Positions 1 through 64,000 of a DNA stretch of 64,000 bases are shown here, one piece after another; position 1 is the first letter of the stretch; every line of letters begins with the position of its first letter. Both the position numbers and the translations under genes were made by a program. The stretch is taken from assembly GCA_044226015.1 (NCBI GenBank), contig JBGAHS010000009.1, positions 320,001 through 384,000 on the forward strand. The letters run 5' to 3'. The notes beneath the pieces were generated by a model. That model did not search any database. It had not been told where the DNA came from and saw only the letters and a list, made by a program, of their open reading frames with translations. The DNA comes from Candidatus Obscuribacteraceae bacterium. Lineage in GTDB: Bacteria > Cyanobacteriota > Vampirovibrionia > Obscuribacterales > Obscuribacteraceae.

Positions 1-2520
1 GGGATCTTCCGACCAGAGAATTGACCGAGCCAATCCCTTTGATGCTGTGGAATTGTTGGGTTCTTCTTTCAATACTATTTCAAATTCATGTGCAGCCTTA
101 TCGGGTTGGTCTGTCCAACAGTAGGCTTGTGCCAACAGTAACCGTGAGTTTATGTCAGCTGTTTTATCTACGTGATCTTTAAGCAGAATTATCGCATCTG
201 CTCTGCTGTTCTCATTCCATAGCTTTATCATCGCAAGGGTTCGGAGCATCTCTGGGCTGTGATTACCCGTCTTGTGAAGCTCTTCGCCAGCATATTTTGC
301 TAAGTCCCTTAGTTCGTTGTGCTCGATAGAAAGTCGCAATAGAGCTAACCCATCTTCTGGTGTCAACTTAGAGATCATCTTATTTAGCAGCTCATATGAT
401 TGTTCCTTTTGTTCCTTTTGTTCGCTTTTGCAGAGAAGGAGTATTTTCTCAAAGACCAATTTCTTGCTTTGCTCCACAAGATCAGTATTCTCATTGAGTA
501 ACTTCAAGGCTTCGGCAGAATTTCCATTCCTCATTAGCGAATCACTCAAATAGTAAAGGAAGTTAGGATTTTTCGGTTCTTTCTGGAAAAGGTCTCTGGC
601 TAGTTTTACCGAGTCTTCGTGCTTACCTTGAAGGTAAAGTGTTTCCAGCAATAGCCCAGCAGTTGCTGTGTCTTCTGGTGCTGATTCCAGAACTTTCAAG
701 AAGACTTGTTTCGCGTCTTCGAATTTGCCAGACCAGCTAAGTGCTTGTCCATATGCTTTCAAAACGTCTAGATTTTTTGTGTCTTCAGCCAAAAGCTCGC
801 TGAACATTTTTAGGGCTTCTTCGCGAGTCTCTGGTTTGTAGGAGAGTTCGCGAGCAAGCAAGAAATTGATTTTTGCTGTTTTATATTCTGCAACTGCCCT
901 TCGCAGAATTTCAATACCAGCATCGTTGTTATTGGCAAATATTTCGGCGTTCGCTTTAGTCAATACAATGGCTAATCTGTTGTCTGCGTCTTTTGTGAAT
1001 TTCTCGTCTGCCTCTATTTCAGCCAGAAGTTTCTTAGCTTCATCAAACTGTTTTTGCTGCAAGAGCAGCCCGCTATACCAGAGCTTGTAACTAGTTGGTA
1101 GGGAAGCTAGTAGCTCGGGCTGAGCATGAATAATCTCACTAGTCTTTGTTGTTGCCTCATCGTAGGAGTCTTCATCCCAGGAGAGCCACTGCAAATATTG
1201 CAGTTCAGCATAAGGGTCTTCCTCTTTGCTGTGGGTTTCCAGGTAGAGCTTAAGCTGCTTTATTGATTCTGCTGTTTGTCCACTGGCATTGGCAAGAATT
1301 GCTGAAAAATATACTAAGTCTCGCGGGCGAGTATCGCCTAATGCCGTGACGCTCACTTTCGGATTGTGCTTATGATCTAAAAGTTCTTGACTCGTTAAAT
1401 AGGCTGCTTTGGCTTCGCCGCTCGATAATTGCAATTGAGCTATCAGCAGCCCTGCTTGAACATTGTTTGGATCTTTCCTGTACAAGTCTTTTGCAATTGC
1501 CAGGGCTTCTGGAAAATCCTTCTCGTCCCAACTTAGAATGCTTGCAAGTCTGGCTTGAATTGTTTTCTCACCCGGATTGTGCTTTAAAAATTCACGGAAG
1601 TACGAGATGCTTTCTTGCCTTTTATCCATCCAGCTTGCTAGTTCACCAGCGATCGCTAAAGCGCTCCAATTTGCTTTTTTATCGCCAATTGTGAATTCTG
1701 CATGCGCCAAAATCGGATAGGCTTTCGCTATAGCCACCACTTGGTCGAAGCCCGTTTGCTTGCTCTCCATGAAGAACTGAAGAAGCGCCGCTTCTAATTT
1801 CAAGTCAGGACTGTTTGGTTTTGCTTTAGTCAGAATTCTCATTTGACTGAAAGCTTGCTTTGTGGACTGGCTGTCTTTGCCTTGTGAGAGAAAGTGAACA
1901 AACTCAAGGCGAACCTTCTCATCAGAGGGTTTTACTCTCAGATATCTCTCAAGGTAGTTTTTGTAAGATTCTCTATCTCCGCTCCAGAGCGATAAGTTTG
2001 CCAGATTTCTAAGTGCATCCAGATTGCTTGGATCGAGTACCAGGGCCTTTTTGAAAACATTTTTTGACTCGGTCCAGGTTTCTCTTTTCCAGCTCAGAAT
2101 CTGAGCTAGTTCCATTGTTTGTTTCAAATTATCTGGATGATATCTTAGATAGCCTCTCAAAACGCTGCATGCCTCTGGCCGTGTTGCATCAGATCCAATT
2201 AGCATTTGAACAAGGCTCAATGCGGCCGGAGAGCCAGGCACCTCTTTAACAACCCTTCTCAGGACATTTACCGAAAGAACGCCTTTCTTTCCTGTGTAGT
2301 CTCCACGGACTCGTTTATATAATTGCTCGAAAACACCATCTAACAACTCCTTCTTTTCAGTCATAGACTTGTTTTGAGCCGAAGCCGGCTTTGCAGGTGC
2401 AGCAGTAGGTTTTAGGGGCATGTTTTGTGCATTGACTGCCAGAAATGTGCTTTGGGCAATAGTCATGTAGGCAAGCGAATTTCGCAAGAACTTCTCTCTT
2501 TGGTACTTGCTTTTACTCAT
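1..2520 (-). CDS. Large TPR-rich periplasmic protein, probable BcsC N-terminal-like scaffold; partial, runs off the window start
   Basis: Not in the ORF track. ATG at 2520 overlaps the bcsA stop (ATGA). Hand translation of the first ~200 codons gives MSKSKYQREKFLRNSLAYMTIAQSTFLAVNA (signal-like), then TPR-like units such as VFKKALVLDPSNLDALRNLA. Absence from the ORF track is consistent with no stop before position 1. Confidence 0.8.
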   Translation of the reverse strand, partial: MSKSKYQREKFLRNSLAYMTIAQSTFLAVNAQNMPLKPTAAPAKPASAQNKSMTEKKELLDGVFEQLYKRVRGDYTGKKGVLSVNVLRRVVKEVPGSPAALSLVQMLIGSDATRPEACSVLRGYLRYHPDNLKQTMELAQILSWKRETWTESKNVFKKALVLDPSNLDALRNLANLSLWSGDRESYKNYLERYLRVKPSDEKVRLEFVHFLSQGKDSQSTKQAFSQMRILTKAKPNSPDLKLEAALLQFFMESKQTGFDQVVAIAKAYPILAHAEFTIGDKKANWSALAIAGELASWMDKRQESISYFREFLKHNPGEKTIQARLASILSWDEKDFPEALAIAKDLYRKDPNNVQAGLLIAQLQLSSGEAKAAYLTSQELLDHKHNPKVSVTALGDTRPRDLVYFSAILANASGQTAESIKQLKLYLETHSKEEDPYAELQYLQWLSWDEDSYDEATTKTSEIIHAQPELLASLPTSYKLWYSGLLLQQKQFDEAKKLLAEIEADEKFTKDADNRLAIVLTKANAEIFANNNDAGIEILRRAVAEYKTAKINFLLARELSYKPETREEALKMFSELLAEDTKNLDVLKAYGQALSWSGKFEDAKQVFLKVLESAPEDTATAGLLLETLYLQGKHEDSVKLARDLFQKEPKNPNFLYYLSDSLMRNGNSAEALKLLNENTDLVEQSKKLVFEKILLLCKSEQKEQKEQSYELLNKMISKLTPEDGLALLRLSIEHNELRDLAKYAGEELHKTGNHSPEMLRTLAMIKLWNENSRADAIILLKDHVDKTADINSRLLLAQAYCWTDQPDKAAHEFEIVLKEEPNNSTASKGLARSILWSEDP

Positions 2521-4865
2521 TGTTCCGTCACCTTATTAGCTTCACTATCATGAATATTGACTTCGTCCTCATCTTCCAGATCATGGAAGAACTCGTATTC
2601 ATCTGTATATTCCAGGCTCTCAATAAGGTTCGTTTTGTCCGAACCGCTGCCATCAGCAAGTACCAGCTTTGGTTCCAATGACTTGGGCATTAGCTTAGCG
2701 ATAAGTGTATTTGGCAAAAGCGCAATATGTAAGCGCTTCTGATTCTCAATGATAGTCTCAAGCATTCTCACTGGACTGCTCAGCAGTCGCATAAACGAAC
2801 GATAGATTGAATCGACCGGTTCCGACAAGACTACCCATTCTCTGTTCGATGAATAGACGATGTCGACGAGTTGTCTATAGAGTTTTGTATCTGTTGGTTC
2901 AAGTTGAAATTGAACGCAGCAATTCACTTTTCCTTTGGAGGGGTCCGTAGAACGCACGAGCTTGCTCTTAATAGATATTAGCTCTTCATCAGCGCCCTCT
3001 ATGTATAGAATCGCCGTTTTACCCTGCTCGATAAAGGGAGTTTCTCGCAATTCGATACGTGCACCAAACTCGTTTATATCAATTGTACTTCCCACAAAGG
3101 AGGCTGTTTCACCACTTTCGTCAAAGGCTTCAATATCTAAGCTTGCAGGTATGTTTCGCTTAAGTCGGTGTGCCTTTCTTGACTGAGGTCGCTCCACTGC
3201 TACACAAATTGCCGAAAGGAGAATGGCTGCTGTGTAGAGATTCCAGAGAGAATTAACAAGAACGCCAACCACATCCTGCGAAATTGCTAACTGAACTAGT
3301 GCGCCAATGTACGAGAGCAGAACTATGATGAACAGGAAAAAGTGCGGCGTTACCAGAAAAATATCAAAGCAAAAATCCTTTAGTACAATTCCCTTTGGTG
3401 TCACTTGAAACATGACGCTCTTTGGTGAAAGGAATGTTCGTGTGACGTTGACGCAAAGCCTCGGTGAGTTGATTACTTCATATACATCTGACCAAAACGA
3501 ATGTCTGTAGTTTTCAAACACATAGTTTTGATTGAGTACATACATTACGAGATAAGGAGCACCAAATACCGCATACTCGAAAAGATCGACCTGCAAGGGA
3601 CAAATTCCTGCAAGCAAGAATATTGATGGAATGCAGAGGTAAACCATTCTTGGAAGAGAGAAAAGGAAATGCAGCATCCCGGAGAGATAGCACAATCTCT
3701 GCGCAAACGTCAGACCAGGGAAGGTTAGAGGATTGTAGTAGCGAAGCAGTTGCATTGCTCCTCTTGCCCAGCGGTTCTGTTGGACAAGGTAGCTATTGAG
3801 GTTCTCTGGACTTAGCCCAAGAACCTTCGGTAGGTGCACATAATGTGTTCGATATCCCTTGCTGTGAAGCAAGATAGTTAATTCACAATCTTCTGCTACC
3901 GATTTTGTAGGAATGCCACCTACCGATTCGATTGCTTTTCTGCTAAAAACTGCTGCTGAACCAGCAAAAAATGCCGCATTCCAGCCATTCTTCGCCACCT
4001 GTACAAGCTGAAAAAATAATTCCTGTTCTCCAGGAAGCGTGCCAACGAGGCGAAGGTTTCTTTCGACCGGTCCCGGATTCATAAATCTGTGAGCAAACTG
4101 CACCATTGCCACGTTGTCTTCAGTCTCAAAGTAATACATGGCCAGGTCCGCAATATCTGACGCGGGGACGTGGTCGGCATCAAGAATCAGGACATATTCG
4201 CCTTCGGTTTGCTGAAGCGCATTATTCAGGTTTCCGGCTTTAGCAAATTTATTGTTTGGTCTGGTTATGTATGAGCATTGAAACTGCTCTGCGATTTCAA
4301 GAATTTCGTCGCGGCGGCCATCGTCGAGAATGTAGATTTTCTTGTTTTCGTATTGAATGCTCTGGGCACCGGCCACTGTGCGTCGTACAATATCAGGCGC
4401 TTCATTGTATGTAGCGATAAAAATATCGAGGCTTGGATTATAACTCGCACTTCGCTTTTCATACTTTTCTGGTCGATGTAACCTGAGAAGTTGGAAGGCA
4501 AAAAGCAAGAAAATGAAAACGGTGTACGACTCCGCCAGAACTAATGCGACACTAGCGACAGTATTGAATAAACCATCAAGGTTGAGCGTGTGAAAATAAC
4601 GCCACCATAGAAATCGAATTCCAGCGAAAGAACCGATCGCCATGATGACCAGTCTGATTCTATTATTCTCTCTGATTTTACTCAGGATGAATCCTGCTAC
4701 GAAAATTGCAATTGAAATCCAAAATTCGGTTGTAGCTGAGTAAGAATATGGATAGCAAATTGAAGAAGCAATGTACGCAAACAATGCGCCACCGAGCCAG
4801 ATACAGGATGCTTTCCAATCCGGTATTCTCTGTTCAGTCTGCGTTGGCGTCGAGCTTGTCATCAA
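2517..4865 (-). CDS. bcsA: Cellulose synthase catalytic subunit (GT2 + PilZ)
   Basis: DDGRR, KAGNLN, DADH, FFAGS, AED (TED-equivalent), QQNRW (QxxRW), gating loop FQVTPK, PilZ RKAHR and DINEFG, multiple TM segments. Confidence 0.9.
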   Translation of the reverse strand: MMTSSTPTQTEQRIPDWKASCIWLGGALFAYIASSICYPYSYSATTEFWISIAIFVAGFILSKIRENNRIRLVIMAIGSFAGIRFLWWRYFHTLNLDGLFNTVASVALVLAESYTVFIFLLFAFQLLRLHRPEKYEKRSASYNPSLDIFIATYNEAPDIVRRTVAGAQSIQYENKKIYILDDGRRDEILEIAEQFQCSYITRPNNKFAKAGNLNNALQQTEGEYVLILDADHVPASDIADLAMYYFETEDNVAMVQFAHRFMNPGPVERNLRLVGTLPGEQELFFQLVQVAKNGWNAAFFAGSAAVFSRKAIESVGGIPTKSVAEDCELTILLHSKGYRTHYVHLPKVLGLSPENLNSYLVQQNRWARGAMQLLRYYNPLTFPGLTFAQRLCYLSGMLHFLFSLPRMVYLCIPSIFLLAGICPLQVDLFEYAVFGAPYLVMYVLNQNYVFENYRHSFWSDVYEVINSPRLCVNVTRTFLSPKSVMFQVTPKGIVLKDFCFDIFLVTPHFFLFIIVLLSYIGALVQLAISQDVVGVLVNSLWNLYTAAILLSAICVAVERPQSRKAHRLKRNIPASLDIEAFDESGETASFVGSTIDINEFGARIELRETPFIEQGKTAILYIEGADEELISIKSKLVRSTDPSKGKVNCCVQFQLEPTDTKLYRQLVDIVYSSNREWVVLSEPVDSIYRSFMRLLSSPVRMLETIIENQKRLHIALLPNTLIAKLMPKSLEPKLVLADGSGSDKTNLIESLEYTDEYEFFHDLEDEDEVNIHDSEANKVTEQ

Positions 4866-6167
4866 TTAGAAGTAGTGAGTGGTTTGGGTATACAAGAGAT
4901 TTCTTCGGTAGGCTGTTTCGATTTGGAGAAATTGCCAGCCTACTTCGATTTTGGTGCGTTTTCCCAGCGGTGCGTAAAGGCGAACTCCACAAGTTCCGAC
5001 CATGTTTTTGTTAGCAAGGCGGGCCGTGATTGACTTCGTTACTGAAACGCCCAGACCTCCACCCGCTACATAATGGACAGGGCCGACCAATCTGCCCGCT
5101 AAGTCGATACGTATTGTGTGTGCATAAAACACATTAGGGCTGAAATATCCACCAACCTCAGAGCGTGGCGGCTGATTTCTTCTTAGGGGAATTATAGTCT
5201 GTCCCTTAGCAGCACTAATCAGTCGATCAATATTTGTGCGGCGATTATTCGAGGGCACGAGGTCCGCATTTCCCTGACTGATCAAATCATACTTGAATTG
5301 GTTTATATTCAAGTTATAGCTGGGTAGCACCAGCGATAGATGAGAATCTGGGTCTCGGCTGTAAAGTACTCTGGAAGCATAAACACCGAATTGTTGTGTC
5401 GGGTTGTCCTTTACTTTGTGTCCTTCAACAAAGCCTCCACCATAGAGAAATGAAAGTGCTGTTTTCGGCAGTGGATTAAAGGAGGTCGTCACAAAAAATG
5501 TGTTTTGTTTGTCTCTTCCAACTAGTGCACCATTTATTGGCAATTTGATACCGACCGCAGACATCAGCGTGTTGCCCAGGATGTCTCTGCGATATCCCAA
5601 ACTGACTTTCCACCAATCTGCAATGCGATATGTTCCTGTCGCATTTCCAATTACCGCGCAACCATCTGTGGTGAACGAATTGCCAACTGTTTGAAACAAT
5701 CCAGCTCTTAGTCTATATCTGAATCTATCAGTGGGCTGTGCATCGTAGCCAACGCGGTATTCTTCTCCGAAGGCTCTGGGTGATTTGAGACCTGCTCGGC
5801 CAAAAACAGTAGGTAAGTAGTAAAAGCGCAGTCGGGATTGCAAAGTAGGACAATATCCTACTTCCACTCCCGGAGTCATAGTGTCAAGCTGTCCACCATC
5901 TGGAATGAGAGATTGATTTACGCCGGTGTTGAACTGCCTTATGTACGGGCGGCGCGCCATCTCAAGTTCTTGTTTCAGATTTTTTCCGCGGCCAACCAGA
6001 AACGGAATACTGCTGGGCTGGGTGAATCTGAAGGGGAAGGGCTCTTCCGGAATGTCACCAACTACAGAAGGATAGAACTGTCCCGGAATTTCTTGAGCAT
6101 GCACAGCTGCGCACGATAAAAGTGCGAAAACACACAAGCTGAGTATTCGAATAATTTGCGGGATCAA
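4866..6167 (-). CDS. Outer-membrane beta-barrel, BcsC C-terminal-like exopolysaccharide export pore
   Basis: Signal peptide (AAVHA-QE), amphipathic beta-strand pattern, GGYFSP motif as in BcsC barrels, terminal Phe (TQTTHYF); abuts bcsA. Confidence 0.7.
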   Translation of the reverse strand: MIPQIIRILSLCVFALLSCAAVHAQEIPGQFYPSVVGDIPEEPFPFRFTQPSSIPFLVGRGKNLKQELEMARRPYIRQFNTGVNQSLIPDGGQLDTMTPGVEVGYCPTLQSRLRFYYLPTVFGRAGLKSPRAFGEEYRVGYDAQPTDRFRYRLRAGLFQTVGNSFTTDGCAVIGNATGTYRIADWWKVSLGYRRDILGNTLMSAVGIKLPINGALVGRDKQNTFFVTTSFNPLPKTALSFLYGGGFVEGHKVKDNPTQQFGVYASRVLYSRDPDSHLSLVLPSYNLNINQFKYDLISQGNADLVPSNNRRTNIDRLISAAKGQTIIPLRRNQPPRSEVGGYFSPNVFYAHTIRIDLAGRLVGPVHYVAGGGLGVSVTKSITARLANKNMVGTCGVRLYAPLGKRTKIEVGWQFLQIETAYRRNLLYTQTTHYF

Positions 6168-6414
6168 TTGGGGGGATGCTGCTAGTAAAGTTCAAATTTG
6201 AAGTGACATCATTGTACACCAGACTGACGCTCTTCTCCCTTGCACTATTGGTGATTTCAGCGATCGGCTTGATATTAAGATTAAAATGTGATGGTGCGCC
6301 AGCACTCGGTTCTGAAATAGTCTGGTTATGAAGCTAGAATTGCGGAATTCCTGATTGCGGAATTCCAGATTGTCGAAATCCGGAGTTGCCATTGAGACCA
6401 AGTTCTGAAGAGGC

Positions 6415-6990
6415 TTATCTCAGGGAATGTGCAAATGCGGATGACGCGATTTTGACATAATCAGGCCGCATTTCAGGCGTCTCTGGAGTAAATGCTTGCA
6501 GCATTTTTCCTTTGTGAATCAGGAAGATTCCAGGAAGTTGCAGTGAATCTCCGTTGCCTGCACCAATCATGTTTCCATTTAGAACTGCTTCGGTAGCGCG
6601 TGTTAGCAGCTTCGGTGCTAGAAACGTATTGATGGTGCTTCTTTTTAGCCCAAATGCCTTATATAGTGAGCGATCGGGATTGCTGATGCGTGATAAATCA
6701 GCAAGTCCGTAGCTTGCAAGTATCTGACTCGCTTCGTTTTCCTGGCTCATGTGGATCAGGACCACACGCGCTCCTGCGGCTTCAATAGCAGGCAATCCGA
6801 ACTTGATATCAGAGAGTGCTTCTCTGGAAAAGCAACAACCAAACTGTCTTAAGAAGACCAGAAGCGCTGGTTTAGAACTTGACAGCTCATCAAGGCTTGT
6901 ATGATATTGATCCTGAACTGACCTGAGAGTGTATTCCAGTGAGTTCAGTCTCACTGATATACGATTCTCTTCTTGAGTTTTCGTGAACAT
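6415..6990 (-). CDS. Peroxiredoxin-like (AhpC/TSA, PRXL2/FAM213-like) redox protein
   Basis: VFLRQFGCCFSRE, DRSLYKAFGL, QLPGIFLI motifs; ATG at 6990 preferred over GTG at 7002. Confidence 0.75.
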   Translation of the reverse strand: MFTKTQEENRISVRLNSLEYTLRSVQDQYHTSLDELSSSKPALLVFLRQFGCCFSREALSDIKFGLPAIEAAGARVVLIHMSQENEASQILASYGLADLSRISNPDRSLYKAFGLKRSTINTFLAPKLLTRATEAVLNGNMIGAGNGDSLQLPGIFLIHKGKMLQAFTPETPEMRPDYVKIASSAFAHSLR

Positions 6991-7114
6991 ATATTCTTCC
7001 ACTCGCCGGCTTCAATTCTAAATCGAGACTAGCTCTGCTGTTCAAATGATTGGCTGAACTTAATGGTTTGAGTCTGATTCCATTAATGCTTGCTCTCAGG
7101 ACGTTTCGGGAAAG

Positions 7115-7148
7115 AAACGACCCGGCACCTTGGCTTGCCGGGTCGTTT
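7115..7148. terminator. Intrinsic terminator downstream of pdxT
   Basis: AAACGACCCGGCA-loop-TGCCGGGTCGTTT inverted repeat. Confidence 0.7.
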
Positions 7149-7167
7149 TCAATGGGATTTTCCGAAT

Positions 7168-7794
7168 TTAGACTAGAACTCTAGCCTGATTCATTACTGC
7201 ACTTTTGCTATGGATATATTCATTGACCATATTCAAAAAGTAGGCATGAACTCTGGTGTCATCAGTGAGTTCTGGATGGAAAGCGGTGGCAAGCAAGTTC
7301 TTTTGCCGGCACATGACTATTCCTTCCTCGACGCTCGCGAAGACTTCCACTCCAGCACCTGCAGACATAATGATTGGTCCGCGAATGAACACCAGGGGCA
7401 GTGGCAATTCACCCAATGCTGGGATGCTTTTGCTTTCTTCTCTGCTGAATTTTTGCGGTCCAAATGCGTTTCTGCGAACAGTTATGTCCATTAGTCCAAG
7501 GCGTCCCTGGCTCGACCCTTCGATTCTTGCTGCAAGGAAGATCAATCCCATGCATGTTCCATATACAGGCATGCCTTCTTTTGCGCGTCTGATAATGGTA
7601 TCGAATATGGGGTCACTCGTGTTTCCGGTCAATTTGGCAATCGTCGTTGACTCGCCACCAGGAATTACAAGCCCGTCCACATCTTCAAGGTCTTTGGCCC
7701 ATCTTGCTAGAACGACTTCCGCACCACATCTTCTCAGAGATTCGGCGTGTTCAGCAAAGGAACCTTGCAGCGCTAATACGGCAATTTTTGCCAT
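7168..7794 (-). CDS. pdxT: PLP synthase glutaminase subunit
   Basis: LALQG, PGGESTT, GTCMG, RNAFG, FIRGP, FHPELT. Confidence 0.97.
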   Translation of the reverse strand: MAKIAVLALQGSFAEHAESLRRCGAEVVLARWAKDLEDVDGLVIPGGESTTIAKLTGNTSDPIFDTIIRRAKEGMPVYGTCMGLIFLAARIEGSSQGRLGLMDITVRRNAFGPQKFSREESKSIPALGELPLPLVFIRGPIIMSAGAGVEVFASVEEGIVMCRQKNLLATAFHPELTDDTRVHAYFLNMVNEYIHSKSAVMNQARVLV

Positions 7795-7797
7795 AAA

Positions 7798-8712
7798 TTA
7801 CCAACCTCTTTTTGCCAGAGTTTCCTTTTCATCCAGGCTGCTGCAGTTTATGCCCACCATTGGTTCACCGAGCTTGCGGCTAACTTCAGCCAGAACTGCT
7901 GGGTCGTTGTAATGGGTGGTTGCTTTAACGATAGCTTCTGCACGTTTTTGTGGATTACCGGACTTGAAGATTCCTGAGCCTACGAAAACGCCGTCTACTC
8001 CAAGTTGCATCATCAATGCCGCGTCGGCCGGAGTTGCGATGCCACCAGCTGCAAAATTGACCACAGGCAACTTGCCTGTGTCTGCTACTTCGAGGATGAG
8101 TTCAAATGGTGCGCCGATGTTCTTAGCGTAGGTCATTAGCTCTTCGCGAGGCATGATTGTCAACTTTTTGATTTCACCGAGCACAGCGCGCGCATGTCTT
8201 ACAGCTTCTACGACATCACCTGTGCCTGCTTCGCCTTTGGTGCGCATCATCGCTGCACCTTCACCAATTCTTCTTAGAGCCTCTCCGAGGTTGCGACAGC
8301 CGCAAACAAACGGGATTTTGAACTTTGATTTGTCGATATGAAATTCTTCGTCTGCTGGTGTCAGAACTTCACTTTCATCGATGCAATCAACGCCGAGAGA
8401 TTCGAGAATCTGCGCTTCAACAAAATGTCCGATGCGCACCTTGGCCATGACTGGAATGCTCACTGCTTCTTTGATCTGAATGATCAGTTCGGGGTCGCTC
8501 ATGCGAGCTACACCGCCGTTGGCTCTGATATCAGCGGGGACGCGTTCGAGTGCCATGACTGCCACAGCTCCTGCCGCTTCAGCGATCTTCGCCTGTTCAG
8601 CATTGACCACGTCCATGATCACACCGCTTTTAAGCATCTGCGGAAGAGCTTTTTTTACTAGCAATGTACCTGTTCTGGCGTTCGAGTTCTTGTCCTTAGT
8701 TTCCGTAACCAT
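7798..8712 (-). CDS. pdxS: PLP synthase lyase subunit
   Basis: [45 protein letters not shown]. Confidence 0.98.
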
Positions 8713-9147
8713 TTCATCACCCGCTGTTTAACTGGATCTTATGAGTACCTCGCTGCAGCGAAGTTCTCCAATACTTCCTACTTTATAACCTATGAGTTCC
8801 TGCTAAAGCCATTTACACCAGTTTTTATTCACATCTTTTTGATAAGTATTTTCTGATAGAGAGCATGAGTATTGAATTCCAGAGAATGCAAGATTGCCTG
8901 TTTTTCTCTCAACAATTTGCAAACTCTTTAGCTGTAAGGATTTGTGCTTCGTCTTGCCAATATCAAAAGCCGAATTGCCTTTTGGGGTGCCGTTTCTGTG
9001 AGCCATATTGGTCGCTTTGAGAACCCCCGGTTTCCCGCATTGCCCCAAAATCAGAAATCACTAATATTAGGAACACGGGAAGATTTAGGCTGCATTAAGT
9101 CACTGATAGCCGGCGAAAGCCGCTAGAGACCTTACTAGGAGCCGTTC

Positions 9148-9843
9148 ATGCCTGATAAACCAGATCGCCCACAGTTTGTTAACGGGACATACGACCAGAA
9201 AGACACCGATTGGCAAAATGCGTTCGGAAATCTCGATGGCAGACCCGCAAATTTATTGCGACAAGATGCACTTTCTGAGATGGACAAACCCAAGTCATCT
9301 CCTGCCTACAACTCAATGAAGGTCGATTTCAAATTTATTGACCTGGATAGCAATGGATTTTTGGATTCAGCCGAAATCTCGCTTGCTGCGAAAAATGACC
9401 CGAACCTGGCGAAGCTTGATGCTGATAAAAAAGCTCAATACGAGATAAAGCGAATGGTCAATGACGGAAAGAACGACGCGTTAGGCATTTCCTTGAAAGA
9501 TGTCGATGAATTCGGCCGCCGAGTCAGTCTGCGTGACCATGCTCAGAACGATCCCGGTGATTTGACTAAGGCTGCCGAATTCTTGAACAAATATTTCGAC
9601 AGAATTAATCGCAAAAAAGACGGATTCTTGTCAAAGGAAGATCTCAATCAGCTGATAGTAGACCCAAATCTAAAGCCCAGTTTTAGAGAGAAGTTTATGC
9701 TCATGGAGCGTTATTTTGATAACGTTTCCGAACTTCATAAAGATAAGGTTTTGAAGAGTAAGGAGCATCAAGGTTTGTCTCAGAACGATTTGAATCAGTT
9801 GATAGCAGTAAAGGGGCAGATAAATCCTCGGGATCGTCGCTAG
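9148..9843 (+). CDS. EF-hand protein
   Basis: AGGAG RBS; canonical EF loop DLDSNGFLDSAE and a second loop NRKKDGFLSKED. Confidence 0.75.
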   Translation: MPDKPDRPQFVNGTYDQKDTDWQNAFGNLDGRPANLLRQDALSEMDKPKSSPAYNSMKVDFKFIDLDSNGFLDSAEISLAAKNDPNLAKLDADKKAQYEIKRMVNDGKNDALGISLKDVDEFGRRVSLRDHAQNDPGDLTKAAEFLNKYFDRINRKKDGFLSKEDLNQLIVDPNLKPSFREKFMLMERYFDNVSELHKDKVLKSKEHQGLSQNDLNQLIAVKGQINPRDRR

Positions 9844-10057
9844 TTAAGCCTTTTCAAAAAAAATCACTGCCCGATAATCTATCATTTTGCAAGGTCCGAT
9901 AAGGCTGAGCTTGACTCGAAAGACCTCTCTAGCAACGCTTTTGCTTACCCACTCAGCGCGTCTCCCTGTTTTTGGGTTGCTGATAATCCAAAACCTGTGT
10001 CAGAGCTTGATATAGAAAGCTTTAAGGATGGCATAAGGTTGATGGGGGTAAACCAAA

Positions 10058-11458
10058 GTGGAGCCAACGGATCCATCACTTTACGCAGCAGTAGATCCAG
10101 ACTCGGAAGAAGTATCGAGGATGCTGGAATCTCTGGCTTCTGCTTCAGCGGAGCTGCAATATCTCGTTCAGAGATTGACAGACCAGCTGACACGTCTTGG
10201 CGCCCGTCTGAGAAAAACCCTTTTGAATGAAATCCGCATATCGCGCCAGCGCGTTGATATGTTTTTGAGTTCGTACCTGACTTCTGCCAGCCGTGATAAA
10301 GAAGAGCTTCTGACCCAATTGTCGCAGTTCAGGCAATCTGAAATTCGTTCGATAATGGAAGTCGGCAAAAGTATTCGGCAGCAGACTAAAGAACAATGCG
10401 ACAGAATGTTCAAGGATTACTCTGCTCGAATTCGCGCAGAGCTTGATGAAATTCGTGCCACCATATCTGCCGCCAATCTTGAAGCAGATGTACGCGGAGA
10501 TCAGGTGCGTGTTCAGGCTCTTTCCAAAGAATGCATCGAGCGCGTTAACGAGCTGCTAAATAGTTTCTCTAAACGCTTACCAGACCTGGCTCGCGAAAAA
10601 ATGTCGGTTATCGAAGTTGACATTATTCAGGCACAGGCAATTGTAGAAGATGTGCTGGAAGAGCAACTGACCAAACTGAGAGACGAACTCGATAACATTT
10701 CGACTCAGTCAGCTTCGCAGCTAGAGCAATGCAATTCTTCTCAGCAACTAAAATTTGCTGGTACTTTGAAGCTTCTCGACCATATCGAGAAAAACCTTCC
10801 GCAGCGATTTTTCCTGCACTGGAAGGGGGAAGAAGTCAACTCATACTTTGAAGAAGTCTCGAGTTCGTTTGAAAATTCCATCAATTCTGTTGCCGACCTT
10901 CAGTCGGGTTCGTTCCAGGCCAGATTGCGGAACGTAGCTTTGCAATCAAAGATGGACATTCTCAACAATTCCTGCAACACCGGCGAAGAAATGCGTGCCC
11001 TGCAACAAGAGTTTATCGCCTGGATGTCTGAGCAGCAGAGAAACTGCTGGATGCGTTGCGACTCCCTCTTGCACAAACTTGAACAAGCTATTGAACTTCA
11101 AGTTGAGGCAGACAGTGGAATTTCCGAAAGAGTCAAGATGGCACTGCGTACGGTGGCGCAAGAGTTTAGAGGCAAGACTTTGCAGAAAGCAAATCAAGTC
11201 GAGCTTTATTTTGAGCGTGCAATTGACACCATGATCAAAAACGTGGAAAGCCTGGGTGAAGATTCCTGTGAAGCGCTCGACCATGAGTATGCACAGGCTC
11301 GACGTGACTACGGGCTCATCTATGAAGATATTGAAAAACAACTTGCTGAATTACAGAAAGAGACAATGAAGATCGAGAAAGCTGGTCTCGGCGTTTCGCG
11401 TATCGTCGCCGCCTACAAAAAATCGAACATCACCTTCCAACCGGAGATGCCAGAATGA
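10058..11458 (+). CDS. Long alpha-helical/coiled-coil hypothetical protein
   Basis: 466 aa, E/Q/L/R-rich, few Pro/Gly; stop overlaps next start (ATGA). Confidence 0.75.
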   Translation: MEPTDPSLYAAVDPDSEEVSRMLESLASASAELQYLVQRLTDQLTRLGARLRKTLLNEIRISRQRVDMFLSSYLTSASRDKEELLTQLSQFRQSEIRSIMEVGKSIRQQTKEQCDRMFKDYSARIRAELDEIRATISAANLEADVRGDQVRVQALSKECIERVNELLNSFSKRLPDLAREKMSVIEVDIIQAQAIVEDVLEEQLTKLRDELDNISTQSASQLEQCNSSQQLKFAGTLKLLDHIEKNLPQRFFLHWKGEEVNSYFEEVSSSFENSINSVADLQSGSFQARLRNVALQSKMDILNNSCNTGEEMRALQQEFIAWMSEQQRNCWMRCDSLLHKLEQAIELQVEADSGISERVKMALRTVAQEFRGKTLQKANQVELYFERAIDTMIKNVESLGEDSCEALDHEYAQARRDYGLIYEDIEKQLAELQKETMKIEKAGLGVSRIVAAYKKSNITFQPEMPE

Positions 11459-12768
11459 CGAACGATTCAACACCAAGCCTTCAAGAGATTTATCTGGCAG
11501 CTTGTCGGTCGTTTGATGACCAGACCAACAAGCTTCTACAGGGCTTCAATTCTGCTGTCGACTCCGCCTTGATGGGGTACTCAGAGCAGCAAGCGGAAGC
11601 AATGCAACGTTCTTCCAGTGCTACCTCTTCGCAAGAACGCGAGGTCATGCAAGCTTTAAAAGAGTCACTCGAGGCAGTTACTCAATCTGTAGATCAGACT
11701 ATAGGTGAAAATGACAAGTTTCTGGCTCATGTTCAAGATGAGTTGCTGATAAATTGCCGCAGTCTGCAACAAGAAATTACGGACCTCACAGATGCTCTGC
11801 TTCGCTCGCATAATATCAACTCAAAAGTTTTGCTTGCAAAGTTGAGTGGTCAGTGTGACAAATCTGTTGATGGGGTCCAACAGTCAGCTAACAAATCGAA
11901 GCATTCGTTGCGCGAGCAGGCACATTCTGTCAACACGCAGTTTGGCGAAGGACTCGTAGAAAAGCAGGGACGACAGTTTTCCGATTTGATGGCATACGAA
12001 AACCAGGCAAGAAAAGAAATTCCAGATATGCTTGGTGCAATCATTGCACGAAACAGATTGCATGAACCAAAGCTTTCAATGCTTAACAGGCAACATAACG
12101 ATCAGATTGATGCTCGAATTGATCAACTCAAGTTGAGAATATCGGAAGTCTCAGATGGCGAAATGTCCAGAATCATCACTGCTGCCTCTGCCACTGAACA
12201 AAAACTACGCAGAACTTACGAAGATACTAAAGTCAAACTTCTGAGCACAAATGAAAATCTCACACGAGATTTCCATATTGAAGTAGAAGAGGCAAGCAAT
12301 ACTAGCAGAACCGATATGGCTGAGTTGCTTAGTGTTCTGCGCGGTGAAATGCTTGATACGCTCAACTCCGCGACGAGCACTGAAATTGATCGCGCGCAGG
12401 GCAATCTTGATCGTGCCCGACAACTTTCTGAAGAACTTCAAAATCTAATTGAAGACCAGCGTTTAATCGCTGCTCAAAAATCTACTGTAATTGCACAAAT
12501 TATGGATGAGATGAAAGAGGTTGAAACCAATTTTCAAAACAAAGTAGAGAAGATGTCAGCTGCCCAGCTTGACCGTCTCTCCAGGACTTTTAATGTATCA
12601 CTCACAGATATAACCAACACTAGAAAGAGCGTGTCAGAAAAAATCCAGGGCCTTTGCGACATGTATGTCAAACAGGTTGAGGAAGAGGAAGAAAGAATCC
12701 TTCGAATAATCGAACGAAGATTGGAAAAAGCGCTTGGTTTCATCGAACAAGCGGTTAAAGAGGAATAA
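11455..12768 (+). CDS. Long alpha-helical/coiled-coil hypothetical protein
   Basis: 437 aa helical composition; translationally coupled to the upstream gene. Confidence 0.78.
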   Translation: MTNDSTPSLQEIYLAACRSFDDQTNKLLQGFNSAVDSALMGYSEQQAEAMQRSSSATSSQEREVMQALKESLEAVTQSVDQTIGENDKFLAHVQDELLINCRSLQQEITDLTDALLRSHNINSKVLLAKLSGQCDKSVDGVQQSANKSKHSLREQAHSVNTQFGEGLVEKQGRQFSDLMAYENQARKEIPDMLGAIIARNRLHEPKLSMLNRQHNDQIDARIDQLKLRISEVSDGEMSRIITAASATEQKLRRTYEDTKVKLLSTNENLTRDFHIEVEEASNTSRTDMAELLSVLRGEMLDTLNSATSTEIDRAQGNLDRARQLSEELQNLIEDQRLIAAQKSTVIAQIMDEMKEVETNFQNKVEKMSAAQLDRLSRTFNVSLTDITNTRKSVSEKIQGLCDMYVKQVEEEEERILRIIERRLEKALGFIEQAVKEE

Positions 12769-12771
12769 AAA

Positions 12772-15009
12772 ATGACTACTTCTTTCAGGGCAAAATTCCC
12801 GGCATCAGCCATCAAGAACCTTCGAGTTTTCATGGGACAGGGTGCTAATCCCATCGAATGGGCAAAGCGGGAGAGCGGCGAACTCAAAGTCGGCGACATC
12901 GTTGTTTGCTTCAACCCTGCAAATTTGACTAGCACAGACGGAACTGAGCTTGATGCTTCGGCGCTTATTCTGGTATTCAACACGACGAATCAATCTTCGC
13001 CGATGGGCATTCTTTTGACAGATGATTTCTACGTCATCGGCACCACCGAAACCATTTTTAGGGAGAGAGCTGTTGCTGCCACCGCCCGCGGTAACCATTT
13101 CTCTTTCGTTACTATTCCTTTTACAGGCGCTATGAACGAAGACGCCAAGGCATTTGTGCGTGATATGCAGCGTTGGGGTAGCGGTGGTAATCGTGCTAAC
13201 CCGATGAATAACCTGCCAGACCCGCTAGTCGCATTCTTTGCTTGCGTGGGCTCACCTCTTCCTGCCTCTCCTGTTCTTCCCGTGACCACAATGTCCCAGG
13301 CTTTAATTCGACGCTTTTATAGTCCTGAAATATCAGACCTCAGTGGCAAGTATGCACCCGTGATGGCCGCCGACCAGGCTCAAGACAATTCCTCCATTGC
13401 ATCGGTCACCGTACTTGAAACGGCTGCCAACGAAAGCAAGCCACCATCTGATAGCAAATCTAGTGTAGAGCCTGTTCAAAAAGCAGGTTCGAAGCCCGTT
13501 CTGCCAGAGAAAGGAAGCAAGCCCGAGTCGACCCCTTCTGCTGAAAAAGGGGAGAGTGCAGATACTGCCCCAGCCGAACCGACAGAAACTGGATTTTTGT
13601 CCATAAGAAAGCGTCTTGAAGCAAGACTCTCAGGTAAATTGCCAAAGGGACTTGCAACTCCTGCACAGGGCGACACACCTGCAAGGGTTGAGCCAGTATC
13701 ACCCGTGGTGAAGCTCGTTTCAAATATTCGCCAGCAAATGTCTATCGCTAGCGATAATCTCGAATATCGAGTCAGCACGTTAAAGTCAAAAATGCTCGAT
13801 AGACTTGTTTCTTGCAAGCATAATTTGAGCGAAAAGGAACAGTCTAGCCTGAAAGCTCTCGAAGACCTTCGTGCGCAAATGCAAATGAAGTTGGAAGGAG
13901 TTGCAAATCAAGCTAAGGAAGAACTTTCCAGATGCGCATCGAGGGGAACTGCTCAAGTTCGAGGATTCCAATCTGTCGCCACCGGAAAACTGGCTGATGT
14001 TCTTGCAGAGCAAGAGCAACTAATTGCCGTAAAAACTGAAGAGGCTAAGCGCAAAGTTAACGAGTCTCTGTCAGCAACAAAAGACGAACTCAACAAAACT
14101 GTTAGCCGAGCGCAGCACACACTTCGTGGAGCTGTCACCACTACTGAAGTCAATTTGAATCAAGTCATCAATGCCTGTGCCGAAGGCATGGAAGAACGTA
14201 TTGAGGGCTTCCGTGCACAAACAAATATATTGGCAGAAGGAATTGGGCTCTCGGTAGAGTCTCTTGGCGAAGCAGCGAAATTGCAGGCTCAACAATCTGA
14301 GGAAGAGGTAATTAAGCGCCTTGAGTTGCTATCTGATGAGTCGTTGAAATCACTCAGAGAGCAGTCTGTAAGAGCAGAAATGGAATGCTCCAAACTAATT
14401 GACAAACTTTCGCGCGACAAACTTGTGCCAACTCTGCAGGACAAGAGAAGAATCGTTGTGGAATTATCTGCATTCTTCCAGGATGAATTTTCCGGAGTGA
14501 TGCAAGAGTTGATTGAAAATCGACTTGCTGAATTTGAACCGATTGTACGCTCAAATACCGATGCTTGCGCGACAGCTTTGCAAGATTTCAAATCTCGTTG
14601 GACAAGTAATCTTGAGCAACATCAGAAAGACCTTGATGAAATGGAAACGAAGCTAAAGGACAAAGTTGAAGAATATTTGTCCGGAGCTAAATCTCGAATT
14701 GACAGTATGCATGACATAACTCGTGTAACTGATCATGTGTTGACCAGTCCAGAACTTCTTCGCACCAGAGATGAAACCTGCTTGAAGTTCGACATTATTG
14801 CAAGAGAGCATGTGTCTCGCGCTTACTCGCAGACAGGTGACAAAATTCAGCTATTCAAACAAGAATCACTGGATGAGTTGACTGAATTAAGAGAAAACGG
14901 CGAAACTGTCTTGAAAAATCGTGGTGAAGAGTCGCGTACGAAAATCCGAACAGCGATAAAAAATGCTATGCAACGAATTCAGGACCTTCAGACTCAACAC
15001 ACAGCCTGA
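12772..15009 (+). CDS. Hypothetical protein: N-terminal alpha/beta domain, P/S/K/E-rich linker, long C-terminal coiled coil
   Basis: 745 aa; GAGG RBS; starts 3 nt after upstream stop. Confidence 0.8.
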   Translation: MTTSFRAKFPASAIKNLRVFMGQGANPIEWAKRESGELKVGDIVVCFNPANLTSTDGTELDASALILVFNTTNQSSPMGILLTDDFYVIGTTETIFRERAVAATARGNHFSFVTIPFTGAMNEDAKAFVRDMQRWGSGGNRANPMNNLPDPLVAFFACVGSPLPASPVLPVTTMSQALIRRFYSPEISDLSGKYAPVMAADQAQDNSSIASVTVLETAANESKPPSDSKSSVEPVQKAGSKPVLPEKGSKPESTPSAEKGESADTAPAEPTETGFLSIRKRLEARLSGKLPKGLATPAQGDTPARVEPVSPVVKLVSNIRQQMSIASDNLEYRVSTLKSKMLDRLVSCKHNLSEKEQSSLKALEDLRAQMQMKLEGVANQAKEELSRCASRGTAQVRGFQSVATGKLADVLAEQEQLIAVKTEEAKRKVNESLSATKDELNKTVSRAQHTLRGAVTTTEVNLNQVINACAEGMEERIEGFRAQTNILAEGIGLSVESLGEAAKLQAQQSEEEVIKRLELLSDESLKSLREQSVRAEMECSKLIDKLSRDKLVPTLQDKRRIVVELSAFFQDEFSGVMQELIENRLAEFEPIVRSNTDACATALQDFKSRWTSNLEQHQKDLDEMETKLKDKVEEYLSGAKSRIDSMHDITRVTDHVLTSPELLRTRDETCLKFDIIAREHVSRAYSQTGDKIQLFKQESLDELTELRENGETVLKNRGEESRTKIRTAIKNAMQRIQDLQTQHTA

Positions 15010-15067
15010 TGATTGCTTATAATTTTTTGCACGCTTGCTGCGATTTCGTTGTGCTAAACTCTGCTCA

Positions 15068-16423
15068 ATGCAATCTATAGAAGAATCATCGTTCTGGCTC
15101 GCGACTCGCTCAAAAGGAGCGGAGACGCAGACTTTGGAACACGACTTGAACACCGAAATCGCCGTTATTGGTGGTGGTTTTACTGGACTCTGGACTGCTT
15201 ATTATTTGAAGCAGCTAAATCCTGATTGTGACGTCGTTCTACTCGAACAGGGGGTTTTGGGCTATGGAGGCAGCGGTCGAAATGCTGGAATGATAAGTTC
15301 TTGCCTCGACCATACTCATTCTCTAGCAATTCAGCATTTCGGACGAGAAGAGGCTACAAAACTCGCTGAGATTGGCAGGCGTAATATTGACGAACTAGCT
15401 CAGTTTGCCTCTGATTGCGACTTCGAGCGCACTGGTCAGTTATTTGTGGCCCTGACTGAATCACATCTAGAGTTCTGTCAGATGCAAGTTGATGTGGCCC
15501 AGGAGTTGAGTATTCCTGGTGTGAAACTACTTTCTCAAGATGAAACTTATGCAGAGCTTCACTCACCGCTTTATAAAGGATCTTGTTATGTTGCTGGTAG
15601 TGGCATTCTAAATCCAGTAAAACTGCTCGATAAGATAAAAAAACATGCTCAAGATAAGGGTGTCCGTTTCTTCGAACGGACAAAAGTTTCCAATATTCGC
15701 GGAGGCATAGTCCAGACCACTAAGGCTAAAGTGCGGGCAAAGAAAATAGTTCTTGCTACTGACTCCTATTCACATCATTTTTTTCCCGCCCTGCTGCAGT
15801 TTTACATTCCCTTATATGACTATATTCTGGTCAGTGAGCCGCTCAGCGAAAATCAAATGCAGGCAATTGGTTGGGCTAACAGGCAAGGCGTGATTGATTG
15901 TAGATCGTTCTTTAATTATTACCGCCTGACGAGCGATAACAGAATACTCTGGGGCACCAGTGAGGCCAAATATTTCGGAAACAACAAAGTTGACGAAAGC
16001 TGCGACCACTCTGAGTCGCATTATCAAAACCTGTCTGAGAGTTTCGTCAAACATTTTCCTCAGCTGAAAGACCTGAAGTTCGAATATCGCTGGGGCGGTC
16101 CGATAGCATCGACTACCCGGCTTACTCCATTTTTCGGAACTCTTGAAGGAGGCAGTGTTGTCTATGCTCTGGGATATACAGGTCATGGAATTCTGAGTAC
16201 TAGAGTTGCAGGAAAAATTCTCGCGAATATGGCCTTGAGTAAGAACGATGATCTGCTCTCGCTCTCTATGGTGCAACATAAACCCTTTCCTTACCCGCCC
16301 GAACCGTTCAGGACTCTTTCAGTAAATATGGTTAGCTCATCTTTGCGGGAAGTTGATGAGGGCAAGACACCAAATTTGTTGCTGAAGCTTCTTGATACTT
16401 TTGGAATCGGCTTCTCGAGCTGA
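15068..16423 (+). CDS. FAD-dependent oxidoreductase (DAO/PuuB-like amine oxidase family)
   Basis: IGGGFTGL, GGSGRNAG, GYTGHG; SFW motif near the start. Confidence 0.88.
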   Translation: MQSIEESSFWLATRSKGAETQTLEHDLNTEIAVIGGGFTGLWTAYYLKQLNPDCDVVLLEQGVLGYGGSGRNAGMISSCLDHTHSLAIQHFGREEATKLAEIGRRNIDELAQFASDCDFERTGQLFVALTESHLEFCQMQVDVAQELSIPGVKLLSQDETYAELHSPLYKGSCYVAGSGILNPVKLLDKIKKHAQDKGVRFFERTKVSNIRGGIVQTTKAKVRAKKIVLATDSYSHHFFPALLQFYIPLYDYILVSEPLSENQMQAIGWANRQGVIDCRSFFNYYRLTSDNRILWGTSEAKYFGNNKVDESCDHSESHYQNLSESFVKHFPQLKDLKFEYRWGGPIASTTRLTPFFGTLEGGSVVYALGYTGHGILSTRVAGKILANMALSKNDDLLSLSMVQHKPFPYPPEPFRTLSVNMVSSSLREVDEGKTPNLLLKLLDTFGIGFSS

Positions 16424-16860
16424 AGTTCAATTTGCATTGAAATTCCTTTTTCTGATTTTCATATTTCACATCTTCTTTACCTGTCGACAATATTATAAAA
16501 GCACGCAAACGATTGCGAGCCTCTTTCTAATCCAACCAAAACCCCGAGACGCCCTGCCCACACAGGGCGTCTCGCATTGTAGAATTCGCTTGTTCGACTG
16601 CATAAATGCGCAATATTTTTGCTTGTCGATACATACAAATCGTCACTGCTCGGCATTAGGATATTAATACAAACGAACCCAAGCCTTTACCCTTTTGAAG
16701 ACCTCGCTTAACCGCGAGGTCTTCAATTTTGTGCAATCTATTTGCTGATTTGTTTCACGACTTCTTTACCGATGCTGAGTATATTGATTGCATGCGAGTG
16801 AGGCGGTTAGCTCACAATAACAGTTTCTGACTCGCAACGAATTTGAAGGGCTGGTAATTT

Positions 16861-16900
16861 AAACGCTCTGGTGGGCAGACCAGAGCGTTTTTCTTTTTTT
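16861..16900 (+). terminator. Intrinsic terminator with U-tract on the + strand
   Basis: AAACGCTCTGG-N8-CCAGAGCGTTT followed by TTCTTTTTTT. Confidence 0.75.
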
Positions 16901-16911
16901 GTTATTTGTAC

Positions 16912-17805
16912 TTAGCTATTTCTCAGTTTGAATGTCTTCAACATGCCTTCAACTGATGGATATATTGATTTGTCGCGTTCGGGATAGATGGTGCTAACGA
17001 TGAAGAAACATCTGTTGCCTGCCATAAACACCCAATGTCTCCAGTGCACATCTTTGTTGTTTTTGTCTTTTACGATTGATTCAAAGAAGACTGCGTCATA
17101 TTCGCCTACCGTACTTTTCTTTAGATCGCCTGGCTTCGCTTTCTTTTGCACTCGTCGAGCCCATTCAGAAGCAACTTGCTGAGGAACTTCCTTTAGTAAT
17201 TCCTGCTCGTTGCTTTTGTTGATTGAAGTGAAATTGCCGAGGTCGTAAATGTCCATGCCCGTTGATTCGCCAGGAGGAGTGCAAAGTACCCAGTTGCCGT
17301 TATCTTTCGTTGACCAGCCTTTTTCGAGGTTCAGTTCATAGGGTTTGCGTTTTCCACCTTCTTTAAATTCAAAAACTATCGGATGGTTAGACTTTGATTC
17401 GTTAGTTTCCGATTTCGCGGCGTTGTAATTCCATTGGGAATGAGTTTGCAGTGCGATTGCATCTAGGAATTGGCGAAGAGTAGGCTTATAAAAGGATGGA
17501 AATTGCGATATCAAAACGGTTTTTGAAATCTTGTCTGAATTCGTTTGAATTGATATAGAGCGCCGTTCACCCTGTTGGTTTGATTTCAGTTGTGCGTTTT
17601 GCAGTTGCGCGAACGGCACACCCATACCACCAGCCATTCTTTGTTCGAGTATTGTGTTGAGCTGTTCGTCACCAGATTTGGTGTCATTGTTTATTGCTGC
17701 CCTTGGCTTTGCCATGTCGGAGTCGGCGTCGGATGCGGCAAATGTTAGAGCAGCGCTTTGAAAAAATGTGAGTGCTGCTAAAAGGGTTAGTCTGGATTTG
17801 TTCAT
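16912..17805 (-). CDS. Secreted hypothetical protein, possible PsbP/Mog1-like C-terminal domain
   Basis: AAGGA RBS, signal peptide (ALTFA-AS); fold guess from the C-terminal beta-beta-helix pattern only. Confidence 0.7.
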   Translation of the reverse strand: MNKSRLTLLAALTFFQSAALTFAASDADSDMAKPRAAINNDTKSGDEQLNTILEQRMAGGMGVPFAQLQNAQLKSNQQGERRSISIQTNSDKISKTVLISQFPSFYKPTLRQFLDAIALQTHSQWNYNAAKSETNESKSNHPIVFEFKEGGKRKPYELNLEKGWSTKDNGNWVLCTPPGESTGMDIYDLGNFTSINKSNEQELLKEVPQQVASEWARRVQKKAKPGDLKKSTVGEYDAVFFESIVKDKNNKDVHWRHWVFMAGNRCFFIVSTIYPERDKSIYPSVEGMLKTFKLRNS

Positions 17806-17942
17806 CTTTGCATCCTTCGGTTGGCGCCCACATTCTAGCAGCGTGTACTCTGTGGATTTGTAATTATTGTTCAGGTCTTTGGTTTTGGTTTGGTGGATAT
17901 CTTTTGTATATGTTCTGCTGCGGTCCGCGCAGAGCGCCTGTT

Positions 17943-18464
17943 GTCAGAGAAACGCGGGTGAAAGTCTGACGAAGAGGATCCATCAGTCAAAGAAATGCGG
18001 GTGAAAGTCTGACGAAGAGGATCCATCAGTCAGAGAAACGCGGGTGAAAGTCTGACGAAGAGGATCCATCAGTCAGAGAAACGCGGGTGAAAGTCTGACA
18101 GAGAGGACCCGGAAGTCAGAGAAACGCAGGTGAAAGTTTGACAGAGAGGATCCCGCAGTCAAGGAAACTTGGGTGAAAGTTTGACAGAGAGGATCCCGCA
18201 GTCAAGGAAACATGGGTGAAAGTTTGACAGAGAGGATCCCGCAGTCAAGGAAACATGGGTGAAAGTCTGACAGAGAGGATCCCGCAGTCAGAGAAACGCA
18301 GGTGAAAGTCTGACAGAGAGGAGCCGGAAGTCTGAGAAACGCAGGTGAAAGTCTGACAGAGAGGAGCCGGAAGTCAGAGAAACGCAGGTGAAAGTTTGAC
18401 AGAGAGGATCCCGCAGTCAAAGAAACATGGGTGAAAGTCTGACGCTGCTGTGAAAACTGTCAGA
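17943..18464. repeat. Non-coding tandem array of 12 x 43-bp units plus a 13th half-site
   Basis: Units start at 17943 + n x 43. Each has a 28-bp core GTCA(g/a)(a/g)GAAA-N4-GGTGAAAGT(c/t)TGAC and a 15-bp linker. GTCAGA recurs in register at 18459. Confidence 0.97.
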
Positions 18465-18633
18465 ACGGACCAAGAAGCAGAGTACGGTTTTTCTGCCCTT
18501 GACTTGCAGAAATTCTGAAGGAAAATCTGATACTGCCTATGGTATCAATATTTAATATAAATTCACTGCTCATAACTTGCATTCTCCTATACTTTACCTA
18601 ACATTGGATAGAAACATATCATCAGGTGTGCAA

Positions 18634-19311
18634 GTGAGTTCCATTGCCGCAAGATTGCGCGAGCACTTCAAGACTCTTCCAGCAAACGCATTGGTTTCAG
18701 CCTATGCATTGCGAGCCCTGGGCTCTCCCGATGCTGTTTATAAATTTCTCTCTCGAGAAACTCAAGCCAAGCGTATAGAGAGGATCAGCCTCGGTGTTTA
18801 TCGAGTGAATTTAACTGCGGCAAGACCTGTGATTTCCAATCTTTCAGTGATGTCCATCAAGTCTCTTGCTTTCAGAAAAGATGTTTTTCCAGTAGAAGGG
18901 AATGATTCGAAATTTAGGACCAACGGCTGTAAGAGCGCTCTTAAGATAGGTGGTAAATTGGTCAGATGGGTACCGGCTAGCATCAAAAAGATACGAGCCC
19001 TCTTAAAACTTCCACTTGGACCCGAGAAAAACAATCAGGTTTCCGACACGACGCGAGAACAATTATCGAAGTTTGATGGGCTCAAGGTTTCTATTTTTCC
19101 AACGGAGAATGATCGCTCAGCGATTCCAATAGCAGCAACAACTTCTCTAGAGTTGAGGTATGAAATCCAGAAATTAATACATGTTCTATGTCGGGTAACC
19201 GGAAATAACGGCTGGCGAGTTCCGCTGCAGCAGGCAAATACAGCACTGTTTTCCTTTCCTTATTTTGTTCCCCTTCCAATAGAAAGGGGGTACCTGCGTA
19301 CCCCCTTTTGA
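18634..19311 (+). CDS. AbiEi-like / DUF6088-like winged-helix protein (orphan type IV antitoxin-like)
   Basis: N-terminus LGSPDAVYKFLSRETQAKRIERISLGVY matches the AbiEi wHTH pattern; TNGCKSALKIGGKLVRWVPAS resembles the DUF6088 second region. GTG 18634 follows AGGTG; the ORF is open from 18577. Confidence 0.7.
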   Translation: MSSIAARLREHFKTLPANALVSAYALRALGSPDAVYKFLSRETQAKRIERISLGVYRVNLTAARPVISNLSVMSIKSLAFRKDVFPVEGNDSKFRTNGCKSALKIGGKLVRWVPASIKKIRALLKLPLGPEKNNQVSDTTREQLSKFDGLKVSIFPTENDRSAIPIAATTSLELRYEIQKLIHVLCRVTGNNGWRVPLQQANTALFSFPYFVPLPIERGYLRTPF

Positions 19312-19312
19312 A

Positions 19313-20047
19313 CTAACCTTTGTCTGTTGGTGCCTCTTTGTGCTCACCACCAGGTCCGCCATGGTGCCCGCGATGGCCACCTGGACCTCCGTGTCCACCC
19401 GGACTGCATCCACCGCCACCGCCGCCGCCGCTTCTATGACCCCATCCGTGGTGCCTCATTTTTCCATGCATCATCATTGGACCGAAATCCATCATCTTGA
19501 TGTAGCTCTTTCTCAGTTCTTTTCGCTGCTCGGCAGTCAGCGTATTGAGTAAGCTAATTCGCTGTTCCAGTTTCATGTTTGCCAGGTCATTGTGAAGCGA
19601 ATTGATCTTGCTCTGTAAGCTCATAGCCTTGCTTTTATCAAAGTCTGGTTGGGTCAATAAATCATGAAGTGCTCTTTCTTGGGATTTGAGCTCAACCATT
19701 TTTGGTCCTGCTTTATCAAGAAAGTCGTTCTTTGCTTTGTACATCTGCTCTAGTTGTTCGTCAGTGAAATCACTGTGAACGCCAGCTCGGAGCATCATCA
19801 CGTCCCCACCGCCATGAAAAGCTATGTTATCGCCGCCTTCATCTGGACCGCCAGGGCCTGGAGGAGGCTCTGGAGGACCCCCGAACGGTTGTGGTGGCAT
19901 AGGTGGATTTAGTGACACATCAACACCGTCCATTAATTCCGTCGCAACACCCGGTTCAGCCTCTTGTGCAAAAGCTGCTGGTAAAAGAGAAATGCTAGTA
20001 GCGCCCAAAACCCCTAATAACAGGGCAAGACGACTTGTTCTTTTCAT
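19313..20047 (-). CDS. Spy/CpxP/ZraP-family periplasmic protein with His/Gly-rich tail
   Basis: Signal peptide, FTDEQ and LTAEQ (LTxxQ) motifs, GAGG RBS. Confidence 0.85.
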   Translation of the reverse strand: MKRTSRLALLLGVLGATSISLLPAAFAQEAEPGVATELMDGVDVSLNPPMPPQPFGGPPEPPPGPGGPDEGGDNIAFHGGGDVMMLRAGVHSDFTDEQLEQMYKAKNDFLDKAGPKMVELKSQERALHDLLTQPDFDKSKAMSLQSKINSLHNDLANMKLEQRISLLNTLTAEQRKELRKSYIKMMDFGPMMMHGKMRHHGWGHRSGGGGGGGCSPGGHGGPGGHRGHHGGPGGEHKEAPTDKG

Positions 20048-20145
20048 GAAAACACCTCAACAAAAAAAGTGCGTTTCTTCTAAGACGTCTTATTCCGCTA
20101 AAAAGTTCAAAATTTCGCTGGAAATCTTTGTTAAAGGATTCTCAT

Positions 20146-21099
20146 TTAGCGGGTCGGTTCACTGCCATGATTGTTCGCGCCTTGCTCGTCCAGGCTTTTC
20201 GCCTTTTCAGCTTCGCCGCTTATGTCCATTAGTTTTTCATGTGTCGCAAGAGCATGCGCTGACAGACCGATTTTGTCTCTCAAGTAACGAGCATTTGTGT
20301 AGTTGGCGTCTGACTTTACAGCCTCTTTGAAGTTTTTGATTGCTGTTTCTTTGTCACCTTTAGTCAAAAATCCAATTGCCAGACCGTAGAGGTCCGCTGG
20401 GTTAGGTGTTTTGCTTTTGGCGATAGCCTTGCGGAAACTGTCAATTGCAGCCTCAGTTTCTCCCTGGTCATATTGAATGCAGGCGAGAGTGTTCACGTAT
20501 TCCGCTTCATCAGGTTTCAGTTTGAGCGCAAAATTCACTTCATTTTTTGCGTCTTCTAATTTGCCAACTCTGTAAAGAGTCCAGGCGAGGCAGTTTCGGG
20601 CTTCAGAGTCGTCCGGAGCTACCGACACTGCAATCCTGTAGGCTGCAGTTGCTCGTTTAAGCTGTCCTGTCCGGTAGAGCTCATTGCCCCTGTTTATGCC
20701 ATCTCGAACGTTTGCGTTTTTTTTGTCAACAGCCTCGTCAAGCCGGCTCTGGCAGGAATGACACTTGGGATCAATTGAAAGGGCTGTGACAAATTCGGAT
20801 ATGGCGCCATCCACATCGCCTTCTTCGTCCAGCAAGAGTGTGCCCAGTCTTGTATGACCGTCTACAGATTCCGGTGCAGATTTGAGAGCCCTTCGGTATT
20901 CGGCAATAGCCGCATCGCTGTTACCTGCGAATTCATAGTTCATCGCCTGCTGAAAGTGATAATCGGCATTCTCAGCGGTTGATGGCAATACAGAGAAACT
21001 GCCAGCCATGAGAATTGCGCTAAGAACTAAAAATGTCGACCGCTTGAGCTCTTGGGCTTTTCCAAAAGATTTGATTGCCAGATATAGATGCTGAAACAT
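20146..21099 (-). CDS. Exported TPR protein
   Basis: Multiple TPRs (AIAEYRRALKSAP, EFVTALSIDP, ALKLKPDEAEY); start uncertain. Confidence 0.85.
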   Translation of the reverse strand: MFQHLYLAIKSFGKAQELKRSTFLVLSAILMAGSFSVLPSTAENADYHFQQAMNYEFAGNSDAAIAEYRRALKSAPESVDGHTRLGTLLLDEEGDVDGAISEFVTALSIDPKCHSCQSRLDEAVDKKNANVRDGINRGNELYRTGQLKRATAAYRIAVSVAPDDSEARNCLAWTLYRVGKLEDAKNEVNFALKLKPDEAEYVNTLACIQYDQGETEAAIDSFRKAIAKSKTPNPADLYGLAIGFLTKGDKETAIKNFKEAVKSDANYTNARYLRDKIGLSAHALATHEKLMDISGEAEKAKSLDEQGANNHGSEPTR

Positions 21100-21241
21100 A
21101 CGCTTCACTTTCGAGTAAGCAAGTCGGTACAGAATCATTCTAGAGTATAAGGCGAGTTTGAGTAAGGGCATGTGTAGAAATAACATCGATGGCAAGTGCA
21201 AAGCTAGCTCTTGCAGTCACTTCGGCTCTCAGTCCGGACGG

Positions 21242-22600
21242 CTAATTTCGCAGTTTCCTGGCGTCTCCAGCTGAAGGGGTCAGCCTGCCTTCCTTCATTA
21301 ATCCTCTGCTTTCTAGCCATTGCTCGAACTCCGGAGCCGGGCGGCATCCCATCAGTTCTCTCAGAGAAGCGATATCGTGGAAACTGGTTGTTTGATAGGA
21401 AAGCATAACGTCGTCTCCCATCGGCACACCCATAAAGTAGTTCACACCGGCAGCGACAAGCAAGATACTCAAATTCTCTAGATCATTTTGGTCTGCGTCC
21501 ATGTGATTCGTATAGCAAGCATCAATGCCCATGGGTACTCCGGAAAGCTTGCCCATAAAGTGGTCTTCTAAGCCAGCGCGAATCATCTGTCTGCCATCTG
21601 CTAGATATTCTGGGCCGATGAAGCCCACTACGTCATTTACAAGAAAGGGATTGAACTGTCTGGCTAACGCGTAACATCTTGCCTCCAGTGTGACCTGGTC
21701 GGCGTCATTATTTGATTTTGATGACAGTTCGCTGCCTTGACCCGTTTCGAAATACATGAACTGATCGCCCTCTACACGGCAGTGTTTTTTTCCGAGTTCA
21801 CAAGCTTCCTTTATGAGTTCGATGTTGATACCAAATGCGGTATTGCCTTTTGCGCTTCCTGCAATGCTTTGGAATATCAGACCCGCCGGAGCTCCATTCT
21901 CAATGGCTTTCATTTGGGTGCTTATATGGCTCAAGATGCAATTTTGAGTGGGAATTTCAAGCTCTCGAATCACCTTGTCGGTCGCATGAAGCAGTCTTTC
22001 TACAGACTCTGCTGTGTCGTATACAGGGTTAATTCCTATGACAGCATCGCCCACACCATAAGAAAGCCCTTCGTATGTGGATGCCAATATTCCTTCGACC
22101 GAATCGCTGGGATGATTTGGTTGAAGGCGTGAGGCGAGGGTTCCCGCAAGTCCCAGAGTTGAGTTAGCTTTAGAAACAACCCTGCACTTTTGGGCTGCAA
22201 TGACCAGATCCATGTTCGACATTATTTTGCAGACTGCTGCCACCATTTCCCCGGTCAGCGCAGGGCGAATCGCGCTGATGTAATCGGCATCTGTCGAGGA
22301 AGAGAGCAGCAGGTCGCGGAACTCACCCACGCAAAGATTTTTGATTTTTGCAAAGGCTTCCAAGTCAATATTGTCAGCTATGATTCTGCTCACTTCATCT
22401 TTGTCATAGTCTAAAACAGGGTTTTCGAGCAGGGTCAAGAGAGTCATCTCACTCAGAACTTGTTTTGCCGCAACTCGTTCCAGTGCCGAATTCGCGCTAA
22501 TTCTTGCAAGTGCATCACCTGACTTTTCTTCGTTAGCTTTTGCCAGCACTTCCTTAACAGAATGAAAAACGAATGTTTGCTTGCCTATGGTGGTTTTCAT
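21242..22600 (-). CDS. eutB: Ethanolamine ammonia-lyase large subunit
   Basis: RLQPNHP, GDAVIGINP, MYFETGQGSELS, VVGFIGPEYL, RAGLEDHF, CYTNH. Confidence 0.97.
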   Translation of the reverse strand: MKTTIGKQTFVFHSVKEVLAKANEEKSGDALARISANSALERVAAKQVLSEMTLLTLLENPVLDYDKDEVSRIIADNIDLEAFAKIKNLCVGEFRDLLLSSSTDADYISAIRPALTGEMVAAVCKIMSNMDLVIAAQKCRVVSKANSTLGLAGTLASRLQPNHPSDSVEGILASTYEGLSYGVGDAVIGINPVYDTAESVERLLHATDKVIRELEIPTQNCILSHISTQMKAIENGAPAGLIFQSIAGSAKGNTAFGINIELIKEACELGKKHCRVEGDQFMYFETGQGSELSSKSNNDADQVTLEARCYALARQFNPFLVNDVVGFIGPEYLADGRQMIRAGLEDHFMGKLSGVPMGIDACYTNHMDADQNDLENLSILLVAAGVNYFMGVPMGDDVMLSYQTTSFHDIASLRELMGCRPAPEFEQWLESRGLMKEGRLTPSAGDARKLRN

Positions 22601-22622
22601 TTGTGCTCATTTCTAGATAAGG

Positions 22623-24839
22623 TTATGCGGCGAACGTTTTGGCTAAAGCTTGCCAGTGTAATTTGCAAAGATAGTTTAGCCATAAGATATCAGATGGCAG
22701 TATTCGCTCATTTTTCAGCGCCCTTGCCAGTTGTCCTGATAATGCCATCAGACCTGCCCGTGACAGCTTGTCCGAGAGATGGTGCAATTCATTACGTGAA
22801 AGGTCGTTGATGTTCTTGGCTCCGGACTCTGCCAGGAAAAGCAAAATTGTCTCTAGTTCAGCTAACGATTGATGAATTATTGGCGGAGCAAATTCAGAAA
22901 CACTCTGGGACTTGAGCATTTCCTGCCAGTCATCATCAGGTTGCAGTGCCGTCGGAATCGATGTGCGACTGTATTTCTTGCGCAGTTTCTCTAGTAAAAC
23001 AGATTGTCTGTATTCAATTCTTTTGTGGTCAAACGATGGATTCAAGATTTGATCACCTGATGGTGTGCCTTTGCTTATGAACGTAATGGGTTCTACAGCA
23101 TAACCCGAATTGTTGATTACTACCCTTACGACAATTTTGTCTAACTTATCGCGGTCGGGTTTGAGCGATTCTATAAACTCTATCGCTTTTTCATTTGTTT
23201 GATTCCATGGCAGTGTAAGAAGCACCATTTGTTCGCTGCCGTCAAAAAGTTGCCAGCACAGGGCTTGTTGCATTTCATCATAGTAACGTTCTCCCCATCT
23301 ATTCGGCTTTATTATTAGAATTCTGTCTAAGGGATTAAGCAGCTTCAAACCACATGGATACTGGGAGGAAGCATATTCTCTAAGTTCTGACCAATTGTTG
23401 ATTTCTTTCTTTCCGAAATCTATTTGGTTCGATTCAATGTTAGCGATATTGGATACCGATGTTTGCTGTGCACTCGACAATCGTCCAGCCGCATTAGCTC
23501 GGGCATTGCGCAGCGTAAACCTCGATCGTGAAAGACTGGACGCGGTTCCTGAGCCTGACCAAACAGACTCGAAATTGTAAATGTGATCTACGTCAAAGTC
23601 GGCGCTATTAGCTTTTGGGCGACTTGCACTCCAGGTGTAGAGCTTCGCTTTTGTGATTTCCCAAAATAATATAGTTAGTCCTTCAAATCCTGATTCGGAC
23701 TGCCACGGATAGGCACCAAGACCGCAGAGTGATAATTCACTTGTGTTGAAGTACTGCGTTCTAGCGACTCCAGCAAATTCTGTTTTGCTCTCGTCTGTGG
23801 CATTATCGATTGCCTTGCTTAAAGCTATTGTCCAACTCATGTTATCAAAAAGAAGTTGGGTGTTTGCTGAGGCTTCTCGATTAAGCAACTGGTGAATCTC
23901 GTGACTGAGAGTTCTTAGCAAATACGCAAGCCTGGGCATGAAATTGCTTGCTGCTGAAACTGACAATGTGCTGAGTCTTTCTTTTGTGCGTTCAGATGGA
24001 TGTGAGATGCCCGCAGCAAGCATGTTCTCAAGCAAAACCCTTGTGCTTCTCAGAATTTTCTTCTGCTCTTCAACATTGGCGAGAGATTTTTCTTGATATT
24101 CAATCTCTTTGCCCGCTGCTTTGTTGAGTTCCAGAATTGCACTTAGCACCCATCGCTTATGGAGAGACTTTGGAGCAGTCGAAATGATCGCCTCCAATAG
24201 TGCTTTTGCCGAGCTGTCAAAGCTAGGTAAGATACGAACCTCGATATCATGCAACGGAAAGCGAAAAATCAAGCCGGAACCACTCTGTTCCTCTTGCATG
24301 TCTAGAGCCGTTTGTTCTTGAACCTCTTTGAAGAGACTTTTCCCACACCATTTTATTAACTCTGCAGGAGTGAGCTTTAGCAGCAGAACTTTTATTTCAG
24401 CAGCTGAAAGCAATTTTGCTTCCGAAACTTTTGGAGTATCGACAATTTTATGATTTGTTTGCTCGTTGAAACCGGTTGTGTGCTGAGTCGGCTCGTTTTC
24501 CTTGTTATCTAACAGTGGTTCAATCTGCTCTGCAGCTGAACCTTCTTTTCTTGTGAGCAAGTGCTGTCTAAGGTATATTGTGGCGCAAATAATCTGTCTT
24601 GTTATGCCGCTGGCAGGAGTGTCATCTTTTGCTTTTGCAGGACCATCGGCAGGCATCCATACTGTCCAGTCAGGTCCTTTTATAACGAACTGATCACTCT
24701 CGTCTTCAATGCAGATCCTTATTGTTTCAAGGTCTTTCATGGCACGGCGAACGAGTCCCTTGTTTGCAAGTGCCACCAGACCGTCTTCATCTAGTGCTTC
24801 TAGAATTGCTTTCAATTTGGTCAGAAGCTCAGCTCTCAT
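22623..24839 (-). CDS. YehQ-like protein with degenerate SWIM region
   Basis: N-terminal LVALANKGLVRRAMKDL resembles YehQ; LCGLGAYPW motif; last gene of a yeh-like cassette. Confidence 0.7.
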   Translation of the reverse strand: MRAELLTKLKAILEALDEDGLVALANKGLVRRAMKDLETIRICIEDESDQFVIKGPDWTVWMPADGPAKAKDDTPASGITRQIICATIYLRQHLLTRKEGSAAEQIEPLLDNKENEPTQHTTGFNEQTNHKIVDTPKVSEAKLLSAAEIKVLLLKLTPAELIKWCGKSLFKEVQEQTALDMQEEQSGSGLIFRFPLHDIEVRILPSFDSSAKALLEAIISTAPKSLHKRWVLSAILELNKAAGKEIEYQEKSLANVEEQKKILRSTRVLLENMLAAGISHPSERTKERLSTLSVSAASNFMPRLAYLLRTLSHEIHQLLNREASANTQLLFDNMSWTIALSKAIDNATDESKTEFAGVARTQYFNTSELSLCGLGAYPWQSESGFEGLTILFWEITKAKLYTWSASRPKANSADFDVDHIYNFESVWSGSGTASSLSRSRFTLRNARANAAGRLSSAQQTSVSNIANIESNQIDFGKKEINNWSELREYASSQYPCGLKLLNPLDRILIIKPNRWGERYYDEMQQALCWQLFDGSEQMVLLTLPWNQTNEKAIEFIESLKPDRDKLDKIVVRVVINNSGYAVEPITFISKGTPSGDQILNPSFDHKRIEYRQSVLLEKLRKKYSRTSIPTALQPDDDWQEMLKSQSVSEFAPPIIHQSLAELETILLFLAESGAKNINDLSRNELHHLSDKLSRAGLMALSGQLARALKNERILPSDILWLNYLCKLHWQALAKTFAA

Positions 24840-25972
24840 TTTTGCATGACCTCTGCTAACCAGTGAGCAAGTTCGATAGGAGTCAATGCAGCAATTTCCA
24901 TTCCCTCTGACGCCATTGCTTCGGCGACCTTAACATCATAAAAGGCATTAGCTTGCTCATCTAATGATGCGAGTCCAATGAGCTTTACGCCGGCACCTCT
25001 CATGCGTCGGCACGAAGCTATCATAGTTCGGGGATCTCCACCTTCGCAGAAATCAGTAACAAGGACGAAAATTGTTTTTGTAGGCATGCTAACCAGCGTT
25101 TCGCAGTATTTCATTGCGTTGCCTATGAGTGTGCCACCACTAAGCTGAACACTTAGCAATACCTCGACCGGGTCTGTTACATGCTCTGACAAATCGACTA
25201 TTGAGGTATCGAAGACAACCAGCCTGACTCTAACGGCAGGTAGACCGGACAATATTCCAGCCATCACAGCTGAATGAATAACACTGTTTACCATCGAACC
25301 AGATTGGTCGACGCAGAGAATTATTTCCCATGGTAAATGTCGCTTTACGCGCTGGAAGAAGCGTGGGTTTTCAACCACCAACTGCTTTCTTTCGTTGTTC
25401 CAATTCTTGAGATTACGTCGAATAGTCTCTTTGGCATCAAAGTTCTTTGCAATTTTATGCATGCTATTTCTATGGCGGCTTCTCTTCCCATTTATAGCGT
25501 TTAATATCTCTGAACTCAGTTTGCGTTTTAGCTCTTCAACTACTCTTGCAATTAGTTGTTTGGCCGCCGAAAGAACAGCGCCTCGCATATGCCCCTTCAA
25601 TTGCAGCATGGCGGCTAACAAATCGGTGCTAGGTTCTAGTCGCTTGAGTGTCTCAGGGTCTTCGATGATTTCCGTCATCTGATATCGATCGAGCGCGTGC
25701 TTGGTGATCTTTTCGTATGTTGATTTTGGAAAAAGTTCAGAAACTTCATTTAACCAGTTTGGAACGTTAAGCTGAGACGGGTCGAGTGAACCGGGACCAA
25801 GTCGCTTATCTTGTCTGACACCACGTCCGCGATACTCTCTCGAATAGAGAAGCTCAAGTGCATTATCCATGCGTTCTTGTTCTGCACTCAGGCAATTTGG
25901 CATCTTTGGTTTGGCGTATTTGCCCAAAACCAGGCGCCATCTTGAAAGGTTTCGATTTTTCTGATCACTCAT
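24836..25972 (-). CDS. VWA/CoxE-like protein (YehP-like)
   Basis: RWRLVLG, MIDAS DQSGSM, VQLSGGT; ATG at 25972 overlaps the upstream stop. Confidence 0.9.
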   Translation of the reverse strand: MSDQKNRNLSRWRLVLGKYAKPKMPNCLSAEQERMDNALELLYSREYRGRGVRQDKRLGPGSLDPSQLNVPNWLNEVSELFPKSTYEKITKHALDRYQMTEIIEDPETLKRLEPSTDLLAAMLQLKGHMRGAVLSAAKQLIARVVEELKRKLSSEILNAINGKRSRHRNSMHKIAKNFDAKETIRRNLKNWNNERKQLVVENPRFFQRVKRHLPWEIILCVDQSGSMVNSVIHSAVMAGILSGLPAVRVRLVVFDTSIVDLSEHVTDPVEVLLSVQLSGGTLIGNAMKYCETLVSMPTKTIFVLVTDFCEGGDPRTMIASCRRMRGAGVKLIGLASLDEQANAFYDVKVAEAMASEGMEIAALTPIELAHWLAEVMQK

Positions 25973-28646
25973 GATTGTTGATACCGTCTGCAGATAGAGC
26001 TGCTTCAACTATTTTGTTTATTGCGATGCCGTAGCGCAAAGAGCCTTCATCGACATCCATATTGATCAATTCGCCCAGAGAACTTTCTCCATAGAAATTG
26101 CTTACAATCTCAGCAACTCTGCTTATATCTCTGGGAATCAGTGCGCTGAAAGCAAGTCGAAGATCTGGTAGCAAATCAACAAATGTTTCTTCATCCCAAT
26201 TTCTGAATTGTTGATCGAATGCTTGAATTACTGATGATAGTTGCCACGCAATTTCACAAGCTGTGTGTAGCAGCCCGCGCAGAATGCCTGTGCTCTTAGT
26301 AGGGTCGGTCGTAGCAGCTCCGAGGTAACCCAGAATTATGTCGATCAGTTCTTGCTCGGAAATTTTTCCTTCTGTGAACAAAATGCCGGCTGCTGCTCCC
26401 ACGATAGGCGCTTGTGTTTGCTGTGGAGGTGCGCAAACAAGTGCGTTCAGTCTGCCAAAGAAAAGTGAAGGGTCAAGATAGGAAGCCTCCAGCTCAGGCT
26501 CTTCGTCGCCGATGGCTTGTTCAGAACTGAGTACCTCCTTGAGTGTTAACATTGCTCGAAGGTTTTCTTCAAGTTGATCATTATTGCTTTTGTGTAAGTC
26601 TTCAAGCAAACGTGTAGAGCGCTCGTAGGCTGTTTGCATCAGTTTCGGCAGCGCCACTACTCGCGATGCTCCTAGAGGTTCTCTAGCACGATACAATAGT
26701 TCGATTTGAGAGACTCCGTTTGTGACCGAATAGAACGACGGATCTTCAGCAATATGCTTATCCAGTAATGGAATGAGCACCTCACAACGGTCATGCAGGC
26801 CAAGTCTCATGGACTGGTTTAGCAACTCGACAATGCGAGAGGTTGATCTCGCTTCAGCGTTCTTTTCCAGATCTCCCAGAATTTGCAGAAACTTTGTGTT
26901 AGCAGCTTCTTCAATGGTCGAGCCCAAGACAGAAATGTCCATCAATCGTCCCTCGACAAGTGGAGACCATCGACTTTCCCACCTTTCTATTATGAGCTCT
27001 AGCCCCCTGCCGTGAACGAAATCAGGACCATTAATGAGATGTGCGAAATCTATTTCTAAAAATGTGAGGCGATGAAAAAATCGACTTACTTCTCGATCTT
27101 TCTCGCTGCGATAAAGCTCTAGTTTATGCTCTTTCGTCTCAATGTGTTTTAGTGTAATTCGCAAACTGTTAGCTTCTTTGTAAAAGTCGTCGAAAATAGG
27201 AGGTAAATCGCCTCCCGGCGGAATGTCGCCAATTTTGTTTCCCGACATAGCCTGATGCACAACTCGCATCAGAAGTTGTCCTTCTACATTCAATTCGCCT
27301 TTTACGAAGCAAGCCCGAATGCCATCAACTATGTCCTCTCTCATTGGCCAGGAATGTCCTCTGAGTGCCGCCAGCTGTAAAGTCATTTGCATAGCGGCGA
27401 TAGTATCAGGTGTGCTGATTTGGTTTGAGAACTTCTGTTCTCTGCTAATTCTTCCAATTTCGACAAGCAGCTCTGCTGCTATATTGGCCAGCGCAGAGTC
27501 TCTTTGTGGATTGTGCGCAGCATTCCAGGTTCGATCATAATAACCAGGAGCCGGCATGCCTGAAGCATATCCAGCAAGCGCATCAAGCTGGTTGAAACTG
27601 TAACGTATTAGCCAGGAACCGACTTCGTCCTTTTCAAAATCTGGTTTGTCAGGTCTGCTTACAGCTTTCTCTACCAGATCAGGCAAAACGACTGTGTGAA
27701 ACCCACCGGTTACAACCAGAATCTTTCCTTTTACTTTTGCCATCGTCTCAACAATAGAGGCAGCCATACATGCTTCTCGAGCATTGGTGCCATCGAGGGC
27801 GAGTTCTTCATCTGAATAATCCAGGCGTGACATAAGGCAGTAGGTTGCCAGTCTCTCAATAAAAGCTTCTGTGCTCATCGACTCCAGATTGCTTTCAAAA
27901 AGGTGGTCCCAGAGTTCATCGAAGTCTCTACAGCCCAACCTATAAGCTAACTCTTTCAAATACTTGCTGTGTCGCAGGTGACCATCTTCGGTCAGCAGCT
28001 CTATCTTGACTGGCTCCGAAAGCTTTAAGAGTCTGGCTCTGTGCTCAGTTAGTACCATTTCGGCGTATTCAAGATCAATGAAGCGGAGTAGAGAACCACT
28101 TTTATTGCCTGCTTTTAGTGCCACTAATTCTGGTGAATAATCACAGAAGGGGTAGTATGCTGCAAACCTCGGAAGAAACGCTGAAAGCTCTGTGGAGCTA
28201 TTACTATCTGAAGCTTCCTTCTTGCTGTCGGGAGTCTGCTGCAACTCGGGAGGACCTTCGGATTTTGAGGAATCCTCTGAATTTTCCTGTTTCTCATTTG
28301 AACTCAATTCGCCTGATGCACTCTGAGCAGAACCTGCAGCAGCTGCTTCTATAGCACTTTTGATAAGCGAAAAATGGCGCTTCTTTTTATCCACAAAGCT
28401 GGTATAGATGGCGACAGGGCAACTTGTTCGTTCGTCCAAGAGCATAGGAATTCTTGAAGTAAATGAAGAAGGTCCTTCGATTAATATCGCTTCTGGCTTA
28501 TTCTCTGAAATCCATTTTTCAATTCTTAAAGCGCATGCGGGCGAATGGTGCCTGATTGGAAAATAAGTTACTCTTCCAGAATGCAGTTTTGGCAGCAGTT
28601 CTGCAAGATACTTTTCTGTGTCCTTAGTGTCAAGAGCCGAGCTCAT
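25965..28646 (-). CDS. DUF5682 / YehM-like protein
   Basis: PIRHHSPACA, ILIEGP, YSPE, VVTGGFH, GYASGMPAPGYY. Confidence 0.88.
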   Translation of the reverse strand: MSSALDTKDTEKYLAELLPKLHSGRVTYFPIRHHSPACALRIEKWISENKPEAILIEGPSSFTSRIPMLLDERTSCPVAIYTSFVDKKKRHFSLIKSAIEAAAAGSAQSASGELSSNEKQENSEDSSKSEGPPELQQTPDSKKEASDSNSSTELSAFLPRFAAYYPFCDYSPELVALKAGNKSGSLLRFIDLEYAEMVLTEHRARLLKLSEPVKIELLTEDGHLRHSKYLKELAYRLGCRDFDELWDHLFESNLESMSTEAFIERLATYCLMSRLDYSDEELALDGTNAREACMAASIVETMAKVKGKILVVTGGFHTVVLPDLVEKAVSRPDKPDFEKDEVGSWLIRYSFNQLDALAGYASGMPAPGYYDRTWNAAHNPQRDSALANIAAELLVEIGRISREQKFSNQISTPDTIAAMQMTLQLAALRGHSWPMREDIVDGIRACFVKGELNVEGQLLMRVVHQAMSGNKIGDIPPGGDLPPIFDDFYKEANSLRITLKHIETKEHKLELYRSEKDREVSRFFHRLTFLEIDFAHLINGPDFVHGRGLELIIERWESRWSPLVEGRLMDISVLGSTIEEAANTKFLQILGDLEKNAEARSTSRIVELLNQSMRLGLHDRCEVLIPLLDKHIAEDPSFYSVTNGVSQIELLYRAREPLGASRVVALPKLMQTAYERSTRLLEDLHKSNNDQLEENLRAMLTLKEVLSSEQAIGDEEPELEASYLDPSLFFGRLNALVCAPPQQTQAPIVGAAAGILFTEGKISEQELIDIILGYLGAATTDPTKSTGILRGLLHTACEIAWQLSSVIQAFDQQFRNWDEETFVDLLPDLRLAFSALIPRDISRVAEIVSNFYGESSLGELINMDVDEGSLRYGIAINKIVEAALSADGINNHE

Positions 28647-29785
28647 GAACCGAGAATTCCCCTGCCATCATAGAATGATTTCCAGTGTTCGCTTTTCTTA
28701 GCTCTGTTTTTTACGACCACTTCAAAATACTGCCTGATCTTTTTTGCATCTTCGTCTGAGTCTTTAAGCAGCGTTCCTACTATCTGTTTAGCAAGGTGTT
28801 CTGCTTTCAATTTGCCATCACCAAAATAACAAGCATCGAGCCCAGCTGAGAATGCTACAGCTACAGCTTCTGCTGTGCTCATAGTAGTCGACGGCTTTTC
28901 AACAACAGTGCCTTCCTCTGTTTTCCCTTTTCTAAGGTCCACAAATGTTGTCACCAGTACATCAAGTACTTCTTTCTCCAGCAAAGTCTTTGCCTGTACG
29001 TTCTGCAATAGTTCATTCGCTTGCTGCATCACAAGCTCGATTTCAAATTCCTTTTCAGCAATTGCTGGAACTGTCTCGAAATTAAAGCGACGTTTTAGAG
29101 CGGCAGACATTTCATGAACGCCCCTGTCTCTTGTGTTTGCCGTTGCAATTATGTTGAATCCTGGCTTAGCAAAAAGCATATTGTCTTGTTCTTTGAGTTC
29201 CGGAATGTGCATAACTTTGTCGCTGAGTACACTAATCAGTGTGTCCTGAACCTCCGGTGGGCATCTGGTGATTTCCTCGAAACGCACTATTAATCCACCG
29301 TCCAGTCCGTGATACAGGGGCGCTGGAACGAGAGCGTTTTTACTCGGTCCTTCGGCAAGCAAGAGTGCATAATTCCACGAGTACTTTATCTGGTCATCGG
29401 AAGTTCCTGCTGTTCCTTGAATCGTGAGTGAACTCGTTCCGCTGATTGCTGCGGCCAGCAACTCTGACAGCATTGATTTGGCGGTGCCAGGTTCGCCAAC
29501 AAGAAGCAAACCGCGATTGCTCATCAGGGTAACAATCGCTCTATCAATCATCGCTGCGTTACCGTGAAATTTCTTGCTGATTTGTGGCGCGTCAGTTTCC
29601 TTTTTGTTCTTATGTTCAAACGAGCCCGCAGAACCAACGATGAAGTGGCGTACTGCGGCAGGACTTAGCTTCCACCCGGGTGGCTTTGGACTTTTGTCGT
29701 ATTTTGCTAGTGCAAGTAATTCTTCAGAGTATTTCAGTTCTGCGGGTTCTTTAATTAGCTCCGCCTTCGTTATGGCTTTGCTCAT
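28643..29785 (-). CDS. MoxR-family AAA+ ATPase, YehL-like
   Basis: Walker A GEPGTAKS, YSWNYALL, RFEEITRC, TANTRDRGV, SAALKRRFNF. Confidence 0.93.
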   Translation of the reverse strand: MSKAITKAELIKEPAELKYSEELLALAKYDKSPKPPGWKLSPAAVRHFIVGSAGSFEHKNKKETDAPQISKKFHGNAAMIDRAIVTLMSNRGLLLVGEPGTAKSMLSELLAAAISGTSSLTIQGTAGTSDDQIKYSWNYALLLAEGPSKNALVPAPLYHGLDGGLIVRFEEITRCPPEVQDTLISVLSDKVMHIPELKEQDNMLFAKPGFNIIATANTRDRGVHEMSAALKRRFNFETVPAIAEKEFEIELVMQQANELLQNVQAKTLLEKEVLDVLVTTFVDLRKGKTEEGTVVEKPSTTMSTAEAVAVAFSAGLDACYFGDGKLKAEHLAKQIVGTLLKDSDEDAKKIRQYFEVVVKNRAKKSEHWKSFYDGRGILGS

Positions 29786-29839
29786 TTTTTGTCTGCTCTC
29801 TCCTTCTATTAGATTGCATGAAGTGCTTTAACTGAGTGA

Positions 29840-32800
29840 TTAGAGTGCCGCTTTTTTCTCCCAATCTGCATCAAAGCCAGAGCCTTCAGCTGCTATCTGC
29901 TTGAGGTCGTTATAGCACTCGCTCAATAGAACTGCTGGAATTTTTCCAAGCGGCATGAAATTTTGGTTCCATGAGTATGAATTACTTTCTTTCTGAAGGC
30001 GTGTGAAATAGATTGATTTCAAAGCCGTAGCGATGTCTTGTTCTGGCAGATAGCTGCCAGTGAATTCTATAGTCGCTTCTAGTTCTAGTGCACCGAATTG
30101 TTTGCTGTAGGTAAAGAAGCAGCCTCCGTCTTCCGCTGCACCTCTGGTGTAACCGAGTTTGGTGGCTTTAGAGCGCAGTTTGAAGGAAGAGATCATGTGA
30201 CCCTGGAAATCAGTGATGGCAGAATCCTTACTCTTCGATTCTGGCAGCGTGTAAGGATCTCTTCCAAACTGCTTGAACAGTGGTGTTACATCGTAGTCTT
30301 TGAAGTGATTAATCCAGCCCTCGCTAAGCTCTGCCGGACAATTGCAAGCATGTGCCACGTAAACTAAGGTGTTCGCTTCTAACTTGACCTCTTCGTCTTT
30401 TTCGTTGGTCAGGCTTCCGTCTTCAAGAGGGCGGAAACAAGTAAGAAACACATTTTCATTTGCGTTGTCGGCGGCTCGTTCAAAGGCTGACCAGACTATC
30501 TTATTGCAAAGTCTTCCGACTACAGGATGGTCAGCTAGATAATGCTTCCAGTCCTCGTATTTCCACGAGCGTTGTGTACACAGCGCTTCGTAAAGTCGTT
30601 CTGTCTGCCTTTTTACTACTTCTTTGATTGCCTTTTTGGCATCGGAAAACTCTTTCTTTGCTTCTTTTGCCTTTTCCTCGTCATCTTCTTTTCCAGGATT
30701 GGGCAAAGCCTTGAGGATTTTATTTTCACCTTTAAGCGTGACGACTGGTTCAAGGTCATCATTGAGTTTAACTTCGAATTGTCTTGGTCCGAAATCTAAC
30801 TCTAATACTGCATCTCTGCCAATTGGAACGCCATGCTCATCAACGGGGCGCTCAAACCCTCCATCGGGTATTGTTCGATCTGCAAGCTCGTCGATAGTCC
30901 AACCTTGCCGGTCAGCTTTTGCTTGAACATGTTCTTCAGCAGCCAATTTGACAGCTTTTGTTTTAAATCTATTGGCGAAGGAAAGTAATACCTGAAGAGA
31001 GATTGCCTGGTCAATCCATGATAGAACCTCAATGAAGGCCTTGCTGTGAGCAAGTTTGTTACCCGCATATTTGCGAATGTATTTATCAATCATCTTGACG
31101 CTATTGGTATCGCCCGCAGCAGCAACTATAGCCAGCATTCCTTTTTGATCGATAGCAGAATTAAGCAGCGTTTGTATGATGTTGTTGTAATAGATTTTGT
31201 AGAGTGCTTCTTTTGAGCCGTAGTATTGCTGCCATTGCTGACCATAAGCTTTCCAGTGTTGTTCTGCATCTGCGTCGGCTTTCTTATGTGCCTCTTCATG
31301 TGAAGGATGAGCGGTATCATAGGTTATCCACGAGGACAACACATAATTGGCTAGTGCGCATGTTTCAGAAGGCTTGCACATGGACAAGTATTTTCTCAAA
31401 ATTGGTCCACAGATTGGAGACTTCTGTTGTACGCATTGTACTAACCACCATTTCACGATTTCTGGTTCAACTTGCTTGCCAGTGTCTTGCCAGTGAATTG
31501 CAGGAAGGGAGCCTAGAGGAAACCATTCCATTCCTTTCGGCATTTTCTTGAGACCATTACTAGCTTCCTTTGCGAGTTCTTCTCGGTTGAGGAATTCATC
31601 TACGTTTGCATCAAGCTTGTCCAAAGCAATCATGATGATTCCCTTAGCAGCTTCATTCTTTTCCTTCTTAAACGCTGCTTTGAGTGGCTCGATCGCTTCC
31701 CTGTCTCCAAGCTCTCCTAGCCATTCGGCAGCCGCAGATCTGATGGTTTGTTTGCCGTCGGATAGAGCGGCGACCACAGTTTTTGTTTTATCAGGCTGTG
31801 CCGATAGCGCTTTTTGGGCTCGATGCCGTTCGCTTTTGGCTTCACCCAGGGCTAGCTCCCAGAGTAATGGTAAGAACTCTGATGGAACCTGCGGAAACAT
31901 CGCCAGCACCTTGAACGCATTTGTGCGCATTGTATCTATTTCATAGGGACTGTATTTATGGGAAGGCGCAAGGACGCTTCTTATGATTTCCGGGTGTTGT
32001 GCAAAGAGCGGCCAGACTTTGTCTTCTTCCCAATCGAAAAAATTTGCCCATTTGCTGTTGTTTCGCAGATAGGCCAGAGCTATCATGCCTGGCTTAGCCT
32101 CAGGAAGCGAAGCAACAGCAAAATCTAGTTCGCGAAGTGTTATATCAGGATGCTTTTGGCGATAACCCTCTATGAGTCCGCGGTTATACCAGTTTAGGTA
32201 ACCAGTATTATCCAAAGTGAGTTGTAGAAGTATTCGTGATAATCTCACGAGGTGTATTAGTTCTAGGTCCGCAGTATTATCGATAGAAGCATAACGTGCT
32301 ACAGTTTGTAAATAGAGGTTTGAAGTAAACTCTTTCTTTCTACCTTCGACAAAAGCAATGACATCATCTATTATTTTTTCATCAAATAACGAAGGTTTTT
32401 GCGGCTTATTCCTGTACCCTCGAGTTTCAGGATTGTCATAGAGCTTTTTCTCATCTTCGTAATTCGAACGCAGCAATTCATTGCTGCGCTCGAAGAGTTC
32501 TTTTAGCTGTCCTTTGAAAGATTCCGTAAGAGGCAGCATGCCCGTTTCAACTGTTAGCTCAGGAAGTTCTATGCTGAAGTCTTGTCCATTTTCACTGGCG
32601 CTGGTATTCAGGAATGTCGATATGCTTTGTTTTATCTTCTCGTTTTTTTCGCCATCGAGATGCTGCTGTAGAATTTCTTTTGATTCTGATCCGTAGAGTT
32701 TCCAAAGCAAGGACACCGCTTCTGTTCGCTCACTTGTGCTGTTGTTTTTCAAGCATTTTTCTAAATGTACTAGATATTCTGGTTTGCCTTTTCCATTAGA

Positions 32801-33598
32801 ATCAACCATGAGTTTCAGTGTCGATTGTTTCACTGATTTCTGTCCAGTACATGCCAGGTGCACAATTTTTGGAAGCATTTCTTCTGAAACATACTTACAT
32901 TCATTTAGAAACCCAAGAAGTTGATTGAGTCGCTCAGCGGAAGGTGAGTCAAGCTCACGAAGAATTTTTTGTTTGTGTTTTTCTGCCAGCTTTTCCAAAT
33001 CGGAAAAATAAGATTGGCTGTATCCGCTGCTGTATGATAAGAAGCCCCAAGGCATCGACTGACCGAAATTAGGAGTGATGAACGTCTCCAGTAGACCTTC
33101 TCCAGTCACTGTTGTGATATTGAAGATTTTTTCTAGGTCCATGGCAGACCATGGCTCTTTGTTTGTTCTCTGAGCCATTGCGCTATACAATGAAATTTCT
33201 CCAAAGATAAGGCAGAGTCCTTCTTGCCACTCATCTGGCTTCTTAAAGTACTGGTTGTGTTGAAACACAGTTTCGAGTACTTCCCCTATTCGGAGCCAAA
33301 CTTCCGGACCAGCCTCTTTACTGAGCGCAAATAGGTTATTTCGCTTAGCAGCGAGAGCTTCTTTCTCACCCCAGGGGAGGTCCTGATGGTATCCAATTGC
33401 TTTTGCTACTTTGTCGCTTTTGTGTATTGTGAGTAAAACGTCTGCTTCTTCTGAGTCCACAATATATTTGAGAATTTTTTTTGAAAGAGCTTCATCAGAC
33501 TTTGTGAGGTCTGCAAAAATCTCGGCCAATCTCTCAATAAACTTTTTCGGAAGCGCCTGTGGATTCTTCAAATCTTTGGTGACAAGAGTCTGACTCAT
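29840..33598 (-). CDS. DUF4132 domain protein with HEAT-like repeats (YehI-like)
   Basis: ELADRTIPDGGF, LDFGPRQF, HPVVGRL, PLFKQFGR, LLSECYNDL; HEAT repeat AAAEWLGELGDREAIEPL. Confidence 0.85.
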   Translation of the reverse strand: MSQTLVTKDLKNPQALPKKFIERLAEIFADLTKSDEALSKKILKYIVDSEEADVLLTIHKSDKVAKAIGYHQDLPWGEKEALAAKRNNLFALSKEAGPEVWLRIGEVLETVFQHNQYFKKPDEWQEGLCLIFGEISLYSAMAQRTNKEPWSAMDLEKIFNITTVTGEGLLETFITPNFGQSMPWGFLSYSSGYSQSYFSDLEKLAEKHKQKILRELDSPSAERLNQLLGFLNECKYVSEEMLPKIVHLACTGQKSVKQSTLKLMVDSNGKGKPEYLVHLEKCLKNNSTSERTEAVSLLWKLYGSESKEILQQHLDGEKNEKIKQSISTFLNTSASENGQDFSIELPELTVETGMLPLTESFKGQLKELFERSNELLRSNYEDEKKLYDNPETRGYRNKPQKPSLFDEKIIDDVIAFVEGRKKEFTSNLYLQTVARYASIDNTADLELIHLVRLSRILLQLTLDNTGYLNWYNRGLIEGYRQKHPDITLRELDFAVASLPEAKPGMIALAYLRNNSKWANFFDWEEDKVWPLFAQHPEIIRSVLAPSHKYSPYEIDTMRTNAFKVLAMFPQVPSEFLPLLWELALGEAKSERHRAQKALSAQPDKTKTVVAALSDGKQTIRSAAAEWLGELGDREAIEPLKAAFKKEKNEAAKGIIMIALDKLDANVDEFLNREELAKEASNGLKKMPKGMEWFPLGSLPAIHWQDTGKQVEPEIVKWWLVQCVQQKSPICGPILRKYLSMCKPSETCALANYVLSSWITYDTAHPSHEEAHKKADADAEQHWKAYGQQWQQYYGSKEALYKIYYNNIIQTLLNSAIDQKGMLAIVAAAGDTNSVKMIDKYIRKYAGNKLAHSKAFIEVLSWIDQAISLQVLLSFANRFKTKAVKLAAEEHVQAKADRQGWTIDELADRTIPDGGFERPVDEHGVPIGRDAVLELDFGPRQFEVKLNDDLEPVVTLKGENKILKALPNPGKEDDEEKAKEAKKEFSDAKKAIKEVVKRQTERLYEALCTQRSWKYEDWKHYLADHPVVGRLCNKIVWSAFERAADNANENVFLTCFRPLEDGSLTNEKDEEVKLEANTLVYVAHACNCPAELSEGWINHFKDYDVTPLFKQFGRDPYTLPESKSKDSAITDFQGHMISSFKLRSKATKLGYTRGAAEDGGCFFTYSKQFGALELEATIEFTGSYLPEQDIATALKSIYFTRLQKESNSYSWNQNFMPLGKIPAVLLSECYNDLKQIAAEGSGFDADWEKKAAL

Positions 33599-33730
33599 AC
33601 GAAAATCTCCCTGCGACTGTTCGCAAAACCGACAACGAGGCTCCTGGGTTCAGGATGATCTTTCCCTCAAAACAGGATTTCGACGCCAGTCTTCGTTAAT
33701 TTAGGCAGAAAAATTCTTATTTGTTCAGGA

Positions 33731-34516
33731 TCAAAGTCCTACCTCAAGACGCGAAACTCTAAACGCTGCATCGAGTGGTTGGTCAGAATATCTTTTGATG
33801 TAACCGCTGCCTCCTAATGGTTTGCTTTTAGCAGCTGCCTTGTAATAGCGCAATGCAGCATCGGTTTTTCCTTCTGCCTCACAGCAGACACCCAGGTAAT
33901 AATCAGGACCGTTGTAATAATTTGCTGGAAGCTCTCCTGGAAGTGCTGGCTGAAATTTACAGGCATTATTCAGGCAAGCTCTGAAGTCGGTTTCAGCTGA
34001 GTGGGGACGATCCATTTCCAACATCAGTTTGCCGTGTGCAAAGCGGGCGTCTGCCGAACTAGGACTTAAGCTAATTGCTCTGTCTAAATCAGCTTTAGCC
34101 TGCTCATACATTTTGAGGTCCATATAACAGATGCCTCGTTCGGTGTAAGCTGGTCCGTATGTCGGATCCAATCTGATGGCTGCTGACAAATCTCCAATTG
34201 CGTAACCTGTGCAGCCAATTATTCCGTAAAGATAACCTCGCATGTAAAGAGCCTTTTTGTTCGAAGGATTTTGCTTTATCAAAACGCTGGATGTATTGAG
34301 TACTTTTATCAGGTCGTTTCCCACAGATGTTTTACTGGCACTTTCTCTCCAGCTGTTGAGAATGCTCAATTCGTTGACTTTTTCATCAGAACTCGCCGTC
34401 GAATTCGCGGAGCCAACTTCGCTTGCTGTCATCATGCTCAGTATTATTGTAAAGCTAAGTCTCGCAATTGTTGCTGCACCTTTTCTGTTGCTGTGTCTGT
34501 TTTTGGCTAATTTCAT
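33731..34516 (-). CDS. Exported TPR protein
   Basis: GGAGGAG RBS before ATG 34516; TPRs (DLSAAIRLDP, DLDRAISLSP). Confidence 0.82.
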   Translation of the reverse strand: MKLAKNRHSNRKGAATIARLSFTIILSMMTASEVGSANSTASSDEKVNELSILNSWRESASKTSVGNDLIKVLNTSSVLIKQNPSNKKALYMRGYLYGIIGCTGYAIGDLSAAIRLDPTYGPAYTERGICYMDLKMYEQAKADLDRAISLSPSSADARFAHGKLMLEMDRPHSAETDFRACLNNACKFQPALPGELPANYYNGPDYYLGVCCEAEGKTDAALRYYKAAAKSKPLGGSGYIKRYSDQPLDAAFRVSRLEVGL

Positions 34517-34669
34517 TGCTCTCCTCCACTGTTCATCTTGCTTCTCGCTGCAATGAGGTAACTTGTTCATCGTAGACAAATAAGTTGGTGGAAGAATGAA
34601 TATTGTGGAGAAATCTTGCAAATCAGGTGATTTCTGGGTACAGAGTTTAGTGATTACTTTTCATACTTT

Positions 34670-35395
34670 ATGAGCAAGAAAGAACTGGAAAAACGCGACT
34701 CGGACTTCACTATCACACCGGCGCGACTTGGCGTGGGCAGAACTGGTACGCGACCAAAATCTTCTGATTTGATTCAGTTTCGAGCTGACCACGCCAAGGC
34801 TCGAGATGCTGTTAAAAGCGTGCTTAGCGCTGACTTTATCGTGCGTATGCAAGACAAATATGGGGCTCGTCGCATTAAAAGCGTCTGCAAAGACAGAGCT
34901 GAATACATAAGGGTTCCACCAAAGGGAAAGATTTGCAGCAATGAAGATCTTCTAGAACTTCCTCGAACTTGCAAAACAGGAGTTGATGTTCAAGTCTTGC
35001 TTAGTGACGGACTGTCAGCAATTGCACTTGAACAAAACGCGCCAGAGCTATTGCCTATTTTGCTCGATGGACTGGAGTTGAACGGGTTTACAGCCGGTAC
35101 GCCGATTGTGGCTGAACTAGCTCGAGTCGCGATTGGTGATATGATTTCATATCAGTTGAAAGCACGGTTGGTTATTAATTTGATTGGCGAGCGACCGGGA
35201 CTTTCCTGTGCGGAGAGTTTGAGTGCATATATAACTCTCAGTCCAGGACCTGATACTATCAGTTCTGACCGAACTGTGGTTTCGAACATCCACAGAGCTG
35301 GAACGCCTCCTCTTGAGGCTGGTGCCTATATAGTTGAGCTGGTGAAAAGGATCTTTCAGCTTAATATGAGTGGTGTGAAACTTCAACAGGCATGA
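34670..35395 (+). CDS. eutC: Ethanolamine ammonia-lyase small subunit
   Basis: TPARLGVGRTG, DHAKARDAV, DGLS, LIGERPGL, ESLSAY, SNIHRAG. Confidence 0.95.
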   Translation: MSKKELEKRDSDFTITPARLGVGRTGTRPKSSDLIQFRADHAKARDAVKSVLSADFIVRMQDKYGARRIKSVCKDRAEYIRVPPKGKICSNEDLLELPRTCKTGVDVQVLLSDGLSAIALEQNAPELLPILLDGLELNGFTAGTPIVAELARVAIGDMISYQLKARLVINLIGERPGLSCAESLSAYITLSPGPDTISSDRTVVSNIHRAGTPPLEAGAYIVELVKRIFQLNMSGVKLQQA

Positions 35396-36825
35396 ATGAG
35401 GACGCAAACTCTTTAGTATCTGTTGGTATCGATATTGGTACCACTACCACACATTTGACTTTAAGTCGCTTGCTTCTGCAGAACGAGGCTGGACCTACTC
35501 AAGTGCCGAGAATCTCGGTTCTCGAAAGACAAATAATCTACCAGAGTGAAATCTATCGCACCCCAATAGATGCTGACGGCTGCATTAACGCTGCGGCAGT
35601 CGCTGCCTTGATTAAGAAAGAGTATGCACGAGCGGAATTCTCAAGTCTTGATGTGAAGACCGGAGCCGTCATTATCACGGGTGAAACGGCTCGAACACGT
35701 AATGCAAGGGAGGTCGCTGAGGCGATCTCAGAATGCGCTGGCGAATTTGTGGTGGCAAGTGCTGGGGCGGAACTGGAATGTTTACTGGCGGGTCGTGGAG
35801 CCGCAGCCGAGATTGATTCGAAAATTCAGGGAAAGACTATTTGCAACATAGACATAGGTGGTGGAACTACAAATATCGCTGTTTTCAGCGAAGGAAACCT
35901 GATTGATTCAGCTTGCCTTGGGCTGGGTGGCAGATGCATTCAGTTTGATTCTGTTGGTCGAGTATGCGGATTCACTGATTCTGGTGAGGACTTCCTAAAC
36001 GGCGTGGCGAAGTTTCACCTTTTTTCATCGGGTACTAAACCTGAGTACGAACTGCTCGAACTCACCGGGGCGCTGATATCAGAAATGGTGATGCATGCAG
36101 TGACGAGCAAAGCATTACCACAGCTCGTAAGACGTCTGATGCTAACAAAAGGGCTGTCCCATAGCTATTGCATAGACGAATATAGAGTCTCGGGGGGCGT
36201 CGCCGAGTGTATGCGTAACCCCTCTGCAGATCCTTTTCAGTATGGGGACATGGGAGTTTTCGTAGCTAGAGGACTAATAGGTGCTTTTCAGGAAAGATCC
36301 ATCCAATACAGTCTCGCCAAAACAGGAATTCGCAGCACCGTTATTGGTGCTGGAATGTACAGCATGCAATTAAGTGGATGCACCATAATGGTGACGAATG
36401 GCATTTTGCCTCTGCGAAATGTCCGAATAGTCTCACCTTTCATTAGTGATGATGCTCAACTGGATGAAAACTCAATATATGTCAAACTGAAGGATGCACT
36501 TGAAGCTGCTGGTGCCAAGAATGAAAAGCTTCCTGTGGCTATATCCATCTGTGACATATCTTTCTTGTCTTACGAACAAATTCAAGCGTGGGCTCAGGCT
36601 CTTGTTCGCTCATACAAGCAATCCGGTTGGAGTTTTCCTCTCATTGTACTGAGCAAGACAGATATAGCTCTTGCTCTGGGTCAGACAATAAAAAAATATG
36701 CCCCTGAAATTGAGCAGGTAATACTCGATGGTGTTGATACCAGCCCTGGTGATTTAATCGATATCGGGCAGAGTTTGCCGTCACGAAATTCTGTCCCGCT
36801 AACTGTGAAAACACTCATTTTTTGA
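35392..36825 (+). CDS. eutA: Ethanolamine ammonia-lyase reactivating factor
   Basis: SVGIDIGTTTT, GAVIITGETA, DIGGGTTN, TVIGAG, PLTVKTLIF. Confidence 0.93.
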   Translation: MNEDANSLVSVGIDIGTTTTHLTLSRLLLQNEAGPTQVPRISVLERQIIYQSEIYRTPIDADGCINAAAVAALIKKEYARAEFSSLDVKTGAVIITGETARTRNAREVAEAISECAGEFVVASAGAELECLLAGRGAAAEIDSKIQGKTICNIDIGGGTTNIAVFSEGNLIDSACLGLGGRCIQFDSVGRVCGFTDSGEDFLNGVAKFHLFSSGTKPEYELLELTGALISEMVMHAVTSKALPQLVRRLMLTKGLSHSYCIDEYRVSGGVAECMRNPSADPFQYGDMGVFVARGLIGAFQERSIQYSLAKTGIRSTVIGAGMYSMQLSGCTIMVTNGILPLRNVRIVSPFISDDAQLDENSIYVKLKDALEAAGAKNEKLPVAISICDISFLSYEQIQAWAQALVRSYKQSGWSFPLIVLSKTDIALALGQTIKKYAPEIEQVILDGVDTSPGDLIDIGQSLPSRNSVPLTVKTLIF

Positions 36826-37052
36826 AAGACCCCCTAACTTTCCATACTGGCGGGTTGATCTCTTGGAAATTACATAAAATCTAAGCGCTTGATAATCGTA
36901 TATTATCCAAACGCTACAAAGGCTCAATCCCTGCACCATCAAGCAATTTCAGAGAAATCAATAGAGGACTTTCTAATACACAAATTGCAAAAAAAATGTT
37001 ACTTTGAGAGCAGCTCAAATTTACGAAAGAAGTTATCAAGCGTTTATAGCGA

Positions 37053-38009
37053 ATGCCATTCACTTTTGCACATCCTGCCGCCGTATTACCCTTCAAGAGG
37101 TTCAGTCCGAAATATCTGAACCTGCCGGCGCTCATGATTGGCAGCATAACACCTGATATCGGGTACTACACCCATAATTGGATTTGGAGCATGTCCGGAC
37201 ATTCCTTCCTGGGCAGCTTGAAATTTGATTTGCCAGTTGGACTCTTGCTGACGGGATTGTTCTACCTGTGCATCAGACCACTGGCTCGTTTGCTTCCTTA
37301 TCCTCATAGAGAGGCTTGTAGCGCGATTTGTCCTGTAGTCAGGCTGCCAGGTCTCAGGTCCATCCTTGTAGCAGCAGTGTCTGTCGTAGTTGGTGCCTGG
37401 ACTCATATCTTCTGGGATGGTTTCACTCACGCTAATGGTTGGTGTGTACGTGAGTTTTCGGCGCATACGCCCGCTTTATTCATGATAGGCGCGTACAAAA
37501 TTACTATATGGCAGATACTTCAGCATGGCAGCACCGTATTGGGGCTGGCTTTTCTAGCGCTGTCGTATTGGCATTATACAAGTCGAACAAGGTTTGAACG
37601 TCAACGAACTTTGCTCAATCCGATTATGTGTAATCTAATTTGGTTTTTGCTCGTGGTACCGCCTGCGGTGCTAGTCATTCAAGACAATCTAAGCGTTTTG
37701 ACCGCTCATATCGGAACGCCTTATTTGGATGAGGCATCCTACGAATTCTCATATAACACTACAGTTGCTTATGTTTGTGCCTTTCTGCCTCTTGCAACTA
37801 TAGCGGGCGTTCTGGTTAGCATGTTGGAATACATTCTTATTCCTGCAGGTTCTTTTCCTTCTAGCAAACAATTCGAAGCAGCCAAGCTGGCAAAAGTTGC
37901 AGCAGCTGAATTCGAGACGAAAGAAGTATTGTCTACCCTGGGTTCGCTGAGAAACGCAGCGAATTCAGCTGCTGCGCCGGTTGTAGATTCACTAGCTAGC
38001 AAACCCTGA
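37053..38009 (+). CDS. DUF4184-family membrane protein
   Basis: MPFTFAHPAAVLP, GSITPD, THIFWDGFTH, LQHGST. Confidence 0.85.
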   Translation: MPFTFAHPAAVLPFKRFSPKYLNLPALMIGSITPDIGYYTHNWIWSMSGHSFLGSLKFDLPVGLLLTGLFYLCIRPLARLLPYPHREACSAICPVVRLPGLRSILVAAVSVVVGAWTHIFWDGFTHANGWCVREFSAHTPALFMIGAYKITIWQILQHGSTVLGLAFLALSYWHYTSRTRFERQRTLLNPIMCNLIWFLLVVPPAVLVIQDNLSVLTAHIGTPYLDEASYEFSYNTTVAYVCAFLPLATIAGVLVSMLEYILIPAGSFPSSKQFEAAKLAKVAAAEFETKEVLSTLGSLRNAANSAAAPVVDSLASKP

Positions 38010-38072
38010 TTCATGCAGTGCAATTAGTGAATCTTCGCTGCATTGCGGCAAGAATTCCAGTTATTTATCGAC

Positions 38073-38120
38073 TCAAAGAATAAAGCACCGGCTAGGTGAT
38101 ACCGGTGCTTTATTCTTTGA
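38073..38120. terminator. Bidirectional terminator (19-bp perfect inverted repeat)
   Basis: TCAAAGAATAAAGCACCGG-N10-CCGGTGCTTTATTCTTTGA between convergent genes. Confidence 0.8.
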
Positions 38121-38206
38121 TATTTCATTTTAGGTATATGGTTCGCTTTGCGTCATTATGCTAGCGGACAGAACCACAACTCTTGTGTTTATACTTGGCT
38201 TCGAAC

Positions 38207-39634
38207 TTAAAAGTCGGCGCTCTTAGGTGCACGTGGAAAAGGAATAACATCGCGAATATTACCCATACCAGTGACAAATTGCACGCAGCGCTCAAGACCC
38301 AGGCCGAAGCCAGCATGTGGCACCGTGCCGAACCTGCGCAAGTCTAGATACCACCAGTACTCTTCAGGGTGCAGTCCGCAGTCTCTCATGCGTGACTCCA
38401 ATACTTCCAGATTGTCTTCTCTCTGGCTTCCACCGATGATCTCCCCAATCTTAGGTACAAGAACATCCATCGCGCAGACAGTCTTACCGTCCTCGTTTAA
38501 TTTCATATAAAACGCTTTGATATCTTTCGGATAGTTGTAAACGATGACTGGTTTCTTGAACTTCTTCTCTGTCAAATAGCGCTCATGCTCAGTTTGCAAG
38601 TCGATTCCCCATTTGACTGGAAATTCAAATTTCTCTTCGCACTTTTCTAGAATTTCAACAGCTTCTGTATAACTTACTCTTTCAAATTCACTTTCGACGA
38701 TTCCCGTCAGTGTTGAAATGAGTGTGTTATCTATCTTCTCGTTCAAAAACGCGAGATCATCGGGACAGTTTTTCATTACGTCTGAGAAAATGCGTTTCAA
38801 GAAATCTTCTGCCAGGTCCATATCACCTTCGAGATCGCAGAATGCGACTTCGGGTTCGACCATCCAGAACTCTGCCAGGTGACGACTTGTATTTGAATTT
38901 TCAGCCCGGAATGTAGGTCCAAATGTATAGATGCTGTGTAGAGCTGTAGCAAAGCACTCACCTTCCAATTGTCCGCTTACTGTCAAGTTTGTTGGCTTAC
39001 CGAAGAAGTCCTGCTCGAAATCAATCTCGTTGGGCTTGTCCGCCAACTTTGGTGGGTTCATCATATCCAGCGTCGTTACTCTGAACATTTGACCTGCGCC
39101 CTCGCAGTCAGATGCGGTTATAACTGGTGTATGGACGTAGATGAATCCTCTTTCCTGATAGAAGTTATGAATTGAGCGACAAATCTCATTTCTAACGCGG
39201 AACACTGCGCCAAAGGTCATCGTTCGAGGACGTAGATGCGCAATAGTGCGAAGGTACTCGTAGGAGGTTTCCTTCTTTTGCAGTGGGTAACTGGCAGGGT
39301 CAGCGTAACCAAATATTTTTACCGACTCGGCCTTAACTTCCGTCGCCTGTCCTTTTGCTGGCGACGCTACGATGTTACCTATGATCTCGACACTACTGCC
39401 GATACCACAGTTCAGGATTTCAGATTCATAGTTTGGCAAGGCTTTTTCTGCTATGACCTGAACACCCTTGATAGAGGTTCCGTCAGTCAGGTCAATGAAA
39501 GAGAATCCACCTTTCGAATCTCTTCGAGAGCGAACCCATCCTTGAAGTGTCACCCTCTTTCCTATTGAATCGGCTAAGAGGGCTTGCTTAACTTTCATTT
39601 TCTCTGGAGCATCTGTTTTTGTGTCTGTGTGCAT
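38207..39634 (-). CDS. asnS: Asparagine--tRNA ligase
   Basis: [55 protein letters not shown] 39634 preferred. Confidence 0.97.
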
Positions 39635-39680
39635 TTTTGAGCATTTCTCCGCTGTGATATTTCCTGGTCTGAGTTGAAAA

Positions 39681-40319
39681 TTAAGGACGTTTTCGAACAA
39701 TGAATACGCCGTCTCTGATTGGCAACAATACTCTGTCAACGCGCTCGTCTTTTTCTATGCGATCGTTTAATTCGGCAATCGCTGTAGAGTTTTCGCATTT
39801 TGGATTGAGAACTTTGCCGCTATATAGAACGTTGTCTATAAGCATCAAGCCACCTGGTTTCAATAGTTTGAGAACGGCTTCGTAGTAGTTGCCGTAATTT
39901 GTCTTATCTGCATCAATGAAAGCCAGGTCGAATGAGCCTTGCAGAGTCTTCAATGTATCGAGAGCTGGTCCTTCTTTTATTGTAATTTTCTTTCCATGCG
40001 GGCTCTTTTGAAAAAACTGTCGTGCGATTTTAATTGTGCGAGGATCCAGGTCGCAAGTTATCAACTCGCCATCATCGGGCAATCCCTCTGCCATCGAAAG
40101 AGCTGAGTAACCTGTGAACATGCCAATTTCAAGCACACGCTTCGCATTTGAGACCATAACCATCATCTTGAGGAAACGCCCTTCGAGCGGTCCTGTCAGC
40201 ATTATTGGCAGCTCTGTCTCTTTATAAGTAACTTCTACCAGTTCGTTGAGCAGGTCACTGGTCTTTTCTGATTTGGAAATTGCGTACTTATCAATTTCTG
40301 GCGACACGAGGGCGAGCAT
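39681..40319 (-). CDS. SAM-dependent O-methyltransferase (caffeoyl-CoA OMT-like)
   Basis: [31 protein letters not shown] before ATG 40319. Confidence 0.92.
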
Positions 40320-40526
40320 TTTGAGTCCTCCAAAGAAGAAAAGCCGCAAGCACGCTTGCAAATCTGTAGGCTTCTCCAAGAATCCTTGATTTATACCAGA
40401 AAATTCGGTTTTTCTGTTCCCGCTTGACAGCGAACCTTCTCCCATACTTTGAGCTGTGCTGCTAGACTTAGGCAAGATAAATAAGCGTGGCATTCGCGCC
40501 TCAGAAAATAAGGTTCACAATATTCA

Positions 40527-41924
40527 ATGAGACTGGAAGCAGATCACCTCAGTCCAATGGACATTTTTAAAATTGGTGTTGGCCCGTCGTCCTCCCACAC
40601 GGTAGGACCCATGATTGCAGCTCTTGATTTTCGCCAACACTCAGAGCAATTCTTGAAAAGTCATGAAGCGAATTCAGTTCGTATCACTGTTGAATTGTTC
40701 GGTAGTCTTTCCGCCACCGGGCTGGGTCACGGCACCGATGGAGCCGTTTGCGCTGGTCTTGCTGGGCTACATCCTCGTCATTCAGAAACCGATGATATTT
40801 GGGCTGCTATGCCTAAACTGGTCAGCCATCCGCAGATGACTATCGCCGGAAAAACAGTCGATTTTCAGCCCGAGAAAGACATAATCTGGCAAGCATGGAC
40901 TGTGGACGATCAAGCCCTTGCGCACCCGAATACAATGAGATTCCGGCTTCTTGCCAATGACTCCTCTCTACTTATGGAAGAGATGATAATCTCGGTTGGA
41001 GGTGGCTTTATCGAACATATTGATCCTAAAACTAAAAAGCGTAGTGATGCATCTGAGGAAGAACCGGGAGCGCCCATTCCGTTTCCGTTTGTTACTGCAG
41101 CTGATTTTGTGAAGCTCTGTACCGAGAAGAACATGCAACCGTGGGATCTCGTTATAGCGAATCAAACCGCATTGGGGCACAACGAGGAAATGGTGCGCGC
41201 GCATTTAGACGCAGTGTTGGATAATATGGAAGCCTGCATCGAAAAAGGACTCACCACAGATGGTATCTTGCCAGGTGGGTTAAACGTGAAGCGCAGAGCC
41301 AAAGATCTCTATGAACGTAGCCTCACCGGTGCGACCCCTGAATGGGCAGGAAATGACCTTCGTCCGTCTGTTTATGCCATGGCAGTCAATGAAGAAAATG
41401 CTGCTGGCGGTAGGGTGGTTACTGCACCTACCAACGGAAGTTCAGGTCTGATTCCAGCGGTATTTAGATTGCTGCGAGAAAAGCATAATTTAGATCGACG
41501 AACCATGCAGAACGGCTTAATTGTTGCTTCCGTTATTGGTGCGTTAGTGAAAACACATGCCTCCATCAGTGGTGCTGAGGTTGGCTGCCAGGGTGAGGTC
41601 GGCACTTCATGTGCAATGGCTGCGGCTGGTGCAGTTGCGATGCTGGGTGGAAGCATTCAGCAGATCGAACAAGCCGCTGAAATTGGCATCGAACATCACC
41701 TGGGCATGACTTGCGACCCCATTAAGGGGCTGGTGCAAATTCCCTGTATTGAACGAAATGCGATGGGGGCAGTTAAGGCGCTGAATGCTGCGGCTCTATC
41801 CCTGGTGTCTGATGGACATCATATGATAAGTCTCGACCGGGTTCTGAAAGTGATGAAAGAAACTGGTCTGGACATGAACCAGAAATATAAGGAAACTGCT
41901 ACAGGCGGACTCGCTCTGGGATAG
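40527..41924 (+). CDS. sdaA: L-serine ammonia-lyase (Fe-S, single chain)
   Basis: GVGPSSSHTVGPM, TAPTNG, GAEVGCQGEVG, TCDP, IPCIERN, YKETATGGLA. Confidence 0.95.
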   Translation: MRLEADHLSPMDIFKIGVGPSSSHTVGPMIAALDFRQHSEQFLKSHEANSVRITVELFGSLSATGLGHGTDGAVCAGLAGLHPRHSETDDIWAAMPKLVSHPQMTIAGKTVDFQPEKDIIWQAWTVDDQALAHPNTMRFRLLANDSSLLMEEMIISVGGGFIEHIDPKTKKRSDASEEEPGAPIPFPFVTAADFVKLCTEKNMQPWDLVIANQTALGHNEEMVRAHLDAVLDNMEACIEKGLTTDGILPGGLNVKRRAKDLYERSLTGATPEWAGNDLRPSVYAMAVNEENAAGGRVVTAPTNGSSGLIPAVFRLLREKHNLDRRTMQNGLIVASVIGALVKTHASISGAEVGCQGEVGTSCAMAAAGAVAMLGGSIQQIEQAAEIGIEHHLGMTCDPIKGLVQIPCIERNAMGAVKALNAAALSLVSDGHHMISLDRVLKVMKETGLDMNQKYKETATGGLALG

Positions 41925-42047
41925 CTGCTTTTGTGGAATCTTACTTTGCTACTGGGAGTGAAGTAAAGGGTAGAATTTGCCGCTACTTCAATGCCAGAAT
42001 AGCAGCGCTCATATAGAGAGAACGCTCATTTGAAGAGAGGGTTGTTT

Positions 42048-42308
42048 ATGCATCGCAAAATTTCTGCGCTCGCGCTTTCTTTGCTACTAGGTTTAGCCTT
42101 GGTTCCTGTTGCTTTAGCGGATGATCCGCCGCCTGCTGGCGATCAGCAAGCTGCTGCTGGTCAGGGTGGAAAGCAAGGTGGTGGACGCAGGCTCGGACGT
42201 CTACGCAATCGTCTTGGCGGCATGAGAAAACATAGAAGACACAAGAAGCATCAGCAAGGTGCCGACGCTCAAAACGGTGCACAAACGGCACCACCGCAGA
42301 GCAACTAG
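42048..42308 (+). CDS. Small secreted basic low-complexity protein
   Basis: GAGG RBS, signal peptide (VALA-DD), terminator-like hairpin at 42334-42364. Confidence 0.65.
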   Translation: MHRKISALALSLLLGLALVPVALADDPPPAGDQQAAAGQGGKQGGGRRLGRLRNRLGGMRKHRRHKKHQQGADAQNGAQTAPPQSN

Positions 42309-42571
42309 GACGAAAACAAATTTGAGTCTTATAAAAGCGGGAAGGATATCTGTCCTTCCCGTTTCGCTTGCTGACAGTTGCTTGCGAGTTTTGAAAAAAT
42401 TGGATTCGCTCACCTGAAAATGGGCATTTTGAGGCGATGATATACACGATTCTGCTGCTTGACATTGCGTTAAGCCGGTTTTACTATGATGATCCCAGTC
42501 CATGGTTGGATGGTTTACCAAAAAACAACTTAGCTCCATCACTCCTGATTGCGTTTGCAATCGAGGTACCC

Positions 42572-43324
42572 ATGTTTCTTAGAAAGGAAGGCATGGCTGG
42601 ACATGATCCCACAGATAGTGGGACATACTCGTCTGCCAGAAAACGTCGCTTTAACCCTCAAATAGTGCCGTCTCATCCCAATGAGGTACCATTTTTCAGT
42701 ACCTCTAGTTATGGTGGCGAAGCTAAAGGTCTAGCTCGCAAACGCGAGGTCGCTCGCCTCTTTTCCCGAATGAGAGATGAGTTGCGAGAGATTGCCGAGG
42801 AGTTTGCTGACGAGACAGCCATATTTCCATGCGCTGCAAACACCGTCAGAAAGGGTATTCTCGTAGAAATGTTAGTTGCCACAGAATTTGTTTCCGATGA
42901 GCTAGACTCGGCTATTGCGGCACTCTGTCAGGCTGGAGCTGCGGCAAAAAGCCGAGGCGCAACTACCCAGCAAATAGAAAAAATTGCAAGACAGGCACGG
43001 AGCTTTTCTCGTCTGCAATCTCGAATCAGCGAGTTTCAGCGAGAAGTCGACAGTATGGTTGAACTTACACTGAGAGCCTTTCACGATTATCAGGTTCAGA
43101 CTTCACTCAATTTTGATCCTCTATCCTGTGGTGCAGGACAACCTTTCGTTCATCTCTTTCTTAGCGCAGTGAGCGAGACGGTTGAGGTGCTTTCCGTCTT
43201 AGCCGAGGAAGCACTCAAAAAGCGCGATTTCGAAACTGTCACTGAACTCTGTTCTTGCAATCTTCAATTGAACAATTTTCTGCTCGATGTGCAGCGAATT
43301 CTCAAGGAAAACAGCGAAGTTTGA
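42572..43324 (+). CDS. Helical hypothetical protein
   Basis: Long ORF; start uncertain (42572 or 42593, both with RBS-like sequence). Confidence 0.6.
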   Translation: MFLRKEGMAGHDPTDSGTYSSARKRRFNPQIVPSHPNEVPFFSTSSYGGEAKGLARKREVARLFSRMRDELREIAEEFADETAIFPCAANTVRKGILVEMLVATEFVSDELDSAIAALCQAGAAAKSRGATTQQIEKIARQARSFSRLQSRISEFQREVDSMVELTLRAFHDYQVQTSLNFDPLSCGAGQPFVHLFLSAVSETVEVLSVLAEEALKKRDFETVTELCSCNLQLNNFLLDVQRILKENSEV

Positions 43325-43368
43325 ACACCTGAAGAGCTTGGGCGTGACAATCTGGGTAGATTGTTGCT

Positions 43369-46300
43369 ATGGAGCAAATAAATAAGCACTTCAGGGGCAA
43401 AATTGATAATCGCTACACCGTCATAGCTCACCTGGGCGATGGCGGAATGGGATTTGTGTTTAAGGCCATTGAAGATGATCTTGAACGTGTAGTCGCTTTG
43501 AAAATGCTGCATGAAAGCCTGCTTTCCGATGCCGAGAGCCTTTCTCGTTTTCAGCGTGAGAGTAGGCTTTTATCAAGTCTGTCGCATAAAAACGTCCTGA
43601 CGTTTTACCGTTTTGGTGTCTGGAATGAAGTTTATCCATTCATAGCGATGGAGTATTTCGAAGGACGAACGCTTAAGTCAGTTATTTCAAATGAACCGAT
43701 GCAGCCCTCGAGAGTACTGAAAATTGCGTTGCAGATAGCTTCGGCAGTAAGTTATTTGCATTCCAGTGGGGTGGTGCATAGGGATTTGACCTCTAATAAT
43801 GTGATGGTGGCAGATGAGCCTGAAGCTGATTTTGTGAAGCTATTGGATTTTGGTTTGGCAAAGCTTTTGACTCCGGACGCTTCGGAGCAGCGCCTCACAA
43901 AGACGGGGATCCTATTGGGTTCTGTCTCTTATATGAGTCCTGAGCAGGCATCTGGAAAAGTGGCTGATAATCGCTCTGATATCTATTCTTTTGGCTGCAT
44001 TCTTTTCGAGATGTTGACAGGTCGACTGCCATTCGAGGCAGATAATCCCATAGGTTTGATGCACAAGCATGTGCATGAACCTGCACCAACTATCGGCACA
44101 TTTATGCCATCGCATTCAGTGTCATATGGACTTGAGAAGATAGTAATGCGCTGTCTTGAGAAAATGCCGGAAAACAGATTTCAGTCAGCTCAAGAATTGT
44201 TAGAAAGCCTAACTCACGAGGGTTCTTTAAGTCCATCGTCTTCTCGAAAAATTCCAAGAGGGACTCTAAGCAAAGCGAAAATCGCTGTTGCAGTTTTGTT
44301 TGTTTTTTTCGGAGTTTTTTTATTCGAAAGAGTGTGGCGAACTCATCCCTATTTAACTGAGCAACAAAATCTTGAAAAGGTTCTTCTTTCGGTGAACTCT
44401 CTGAGTCCTAGAGATGCGATGAGCTTACTTGAGAATTCGCTGAATAGCGATATCATGAGAAAAGAAAAGTCTTTGCTGAAAGCACGAGCTGTTTCTAAAC
44501 TTGCTTCGTTGGAACTTGCTTACGGCGACAAGAAAAAAGCCCGCCAGGATGCTGAGCGGGCCCTTGTGCTTCTAGCCAACGTAGCTAGAAGCAAGCAAAA
44601 CATGAAGAATGCCGAGTCAGATTTGCAGTTCAGCGAATCGGTTTCAAGCATAACGCAGATTTTGTGTGCTGTACCATCTGATAAACGCAAGCCGCCGACG
44701 CAATTGATTTTGGCTATGGAGGAATTGCGCTCTACTTTTGATCAGAAGCATATGCCTGGAATTGCTGCTCAATTGTCCTTTTGCCAACTTTCTTTTGTGC
44801 TGAGAGGAAAGAGGGGTGACACTGCTGTGCAGTCCATTCTCGAACATCTAAATCATCATCTACTTCAATTCAATCCAGCAGGTTCCGAAAAAACTCAGTT
44901 CGTTCTCGATTCATTTGCAAAACAGACAGCAGTTCTCTGTACTAAAGCAGATCTTAGCGAGCTGAGTAAAAGGCACATACTACATTGTATGTTGCGCTGT
45001 GTAGAGAAATGGCTCGTACTTGCTTCTAGCGAAAACGCAGAGCTGTTGCTCCATGAAATTCTTCCCGAGCCTAGAAAGCACGGGCAGGAACTTGCTATTC
45101 TTTCGTCAATTTATGGAAACAGAATAGATTTGTTCAGGCATGACTTTAGTAGCGTGCGCAACAAAGTAATAGATAACTTGCTTGCCTTGCAAAATGGTAT
45201 ACACAGTGAATTTGTTTGCAGCGCGACGGTTGAGCAACTTATATCTGTCCTGGTAAGTTGTTCTTATGATGATCGGGCGCTGCCCGCTATGGAAAAACTT
45301 TATCAACGTTCTGAGGATTTGCCTCTAGACATGAAAGTGTGGATAGCGAACGGATTAGCCAAGCTATACATGTTGAAAGGGCAGTATGAAAAGGCTAACA
45401 ATGTTCTTTCTGTTTATGTCTTGTCTCCTAAGTTTGCTCATTCATTGCGAACAACAATGTACATTGACTATCTGGATAATCTCATCAATTTGCGGCAGAC
45501 CGATAAGGCAAAGAATATTTTTCATGTGATTGCACTGGCAAATGAGCTTCAGCTGAGCAATCCTTTCTTTTTCAAAGAATCACATTCCTTAGTATCTAGC
45601 CTTAAGCTCAGACTAGCTCTGGTGAAAGAAGACCCTCAAGAAGCACGTGACATGCTGACTGAGCTCTTGCTAGATGACGAAAATGATCACTTCGCAATAA
45701 TTGACTGGAACTCTGAGTTCCTGCAGCTAAAGCGTCTGACAAAGCGACAAGAATACGAGAAGATCTTGGCTCCAATAGTCGAGCATCGCTTGAACTATCT
45801 AACAAAATTAGCTCCACATGATTTGTTTGAGCAACTCGGTATGTTATTTGGAAATGTTCGGCTAACGGCAGGAACTGCTTTTGCTGGCAAGCTTGCGAAA
45901 GCTGAATTGAAAGCCGCCAGAGCTTGTGGAAATGCAGATAAAATTATGCTGGCAAATGCTCATTTGGGAGATGTCTTAACAGAGGAAGATCGCGGATTTG
46001 AACGTAGCGCTGACCTTTACCTGTCGGCCGCTAATTTGAGCAGTTTGCCCCCCGCTCGTGATGACTTGATCTTCCGCATACTCGCTGTCTATGTCTACAA
46101 GGGAGATTTTAAGTCTGCCAAAGATTATCTGGAAAAAATTCAAAGTTCAACTCTAAATGAGTACCGCAAGATCTACATTCAGTCTTTGAAAAGGACTGTT
46201 TCAATTTTAGCTTGTGATTCTGCCGCAGAACTTGCTGCTTGCGATCAACATATTGCTTTGACGAAGAACTTTCCCCTTGAGCATTTTACTGCGGAACTTA

Positions 46301-47262
46301 ATGTGGTTGGAACCAAGCTTGCTCTTAATAAGGACTGTAGCGCTGACCTTGCAGAGTTGAATAGAGAGTTGAATCAGCTTTCCCCTATGGGCGAAGTTGC
46401 ATTTAATTGTGCCATCAGATTTGCGGAGCTCAACGCCGTTGTTAAATGTAGAGAGGCTGCGGCACACGGGCTAAGCTTGAGTCAGCGGGAATTGAGCCGT
46501 GAATTTCTTTCTGCCTATTACAAGTCGTTTGTAGAGAATTTTTGCGGAGTAGTGGATCGATCAATCTCCAATTCTGAACTCGACAGAGCGTATCGCTTGC
46601 AACAATTTTGTCAGGAAAATGCAAGCATTTACCTGGCGCAGCGGACTCTTTCCAACTTGTCTTTGAAGGAAATTTCGCCACCTGGTCTGTTCAAATCTCG
46701 TGCGTTTGTACTGATGGCAAATTCCTATGCTCGAATGGAAAATCCTGACAAGGCTGAAGAATTTTATGAGAGTGCCTATCGAATTTCGTCTTACAGCCCA
46801 GAATACAATTCGATAATTGAGTACTTGCAGCGTCTAAGCAAAAGAGATCCTCGCGCTGCATTTCCCATTGCAGAGCAGGCCTCGTCTGAATCTGCGAATC
46901 TGGGAGTTGCTCGCTCTGCGTTGTTAACTCTCGCGGCAGATCTAGCTGCCACAAAGAAGCAAATGACTCTGGCAAAGCAGTACTATGATTGGTCACTGGT
47001 TGAAGATTTGATATATGACCAGCTACAAAATCGACACATCTTAATTTACCGATTTGCCAAAATGTCTATCATTTCAAGGGAAGAGAGAAACTATATCGCT
47101 GCAGAAAAGTACTCGAGAATCTGCTTTTCACTGCTTCTGAGAGAGGGCTATCCTAATAGTGATACATGGAAAGGAGTGATCGAATCTCATTGCTTGAATT
47201 TGCACTTGCTAGGAAAAGACAAGGAAGCCCAGGAACTAAAGGCAAAATACTTTATTAATTGA
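43369..47262 (+). CDS. Hanks-type Ser/Thr kinase with TM helix and large helical/TPR-like C-terminal region
   Basis: GDGGMG, VALK, HRDLTSNN, DFG, YMSPEQ, DIYSFG; TM IAVAVLFVFFGVFLF. Confidence 0.92.
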   Translation: MEQINKHFRGKIDNRYTVIAHLGDGGMGFVFKAIEDDLERVVALKMLHESLLSDAESLSRFQRESRLLSSLSHKNVLTFYRFGVWNEVYPFIAMEYFEGRTLKSVISNEPMQPSRVLKIALQIASAVSYLHSSGVVHRDLTSNNVMVADEPEADFVKLLDFGLAKLLTPDASEQRLTKTGILLGSVSYMSPEQASGKVADNRSDIYSFGCILFEMLTGRLPFEADNPIGLMHKHVHEPAPTIGTFMPSHSVSYGLEKIVMRCLEKMPENRFQSAQELLESLTHEGSLSPSSSRKIPRGTLSKAKIAVAVLFVFFGVFLFERVWRTHPYLTEQQNLEKVLLSVNSLSPRDAMSLLENSLNSDIMRKEKSLLKARAVSKLASLELAYGDKKKARQDAERALVLLANVARSKQNMKNAESDLQFSESVSSITQILCAVPSDKRKPPTQLILAMEELRSTFDQKHMPGIAAQLSFCQLSFVLRGKRGDTAVQSILEHLNHHLLQFNPAGSEKTQFVLDSFAKQTAVLCTKADLSELSKRHILHCMLRCVEKWLVLASSENAELLLHEILPEPRKHGQELAILSSIYGNRIDLFRHDFSSVRNKVIDNLLALQNGIHSEFVCSATVEQLISVLVSCSYDDRALPAMEKLYQRSEDLPLDMKVWIANGLAKLYMLKGQYEKANNVLSVYVLSPKFAHSLRTTMYIDYLDNLINLRQTDKAKNIFHVIALANELQLSNPFFFKESHSLVSSLKLRLALVKEDPQEARDMLTELLLDDENDHFAIIDWNSEFLQLKRLTKRQEYEKILAPIVEHRLNYLTKLAPHDLFEQLGMLFGNVRLTAGTAFAGKLAKAELKAARACGNADKIMLANAHLGDVLTEEDRGFERSADLYLSAANLSSLPPARDDLIFRILAVYVYKGDFKSAKDYLEKIQSSTLNEYRKIYIQSLKRTVSILACDSAAELAACDQHIALTKNFPLEHFTAELNVVGTKLALNKDCSADLAELNRELNQLSPMGEVAFNCAIRFAELNAVVKCREAAAHGLSLSQRELSREFLSAYYKSFVENFCGVVDRSISNSELDRAYRLQQFCQENASIYLAQRTLSNLSLKEISPPGLFKSRAFVLMANSYARMENPDKAEEFYESAYRISSYSPEYNSIIEYLQRLSKRDPRAAFPIAEQASSESANLGVARSALLTLAADLAATKKQMTLAKQYYDWSLVEDLIYDQLQNRHILIYRFAKMSIISREERNYIAAEKYSRICFSLLLREGYPNSDTWKGVIESHCLNLHLLGKDKEAQELKAKYFIN

Positions 47263-47271
47263 AGACCTTGA

Positions 47272-48180
47272 TTATCGAGTCTGCGTGCCAGTAAGAAGCC
47301 GCTCGCGTATGTGATCTGCGAGAATTTTGTAAGAGGCTGCTAGCCTGGATTTCTCCTCCAGAACTGCTCCTTTATTGATCGCGATTGTTGATGATCTGTG
47401 GTCACTGGGTAACTCATGGAAGATTTTTATTCCCCGTTTCTTCAGTGCAGTTGCAGTCTTAGTGGATGGACTTGTAGACAAAACTATCATTCTTGCAATT
47501 GCGATAAAAAGAGCACTTGCAATGACAACTACCGTTACTGAGCTGCTAGAATCCGTCTTTGCAAAAGACAGAATAAGCAAAAGTATCAGGCAAGAAAGAG
47601 CTACGAATCTCTCTATTATGGGATTTCCCATTTCTCTATGGCTTATCACGAAGAGTTCTTTACCATTTAACGGTTTGAAGCGAGGGCTATTGAGCAGTAA
47701 TTTGAAATCGATGGCTGCATTTGCAGCCTGGGGAGAGTCTGAGGCAATGTAGAGAATAAGATCTGATTTCATCATTGCCATTTTGCTTAGCTCGACATGG
47801 TGTGGATGTGGAAGGTCTATCACAACAAAATCAAATTCCATTTTGCATTGATCAAAAAGTTCCTTCATTGCCTCGTCCACATCTTCTGCAAATTGTCCGT
47901 AGCCGATCATCGGGAATCCAACAGCATATAGATCTGCAGAAATGTTGATGGCGAAATCTGAGATTTTGTTTGCATCAGAGTTGCTCAAGGCTGATTTGCG
48001 AAATGCTTTTTGTGCGTCCTGGTTCAAGTAAAGAAGAGCGACACTGAAATCCAAATTCAAGTCGATAAGGCAACACTTGCCAGATTTGGACAATTGGTGA
48101 GCGAGCTGCACAGCTGAGAATGTCACGCCTTGCCCGCCAATCGCACTATATACCGAAATAACCAGGCTCTTCTTGTTCAT
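47272..48180 (-). CDS. CpaE/TadZ-like ParA-superfamily protein with inserted hydrophobic hairpin
   Basis: SAIGGQGVT, LIDLN, FVVIDLP, AINKG. Confidence 0.7.
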   Translation of the reverse strand: MNKKSLVISVYSAIGGQGVTFSAVQLAHQLSKSGKCCLIDLNLDFSVALLYLNQDAQKAFRKSALSNSDANKISDFAINISADLYAVGFPMIGYGQFAEDVDEAMKELFDQCKMEFDFVVIDLPHPHHVELSKMAMMKSDLILYIASDSPQAANAAIDFKLLLNSPRFKPLNGKELFVISHREMGNPIIERFVALSCLILLLILSFAKTDSSSSVTVVVIASALFIAIARMIVLSTSPSTKTATALKKRGIKIFHELPSDHRSSTIAINKGAVLEEKSRLAASYKILADHIRERLLTGTQTR

Positions 48181-48869
48181 GACTGCTGAAACTCAGAGAG
48201 TAGTTTTGACAACAGTAGTTTTATGCTGTTGGCAAAGGCACCATTAACGCTGAGTTTTGATTTTCCTAAAAGTGAAGGGTCAACTGCAATTTCATGAAAA
48301 GGCGATTGACCCAGTTTTGCATGAATTTCATCAACTATTGCTTTGGGCTGCCAACTTGTTTTGTTTATGACAACTCTGCATTTGTCACGAACCGAATCGG
48401 GTGAGCCTTCCAAAAATGCCTTGGTTGCAGCAATCTTCGACCAGTGGTTTTCTGTTAGCAGAATGATTGTGTCAGCTATATCAAGACCAGCTTGCAATTC
48501 TGGAGCTAGGAAAGTGGAGGGTAAATCGATAACAGTAAATTGAAACACCTTTTGACAATTAGAAAAGTGATTTTTCCAGTCATGCAAGTCTGATACTGTC
48601 GATGGTGGCGCTGGAAAAAACTTCAATTTGTTTTGCCCAGTGACGGTTAATTGCGGAATAAATGGTGAGTTCAGATTGATGGCTACTGGAAGGCGGTCTT
48701 GTGGTAAAGATGCATTCGTCTTCAGTAATGAGCCGATGTTTGAGAAATCTGAATGCGTGTCTACAATTGCAGTTTCTGATTTCTCTGCAAACCTATGAGC
48801 CAGGTGCACAGCCACGGTGCTTACACCAACACCGCCACTTGGACTGAAGACTGCAAAGATCTTGTTCAT
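48177..48869 (-). CDS. CpaE/TadZ-like ParA-superfamily protein
   Basis: SPSGGVGVST, IVD, TVIDLP, VVINK. Confidence 0.75.
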   Translation of the reverse strand: MNKIFAVFSPSGGVGVSTVAVHLAHRFAEKSETAIVDTHSDFSNIGSLLKTNASLPQDRLPVAINLNSPFIPQLTVTGQNKLKFFPAPPSTVSDLHDWKNHFSNCQKVFQFTVIDLPSTFLAPELQAGLDIADTIILLTENHWSKIAATKAFLEGSPDSVRDKCRVVINKTSWQPKAIVDEIHAKLGQSPFHEIAVDPSLLGKSKLSVNGAFANSIKLLLSKLLSEFQQS

Positions 48870-49004
48870 GATGCATTTAAGATAACATGCCCATCTTTGT
48901 TGAGGAATACTTTTTGCCGGGCGGGCTTCGTAAGCAAAATGCGCTTCTAACTAGGATCGGAAGCTGCTTCAATTTGCTGTTCTCAACCAGAGTATTTTAA
49001 AAGC

Positions 49005-49032
49005 AAAAAAGCGAGCATATAGCTCGCTTTTT
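49005..49032 (-). terminator. Intrinsic terminator of the 16S transcript
   Basis: Minus strand GCGAGC-TATAT-GCTCGC-TTTTTT. Confidence 0.8.
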
Positions 49033-49260
49033 AGATGTATCAAGATTTGAACCTTGATGACTGAATAGCCTCGAACGTCCTGTCTACCTCTTCTTAACTA
49101 GTATTTGAGTAGATCCTATTTTTTTTAATCCGACTAGTTAAGCATCACTGGTACCGACCTGTGAGATTGTGCTTTTGAAGTCAAAGCCCGTGAGAGCATT
49201 TGACCGCACCTTTGTTGGAAGTCAACCCAATATACACCATGGGTCTATCCAAAATCTCCC

Positions 49261-50756
<1,496 letters not shown>

Positions 50757-50904
50757 TAGACTCGACTGGAGTACAGTCATGTCTAAGAGTGTTTGAAAGC
50801 CTACTCAAATTCTTGACAGGATTCGTCTTTGGCTATTCAGTTATCAGGGTTCAAAATTTCGCTCGCTCGCAGCGATTTGCACGCCGCATCTCGAACGTTC
50901 ATAA

Positions 50905-50933
50905 ATAGTACCAAGCGCAATCCGAAGTGTCAA
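50905..50933 (-). promoter_or_regulatory. Sigma70-type rRNA promoter
   Basis: TTGACA-17 bp-TACTAT with extended TGn, ~150 nt upstream of the 16S. Confidence 0.85.
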
Positions 50934-51244
50934 ATCTCGAAACCCACAAAACAGGTGATCTTGTAGTTCTGTGAATAGATTTCCTGTACAGGTTTCCTTA
51001 AGGATCCATTTTGGCATCTATTGAAGTACCGGTAAATAAGGGCTTTTCGGCGATCAAGATTTTGGCTCTAGAAATCAAAAAACGTTTGATCGTTGTGTCA
51101 AACATCATGCATTTTTTTCTTGATTCGATATTTTCGGGTCCGGAAATCCCGCTTTTCAAGCCGAACTTGCATACATATATAAGTACTGGATGCTTAGCGT
51201 TTGATAAGAAACGGATTCAAAATGCTGGAAATTCCTGTGCTAAT

Positions 51245-52387
51245 TCAGAAGGAATTGCGCAGTTCTCTCGCGAGAATATTGGGTGATGTAGCCTTTCTTG
51301 CCCCAGTGATCACATACACTCTAGATCCACTTGTTCCACACATAAGATAGGAATCGGACATCTTACAGATGAGTTCGTTGTTTCCACGCTGCACAGTTTT
51401 TTTGCTCAAAGAAGCCATGTTTTCTGCGTATGTGTTGAATGTGTTTTGTGCCGTGCCTGAGTTGGAATATTCAGTAAGAAGCAGTTTCAGTCGTTCTGCA
51501 ATTGGTCTTGAATAAGCGTAGTCAGCATAAGCTGCGCCTTGAGAATGGTCCAAATTCAACGACTCAATAAAAGGTACATTCGAATAATGCATGGCTGACT
51601 TAGATCCCATGAAGTATCTCTCGCTGCCTTTCAATCTCTCAAAATGAGGCAGGGCTGCAATAACTTTCGGTTCTTTCGATTCTGCTTGTTTCGTCGGAAT
51701 CAAGGACGTTATTTTGTCGGCCAGCTTGATGAGGACTTCTTTTGCTTCATCATCATCTTCTTCAGAACTATCCAGTATGAGCAGGAACTTAGCAGAGTGG
51801 AACGTGATGCTTCTCTCGTCCTCTGATGAGCCATCTCCTCTAGCTATAAAAGTAGATGAGCCCTCCCTCATAGTTGAATATGCACCGAAGGCTCCGTCAG
51901 AAGTTTTGAAACGCAAGAGATAGACTGTGCAAACTCTATGTCCACGCTTGAATTGTTTTTCCGTGACATTGCTGCAGCCATATTCAATTAGTACAGAGCT
52001 TGGCTTTCGTGCAATTTCCTCAATGGGTTTATTGTCACTATTTAGTAACTGGTTTTCGGCAAGATGTATGGAACTGCCTGCTTTTGCTTCCCATCCTTGA
52101 ACCGAAAGCGTGTCAAGAAAAGCTGCATCACGCTCGCCATCGGAGGTGAAAATTCTAGGGGACGGTGCAACTGGTGGCATCGATGAAGCCTTCGTTACAG
52201 AGTCTAAAACTGGTGCTTGTTGAATATATGTACCGGGTTTAGTGCTGGTAGATTGCTTCTTTTGTTCTGTCTCGTCAGCGTACGAAACGTCCATTCCAAG
52301 CCCAACACAAAGCAAAATGGCTTGATAGAAAGCATGACACTTTCGCAAAGCTACCTTCTTATATATAGGATGGATTTTTTCGAGCAT
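51245..52387 (-). CDS. Exported protein, DUF6599-like
   Basis: Signal-like N-terminus; VYLLRFKTSDGAFGAYS motif; family call tentative. Confidence 0.65.
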   Translation of the reverse strand: MLEKIHPIYKKVALRKCHAFYQAILLCVGLGMDVSYADETEQKKQSTSTKPGTYIQQAPVLDSVTKASSMPPVAPSPRIFTSDGERDAAFLDTLSVQGWEAKAGSSIHLAENQLLNSDNKPIEEIARKPSSVLIEYGCSNVTEKQFKRGHRVCTVYLLRFKTSDGAFGAYSTMREGSSTFIARGDGSSEDERSITFHSAKFLLILDSSEEDDDEAKEVLIKLADKITSLIPTKQAESKEPKVIAALPHFERLKGSERYFMGSKSAMHYSNVPFIESLNLDHSQGAAYADYAYSRPIAERLKLLLTEYSNSGTAQNTFNTYAENMASLSKKTVQRGNNELICKMSDSYLMCGTSGSRVYVITGARKATSPNILARELRNSF

Positions 52388-52619
52388 CTAAAAATCACCC
52401 GAGTAACTCATCGAAGTAAAGCAGATTCCTGCTTATAAGAATACACAAGTTTCTACTTATTAAATCCTGTTATTGTCATGTGGAGAGCGGCTGCTGCGGC
52501 TCTTTGTGATTGTACTTTCATGATTGCCATTTCATTCACCTGGCTCTTGTTGCCGAAAGCATGAGTTTCGGCTGCTCGTGATATTTATATTTTGCTGTCA
52601 CCGCTGGTGGTATCAAGTC

Positions 52620-52651
52620 AAAGAGCTCACCTGGGCGGAGGTGAGCTCTTT
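52620..52651. terminator. Strong hairpin, probable terminator of a minus-strand intergenic RNA
   Basis: AAAGAGCTCACCT-N6-AGGTGAGCTCTTT. Confidence 0.7.
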
Positions 52652-52652
52652 A

Positions 52653-52774
52653 TTTGGGCTATGTATTACCGGGTGCTTTGAGTGAGGGAGGGAGGTTGAA
52701 CCCGGTAATTTTGTTTTGGGCTATGTATTGTCGGATGCTTTTGAGTGAGGGAGGGAGGTTGAACCCGACAATTT
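52653..52774 (-). ncRNA. Candidate structured RNA: two tandem ~60-nt hairpins with CU-rich loops
   Basis: Direct repeat with period 62; compensatory stem changes; near-identical loops. Confidence 0.6.
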
Positions 52775-53119
52775 CGTTTTCGTGGTCAGCAATCAATTCT
52801 CATTTGAATGTGAACGGGGGGGCGATGTCCTTGATTCATGAGTCTTGCTTGCTGTTTTGGCTTTCGCCGTTTCGGTCTCCTATTGTGTTCCGCTTGCGCG
52901 GTGCGTTTCATGCTTATAACTTTATTCTCGCTGATGGATCTTTTTCGGGCACGCTTGTGACTTTTTTGGGGCGGCGTCTTAAATCAGTTTCTTCAGAAAC
53001 ATCAGGACAAAGCAAACTAGCATTCAGGGAAAACCCCAGCTTGCATTCAACCTATTTCTGGCAGATGTTGAATCCCCTTAGGTCTAGACTGAGAAAGTTA
53101 GATAAAAGAGGAATGCGCT

Positions 53120-54166
53120 ATGTCGTCGAAACGCTTACTGCTCGCTTCAGCTTGCCTCGTTGCTGGGTCCATCCTCCTATGTAGCGGCATCCAGGCAAAA
53201 GACGCTGAGCCTTCAAAAGCTAAGCCTAAAATTGATTTGGCATTTTGTATCGATACAACAGGTTCGATGCAAGGTGAAATCGATGTGGTAAAGACCAAAA
53301 CAAAGGAAATCGTAGCAAAGTTGAGCGGAACGAAGCCCATTCCTGAGATTCGCGTTGGGCTTGTTGCTTATCGAGATCGCGGTGATTCTTATGTGACCAA
53401 AGTCTTCCAGTTTTCAGGAAATGTTGACCAGGTTGTTAAAGATATATCGTCTTTGCAGGCTGATGGTGGTGGAGATGAACCCGAAGCTGTGAACGAGGCC
53501 CTGCACGCAGCAGTGCACGACCTGAGCTGGAGCAATGACAAAAAAGCCGTCAAGCTTCTTTTCCTCATTGGCGATGCTGGTCCTAGCACTTATCCAAATG
53601 ATTACAATTGGTCTACCGAGAGTAAACAGGCTATTGCTAAGGGAATCCAAATTAACACTATTGCCTGCGGCAATATGGCCGCATCAAGCGCTGCGCATGA
53701 AGTTTTTGAAAAAATTGCAAAGTTATCCGACGGCAAAAGTGAATTTCTAACTTACAAGCAAGACATTGTTGATGCTAGAACTGGTAAGCATGAGATGTTG
53801 GTTGCTTCGGGTGGCAAGACATATAAACTCTCCAAGCCTTCGTCTTATAGTTGGAAATCTGGCGCCGATAGCTTGATGGCTCGAGGTGCATTGGCTCCTC
53901 TTCCATCTGCATCGTATACTTCGAGTCTTGCTGGTAGTCATGCAAGTGACGCAGGGGCAAGCTACGGTGAAGGGGCGACGAGTTTCGCGGCGCCTATGGC
54001 ACCTTCAGCTAGAGTTGCAGGACGATTGCATCCTTCTGCAACATCGATGCGAGCTGCATCCTACGGTGCAAGTTCTGTCGGTCGATCTGAAAGCAATCTC
54101 GATGATATTGTTTTGGGTGCCACCAAAGAAGCTGCAAAAAAGAAGGCAAACATCGAGTACAAATAA
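53120..54166 (+). CDS. Secreted VWA-domain protein
   Basis: Signal peptide, MIDAS DTTGSM, VAYRD, GGGDEPEA, IGDA. Confidence 0.9.
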   Translation: MSSKRLLLASACLVAGSILLCSGIQAKDAEPSKAKPKIDLAFCIDTTGSMQGEIDVVKTKTKEIVAKLSGTKPIPEIRVGLVAYRDRGDSYVTKVFQFSGNVDQVVKDISSLQADGGGDEPEAVNEALHAAVHDLSWSNDKKAVKLLFLIGDAGPSTYPNDYNWSTESKQAIAKGIQINTIACGNMAASSAAHEVFEKIAKLSDGKSEFLTYKQDIVDARTGKHEMLVASGGKTYKLSKPSSYSWKSGADSLMARGALAPLPSASYTSSLAGSHASDAGASYGEGATSFAAPMAPSARVAGRLHPSATSMRAASYGASSVGRSESNLDDIVLGATKEAAKKKANIEYK

Positions 54167-54186
54167 TCTAGTCCATTGCGGAAAAG

Positions 54187-54219
54187 AAAAGGGATGCGAG
54201 GTGTGTCGCATCCCTTTTT
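54187..54219. terminator. Bidirectional terminator
   Basis: AAAAGGGATGCGA-N6-TCGCATCCCTTTT between convergent genes. Confidence 0.85.
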
Positions 54220-54220
54220 A

Positions 54221-55651
54221 CTAATATTTTTTCTTGTAGCGTCCTTGCACAATTGCGTCGAATATTTCTCCCGGCGCGAGATGTTCGTTGCTGTTCATCA
54301 CTCTATCGTAGAGCTCGTCTGGCAATACCCGCAAAACGGTCATCAGTCCTTTTACGCCTGACTGCCATCCTTTCCTCATTCCACGAACTTCTCGCCTGGA
54401 AAGAATTTTTGCCATTCGCTCGGGGCTCATTTCGTCGCTCATCATCATTCCCACCATTCCCTGTGGAAATCCGGGATACTGCATTCCTTTTTCCCCTAGA
54501 ATATTTACTGGGTCTGGAGTGTCAGGCATTGCAGCGATGTATTCGTTAGTGATCGTAGCCTGTCGCATTCGAGGACCAATTTGTCTGACCATATGATTCA
54601 TCATGTGGTGGGTCATGTGGCAATGAAAAATCCAGTCACCAGGGTTGTTGGCTATAAATTCGAAATCTTGTGCCATTGCCACACCTAGGAGAGTGTTGTT
54701 TCGAGGAATCCAGGCGGACTCTGGAATTCTTCCCCCCTCAGTTCCAGTAAGCCAGAACGTGTGTCCATGGAAGTGAATCGGGTGATGTTGAACCGGGCTG
54801 AAATTAACAAGCCGAACTCTAACTCTCTCACCATGGCGCACCACCATCGGTGTTGTGAAAGGTCCCGAACGACCATTGATTGTATGCCAGTTCCAGTCCA
54901 TCAAGCTTGAATCTACAATTGACGAATTAGGACCGATATAAAAGTTCTGATATACAAGCGCGAAGTCTCTGTCAACTGAAGGTTCAAAAGCAACTCTTGG
55001 ATGAACAATGAATAGTCCCATCATCCCCATGGTTTCTTGCATAGCAACATGCGAATGGTAAAAGAACGTTCCTGTTTGGTGCAGATCTAATTCATAGACG
55101 AAGCTCTGACCAGGTTGAACTAAACTCTGAACCAAGCCTGGCACGCCATCCATTGCTATGGCTAGCTCGAAACCATGCAAGTGTAAGGAGGTTGCTTCGG
55201 GCAGATCATTATGTAGCACTATGCGTATACGGTCACCTTGATACGCTTCAATGACTGGTCCGGGTACGCTGCCGTTATAGCCCCAAACACTCATGAACTC
55301 GCCAGGCAGAAACTCTTGACGAACAACCATGCTTCTTACATGGAATTCCTTCACGCCGTTAACCATCTTGTATTCGAGTTTCTTCGAGTCTGGTGCGTGG
55401 ACTGGCACTGGCGCCTGGTTAGGTGCTCGCAAGCCAGGCATCAGTTTACCCAGATAGTACTTATTGTCTGTGGGTCCGCCGTAGCTTGGTTTATATCGAG
55501 AATACTCATGAAACTGATTCGGTTCGTTATGGCTGATTGAGATGTGCGGGGGTGAACTTGCAGCGTGCGCTTCTTTGCCCAATAGTGATGCAAGAGTGAA
55601 TGCTGACCCCGCCGAGATAAAGTCTCTTCTTGAATTTTTCTTCTCTGTCAT
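54221..55651 (-). CDS. Tat-exported two-domain multicopper oxidase
   Basis: SRRDFI Tat motif; HLHG, YHSH, HPIHFHGH, HCHMTHHM; Met-rich tail. Confidence 0.9.
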   Translation of the reverse strand: MTEKKNSRRDFISAGSAFTLASLLGKEAHAASSPPHISISHNEPNQFHEYSRYKPSYGGPTDNKYYLGKLMPGLRAPNQAPVPVHAPDSKKLEYKMVNGVKEFHVRSMVVRQEFLPGEFMSVWGYNGSVPGPVIEAYQGDRIRIVLHNDLPEATSLHLHGFELAIAMDGVPGLVQSLVQPGQSFVYELDLHQTGTFFYHSHVAMQETMGMMGLFIVHPRVAFEPSVDRDFALVYQNFYIGPNSSIVDSSLMDWNWHTINGRSGPFTTPMVVRHGERVRVRLVNFSPVQHHPIHFHGHTFWLTGTEGGRIPESAWIPRNNTLLGVAMAQDFEFIANNPGDWIFHCHMTHHMMNHMVRQIGPRMRQATITNEYIAAMPDTPDPVNILGEKGMQYPGFPQGMVGMMMSDEMSPERMAKILSRREVRGMRKGWQSGVKGLMTVLRVLPDELYDRVMNSNEHLAPGEIFDAIVQGRYKKKY

Positions 55652-55655
55652 GCTT

Positions 55656-57353
55656 TTATCTCGGCTTTGGAACTGCATCGATGTGACCTGGAGGATCTAT
55701 TCCCGGAGGCGGCGTCAACGCTCCTGTCAGAACGAAACCATTCAGAAGTGACTCCGCCTTACGCCATGAATATAATTGATTGACGTAATCCATCCTCAGT
55801 GCAAAAAAGTCGCGCTGCGCTTCAAGCACCTCCGGCCACTCTGAGCGTGTGTTCCTGTAACTGTTTAGCATGAGGAGATAACGTTGTTCAGCCTCCGGGA
55901 GAATTGTGTTCTGATACGAAACAACATGCTGCACTGCGGATGAATAGTCAGCGTAAACTTCAGCAAGGTCTTTTCTCAACCGTAGCTCCGTGAGTTTTAC
56001 CTGTGCTTTTTGCCTTTCCAGATCCGCTTCTGCCTGTTGCACAGTGCCTTGATTGCGGTCGAAAAGCGGAATGTTCACTATGCTTACTGTTGCTTTTGCA
56101 GCAGCACCTCTATCCAGTGGATCATATCCAGCTCCACCCGAGAGCACCAGATTTGGTATCTTTTGTCTCTTTTCTCGTTTTAGGGTGATTTCATCTGATC
56201 TTAGCTTTTCGTGACTCTCTGATAACTCAGGGCTGCTCTCGAATAGATGCTTCAATGTGCTTTCCCAGCTGATTGTATCTGGGGTTCCATCGAAAGCACC
56301 ATCAGGGTTCCGATATGGCATTGTTACGCCTGCAACTGCGGTGAGTTCTTGCCAGGCACCATTCAGGTGATTCTGAGCTTCTAAAACGCTAAGCTTTTGT
56401 TTTTCCAGTCTGATTTTCGCCATATGAAGAGAAGCCGTGTTAGCCTCTCCTAGATTGAACATTTCGTTGCTTGTGAGCCAACTATCCGTTAACGACTTTT
56501 CCAATTGTTTCTCTAACTTGAGTCTTTCAAGGCATGCTTGCAGTTTGAAAAAATGGATTTTGGTATCATTAACGACTCTGTTTTGCTGAGCTAGTAGCTG
56601 TCGTTTTGATGCTTCCGCGCGTGCTTTATATTTCTCACGACTCAACTTAAGCTTTCCACCAAGAATGATTTCTTGCTCGACATAAGAACCTTGAAACTCA
56701 CCGGCACCATTTCCTGGACCTGGCAATCCCATCAAATCGCCATTATATGAAAGGCTAGGGTTAGGAAACAGTCCTGCTTGTAAAGCTTGACCCAGCGCTG
56801 CTTTTATCTGTGCTCTGGCTTGAATTAGCGTGGGGTTGTTTTCTTGTGCCATTTTGACCATTGCATCGAGAGTTATGGTCGCTGCCTCGATGGGATTTTG
56901 AACTGAGAGCCATTGTTGTTGTCGCCCAGCGGGAATTTGCTTAAGAGGCTGCGGCATATCCATAATGCCCATATCCGTGCTGGGATCCATCTTCATGCTG
57001 GGATCCATCTTCATGCTGGGATCCATCTTCATGCTGGGATCCATCTTCATGCTGGGATCCATCTTCATGCTGGGATCCATCTTCATGCTGGGATCCATCT
57101 TCATGCTGGGATCCATCTTCATGTTGGCTTCGGATTTATTTTTCTTCGCTTTACGCTGTGGAACTGCGGCAAGACTTAAGTTACTGTATCCGGTGCTCTG
57201 GGAGTAGGCACTCAGGCAACTTTGACCGAGAATCGAAAAGAACAAAACCGATATTATTACTAACTTGAATGACACAATTGAGACAATGATTCTGGCTAGA
57301 CTAATGCATAGTACCATCGTGTGGATACGGGTACAATCAGGTCCAAAGAGCAT
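55656..57353 (-). CDS. TolC/CzcC-family outer-membrane efflux protein with Met-rich repeat
   Basis: AQENNPTL, QAGLFPNP, LGGKL, IPLFDRNQG; start uncertain (57317 possible). Confidence 0.88.
   Translation of the reverse strand: MLFGPDCTRIHTMVLCISLARIIVSIVSFKLVIISVLFFSILGQSCLSAYSQSTGYSNLSLAAVPQRKAKKNKSEANMKMDPSMKMDPSMKMDPSMKMDPSMKMDPSMKMDPSMKMDPSMKMDPSTDMGIMDMPQPLKQIPAGRQQQWLSVQNPIEAATITLDAMVKMAQENNPTLIQARAQIKAALGQALQAGLFPNPSLSYNGDLMGLPGPGNGAGEFQGSYVEQEIILGGKLKLSREKYKARAEASKRQLLAQQNRVVNDTKIHFFKLQACLERLKLEKQLEKSLTDSWLTSNEMFNLGEANTASLHMAKIRLEKQKLSVLEAQNHLNGAWQELTAVAGVTMPYRNPDGAFDGTPDTISWESTLKHLFESSPELSESHEKLRSDEITLKREKRQKIPNLVLSGGAGYDPLDRGAAAKATVSIVNIPLFDRNQGTVQQAEADLERQKAQVKLTELRLRKDLAEVYADYSSAVQHVVSYQNTILPEAEQRYLLMLNSYRNTRSEWPEVLEAQRDFFALRMDYVNQLYSWRKAESLLNGFVLTGALTPPPGIDPPGHIDAVPKPR
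56979..57122 (-). repeat. 8 perfect 18-bp tandem repeats encoding (MKMDPS)8
   Basis: GCTGGGATCCATCTTCAT x 8 on the + strand. Confidence 0.98.
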
Positions 57354-57379
57354 CTGGAAGATATGTCAAACTTATATAA

Positions 57380-59389
57380 CTAACTTTGCTTTGGTGACTT
57401 TAGCGCTTCAGTTTGTTTTCGAATCTTTGCTATCCATTCATGGATTTCCGGAATCTTAGCTGTTCCTACGTTAGTGCGCTCAATCAAAGCAAGTAGATCT
57501 AAAGCAAAAGATTCAGCTAACGCATATTCTTTTTTGTCATACATGTGACGTGAGAGATGCATAATAATTACGTCAGTATGCTCGCAGACGGTCACCATTT
57601 CTGCTGGATTTTCGGCTAACAGTTCTTTCTCAATTCCCTTGCCGCTAATGTTTGGCGTGTACGCTCCAGCATACTCTACAAGAGACTTCTCGTAATTTTT
57701 CAGTATATTCAGTGCTTTTGTCCTTTGCCCCATTAAACTGTGAATATCATAGGACTGCAGCATAGCAGCCTCCTGGGCATCTGGACCACCGCGTGTGCTT
57801 TTGAGCGAAAGCTCAATTTCTTTCAATGCAAGGTCATAATTTCCCTCAGTCCTTGCAATTTCGGCAAAGAACAAATGTGCTGAACCAACATTAGTTCTAG
57901 GGTAATGTGGCTGTAGCAGCGCTGAAATCGAGTTCGACTTTAACGTCGGATCAGCCTCCTCCATGCGCTCTTTGAGGCGCAGAGTCTTAATAAGTAATTC
58001 TTTGGCTTCTTTGTTCTTGTTAAGATCGTAGTAGATTTTTGCCAGCTCAAAATATGGTTCAGCACTTTCAGCTGTGTCTTCTCCTTCGGCGGTTCGAGAG
58101 TACTTAAGTGCTTCGTTCATACTGTGTAGCGACTCACTATCTGGCTTGCGAAGTTCGCGCTCAAGCCTTCCTTTTTCTATATTTGCAAGGAAAAGTATCT
58201 CTCTTTGATTAGGTGTTTTGAACTTTCTGTCAAGAAAGGATGTCAGTCTGCTCAGGCTGGTCGCAGCGTACTTTGCATCAATGTTCTCATCTGAGCGTTG
58301 AAACTTGTATCTTGTATCTGCCAGCTCAGTGAGAATCTGATTCAAGTCTCCTTCAACAGTTTGGCTATTGTGCTTCTTCTTGCTGATGGATGATTGTGCC
58401 TTGGGCTGTTTTGGTAATGCGAGATCCCTGTGCTTTGGCATCAGCAGGGTAACTGTCCCTGCCACTGTAAGAAGTGCGAGAATTGCTATGGACGGTCCTG
58501 TTAGCGAATTCTCCTTTACTTTATTTGTAAGCAAACTTTTGCATGCCGCATTCATATCTTCCATGCTTGAAAAACGCAGCTGCGGGTTTTTGTCCATGCC
58601 TTTTTCGATAAACAGTTGTGCATATTTTGGACTTTCGCCGCTTTTGAGTGATTTGATTTTTGGAACTTTGTCGTTCATATGCTGATAAATAACAGCCATC
58701 GAATTCTCAGAGTCGTATGGTGGCGTTCCAGCGAGCATTTCAAAGAATGTCGAACTTAGCGAATAGATGTCTGTTCTGAAATCGACTTTTTGCCCCTGGC
58801 ACTGCTCTGGGCTCATATAGTTGACTGAGCCAATCAAGAGACCTGTCTGAGTTAGTTTCTGAATCGTTTGATGATTCTCCGGCGTCGAAAATTTTGCCAG
58901 TCCGAAGTCGATTACTTTGACAAAATCGGCGTTAGGGTCATCTTGGAGAAATATGTTTTCTGGTTTTATATCTCTGTGGACGACTCCCTCTTTATGGGCA
59001 AAAGACAAAGCCTTGCATACCTGACTACAGACGTGACAAGCTCGTTCAAGGCTGAGTCGGCCTTCTTTCTGAATCAGAGCTTTTAAACTTTGTCCTGGTA
59101 ATAATTCAAATGCTATGTATGGCAGCCCAATAGCAGCAATACCCAGATGGTAAATTGTCACTATGTTTTCATGACGTAGTTTATTGAGCAGAACAGCTTC
59201 TTGCAAAAATCTGGCTTTCATTTCAGGGTCTTGAGCCCATTCATGATGTACCACTTTTAGAGCCACCAGGCGATTTATGTCTACCTGTCTTGCTTTGAAA
59301 ACAGTCGCAACTCCACCCGAGCCAATAGCTTCGATCAGTTCGTATTTTTCATCGAACAGCTCGCCCGCTTTTGGAACATAGTCTGACAT
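57380..59389 (-). CDS. Hanks-type Ser/Thr kinase, TM helix, TPR C-terminus
   Basis: GSGGVA, VALK, HRDIKPEN, DFG, YMSPEQ. Confidence 0.93.
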   Translation of the reverse strand: MSDYVPKAGELFDEKYELIEAIGSGGVATVFKARQVDINRLVALKVVHHEWAQDPEMKARFLQEAVLLNKLRHENIVTIYHLGIAAIGLPYIAFELLPGQSLKALIQKEGRLSLERACHVCSQVCKALSFAHKEGVVHRDIKPENIFLQDDPNADFVKVIDFGLAKFSTPENHQTIQKLTQTGLLIGSVNYMSPEQCQGQKVDFRTDIYSLSSTFFEMLAGTPPYDSENSMAVIYQHMNDKVPKIKSLKSGESPKYAQLFIEKGMDKNPQLRFSSMEDMNAACKSLLTNKVKENSLTGPSIAILALLTVAGTVTLLMPKHRDLALPKQPKAQSSISKKKHNSQTVEGDLNQILTELADTRYKFQRSDENIDAKYAATSLSRLTSFLDRKFKTPNQREILFLANIEKGRLERELRKPDSESLHSMNEALKYSRTAEGEDTAESAEPYFELAKIYYDLNKNKEAKELLIKTLRLKERMEEADPTLKSNSISALLQPHYPRTNVGSAHLFFAEIARTEGNYDLALKEIELSLKSTRGGPDAQEAAMLQSYDIHSLMGQRTKALNILKNYEKSLVEYAGAYTPNISGKGIEKELLAENPAEMVTVCEHTDVIIMHLSRHMYDKKEYALAESFALDLLALIERTNVGTAKIPEIHEWIAKIRKQTEALKSPKQS

Positions 59390-59391
59390 AA

Positions 59392-61749
59392 CTAAAGCTC
59401 AGCACTATATTGGTAAGCCGGAAGCATGAAGTCAAAGCCGCTGGAATTCATATTTTGCTGACTGATTGATTTCTCTATTAAGGCTGCTGCGTCCTTTCTA
59501 TTGACTCCGGTCAACGCTTGAGCTTTTAGCATCAGGCAGTAATAGTGAAGCGCCATGTCATCAGTCTTTCGGAGTGACTCAAGCGCAATGTCTATCATCT
59601 CAAGACCTGCATCGTATTTCTTCTCTTGCAATAGTGCTAAAGCCTGAAGTGCGTAAAACTCAGCCTTTAGTGATGGGCGCTTAAGTGCTTGCTTCTTGTA
59701 TTTGCTTATCAGGTCTTGTGCCTGAGCGATTTGATTCTTGTAAATGAGTATTCTTGCTAGCGTAGCTACGTGTCCGAAACGGTTTCCGTTTAGCGCGGGG
59801 TTATCCTTGATGTCCTCAATTGCTGCATCGGTTTTATCAGAGAGAACCTTTGTAACCGCAGCTGCATCGATAAGGTCGTCGCTCAAAACTTCAAAGTTTT
59901 TGAAGTTCAGAGATGGAAAATTTTCGGCTTTGAGTGAGGCAATCAACGAGTTACAGCTATCGAGCGCAGCTGTGTACTTCTTTTCTGCGCAGAGGACTCT
60001 GGCTTTGAGGCAGGTCAAATAGATTGCAGCGTCTATGTCGTTTTCGTCCCAATCGCCTGGAGAAGTCGTGCTTAACGAATCATTTAGCACCTTATCGCAT
60101 TTTGCGAGATCTGACTGAACGAGGAGTGCATCAACATAGCGCGAAAGAACCAGGCAATAGTATTTTCTTGCGAGTCCTTTGCTGTCTTTCAGTAAAGACA
60201 TCGCAGCTAATTGATTTACTTGTGCTTCTGTCAACTTACCTGTGACTGTGGCTATATCAGCCATCTGCATGTGAGCCCGTGCTTTAATCAACAAATCGCT
60301 GCTGTCCTTGACGAGACCTTGCAAAATTTGTTTTGATTCGTTTAGTTTCCCTTGCTTCATCAGTAGATCGGAAAGTTCTAATTGCAGTCTTTCTTTTCCT
60401 GGCGCCAAAGACCCATCTGATAGATTTTGAACATACATAGAAGCTCGAATTTCCTTCTCTGCTTCTTTCCAATCTGAAATGTGACTGTAGAGTCCGGCAA
60501 GCCCATAATGTGCCATGGCTAAAACCTCGTTGTCAATTGAGTTTGAGCCATCGGCGCGCTCTTCTGCGCGGGCAATAGCATTGCGATACAAGGCTCTGGC
60601 TTCGTCTTCATGGTGAAGAATTCTCAATTCATCAGCCTGTTTCAGCATAGCCAATGGTGAAATTACACGCTTCGTTTTGCTTTCTGTGAATTTCTTTCCT
60701 AGTGCAACTTCTCCAGGGTCTTTTCGTTCCGGACCTTTCCAAATCGCGTAAGTGACCAGGCCCATTAACAAAAACAAGATGACTAGCAGGGCGATTTTGA
60801 GTGGCTTTTCGTCATCTATTACAGGCTCATCTGGCAATTTCTCTTTTGCAAAAACAGTTGAAATCGACATGTTCATAGCACGCGGACGTTTCCCATCCAG
60901 AAATCGATTGAGGTCGAGTTTTAATTGATCCATCGATTCGTAGCGATCTTCTGGACGTTTAGCCATGCATTTGAAAACAATCTTTTCGACAGGTCCCGGA
61001 ATCTTCAATTCAGGACAAGCTTTTTCAAATGATAAGGGGACTTCGCCGACTTGCTTTTGCAAGGTTTCCATTAAGGTCTCACCCTTTAATGGTGGCTTGC
61101 CGGTTATACATGCGTACATGAGGCAACCGAAAGAATAGATATCAGTTCTTGTATCTACATCTCTGCCCATGCATTGCTCGGGGCTCATGTAGAGAGGGCT
61201 TCCGATAATTGCACCTTTTGCAGTCAGATTTTGCAGTTCTTGCCCCGAGCTTGGCAGAAGTTTTGCCAAACCGAAATCACTGAGGTAAGCCTTTTCGCTT
61301 CCGTCCGAATCAATGCAAATTATGATATTTCCAGGCTTGATGCTGCGGTGCACCACCCCTAGTGCATGAGCCTGAGACAGTGCATCGGCAATTTCGATGA
61401 AAATTTTCCATGCGCGCGGCAAAATCAATCGACCCTGCTTCAAAATATCTGCCAGCGTTATGCCCTCGATGAAGTCCATCAATAGATACGGCTGGCCGTC
61501 AGCTGTTCTTTCGATTGCATGAACATGGACAATGTTGGGATGAGAAAGAAGCATTGCTGCTTTAGCTTCCTGCTCGAAACGCTTGAGTGAATCTTCCTTT
61601 TCTAAAAGATAGCTGTGCAGCAGTTTTACCGCATATATCTTGTTGTCGCTTAGTCTTTTGACCTTATAGACAACACTAGAAGCTCCGTGACCCAGAGCTT
61701 CCAGAATTTCGAATTCACCAGCTAGCTGTTCTCCTACGAGCGAATTCAT
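59392..61749 (-). CDS. Hanks-type kinase-fold protein lacking the catalytic Asp (probable pseudokinase), TM helix, TPR C-terminus
   Basis: GHGASS, AVK, HRSIKPGN, DFG, YMSPEQ. Confidence 0.9.
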   Translation of the reverse strand: MNSLVGEQLAGEFEILEALGHGASSVVYKVKRLSDNKIYAVKLLHSYLLEKEDSLKRFEQEAKAAMLLSHPNIVHVHAIERTADGQPYLLMDFIEGITLADILKQGRLILPRAWKIFIEIADALSQAHALGVVHRSIKPGNIIICIDSDGSEKAYLSDFGLAKLLPSSGQELQNLTAKGAIIGSPLYMSPEQCMGRDVDTRTDIYSFGCLMYACITGKPPLKGETLMETLQKQVGEVPLSFEKACPELKIPGPVEKIVFKCMAKRPEDRYESMDQLKLDLNRFLDGKRPRAMNMSISTVFAKEKLPDEPVIDDEKPLKIALLVILFLLMGLVTYAIWKGPERKDPGEVALGKKFTESKTKRVISPLAMLKQADELRILHHEDEARALYRNAIARAEERADGSNSIDNEVLAMAHYGLAGLYSHISDWKEAEKEIRASMYVQNLSDGSLAPGKERLQLELSDLLMKQGKLNESKQILQGLVKDSSDLLIKARAHMQMADIATVTGKLTEAQVNQLAAMSLLKDSKGLARKYYCLVLSRYVDALLVQSDLAKCDKVLNDSLSTTSPGDWDENDIDAAIYLTCLKARVLCAEKKYTAALDSCNSLIASLKAENFPSLNFKNFEVLSDDLIDAAAVTKVLSDKTDAAIEDIKDNPALNGNRFGHVATLARILIYKNQIAQAQDLISKYKKQALKRPSLKAEFYALQALALLQEKKYDAGLEMIDIALESLRKTDDMALHYYCLMLKAQALTGVNRKDAAALIEKSISQQNMNSSGFDFMLPAYQYSAEL

Positions 61750-61785
61750 CTGTTTTATTCACCTTGTAGCAATAAGAGCATTTGC

Positions 61786-62748
61786 TCAGCATTGAACAGT
61801 AGAGCGCTCGTTGTCGCGTGTTAACTCGTTGCGATACCACTCGATAGTGCGACTGAGACCTGTTCTGAGATCAACTTTCGGAGACCAGTTGAGCAGCTTT
61901 TTCGCGCGAGTAATATCAGGAAGTCTTCTTTGCGGATCGTCCTTAGGCAACGGTTCAAAGCGAATTGGATTGGGAACGTTTGTTAGTTCTTTAACTATAC
62001 TGGCGAGTTCAAGAACTGTCTTTTCATCTGGGTTGCCGATGTTAACAGGTTCATGAAAATCCACTTCCATAAGGGCCCGAATTCCATCAACGAGGTCAGA
62101 CACGTATTGGAAGCTGCGGGTCTGCTTTCCTTCACCGTAAATAGTTAGTTCTTGTCCAGTTATAGCTTGCTTTATGAAGGAAGAAACCACACGCCCATCG
62201 TCTGGACGGAGGCGTGGTCCATAGCAATTGAATATGCGCACGATGCGTGTATCCAGTGCGTGTTTGTTGTGATAAGCCATCGTCAGAGCTTCGGCAAATC
62301 TCTTAGCTTCGTCGTATACACCACGAGGTCCAATCGGATTCACATTACCCCAGTACTCTTCTGGCTGAGGATGCAGCAATGGGTCGCCGTACACTTCTGA
62401 AGTGCTTGCAAGAAAATACTTCGCTTTCTTAGCAAGTGCGAGTCCCAGTGTATTGTGAGTTCCCAGCGAATTTACCTTCAGTGTCTCGATGGGCAGATTC
62501 AAATAGTCTATGGGGCTTGCCGGGCTCGCGAAGTGAATTACCCAGTCAATATCACCGATCAGGTGAATGTGATTGCTCACATTATGGTGAATGAATTCGA
62601 ACTTTGTATTAGACATGTGCCTGGCAATGTTATTAAAATTGCCCGTCAGCAAATTGTCCATCACAAGGACGTTGTGACCTTCTTCCAGCAATCTATCTGT
62701 AAAATGAGAGCCGATGAAACCGGCTCCACCAGTTACTAAAACCCTCAC
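61786..62748 (-). CDS. UDP-glucuronate decarboxylase (UDP-xylose synthase) family SDR
   Basis: [43 protein letters not shown]. Confidence 0.93.
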
Positions 62749-64000
62749 AGTCCGATTCCTCTGTAGGTGAATCCGTGCGAGCTGAGTTCTTGCTGTGAAA
62801 GGAAATTTCTGCCGTCGATAATAAGCTTGTTTTTCATTGAGGAAGCAATTGCCTTCCAGTCAAGTCTGCTGAACTCAGCCCATTCTGTAACCAGCACCAG
62901 TGCATCAGCATCTTTTGCTAGAGAAACGGGAGAGTCGCAATACTCGAGGTTAAGTTCTGGATGTTGTGCTTTGCACGCATGAATTGCGACCGGGTCATAT
63001 GCTCTGACGTGCGCGCCCATTTTGCAAAGTGCGGCAGCTATGGTCAGGCTGGCAGCGTCACGAAGGTCATCAGTGTTCGGCTTGAATGACAGACCGAGCA
63101 ATCCAATTGTGCGACCCTTGATGATCTTCAACTCGTCCTGCAGCTTTTTGATGGCGACATGGCGTTGGTTCTTGTTCACGTTGATTGTGGCTTCAAGTAG
63201 CGGCGTAGGCGAACCATACTCGCGCGCAACTTCTATTAGCGCATGAACGTCCTTCCCGAAGCAACTTCCGCCCCAGCCGATGCCAGCGTTTAGAAATGCA
63301 GTTCCGATTCTTTTGTCGAGTCCTATTCCTCGAGCAACTTCACGTATGTCGGCTCCGACTCTTTCGCAGATGCCGGACATTTCATTGGCAAAGCTTATTT
63401 TCATTGCTAAAAAAGCATTTGCAGAGTATTTGATCATTTCTGCGGAAGCCAGGTCGGTCACCACGAATGGTACCATTCCGAAACCAGCCGGACGCGGTGC
63501 TGGCTCTGGAGCAGAAAATGTCTGCTCGACCAGAGGGCGGTAAAGCTCTTTCATGCGCTCGACAGCTTCAGGGTCTCCTGAGCCGACGACGACGCGGTCT
63601 GGGTAGAAAGTGTCATGCAAGGCGCTGCCTTCACGCAAAAATTCCGGGTTGCTGACTACGCTGAAGCTGACTGGCTCAGGTTTCGACGCTGCTGATGCAC
63701 CGGCTGGAACAGCTTGCATCGCTTGTGTGCCCTGACTTACCAGCATTTCAACCCAGTTGCCTGAACCGACTGGAACTGTCGATTTGTTGACAATGATTCT
63801 TTTCCTGCTGCTGTCGAGGCTCGAACCTATCGCCTTAGCGACCGCTACTACAGCTGACATATCAGGTTCGCCACTTGGCAATGGTGGGGTGCCAACGCAG
63901 ATAAATATAATCTCGGACTTCTTCACTCCTTCAGCGATACTGTCAGAAAAACTCAACAAACTAGTATTGCTATGCGTCTTCAGCAGTTCTGAGACGCCAG
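62745..64000 (-). CDS. ugd: UDP-glucose 6-dehydrogenase; partial, 5' end beyond the window
   Basis: [42 protein letters not shown]; frame stays open to the window edge. Confidence 0.95.

Follow-up and report, generated by a model that had tools for sequence, protein, structure and literature searches.

We find that a tandem array of twelve 43-bp units in a genome of Candidatus Obscuribacteraceae bacterium is probably the amplified self-operator of an orphaned, truncated and spreading DUF6088 antitoxin gene. The winged helix-turn-helix (wHTH) domain of the encoded protein would bind each unit, repressing its own promoter; the surplus copies are predicted to serve as a buffer or sink. The array sits on contig C3 of an 8.19-Mb genome (G000), within the 64,000-nt stretch of DNA that was analysed, hereafter the window. 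Its features, in window positions, are:

17943..18458, plus strand: tandem array of 12 x 43 bp (TRF and half-site reading), putative operator of the adjacent protein
18459..18464, plus strand: lone thirteenth half-site GTCAGA, in register after a differing 15-nt linker
18505..18531, plus strand: degenerate promoter-proximal site TGCAGA-N15-TCTGAT (family matrix score 10.2)
18634..19311, plus strand: solo DUF6088/AbiEi-derived gene, 225 aa (homologues, profile match, structure model)
19283..19309, minus strand: GC-rich hairpin just past the stop of the convergent host gene, seen by eye and likely its terminator
19313..20047, minus strand: host flank, Spy/LTXXQ-like gene (below the Pfam cut-off), convergent to the solo gene
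16912..17805, minus strand: host flank, 297-aa gene of no known family

TRF reported a period of 43, 11.7 copies, 91% matches, 0% indels and a score of 673. Together with a reading of the individual units, this bears out the twelve 43-bp units described in an earlier account made from the letters alone (the sequence-only reading). The half-sites which that account placed every 21–22 bp recur at alternating intervals of 22 and 21 bp, and both its in-register GTCAGA at 18459 and its degenerate site nearer the gene are present. It had also given every unit the form GTCAGA-N16-TCTGAC; the inverted half-sites do lie at N16, but the exact form occurs in only 4/12 units, the left half being exact in 6/12 and the right half in 8/12. 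The consensus, with one palindrome per unit, is GTCA(G/A)(A/G)-N16-T(C/T)TGAC, the left half of unit 10 reads GTCTGA, and the only part invariant across all 12 units is GTC...TGAC. Scored with a family half-site matrix trained on other genomes, 7/12 units reach 5.9–14.4 at N16 and the remaining 5/12 fall below the cut-off of 5. In 4 DNA runs the contigs end at the array and thus give no copy number for it. A promoter scan was at chance level (5 found vs 4.2 expected). Separately, 32 nt at the degenerate site (18512-18543) resemble G000:C3:163355-163386 (L005; 91%, E 2e-4), possibly by chance; by eye, this match is the start of a gene resembling the Spy-like neighbour.

The likeliest start of the solo gene is the GTG at 18634 (225 aa, as in database protein P0001), which lies 175 bp past the array; the array had rightly been placed upstream, though at 170 bp. 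In the protein, a wHTH over residues 1-60 is followed by a helix and beta region to about residue 123 and a low-confidence tail. Searches against Pfam and NCBIfam returned no family match, including none above the PF19570 cut-off, and the family assignment rests on homologues and the structure model. Among 11 aligned homologues, 8 match DUF6088 (best 4e-19) and 5 match AbiEi_4 at E <= 1, and their alignment, used as a profile, hits a plasmid protein annotated as DUF6088 with 98% probability (E 1e-14) over window residues 16-134. The AlphaFold model has pLDDT of ~90 over residues 1-60, is confident to about residue 120 and falls below 50 at residues 129-169 and 191-225. In a fold search the model matched many wHTH domains; the S. 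agalactiae AbiEi chain (6y8q) was the sole one aligned past the wHTH among the 50 matches listed, over 103 residues (Z 7.2, a value within the range that the tool calls common; rmsd 3.7). Foldseek matched no PDB entry at E <= 0.001, and a word-index protein search found 2 proteins only. The sequence-only reading had called the ORF an AbiEi/DUF6088-like wHTH protein and proposed an HMM search and a structure prediction: the HMM search succeeded for most of the aligned homologues and not for the ORF itself, the prediction gave a confident wHTH with an AbiEi alignment beyond it, and the identification is upheld by the homologues, the plasmid-protein profile match and the fold search.

Family similarity stops near residue 134, the C-terminal helices of the family are unrecognisable in the window protein, and by alignment and model the complete C-terminal (antitoxic) domain is absent. 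The protein sits on a long branch in a quick tree and has Y at residue 36, where D is nearly conserved in the family. Comparison with its paralogue on contig C10 gives pN 0.38 vs pS 0.77 over ~124 codons, which by this measure shows purifying selection on the N-terminal half. Judged by its homologues and model, the ORF is a diverged winged-helix protein of DUF6088/AbiEi type, truncated and toxin-less.

The missing toxin and convergent next gene of the sequence-only reading are both confirmed; AbiEii (PF08843) has no match anywhere on the window's contig. The two flanking genes of the host stand side by side in G007 and G002, both congeners, and leave no room for gene and array; in G006 their orthologues lie on separate contigs, and no orthologue of the 297-aa gene was found in G003 or G004. 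The last codons of the solo ORF run through the hairpin at 19283..19309, which is absent from the list of a terminator scan, and thus the end of the protein's tail is likely captured host DNA. No ParB/SopB-type protein or ParA was present among 9 proteins scanned around the array, and the array region had no match in Rfam. Elsewhere, the window holds a 16S rRNA gene (49264-50756, minus strand) and, at 10058-15009, three adjacent genes for long proteins with weak, below-cut-off Pfam matches of coiled-coil type.

The gene family was surveyed in 103 genomes of the bacterial family, 3 of the sister family and a plasmid collection. Its profile found the gene in 93/103 and 0/3 genomes respectively, with family matches reaching at least 28 in one genome. 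A convergent host gene faces 79 of the 108 loci examined. A co-oriented ORF within 150 nt was seen at 12/108 loci, and 0/12 match AbiEii, in a screen that missed one split AbiEii behind the C12 member in G000, found by a separate PF08843 search. Moreover, a promoter-like GAAC...CGT(A/T) motif lies ahead of 86/108 loci (controls 0); the window gene is without it. Of 20 copies fetched from G016, 14 share 94-98% identity with a single reference copy and have unrelated flanks. The identity begins 140-167 bp ahead of the modelled start and reaches to within 14 bp of the stop codon; these copies have a further site ~215 bp upstream. A pair in G001 is 99.8% identical over 841 bp, ending 12 and 42 nt before different stops, and the tails differ. 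Inspection by eye of the junctions in G016 and in the G001 pair showed no terminal repeats, target duplication or transposase, and by these features the solo unit itself does not class as an insertion sequence. Gene conversion among old copies could explain the G016 pattern, and less well the sharp ends in G001. In genus g20 the loci are mostly stable orthologues, so movement there is rare; no enzyme that would mobilise the unit was found. Two G001 loci, L071 and L073, each have an upstream site that repeats their own start-proximal site in inverted orientation, inner bases included, a pattern that suggests local copying of the site.

A palindrome recurs ahead of these genes. The pattern GT(T/C/A)AGA-N14-TCT(A/G/T)AC lies within 300 bp upstream, at <=1 mismatch, in 17/47 loci from 27 genomes (controls: coding 0, far 1, shuffles 0.2), the set having been thinned of G000, G007, duplicates and near-identical copies, the pattern chosen after the sequences were viewed, and related loci not being independent. 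At <=2 mismatches the count is 26/47. The spacing peaks sharply at N14 in family loci and is N16 in the window. At most loci the palindrome is single and lies over the promoter and start region. A similar site stands at the start of 3/4 plasmid DUF6088 genes inspected, two with N16 and one with N14. Since AbiEi and Rv2827c are reported, in the available part of the source (PMC7319586), to bind inverted repeats in their own promoters, we read the palindrome as the likely DUF6088 operator, which the window unit matches. This comparison favours the earlier proposal that the unit holds the binding site of a family protein.

The same proposal had asked whether half-sites covary with the recognition helix, and residue 37 of that helix does track half-site type, with a called site at 50/69 genome loci and kin that are not independent. 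Where residue 37 is Q, T stands at half-site position 2 in 45/52 half-sites; where it is I, L or M, A stands there in 15/18. Loci with I or L and a called site have GA-type half-sites in 7/7 cases. Where the residue is K, position 3 is C in 16/20 half-sites, and the window combines K37 with GTC. The correspondence is suggestive only.

G000 has four members of the gene family. The C10 paralogue, 48% identical to the window protein, is preceded by 13 units of the same repeat family, and its array likewise closes with a lone half-site, 43 bp past the last unit. The C11 member is without an array. The C12 member has a single N16 site just ahead of its start, the top-scoring site genome-wide with the family matrix, and is followed by AbiEii in two pieces in different reading frames (G000:C12:311518-313067), which may be a broken gene or an assembly error. 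A third array of the repeat family, of 6 units (G000:C10:288746-289008, L002), has no family gene nearby. The repeat family forms just these three arrays in the genome: two precede the solo gene family and the third is gene-less. The three arrays have half-sites and N16 spacing in common and differ in their linkers. Arrays stand at 2/3 solo paralogues vs 44/5620 crude genes of G000 with a non-coding array within 300 bp upstream. The genome holds 165 tandem arrays with a period of 30-125 bp, of which 76 are likely non-coding; at least 18 of the latter share a GGTACC/ATACCGG-type core and 9 a GCGAAGCGATAGC core. A 23-nt exact fragment of the window repeat unit lies at G000:C1:1131257-1131286 (L004), far from family genes. 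A scan of G000 for the site showed no enrichment (75 matches vs 75 expected), and on this count a regulon or REP-like spread of the site in that genome was rejected.

Elsewhere the pairing of gene and array is patchy. In G007, which has 13 family matches, site arrays adjoin 7/7 loci examined (4 upstream, 3 downstream), and in genus g20 they occur at 18/32 loci, in five genomes and about five orthologous positions. In G082 the count is 5/8 loci vs 0/332 control genes. Outside G000, G007 and genus g20, an array of the site, even of two copies, was found at 1/65 loci, a count from which short-read drafts may conceal some arrays; the near-complete G016, G084 and G001 show none. Array-bearing loci fall into four separate groups in a quick tree. 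Most loci outside two genera being array-less, arrays are dispensable. Periods at homologous loci are 35, 36, 38, 39, 41, 42, 43, 48, 49, 84 and 117 bp, and orthologous loci have 1, 4 or 17 sites; arrays are thus optional, repeated expansions and neither phased nor obligate. The survey of homologues proposed by the sequence-only reading therefore supports its two-part module of gene and array in that a paralogue and two genera show the pairing again, but not as an obligate arrangement, and the helical phasing that it saw is not supported, given periods of 35-117 bp.

The same type of palindrome is a landing place for insertion sequences. A 1624-bp element encoding a 501-aa DDE transposase with a C-terminal DUF6088/AbiEi_4 wHTH (E 3e-8) is present in G082 in six copies, 99% identical, and 6/6 copies lie at the centre of an N14 palindrome (0-2 mismatches) with a 5-bp target duplication. 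A second G082 element, with a weak C-terminal wHTH, lies ~10 bp beside the palindrome in 4/4 copies; its relatives in G076 and G077 likewise lie beside such a palindrome, and control DNA had 1 such site in 396 kb. Relatives of the G082 elements are annotated as ISNCY or generic transposase. The family palindrome does not adjoin seven further loci of wHTH-bearing transposases: L126 lies within another palindrome and L129 within another array, and L127, L128, L130, L150 and the locus on G000:C2 show none. No transposase without a wHTH was located at the family palindrome. The L129 element (G069) lies inside a tandem array of ~36-bp period, as read by eye, with the right half-site only. At G000:C2:46039-49171 a pair of ISNCY-like transposase genes face each other; one has a weak C-terminal wHTH and the other is stop-interrupted. 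Related transposases at L131, L132, L135 and L137 carry another C-terminal domain (WRTxxDP motif), and this type adjoins a common 13-bp GATCAACGACAAT-like motif in 4/5 loci with a readable flank. The sequences suggest that the C-terminal targeting domains of these transposases are swappable. The wHTH-type element on G000:C2 shows a loose match to the GATCAACGACAAT-like motif. A region search with the transposase C-terminal part returned only itself among 141 candidates, a result that says nothing on the rarity of such fusions.

The palindrome also occurs by itself, with 82 exact matches in G082 (control 0) and dispersed gene-less copies in G082, G016 and G069, nearly all intergenic where checked. 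Many dispersed sites in G082 (L158-L168) are part of longer, nearly perfect palindromes that end in A and T tails and could double as two-way terminators.

Several other explanations of the window array have to be weighed. The units may derive from an operator that the diverged protein no longer binds, leaving a neutral variable-number repeat. G000 is repeat-prone, with its 76 likely non-coding arrays, the third array is gene-less, copy number differs among orthologues, the window protein is truncated and on a long branch, and among the differences listed for a second strain are 2 synonymous and 2 non-synonymous changes with the last codon changed. Against such decay, the N-terminal half appears to be under purifying selection (pS 0.77, pN 0.38), the three arrays keep half-sites and N16 despite differing linkers, and residue 37 fits the half-site type, so that we consider a relic rather unlikely. 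Conflict with insertion sequences, in which solo proteins shield palindromes from transposases with the same domain or arrays serve as harmless decoys, is a distinctly doubtful account. Shielding is favoured by G082, where all 10 insertion-sequence copies are at dispersed sites and none is in the array adjoining a solo gene, although that array holds 8/16 intact sites of the type; one wHTH-bearing element inside a tandem array in G069 would fit a decoy, and G000 itself encodes a wHTH-bearing transposase on C2. However, G016 has many solo copies and no match to the insertion-sequence family, array sites and insertion targets differ in inner sequence, and the G000 arrays are free of insertion sequences.

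The F-plasmid sopC site consists of twelve 43-bp units with an inverted repeat and works with SopB. The window array has the same figures, and the sequence-only reading had raised a centromere-like, helically phased nucleoprotein filament. We now regard this as very improbable: the period varies between 35 and 117 bp, an array may stand on either side of its gene, 1/65 other loci has one and orthologues have 1, 4 or 17 sites, so that homologues keep neither period nor copy number; the protein is a wHTH of a different fold and not a ParB; and the neighbours are host genes, adjacent in congeners. We give hardly any weight to a transcribed repeat RNA processed into fragments of 43 nt. The region does fold better than 100 shuffles (z-score -5.2), but the centroid is almost unpaired, the frequency of the minimum-energy fold is 0, Rfam gives no match, the units are near-identical with no variable spacers, and most loci have the site singly over promoters and start regions. 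A CRISPR-like or TIGR-like RNA array was rejected, the units being 91% alike along their whole length, with no variable spacers and no Rfam match.

Our preferred reading of an amplified self-operator draws on several steps. Intact DUF6088 genes have one such site at their start, and within the bacterial family the gene is mostly toxin-less with many dispersed copies. Site, promoter and gene would be copied together into further intergenic positions, with neither terminal repeats nor a target duplication, possibly by recombination anchored on dispersed palindromes on the left with an illegitimate joint near the stop codon, in which case the flank would supply the protein's tail. Some lineages have the site in tandem at variable copy number; slippage or unequal exchange may expand it, perhaps aided by bound protein, and the array may act as a titration sink. 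DDE insertion sequences with a related C-terminal wHTH lie in or beside the palindrome, and this domain would choose their target.

Known systems resemble parts of this arrangement. As in REP/BIME/REPIN elements with RAYT, so far as the available descriptions go, a gene stands beside cognate tandem palindromes and dispersed intergenic copies occur in some genomes (G082, G016 and G069) and not in G000. Insertion sequences target REPs, and here too they land at palindromes. Unlike RAYT, the window gene encodes an antitoxin-derived wHTH with no HUH transposase match and its flanks are host genes; unlike REPs, the site is not enriched genome-wide in G000. The arrangement thus resembles REP/RAYT minus the transposase. 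In the accessible parts of work on AbiE/MenAT (S. agalactiae AbiEi, M. tuberculosis Rv2827c; PMC7319586; bioRxiv 10.64898/2026.01.19.700257), the protein has, as in the window, an N-terminal wHTH and a second domain, of which the window protein keeps part, and inverted repeats precede the gene. In those systems the promoter has 2 or 4 repeats, each of 23 bp, and the antitoxin gene has a nucleotidyltransferase toxin as partner, whereas the window has 12 sites, no toxin and a truncated second domain, and the family has dispersed solo copies. The window gene may thus work like AbiEi autoregulation, yet the locus is no AbiE system because toxin and antitoxic domain are missing. Pairs of DUF6088 (PF19570) with AbiEii are recorded in the available text of PMC12654330; they involve the same protein family as the window, with the same palindrome at the start of 3/4 plasmid genes, whereas the window gene is solo and itself without a Pfam match, and its site is in tandem. 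The ISAba32 subgroup of IS1202, whose C-terminus is described as non-conserved, inserts 5-6 bp from Xer sites, according to the part of the source available (bioRxiv 10.1101/2022.12.17.520857). These elements and those of G082 are both of DDE type, and both insert at a set distance from a palindrome that a protein binds; they appear analogous, not the same, the G082 elements having a C-terminal DUF6088/AbiEi_4 wHTH. In the literature covered, partly available and with supplements, ISfinder and most subscription journals outside its scope, we found neither the operator nor the expansion of the family nor the wHTH-bearing elements described. Papers on orphan AbiEi antitoxins or transposase-AbiEi wHTH fusions included, by title and abstract opening, none on the window system, the papers listed on IS481 targets showed nothing on it, and the search found nothing on tandem repeats in Obscuribacterales.

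A broader possibility, put forward tentatively, is that of a selfish DNA-binding gene and its own site: a toxin-free antitoxin that spreads, seeding and amplifying its palindrome, whose wHTH was captured by ISNCY-type insertion sequences as a swappable targeting domain, so that solo proteins, arrays and transposases would compete for one site. If this were true, a one-residue recognition-helix code would permit retargeting of the transposase among natural palindromes. Moreover, if binding holds, DUF6088 proteins gain a predicted operator and a candidate recognition code. The target of the insertion sequences seems to follow the C-terminal domain, with wHTH types at the palindrome and the other type beside the 13-bp motif. 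This is relevant to the way in which mobile elements locate safe sites, and to modular transposases directed to a site. Throughout a bacterial family, an antitoxin gene persists and multiplies without its toxin.

What the first reader, a model, noticed from the sequence alone, without database searches (positions are those of the whole stretch)
52620..52912. Candidate ncRNA with two covarying hairpins presenting anti-Shine-Dalgarno-like CCUCCCUCCC loops
Seen: two repeats 62 bp apart. Copy 1 stem is ATTACCGGGT/ACCCGGTAAT (52665-74/52700-09). Copy 2 stem is ATTGTCGG/CCGACAAT (52727-34/52765-72). The AC>GT change in one arm is matched by GT>AC in the other, giving two compensatory pairs, while the loops differ only by one extra T. 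On the minus strand the loop reads UCAACCUCCCUCCCUCACUCAAA. A 13-bp terminator-like hairpin follows directly. Upstream lie GNRA-capped hairpins (CCGC-GCAA-GCGG, GGC-GAAA-GCC). Known: alphaproteobacterial cuckoo/CcsR RNAs and staphylococcal RsaE use repeated C-rich loops to pair with ribosome-binding sites. Inference: an analogous modular sRNA in this lineage. On the + strand the loops are GGA-rich and could be protein-binding sites instead.
Basis: partly seen in the sequence, partly recalled or inferred. Interest (0 to 1): 0.72.

Follow-up and report, generated by a model that had tools for sequence, protein, structure and literature searches.

The report
C-rich-loop small RNA of Obscuribacterales
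Between two genes of an uncultured, non-photosynthetic relative of cyanobacteria lies a likely small RNA gene whose duplicated hairpin shows a cytosine-rich loop predicted to block ribosome-binding sites, and three related species keep a single similar hairpin at the same spot, in a cluster of likely small RNAs that matches no catalogued family.

Summary
A 62/63-bp hairpin module is duplicated; 5 of its 6 substitutions lie in the 10-bp stem and all keep pairing on the minus strand (two compensatory pairs, one G-U wobble; chance about 1e-4). The minus strand folds far better than shuffles (z -5.1; plus strand -0.9). The host is an Obscuribacterales bacterium. In 3 of 7 same-genus genomes the same place and strand, just upstream of the DUF6599 gene, holds a single hairpin with a C-rich loop, a different stem and a terminator. 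It is the last unit of an array of 1-3 predicted small-RNA genes that follow an OmpR-type regulator gene and carry direct-repeat promoters. The window has lost that regulator and promoter at a local inversion. No Rfam family reaches threshold (cuckoo ar14: 20 of 59 bits). The genome has no detectable CsrA, which weakens the plus-strand reading. Best reading: a trans-acting anti-Shine-Dalgarno sRNA working like LhrC, RsaE or cuckoo RNAs, but a separate genus-restricted family. Against: no expression data, no standout target, and sequence models alone do not link the window to the relatives. The scan has noted C-rich-loop RNAs in other lineages, not this DNA.

The parts
52613..52911 (-). Predicted small RNA, about 299 nt. 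The 5' end is inferred and uncertain; a shorter form starting nearer 52790 is possible.
   Evidence: Fold -79.4 kcal/mol, z -5.13 against 100 shuffles; plus strand z -0.94; 52613-52790 alone z -5.57. Start inferred from likeness to the predicted start context of the relatives' units (read).
52919..52924 (-). Possible -10 hexamer, 7 nt before the inferred start
   Evidence: Read by eye against the relatives' units. Not called by the sigma-70 scan. Weak.
52890..52901 (-). 4-bp GNRA-capped hairpin
   Evidence: Minimum-energy fold
52859..52868 (-). 3-bp GNRA-capped hairpin
   Evidence: Minimum-energy fold
52787..52854 (-). Long interrupted hairpin whose 11-nt loop (52816-52826) holds a run of seven C; a further possible C-rich display
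   Evidence: Minimum-energy fold; not seen in relatives
52727..52772 (-). Module A: 10-bp stem (one G-U) with a 26-nt C-rich loop
52710..52726 (-). Single-stranded A-rich linker; a similar linker precedes the hairpin in the relatives' units
52665..52709 (-). Module B: 10-bp stem with a 25-nt C-rich loop
52620..52651 (-). 13-bp terminator-like hairpin with a C-rich cap. The U-tract is modest on the minus strand and better on the plus strand, so it is probably bidirectional.
   Evidence: Not listed by the terminator scan.
52509..52514 (-). Conserved -10-like hexamer of the DUF6599 gene, downstream of the terminator, suggesting that gene has its own promoter
   Evidence: The same hexamer is visible before the DUF6599 gene in G003, G004, G005, G006 and G007 (read by eye)
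51245..52387 (-). DUF6599 gene, the syntenic anchor, followed by the 16S rRNA gene (49264-50756)
52975..54166 (+). vWA-domain gene (53120-54166) with its conserved upstream region; inverted here relative to same-genus genomes

Best explanation
This is likely a stand-alone small RNA gene on the minus strand, whose two hairpins would hold C-rich loops open to pair with G-rich Shine-Dalgarno sequences of mRNAs and so would block their translation. Shown: the duplicated module, the stem-only compensatory divergence, the strand-specific fold, the terminator-like hairpin, and Shine-Dalgarno use in this genome. Inferred: transcription, the 5' end, homology to the single-hairpin 'type C' units at the same locus in G004, G006 and G007, and the pairing mechanism. 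Inferred history: the ancestor carried an array of small-RNA genes behind an OmpR-type regulator with direct-repeat promoters. In this genome the regulator and the 'type A' siblings were lost around an inversion of the vWA gene, the type C RNA survived under a different promoter, and its loop module was duplicated.
For: Compensation about 1e-4 by simulation. Fold z -5.1 minus versus -0.9 plus. G-U wobble on the minus strand only. In 3 of 7 same-genus genomes a hairpin with the same 7-nt C-rich loop core, a different stem sequence, an A-rich linker and a terminator lies on the same strand, between the regulator gene and DUF6599; these fold at z -3.8, -6.0 and -3.7. Such hairpins are rare: 15 other sites on both strands of 8.19 Mb, 5 of them outside ORFs. 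The G007 stem has three G-U pairs, two of them at positions next to or including one that covaries between the window's copies (read by eye). The window genome falls in a 100/99-supported clade with G002, G004, G006 and G007 on the DUF6599 tree. Shine-Dalgarno motifs are enriched 8-22-fold before starts. An Hfq-like match lies just under the cut-off (25.6 of 27 bits). Precedent: LhrC uses C-rich loops, including its terminator loop, to bind a Shine-Dalgarno region (PMC4132741, passages).
Against: A sequence profile built from the three relatives alone does not find the window element in its own genome (not among hits at E <= 10). A covariance model from the window's two copies scores the relatives' modules at only 8.9 bits or less. 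The regulator box is absent before the element (best score -12.9 versus 22-39 in training). Shuffled loops pair with start regions as well as or better than the real loop (769 versus 698-1101 sites; best -27.1 versus -26.1 to -31.9 kcal/mol). The relatives' units also fold well on the opposite strand (z -2.9 to -3.7). G002, in the same clade, has no such unit at this locus. The loop motif was defined after seeing the relatives.
Confidence: 0.55

Rival explanations
1. A real minus-strand small RNA whose C-rich loops and linkers bind a protein (a titrating sponge) rather than mRNAs; the duplication adds binding sites.
For: Loops and linkers are identical between copies while the stems drift. No target stands out. 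A short linker motif recurs in both type A and type C units.
Against: No candidate protein was identified; DUF1127 was not found in the genome. The loops are complementary to the Shine-Dalgarno motifs this genome uses.
Confidence: 0.15
2. A decaying remnant: once-functional type C RNA left without its regulator and promoter after the inversion, now silent.
For: The regulator gene and direct-repeat box are gone. G002 seems to have lost the whole array.
Against: After the duplication, 5 of 6 substitutions kept pairing and the loops stayed identical, which points to selection.
Confidence: 0.1
3. A cis-acting leader or attenuator of the DUF6599 gene rather than a free RNA.
For: It lies upstream on the same strand in all four genomes, and the minus-strand U-tract is modest.
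Against: A conserved -10-like hexamer sits between terminator and gene in six genomes (read by eye). Genes and other insertions intervene or the unit is absent in G002, G003 and G005. No antiterminator fold is apparent.
Confidence: 0.08
4. A plus-strand element: GGA-rich loops binding CsrA/RsmA in a long leader of the vWA gene, tandem terminators, or a coding repeat in the 176-codon ORF at 52654-53184.
For: Both hairpins are followed by T-rich runs on the plus strand, and the ORF repeats nine residues in frame.
Against: No CsrA in this genome (92% complete) or in 5 of 5 relatives searched. The plus-strand fold is no better than shuffles and has an A-C mismatch. The ORF has no Pfam match, and its only match in 7 relatives is stop-ridden non-coding DNA. 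The vWA gene's own conserved upstream region lies beyond 52975.
Confidence: 0.07
5. A chance tandem duplication of a palindrome whose arms were homogenised by template switching during DNA replication, with no RNA function.
For: The doublet change is its own reverse complement across the arms, as a template switch would give (known mechanism, recalled).
Against: It does not explain the wobble-preserving change, the G-U pairs in the G007 stem, or C-rich loops in unrelated stems at the same locus in three other species.
Confidence: 0.05

Closest known systems
LhrC1-5 of Listeria monocytogenes (PMC4132741, passages read)
   Same: [quoted passage not shown] The relatives' array behind a response regulator and the C-rich terminator cap look alike.
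   Different: Different phylum and no Rfam match. The window copy has two large loops and has lost the regulator box. Function here is untested.
Cuckoo RNAs: CcsR/RSs0680, ar14, NfeR (PMC4615179 and PMC8034643, passages read)
   Same: Two or more adjacent hairpins with variable, compensating stems and a constant C-rich anti-Shine-Dalgarno-like loop; hairpin and loop sizes fall inside the family's limits.
   Different: The loop has runs of three C, not the nine-base cuckoo motif; the linker is 17 nt (family limit 10); ar14 scores 20.4 against a cut-off of 58.8; no DUF1127 gene; not an alphaproteobacterium; relatives have one module only.
csRNAs of Streptococcus (PMC4211561, passages; PMC4507080, start of abstract in a search listing)
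   Same: Two to six sibling sRNAs controlled by one response regulator, partly in tandem.
   Different: No sequence match; here the siblings are of two structural types and confined to one genus.
RsaE/RoxS and RNAIII of Firmicutes (as cited in PMC4132741 and PMC4615179; otherwise recalled)
   Same: Several C-rich unpaired motifs used to seed pairing on ribosome-binding sites.
   Different: No Rfam match; different architecture and lineage.

Membership tests
Cuckoo/CcsR (ar14, RSs0680) | 2-4 adjacent hairpins with variable, compensating stems | tested here: met
   Two modules plus a C-capped terminator; relatives have only one module plus terminator
Cuckoo/CcsR (ar14, RSs0680) | Nine-base cuckoo motif in each loop | tested here: not met
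   The window loop has runs of three C. The paper's list of allowed variants is in a figure that could not be seen.
Cuckoo/CcsR (ar14, RSs0680) | Hairpin 24-50 nt, loop 9-27 nt, linker at most 10 nt | tested here: not met
   Hairpins 45-46 nt and loops 25-26 nt fit; the linker is 17 nt
Cuckoo/CcsR (ar14, RSs0680) | Rfam gathering score | tested here: not met
   ar14 20.4 bits versus 58.8, E 1.9
Cuckoo/CcsR (ar14, RSs0680) | Alphaproteobacterial host; DUF1127 neighbour (CIN1 subgroup) | tested here: not met
   Same-genus records are Obscuribacterales; no DUF1127 found in the genome
C-rich-loop anti-Shine-Dalgarno sRNAs as a functional class (LhrC, RsaE, RNAIII) | C-rich motif in unpaired loops | tested here: met
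   Predicted open loops in the window and three relatives
C-rich-loop anti-Shine-Dalgarno sRNAs as a functional class (LhrC, RsaE, RNAIII) | Own transcription unit with promoter and intrinsic terminator | tested here: inconclusive
   Terminator-like hairpin clear; promoter clear in the relatives, weak in the window
C-rich-loop anti-Shine-Dalgarno sRNAs as a functional class (LhrC, RsaE, RNAIII) | Pairs with the ribosome-binding site of specific mRNAs and represses them | tested here: inconclusive
   Pairing to start regions exceeds that to coding interiors (769 versus 294 of 5,622 at -14 kcal/mol) but not that of shuffled loops
C-rich-loop anti-Shine-Dalgarno sRNAs as a functional class (LhrC, RsaE, RNAIII) | Expressed as a discrete RNA | not testable with these tools
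   No RNA run was listed for this stretch
Response-regulator-controlled sibling sRNAs (LhrC, csRNA) | Shared regulator box before each sibling | tested here: not met
   Met by 10 units in 5 relatives, absent in the window; that the adjacent regulator binds the box is inference
CsrB/RsmZ-type sponge (plus strand) | Many GGA loops in short hairpins and a CsrA/RsmA gene in the host | tested here: not met
   No CsrA in 0 of 1 own and 0 of 5 related genomes; no Rfam match

The most novel reading that the evidence does not exclude
A genus of Obscuribacterales carries an undescribed small-RNA regulon: an OmpR-type regulator driving a tandem array of two RNA types from direct-repeat promoters. The window shows one member escaping that control through an inversion and doubling its anti-Shine-Dalgarno module. 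That would be a cuckoo-like modular RNA caught while arising independently, and the first riboregulator described in the non-photosynthetic sister group of cyanobacteria.
Probability: 0.35. Interest if true: 0.62.

Novelty: new member of a known kind. Interest (0 to 1): 0.45.

Why it matters
My searches found no paper on small regulatory RNAs in Melainabacteria/Obscuribacterales (open-access library only). If real, this adds a family and a candidate regulon to an uncultured lineage next to cyanobacteria. It would also show how the repeated C-rich-loop design can be built by a single tandem duplication followed by stem-only compensatory change. The mechanism itself is well known from LhrC, RsaE and cuckoo RNAs, the family is confined to one genus among 104 genomes searched, and the hosts are uncultured, so the impact is moderate.

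Tried and rejected
Rfam: nothing at gathering level except 16S rRNA in window 48000-57000, four relatives' loci and five module loci. tRNA/tmRNA: 0 in the window. BLAST-type search of 40 relatives: only short chance matches. Two-copy loop pattern in 104 genomes: 3 unrelated hits besides the window. Linker-plus-loop pattern in 107 genomes: matches in 96, i.e. noise. Sequence-only models R2 and R3 in 104 genomes: strong hits only in the training genomes, none convincing outside the genus, and no type A unit in the window's genome; only 30-35 candidates per genome were scored. Metagenome and genome scans with the DUF6599 alignment: 13 and 8 loci, no new type C unit. Viral contigs: 0 exact matches to an 18-mer. 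Plasmids: no match. RNA runs: none listed, which is no evidence either way. Best predicted target, the leader of an MglA-like GTPase gene (G000:C1:247499, -27.1 kcal/mol): rejected as unproven, because shuffled loops reach the same energies and the G-rich leader is also kept in G002 and G003, which lack type C. Covariance model R1 from the two window copies: too narrow to recover the relatives. Automatic alignments did not respect the stems, so no formal covariation count across species was made. A 41-codon minus-strand ORF starting at 52911 was not tested for homologues, and ensemble unpaired probabilities of the loops were not computed.

Full report
Observation. The two copies align over 66 columns with 6 substitutions and one gap. 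Five substitutions lie in the stem: four form two compensatory pairs, and the fifth (52735 versus 52673) leaves a G-U wobble on the minus strand but an A-C mismatch on the plus strand. Scattering 5 or 7 random substitutions over the module gave an intact stem with at least two double changes in 28, 54 and 232 of 500,000 trials. The loop core occurs nowhere else in the genome. The stretch 52613-52911 folds at z -5.13 on the minus strand and -0.94 on the plus strand.

Context. The element sits between a DUF6599 gene (minus strand, followed by 16S rRNA) and a divergent vWA gene. Same-genus records are titled Candidatus Obscuribacterales. Direct DNA search of 40 relatives found nothing beyond chance, so I went by synteny. 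The DUF6599 gene was found in 75 of 81 genomes and the vWA gene in 55 of 104. In G002, G004, G006 and G007 the vWA gene runs in the same direction as DUF6599; in the window it is inverted together with its conserved upstream region.

The array in relatives. In G003, G004, G005, G006 and G007 an OmpR-type response regulator gene (Pfam receiver plus Trans_reg_C) precedes DUF6599. Between them lie one to three short units, ten in all. Each starts with an 11-bp-spaced direct repeat and a -10-like hexamer and ends in a terminator-like hairpin. Seven are 'type A', about 100-115 nt, with a shared single-stranded motif; a short stem enclosing it is visible by eye but was not recovered by RNAalifold, which found only the terminator. 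Three, in G004, G006 and G007, are 'type C': a 5' hairpin, an A-rich linker, a stem of 8-13 pairs around a C-rich loop, and a terminator (fold z -6.0, -3.8, -3.7). In each case it is the unit nearest DUF6599, on the same strand as the window's element. The same box also precedes small protein genes elsewhere in G003, G004, G005 and G007 and was found in only 1 of 96 genomes outside the genus, so it looks like a genus-level regulon. That the adjacent regulator binds it is inference.

Is the window's RNA a type C unit? For: place, strand, order of parts, a shared 7-nt loop core in stems of different sequence, and a similar linker. Hairpins of this kind occur at 15 other sites in the whole genome, 5 outside ORFs, roughly one chance in a thousand for a given half-kilobase; the motif was chosen after seeing the data. 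On the DUF6599 tree the window's genome groups with G002, G004, G006 and G007 (100/99); the RpoB tree is mostly unresolved. Against: a profile from the three relatives does not retrieve the window's element, and a model from the window's copies gives the relatives at most 8.9 bits. G002 has no unit at this locus. Homology is therefore likely but rests on synteny and architecture. The window lacks the regulator at this locus (best match elsewhere 62% identical), the box and any type A unit. The simplest history is loss around the vWA inversion, capture of another promoter, and duplication of the module. The 5' third of the predicted RNA has no counterpart in relatives, so the start is uncertain.

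Mechanism. The genome uses Shine-Dalgarno sites: 46% of 1,091 unambiguous starts carry one, versus 7% in a control window. The loops resemble the 16S 3' end. Loop pairing is stronger at start regions than inside genes (769 versus 294 of 5,622), but shuffled loops of the same composition do as well, and the best hit is no outlier. So the loop suits pairing with G-rich ribosome-binding sites in general, and no specific target can be named. CsrA was not found in this genome or five relatives, DUF1127 was not found, and an Hfq-like match lies just below cut-off. The 176-codon plus-strand ORF has no family and no coding homologue in 7 relatives.

Comparison. Rfam gives only a sub-threshold ar14 match on the minus strand. 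By the criteria in PMC4615179 (passages and section 12 read; its figure of motif variants and its supplements not seen) the element fails the cuckoo motif, linker length and host range. It works, if it works, like LhrC (PMC4132741, passages), whose copies depend on a two-component system and use C-rich loops including the terminator loop, and like the csRNAs (PMC4211561, passages). CcsR details come from PMC8034643 (passages). Searches pairing Melainabacteria or Obscuribacterales with sRNA terms returned 0, 0 and 1 paper (the one, PMC8066212, seen as a listing only), and the broader searches showed no relevant title; subscription journals are not covered. Models of both types found no convincing member outside the genus in 104 genomes, with limited sensitivity.

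Verdict. A real, selected RNA structure (about 0.8), most likely a trans-acting anti-Shine-Dalgarno sRNA (0.55), of an uncatalogued genus-restricted family and a well-known functional kind. The earlier notes of this scan list several analogous RNAs in other lineages and none on this DNA. Interest 0.45.

Noticed in passing
L124:3019-3367, L125:3170-3487, L126:3220-3367, L127:3503-3642, L128:2909-3054: Seven 'type A' predicted small RNAs (about 100-115 nt) with a shared promoter box, a conserved single-stranded motif and a terminator, behind an OmpR-type regulator in five genomes; no Rfam match in the four loci scanned; absent from the window's genome.
   Followed up: partly
L097, L099, L107, L108, L109, L110 (about position 1501; L107 at 567): The same direct-repeat box precedes small uncharacterised protein genes with strong G-rich ribosome-binding sites: a candidate regulon, and possible targets of the array's RNAs.
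   Followed up: partly
window 52975-53120; L087:4735-4930, L088:4760-5000, L089:5680-5920, L091:5860-6230: Conserved blocks upstream of the vWA gene in five genomes, probably an alternative-sigma promoter or regulator site.
   Followed up: no
L137:1200-1270 and L190-L194: The leader of a nearly invariant MglA-like GTPase gene keeps a hairpin followed by a G-rich stretch in the five genomes where it could be read.
   Followed up: partly
G000:C11:704343-707510 and matches: A second, divergent RNA polymerase beta-subunit gene (42% identical to the main copy) is present in the window's genome and in the relatives searched.
   Followed up: no
window 49264-50756: The 16S rRNA gene is followed within about 400 bases by protein genes (48869 downward), so it appears unlinked from 23S rRNA.
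   Followed up: no
window 56965-57207: An 18-bp tandem repeat encodes a methionine-rich repeat in a TolC-like protein next to a multicopper oxidase gene, probably a copper-handling pair.
   Followed up: no
window 52555-52575: A further small hairpin between the terminator and the DUF6599 promoter region.
   Followed up: no
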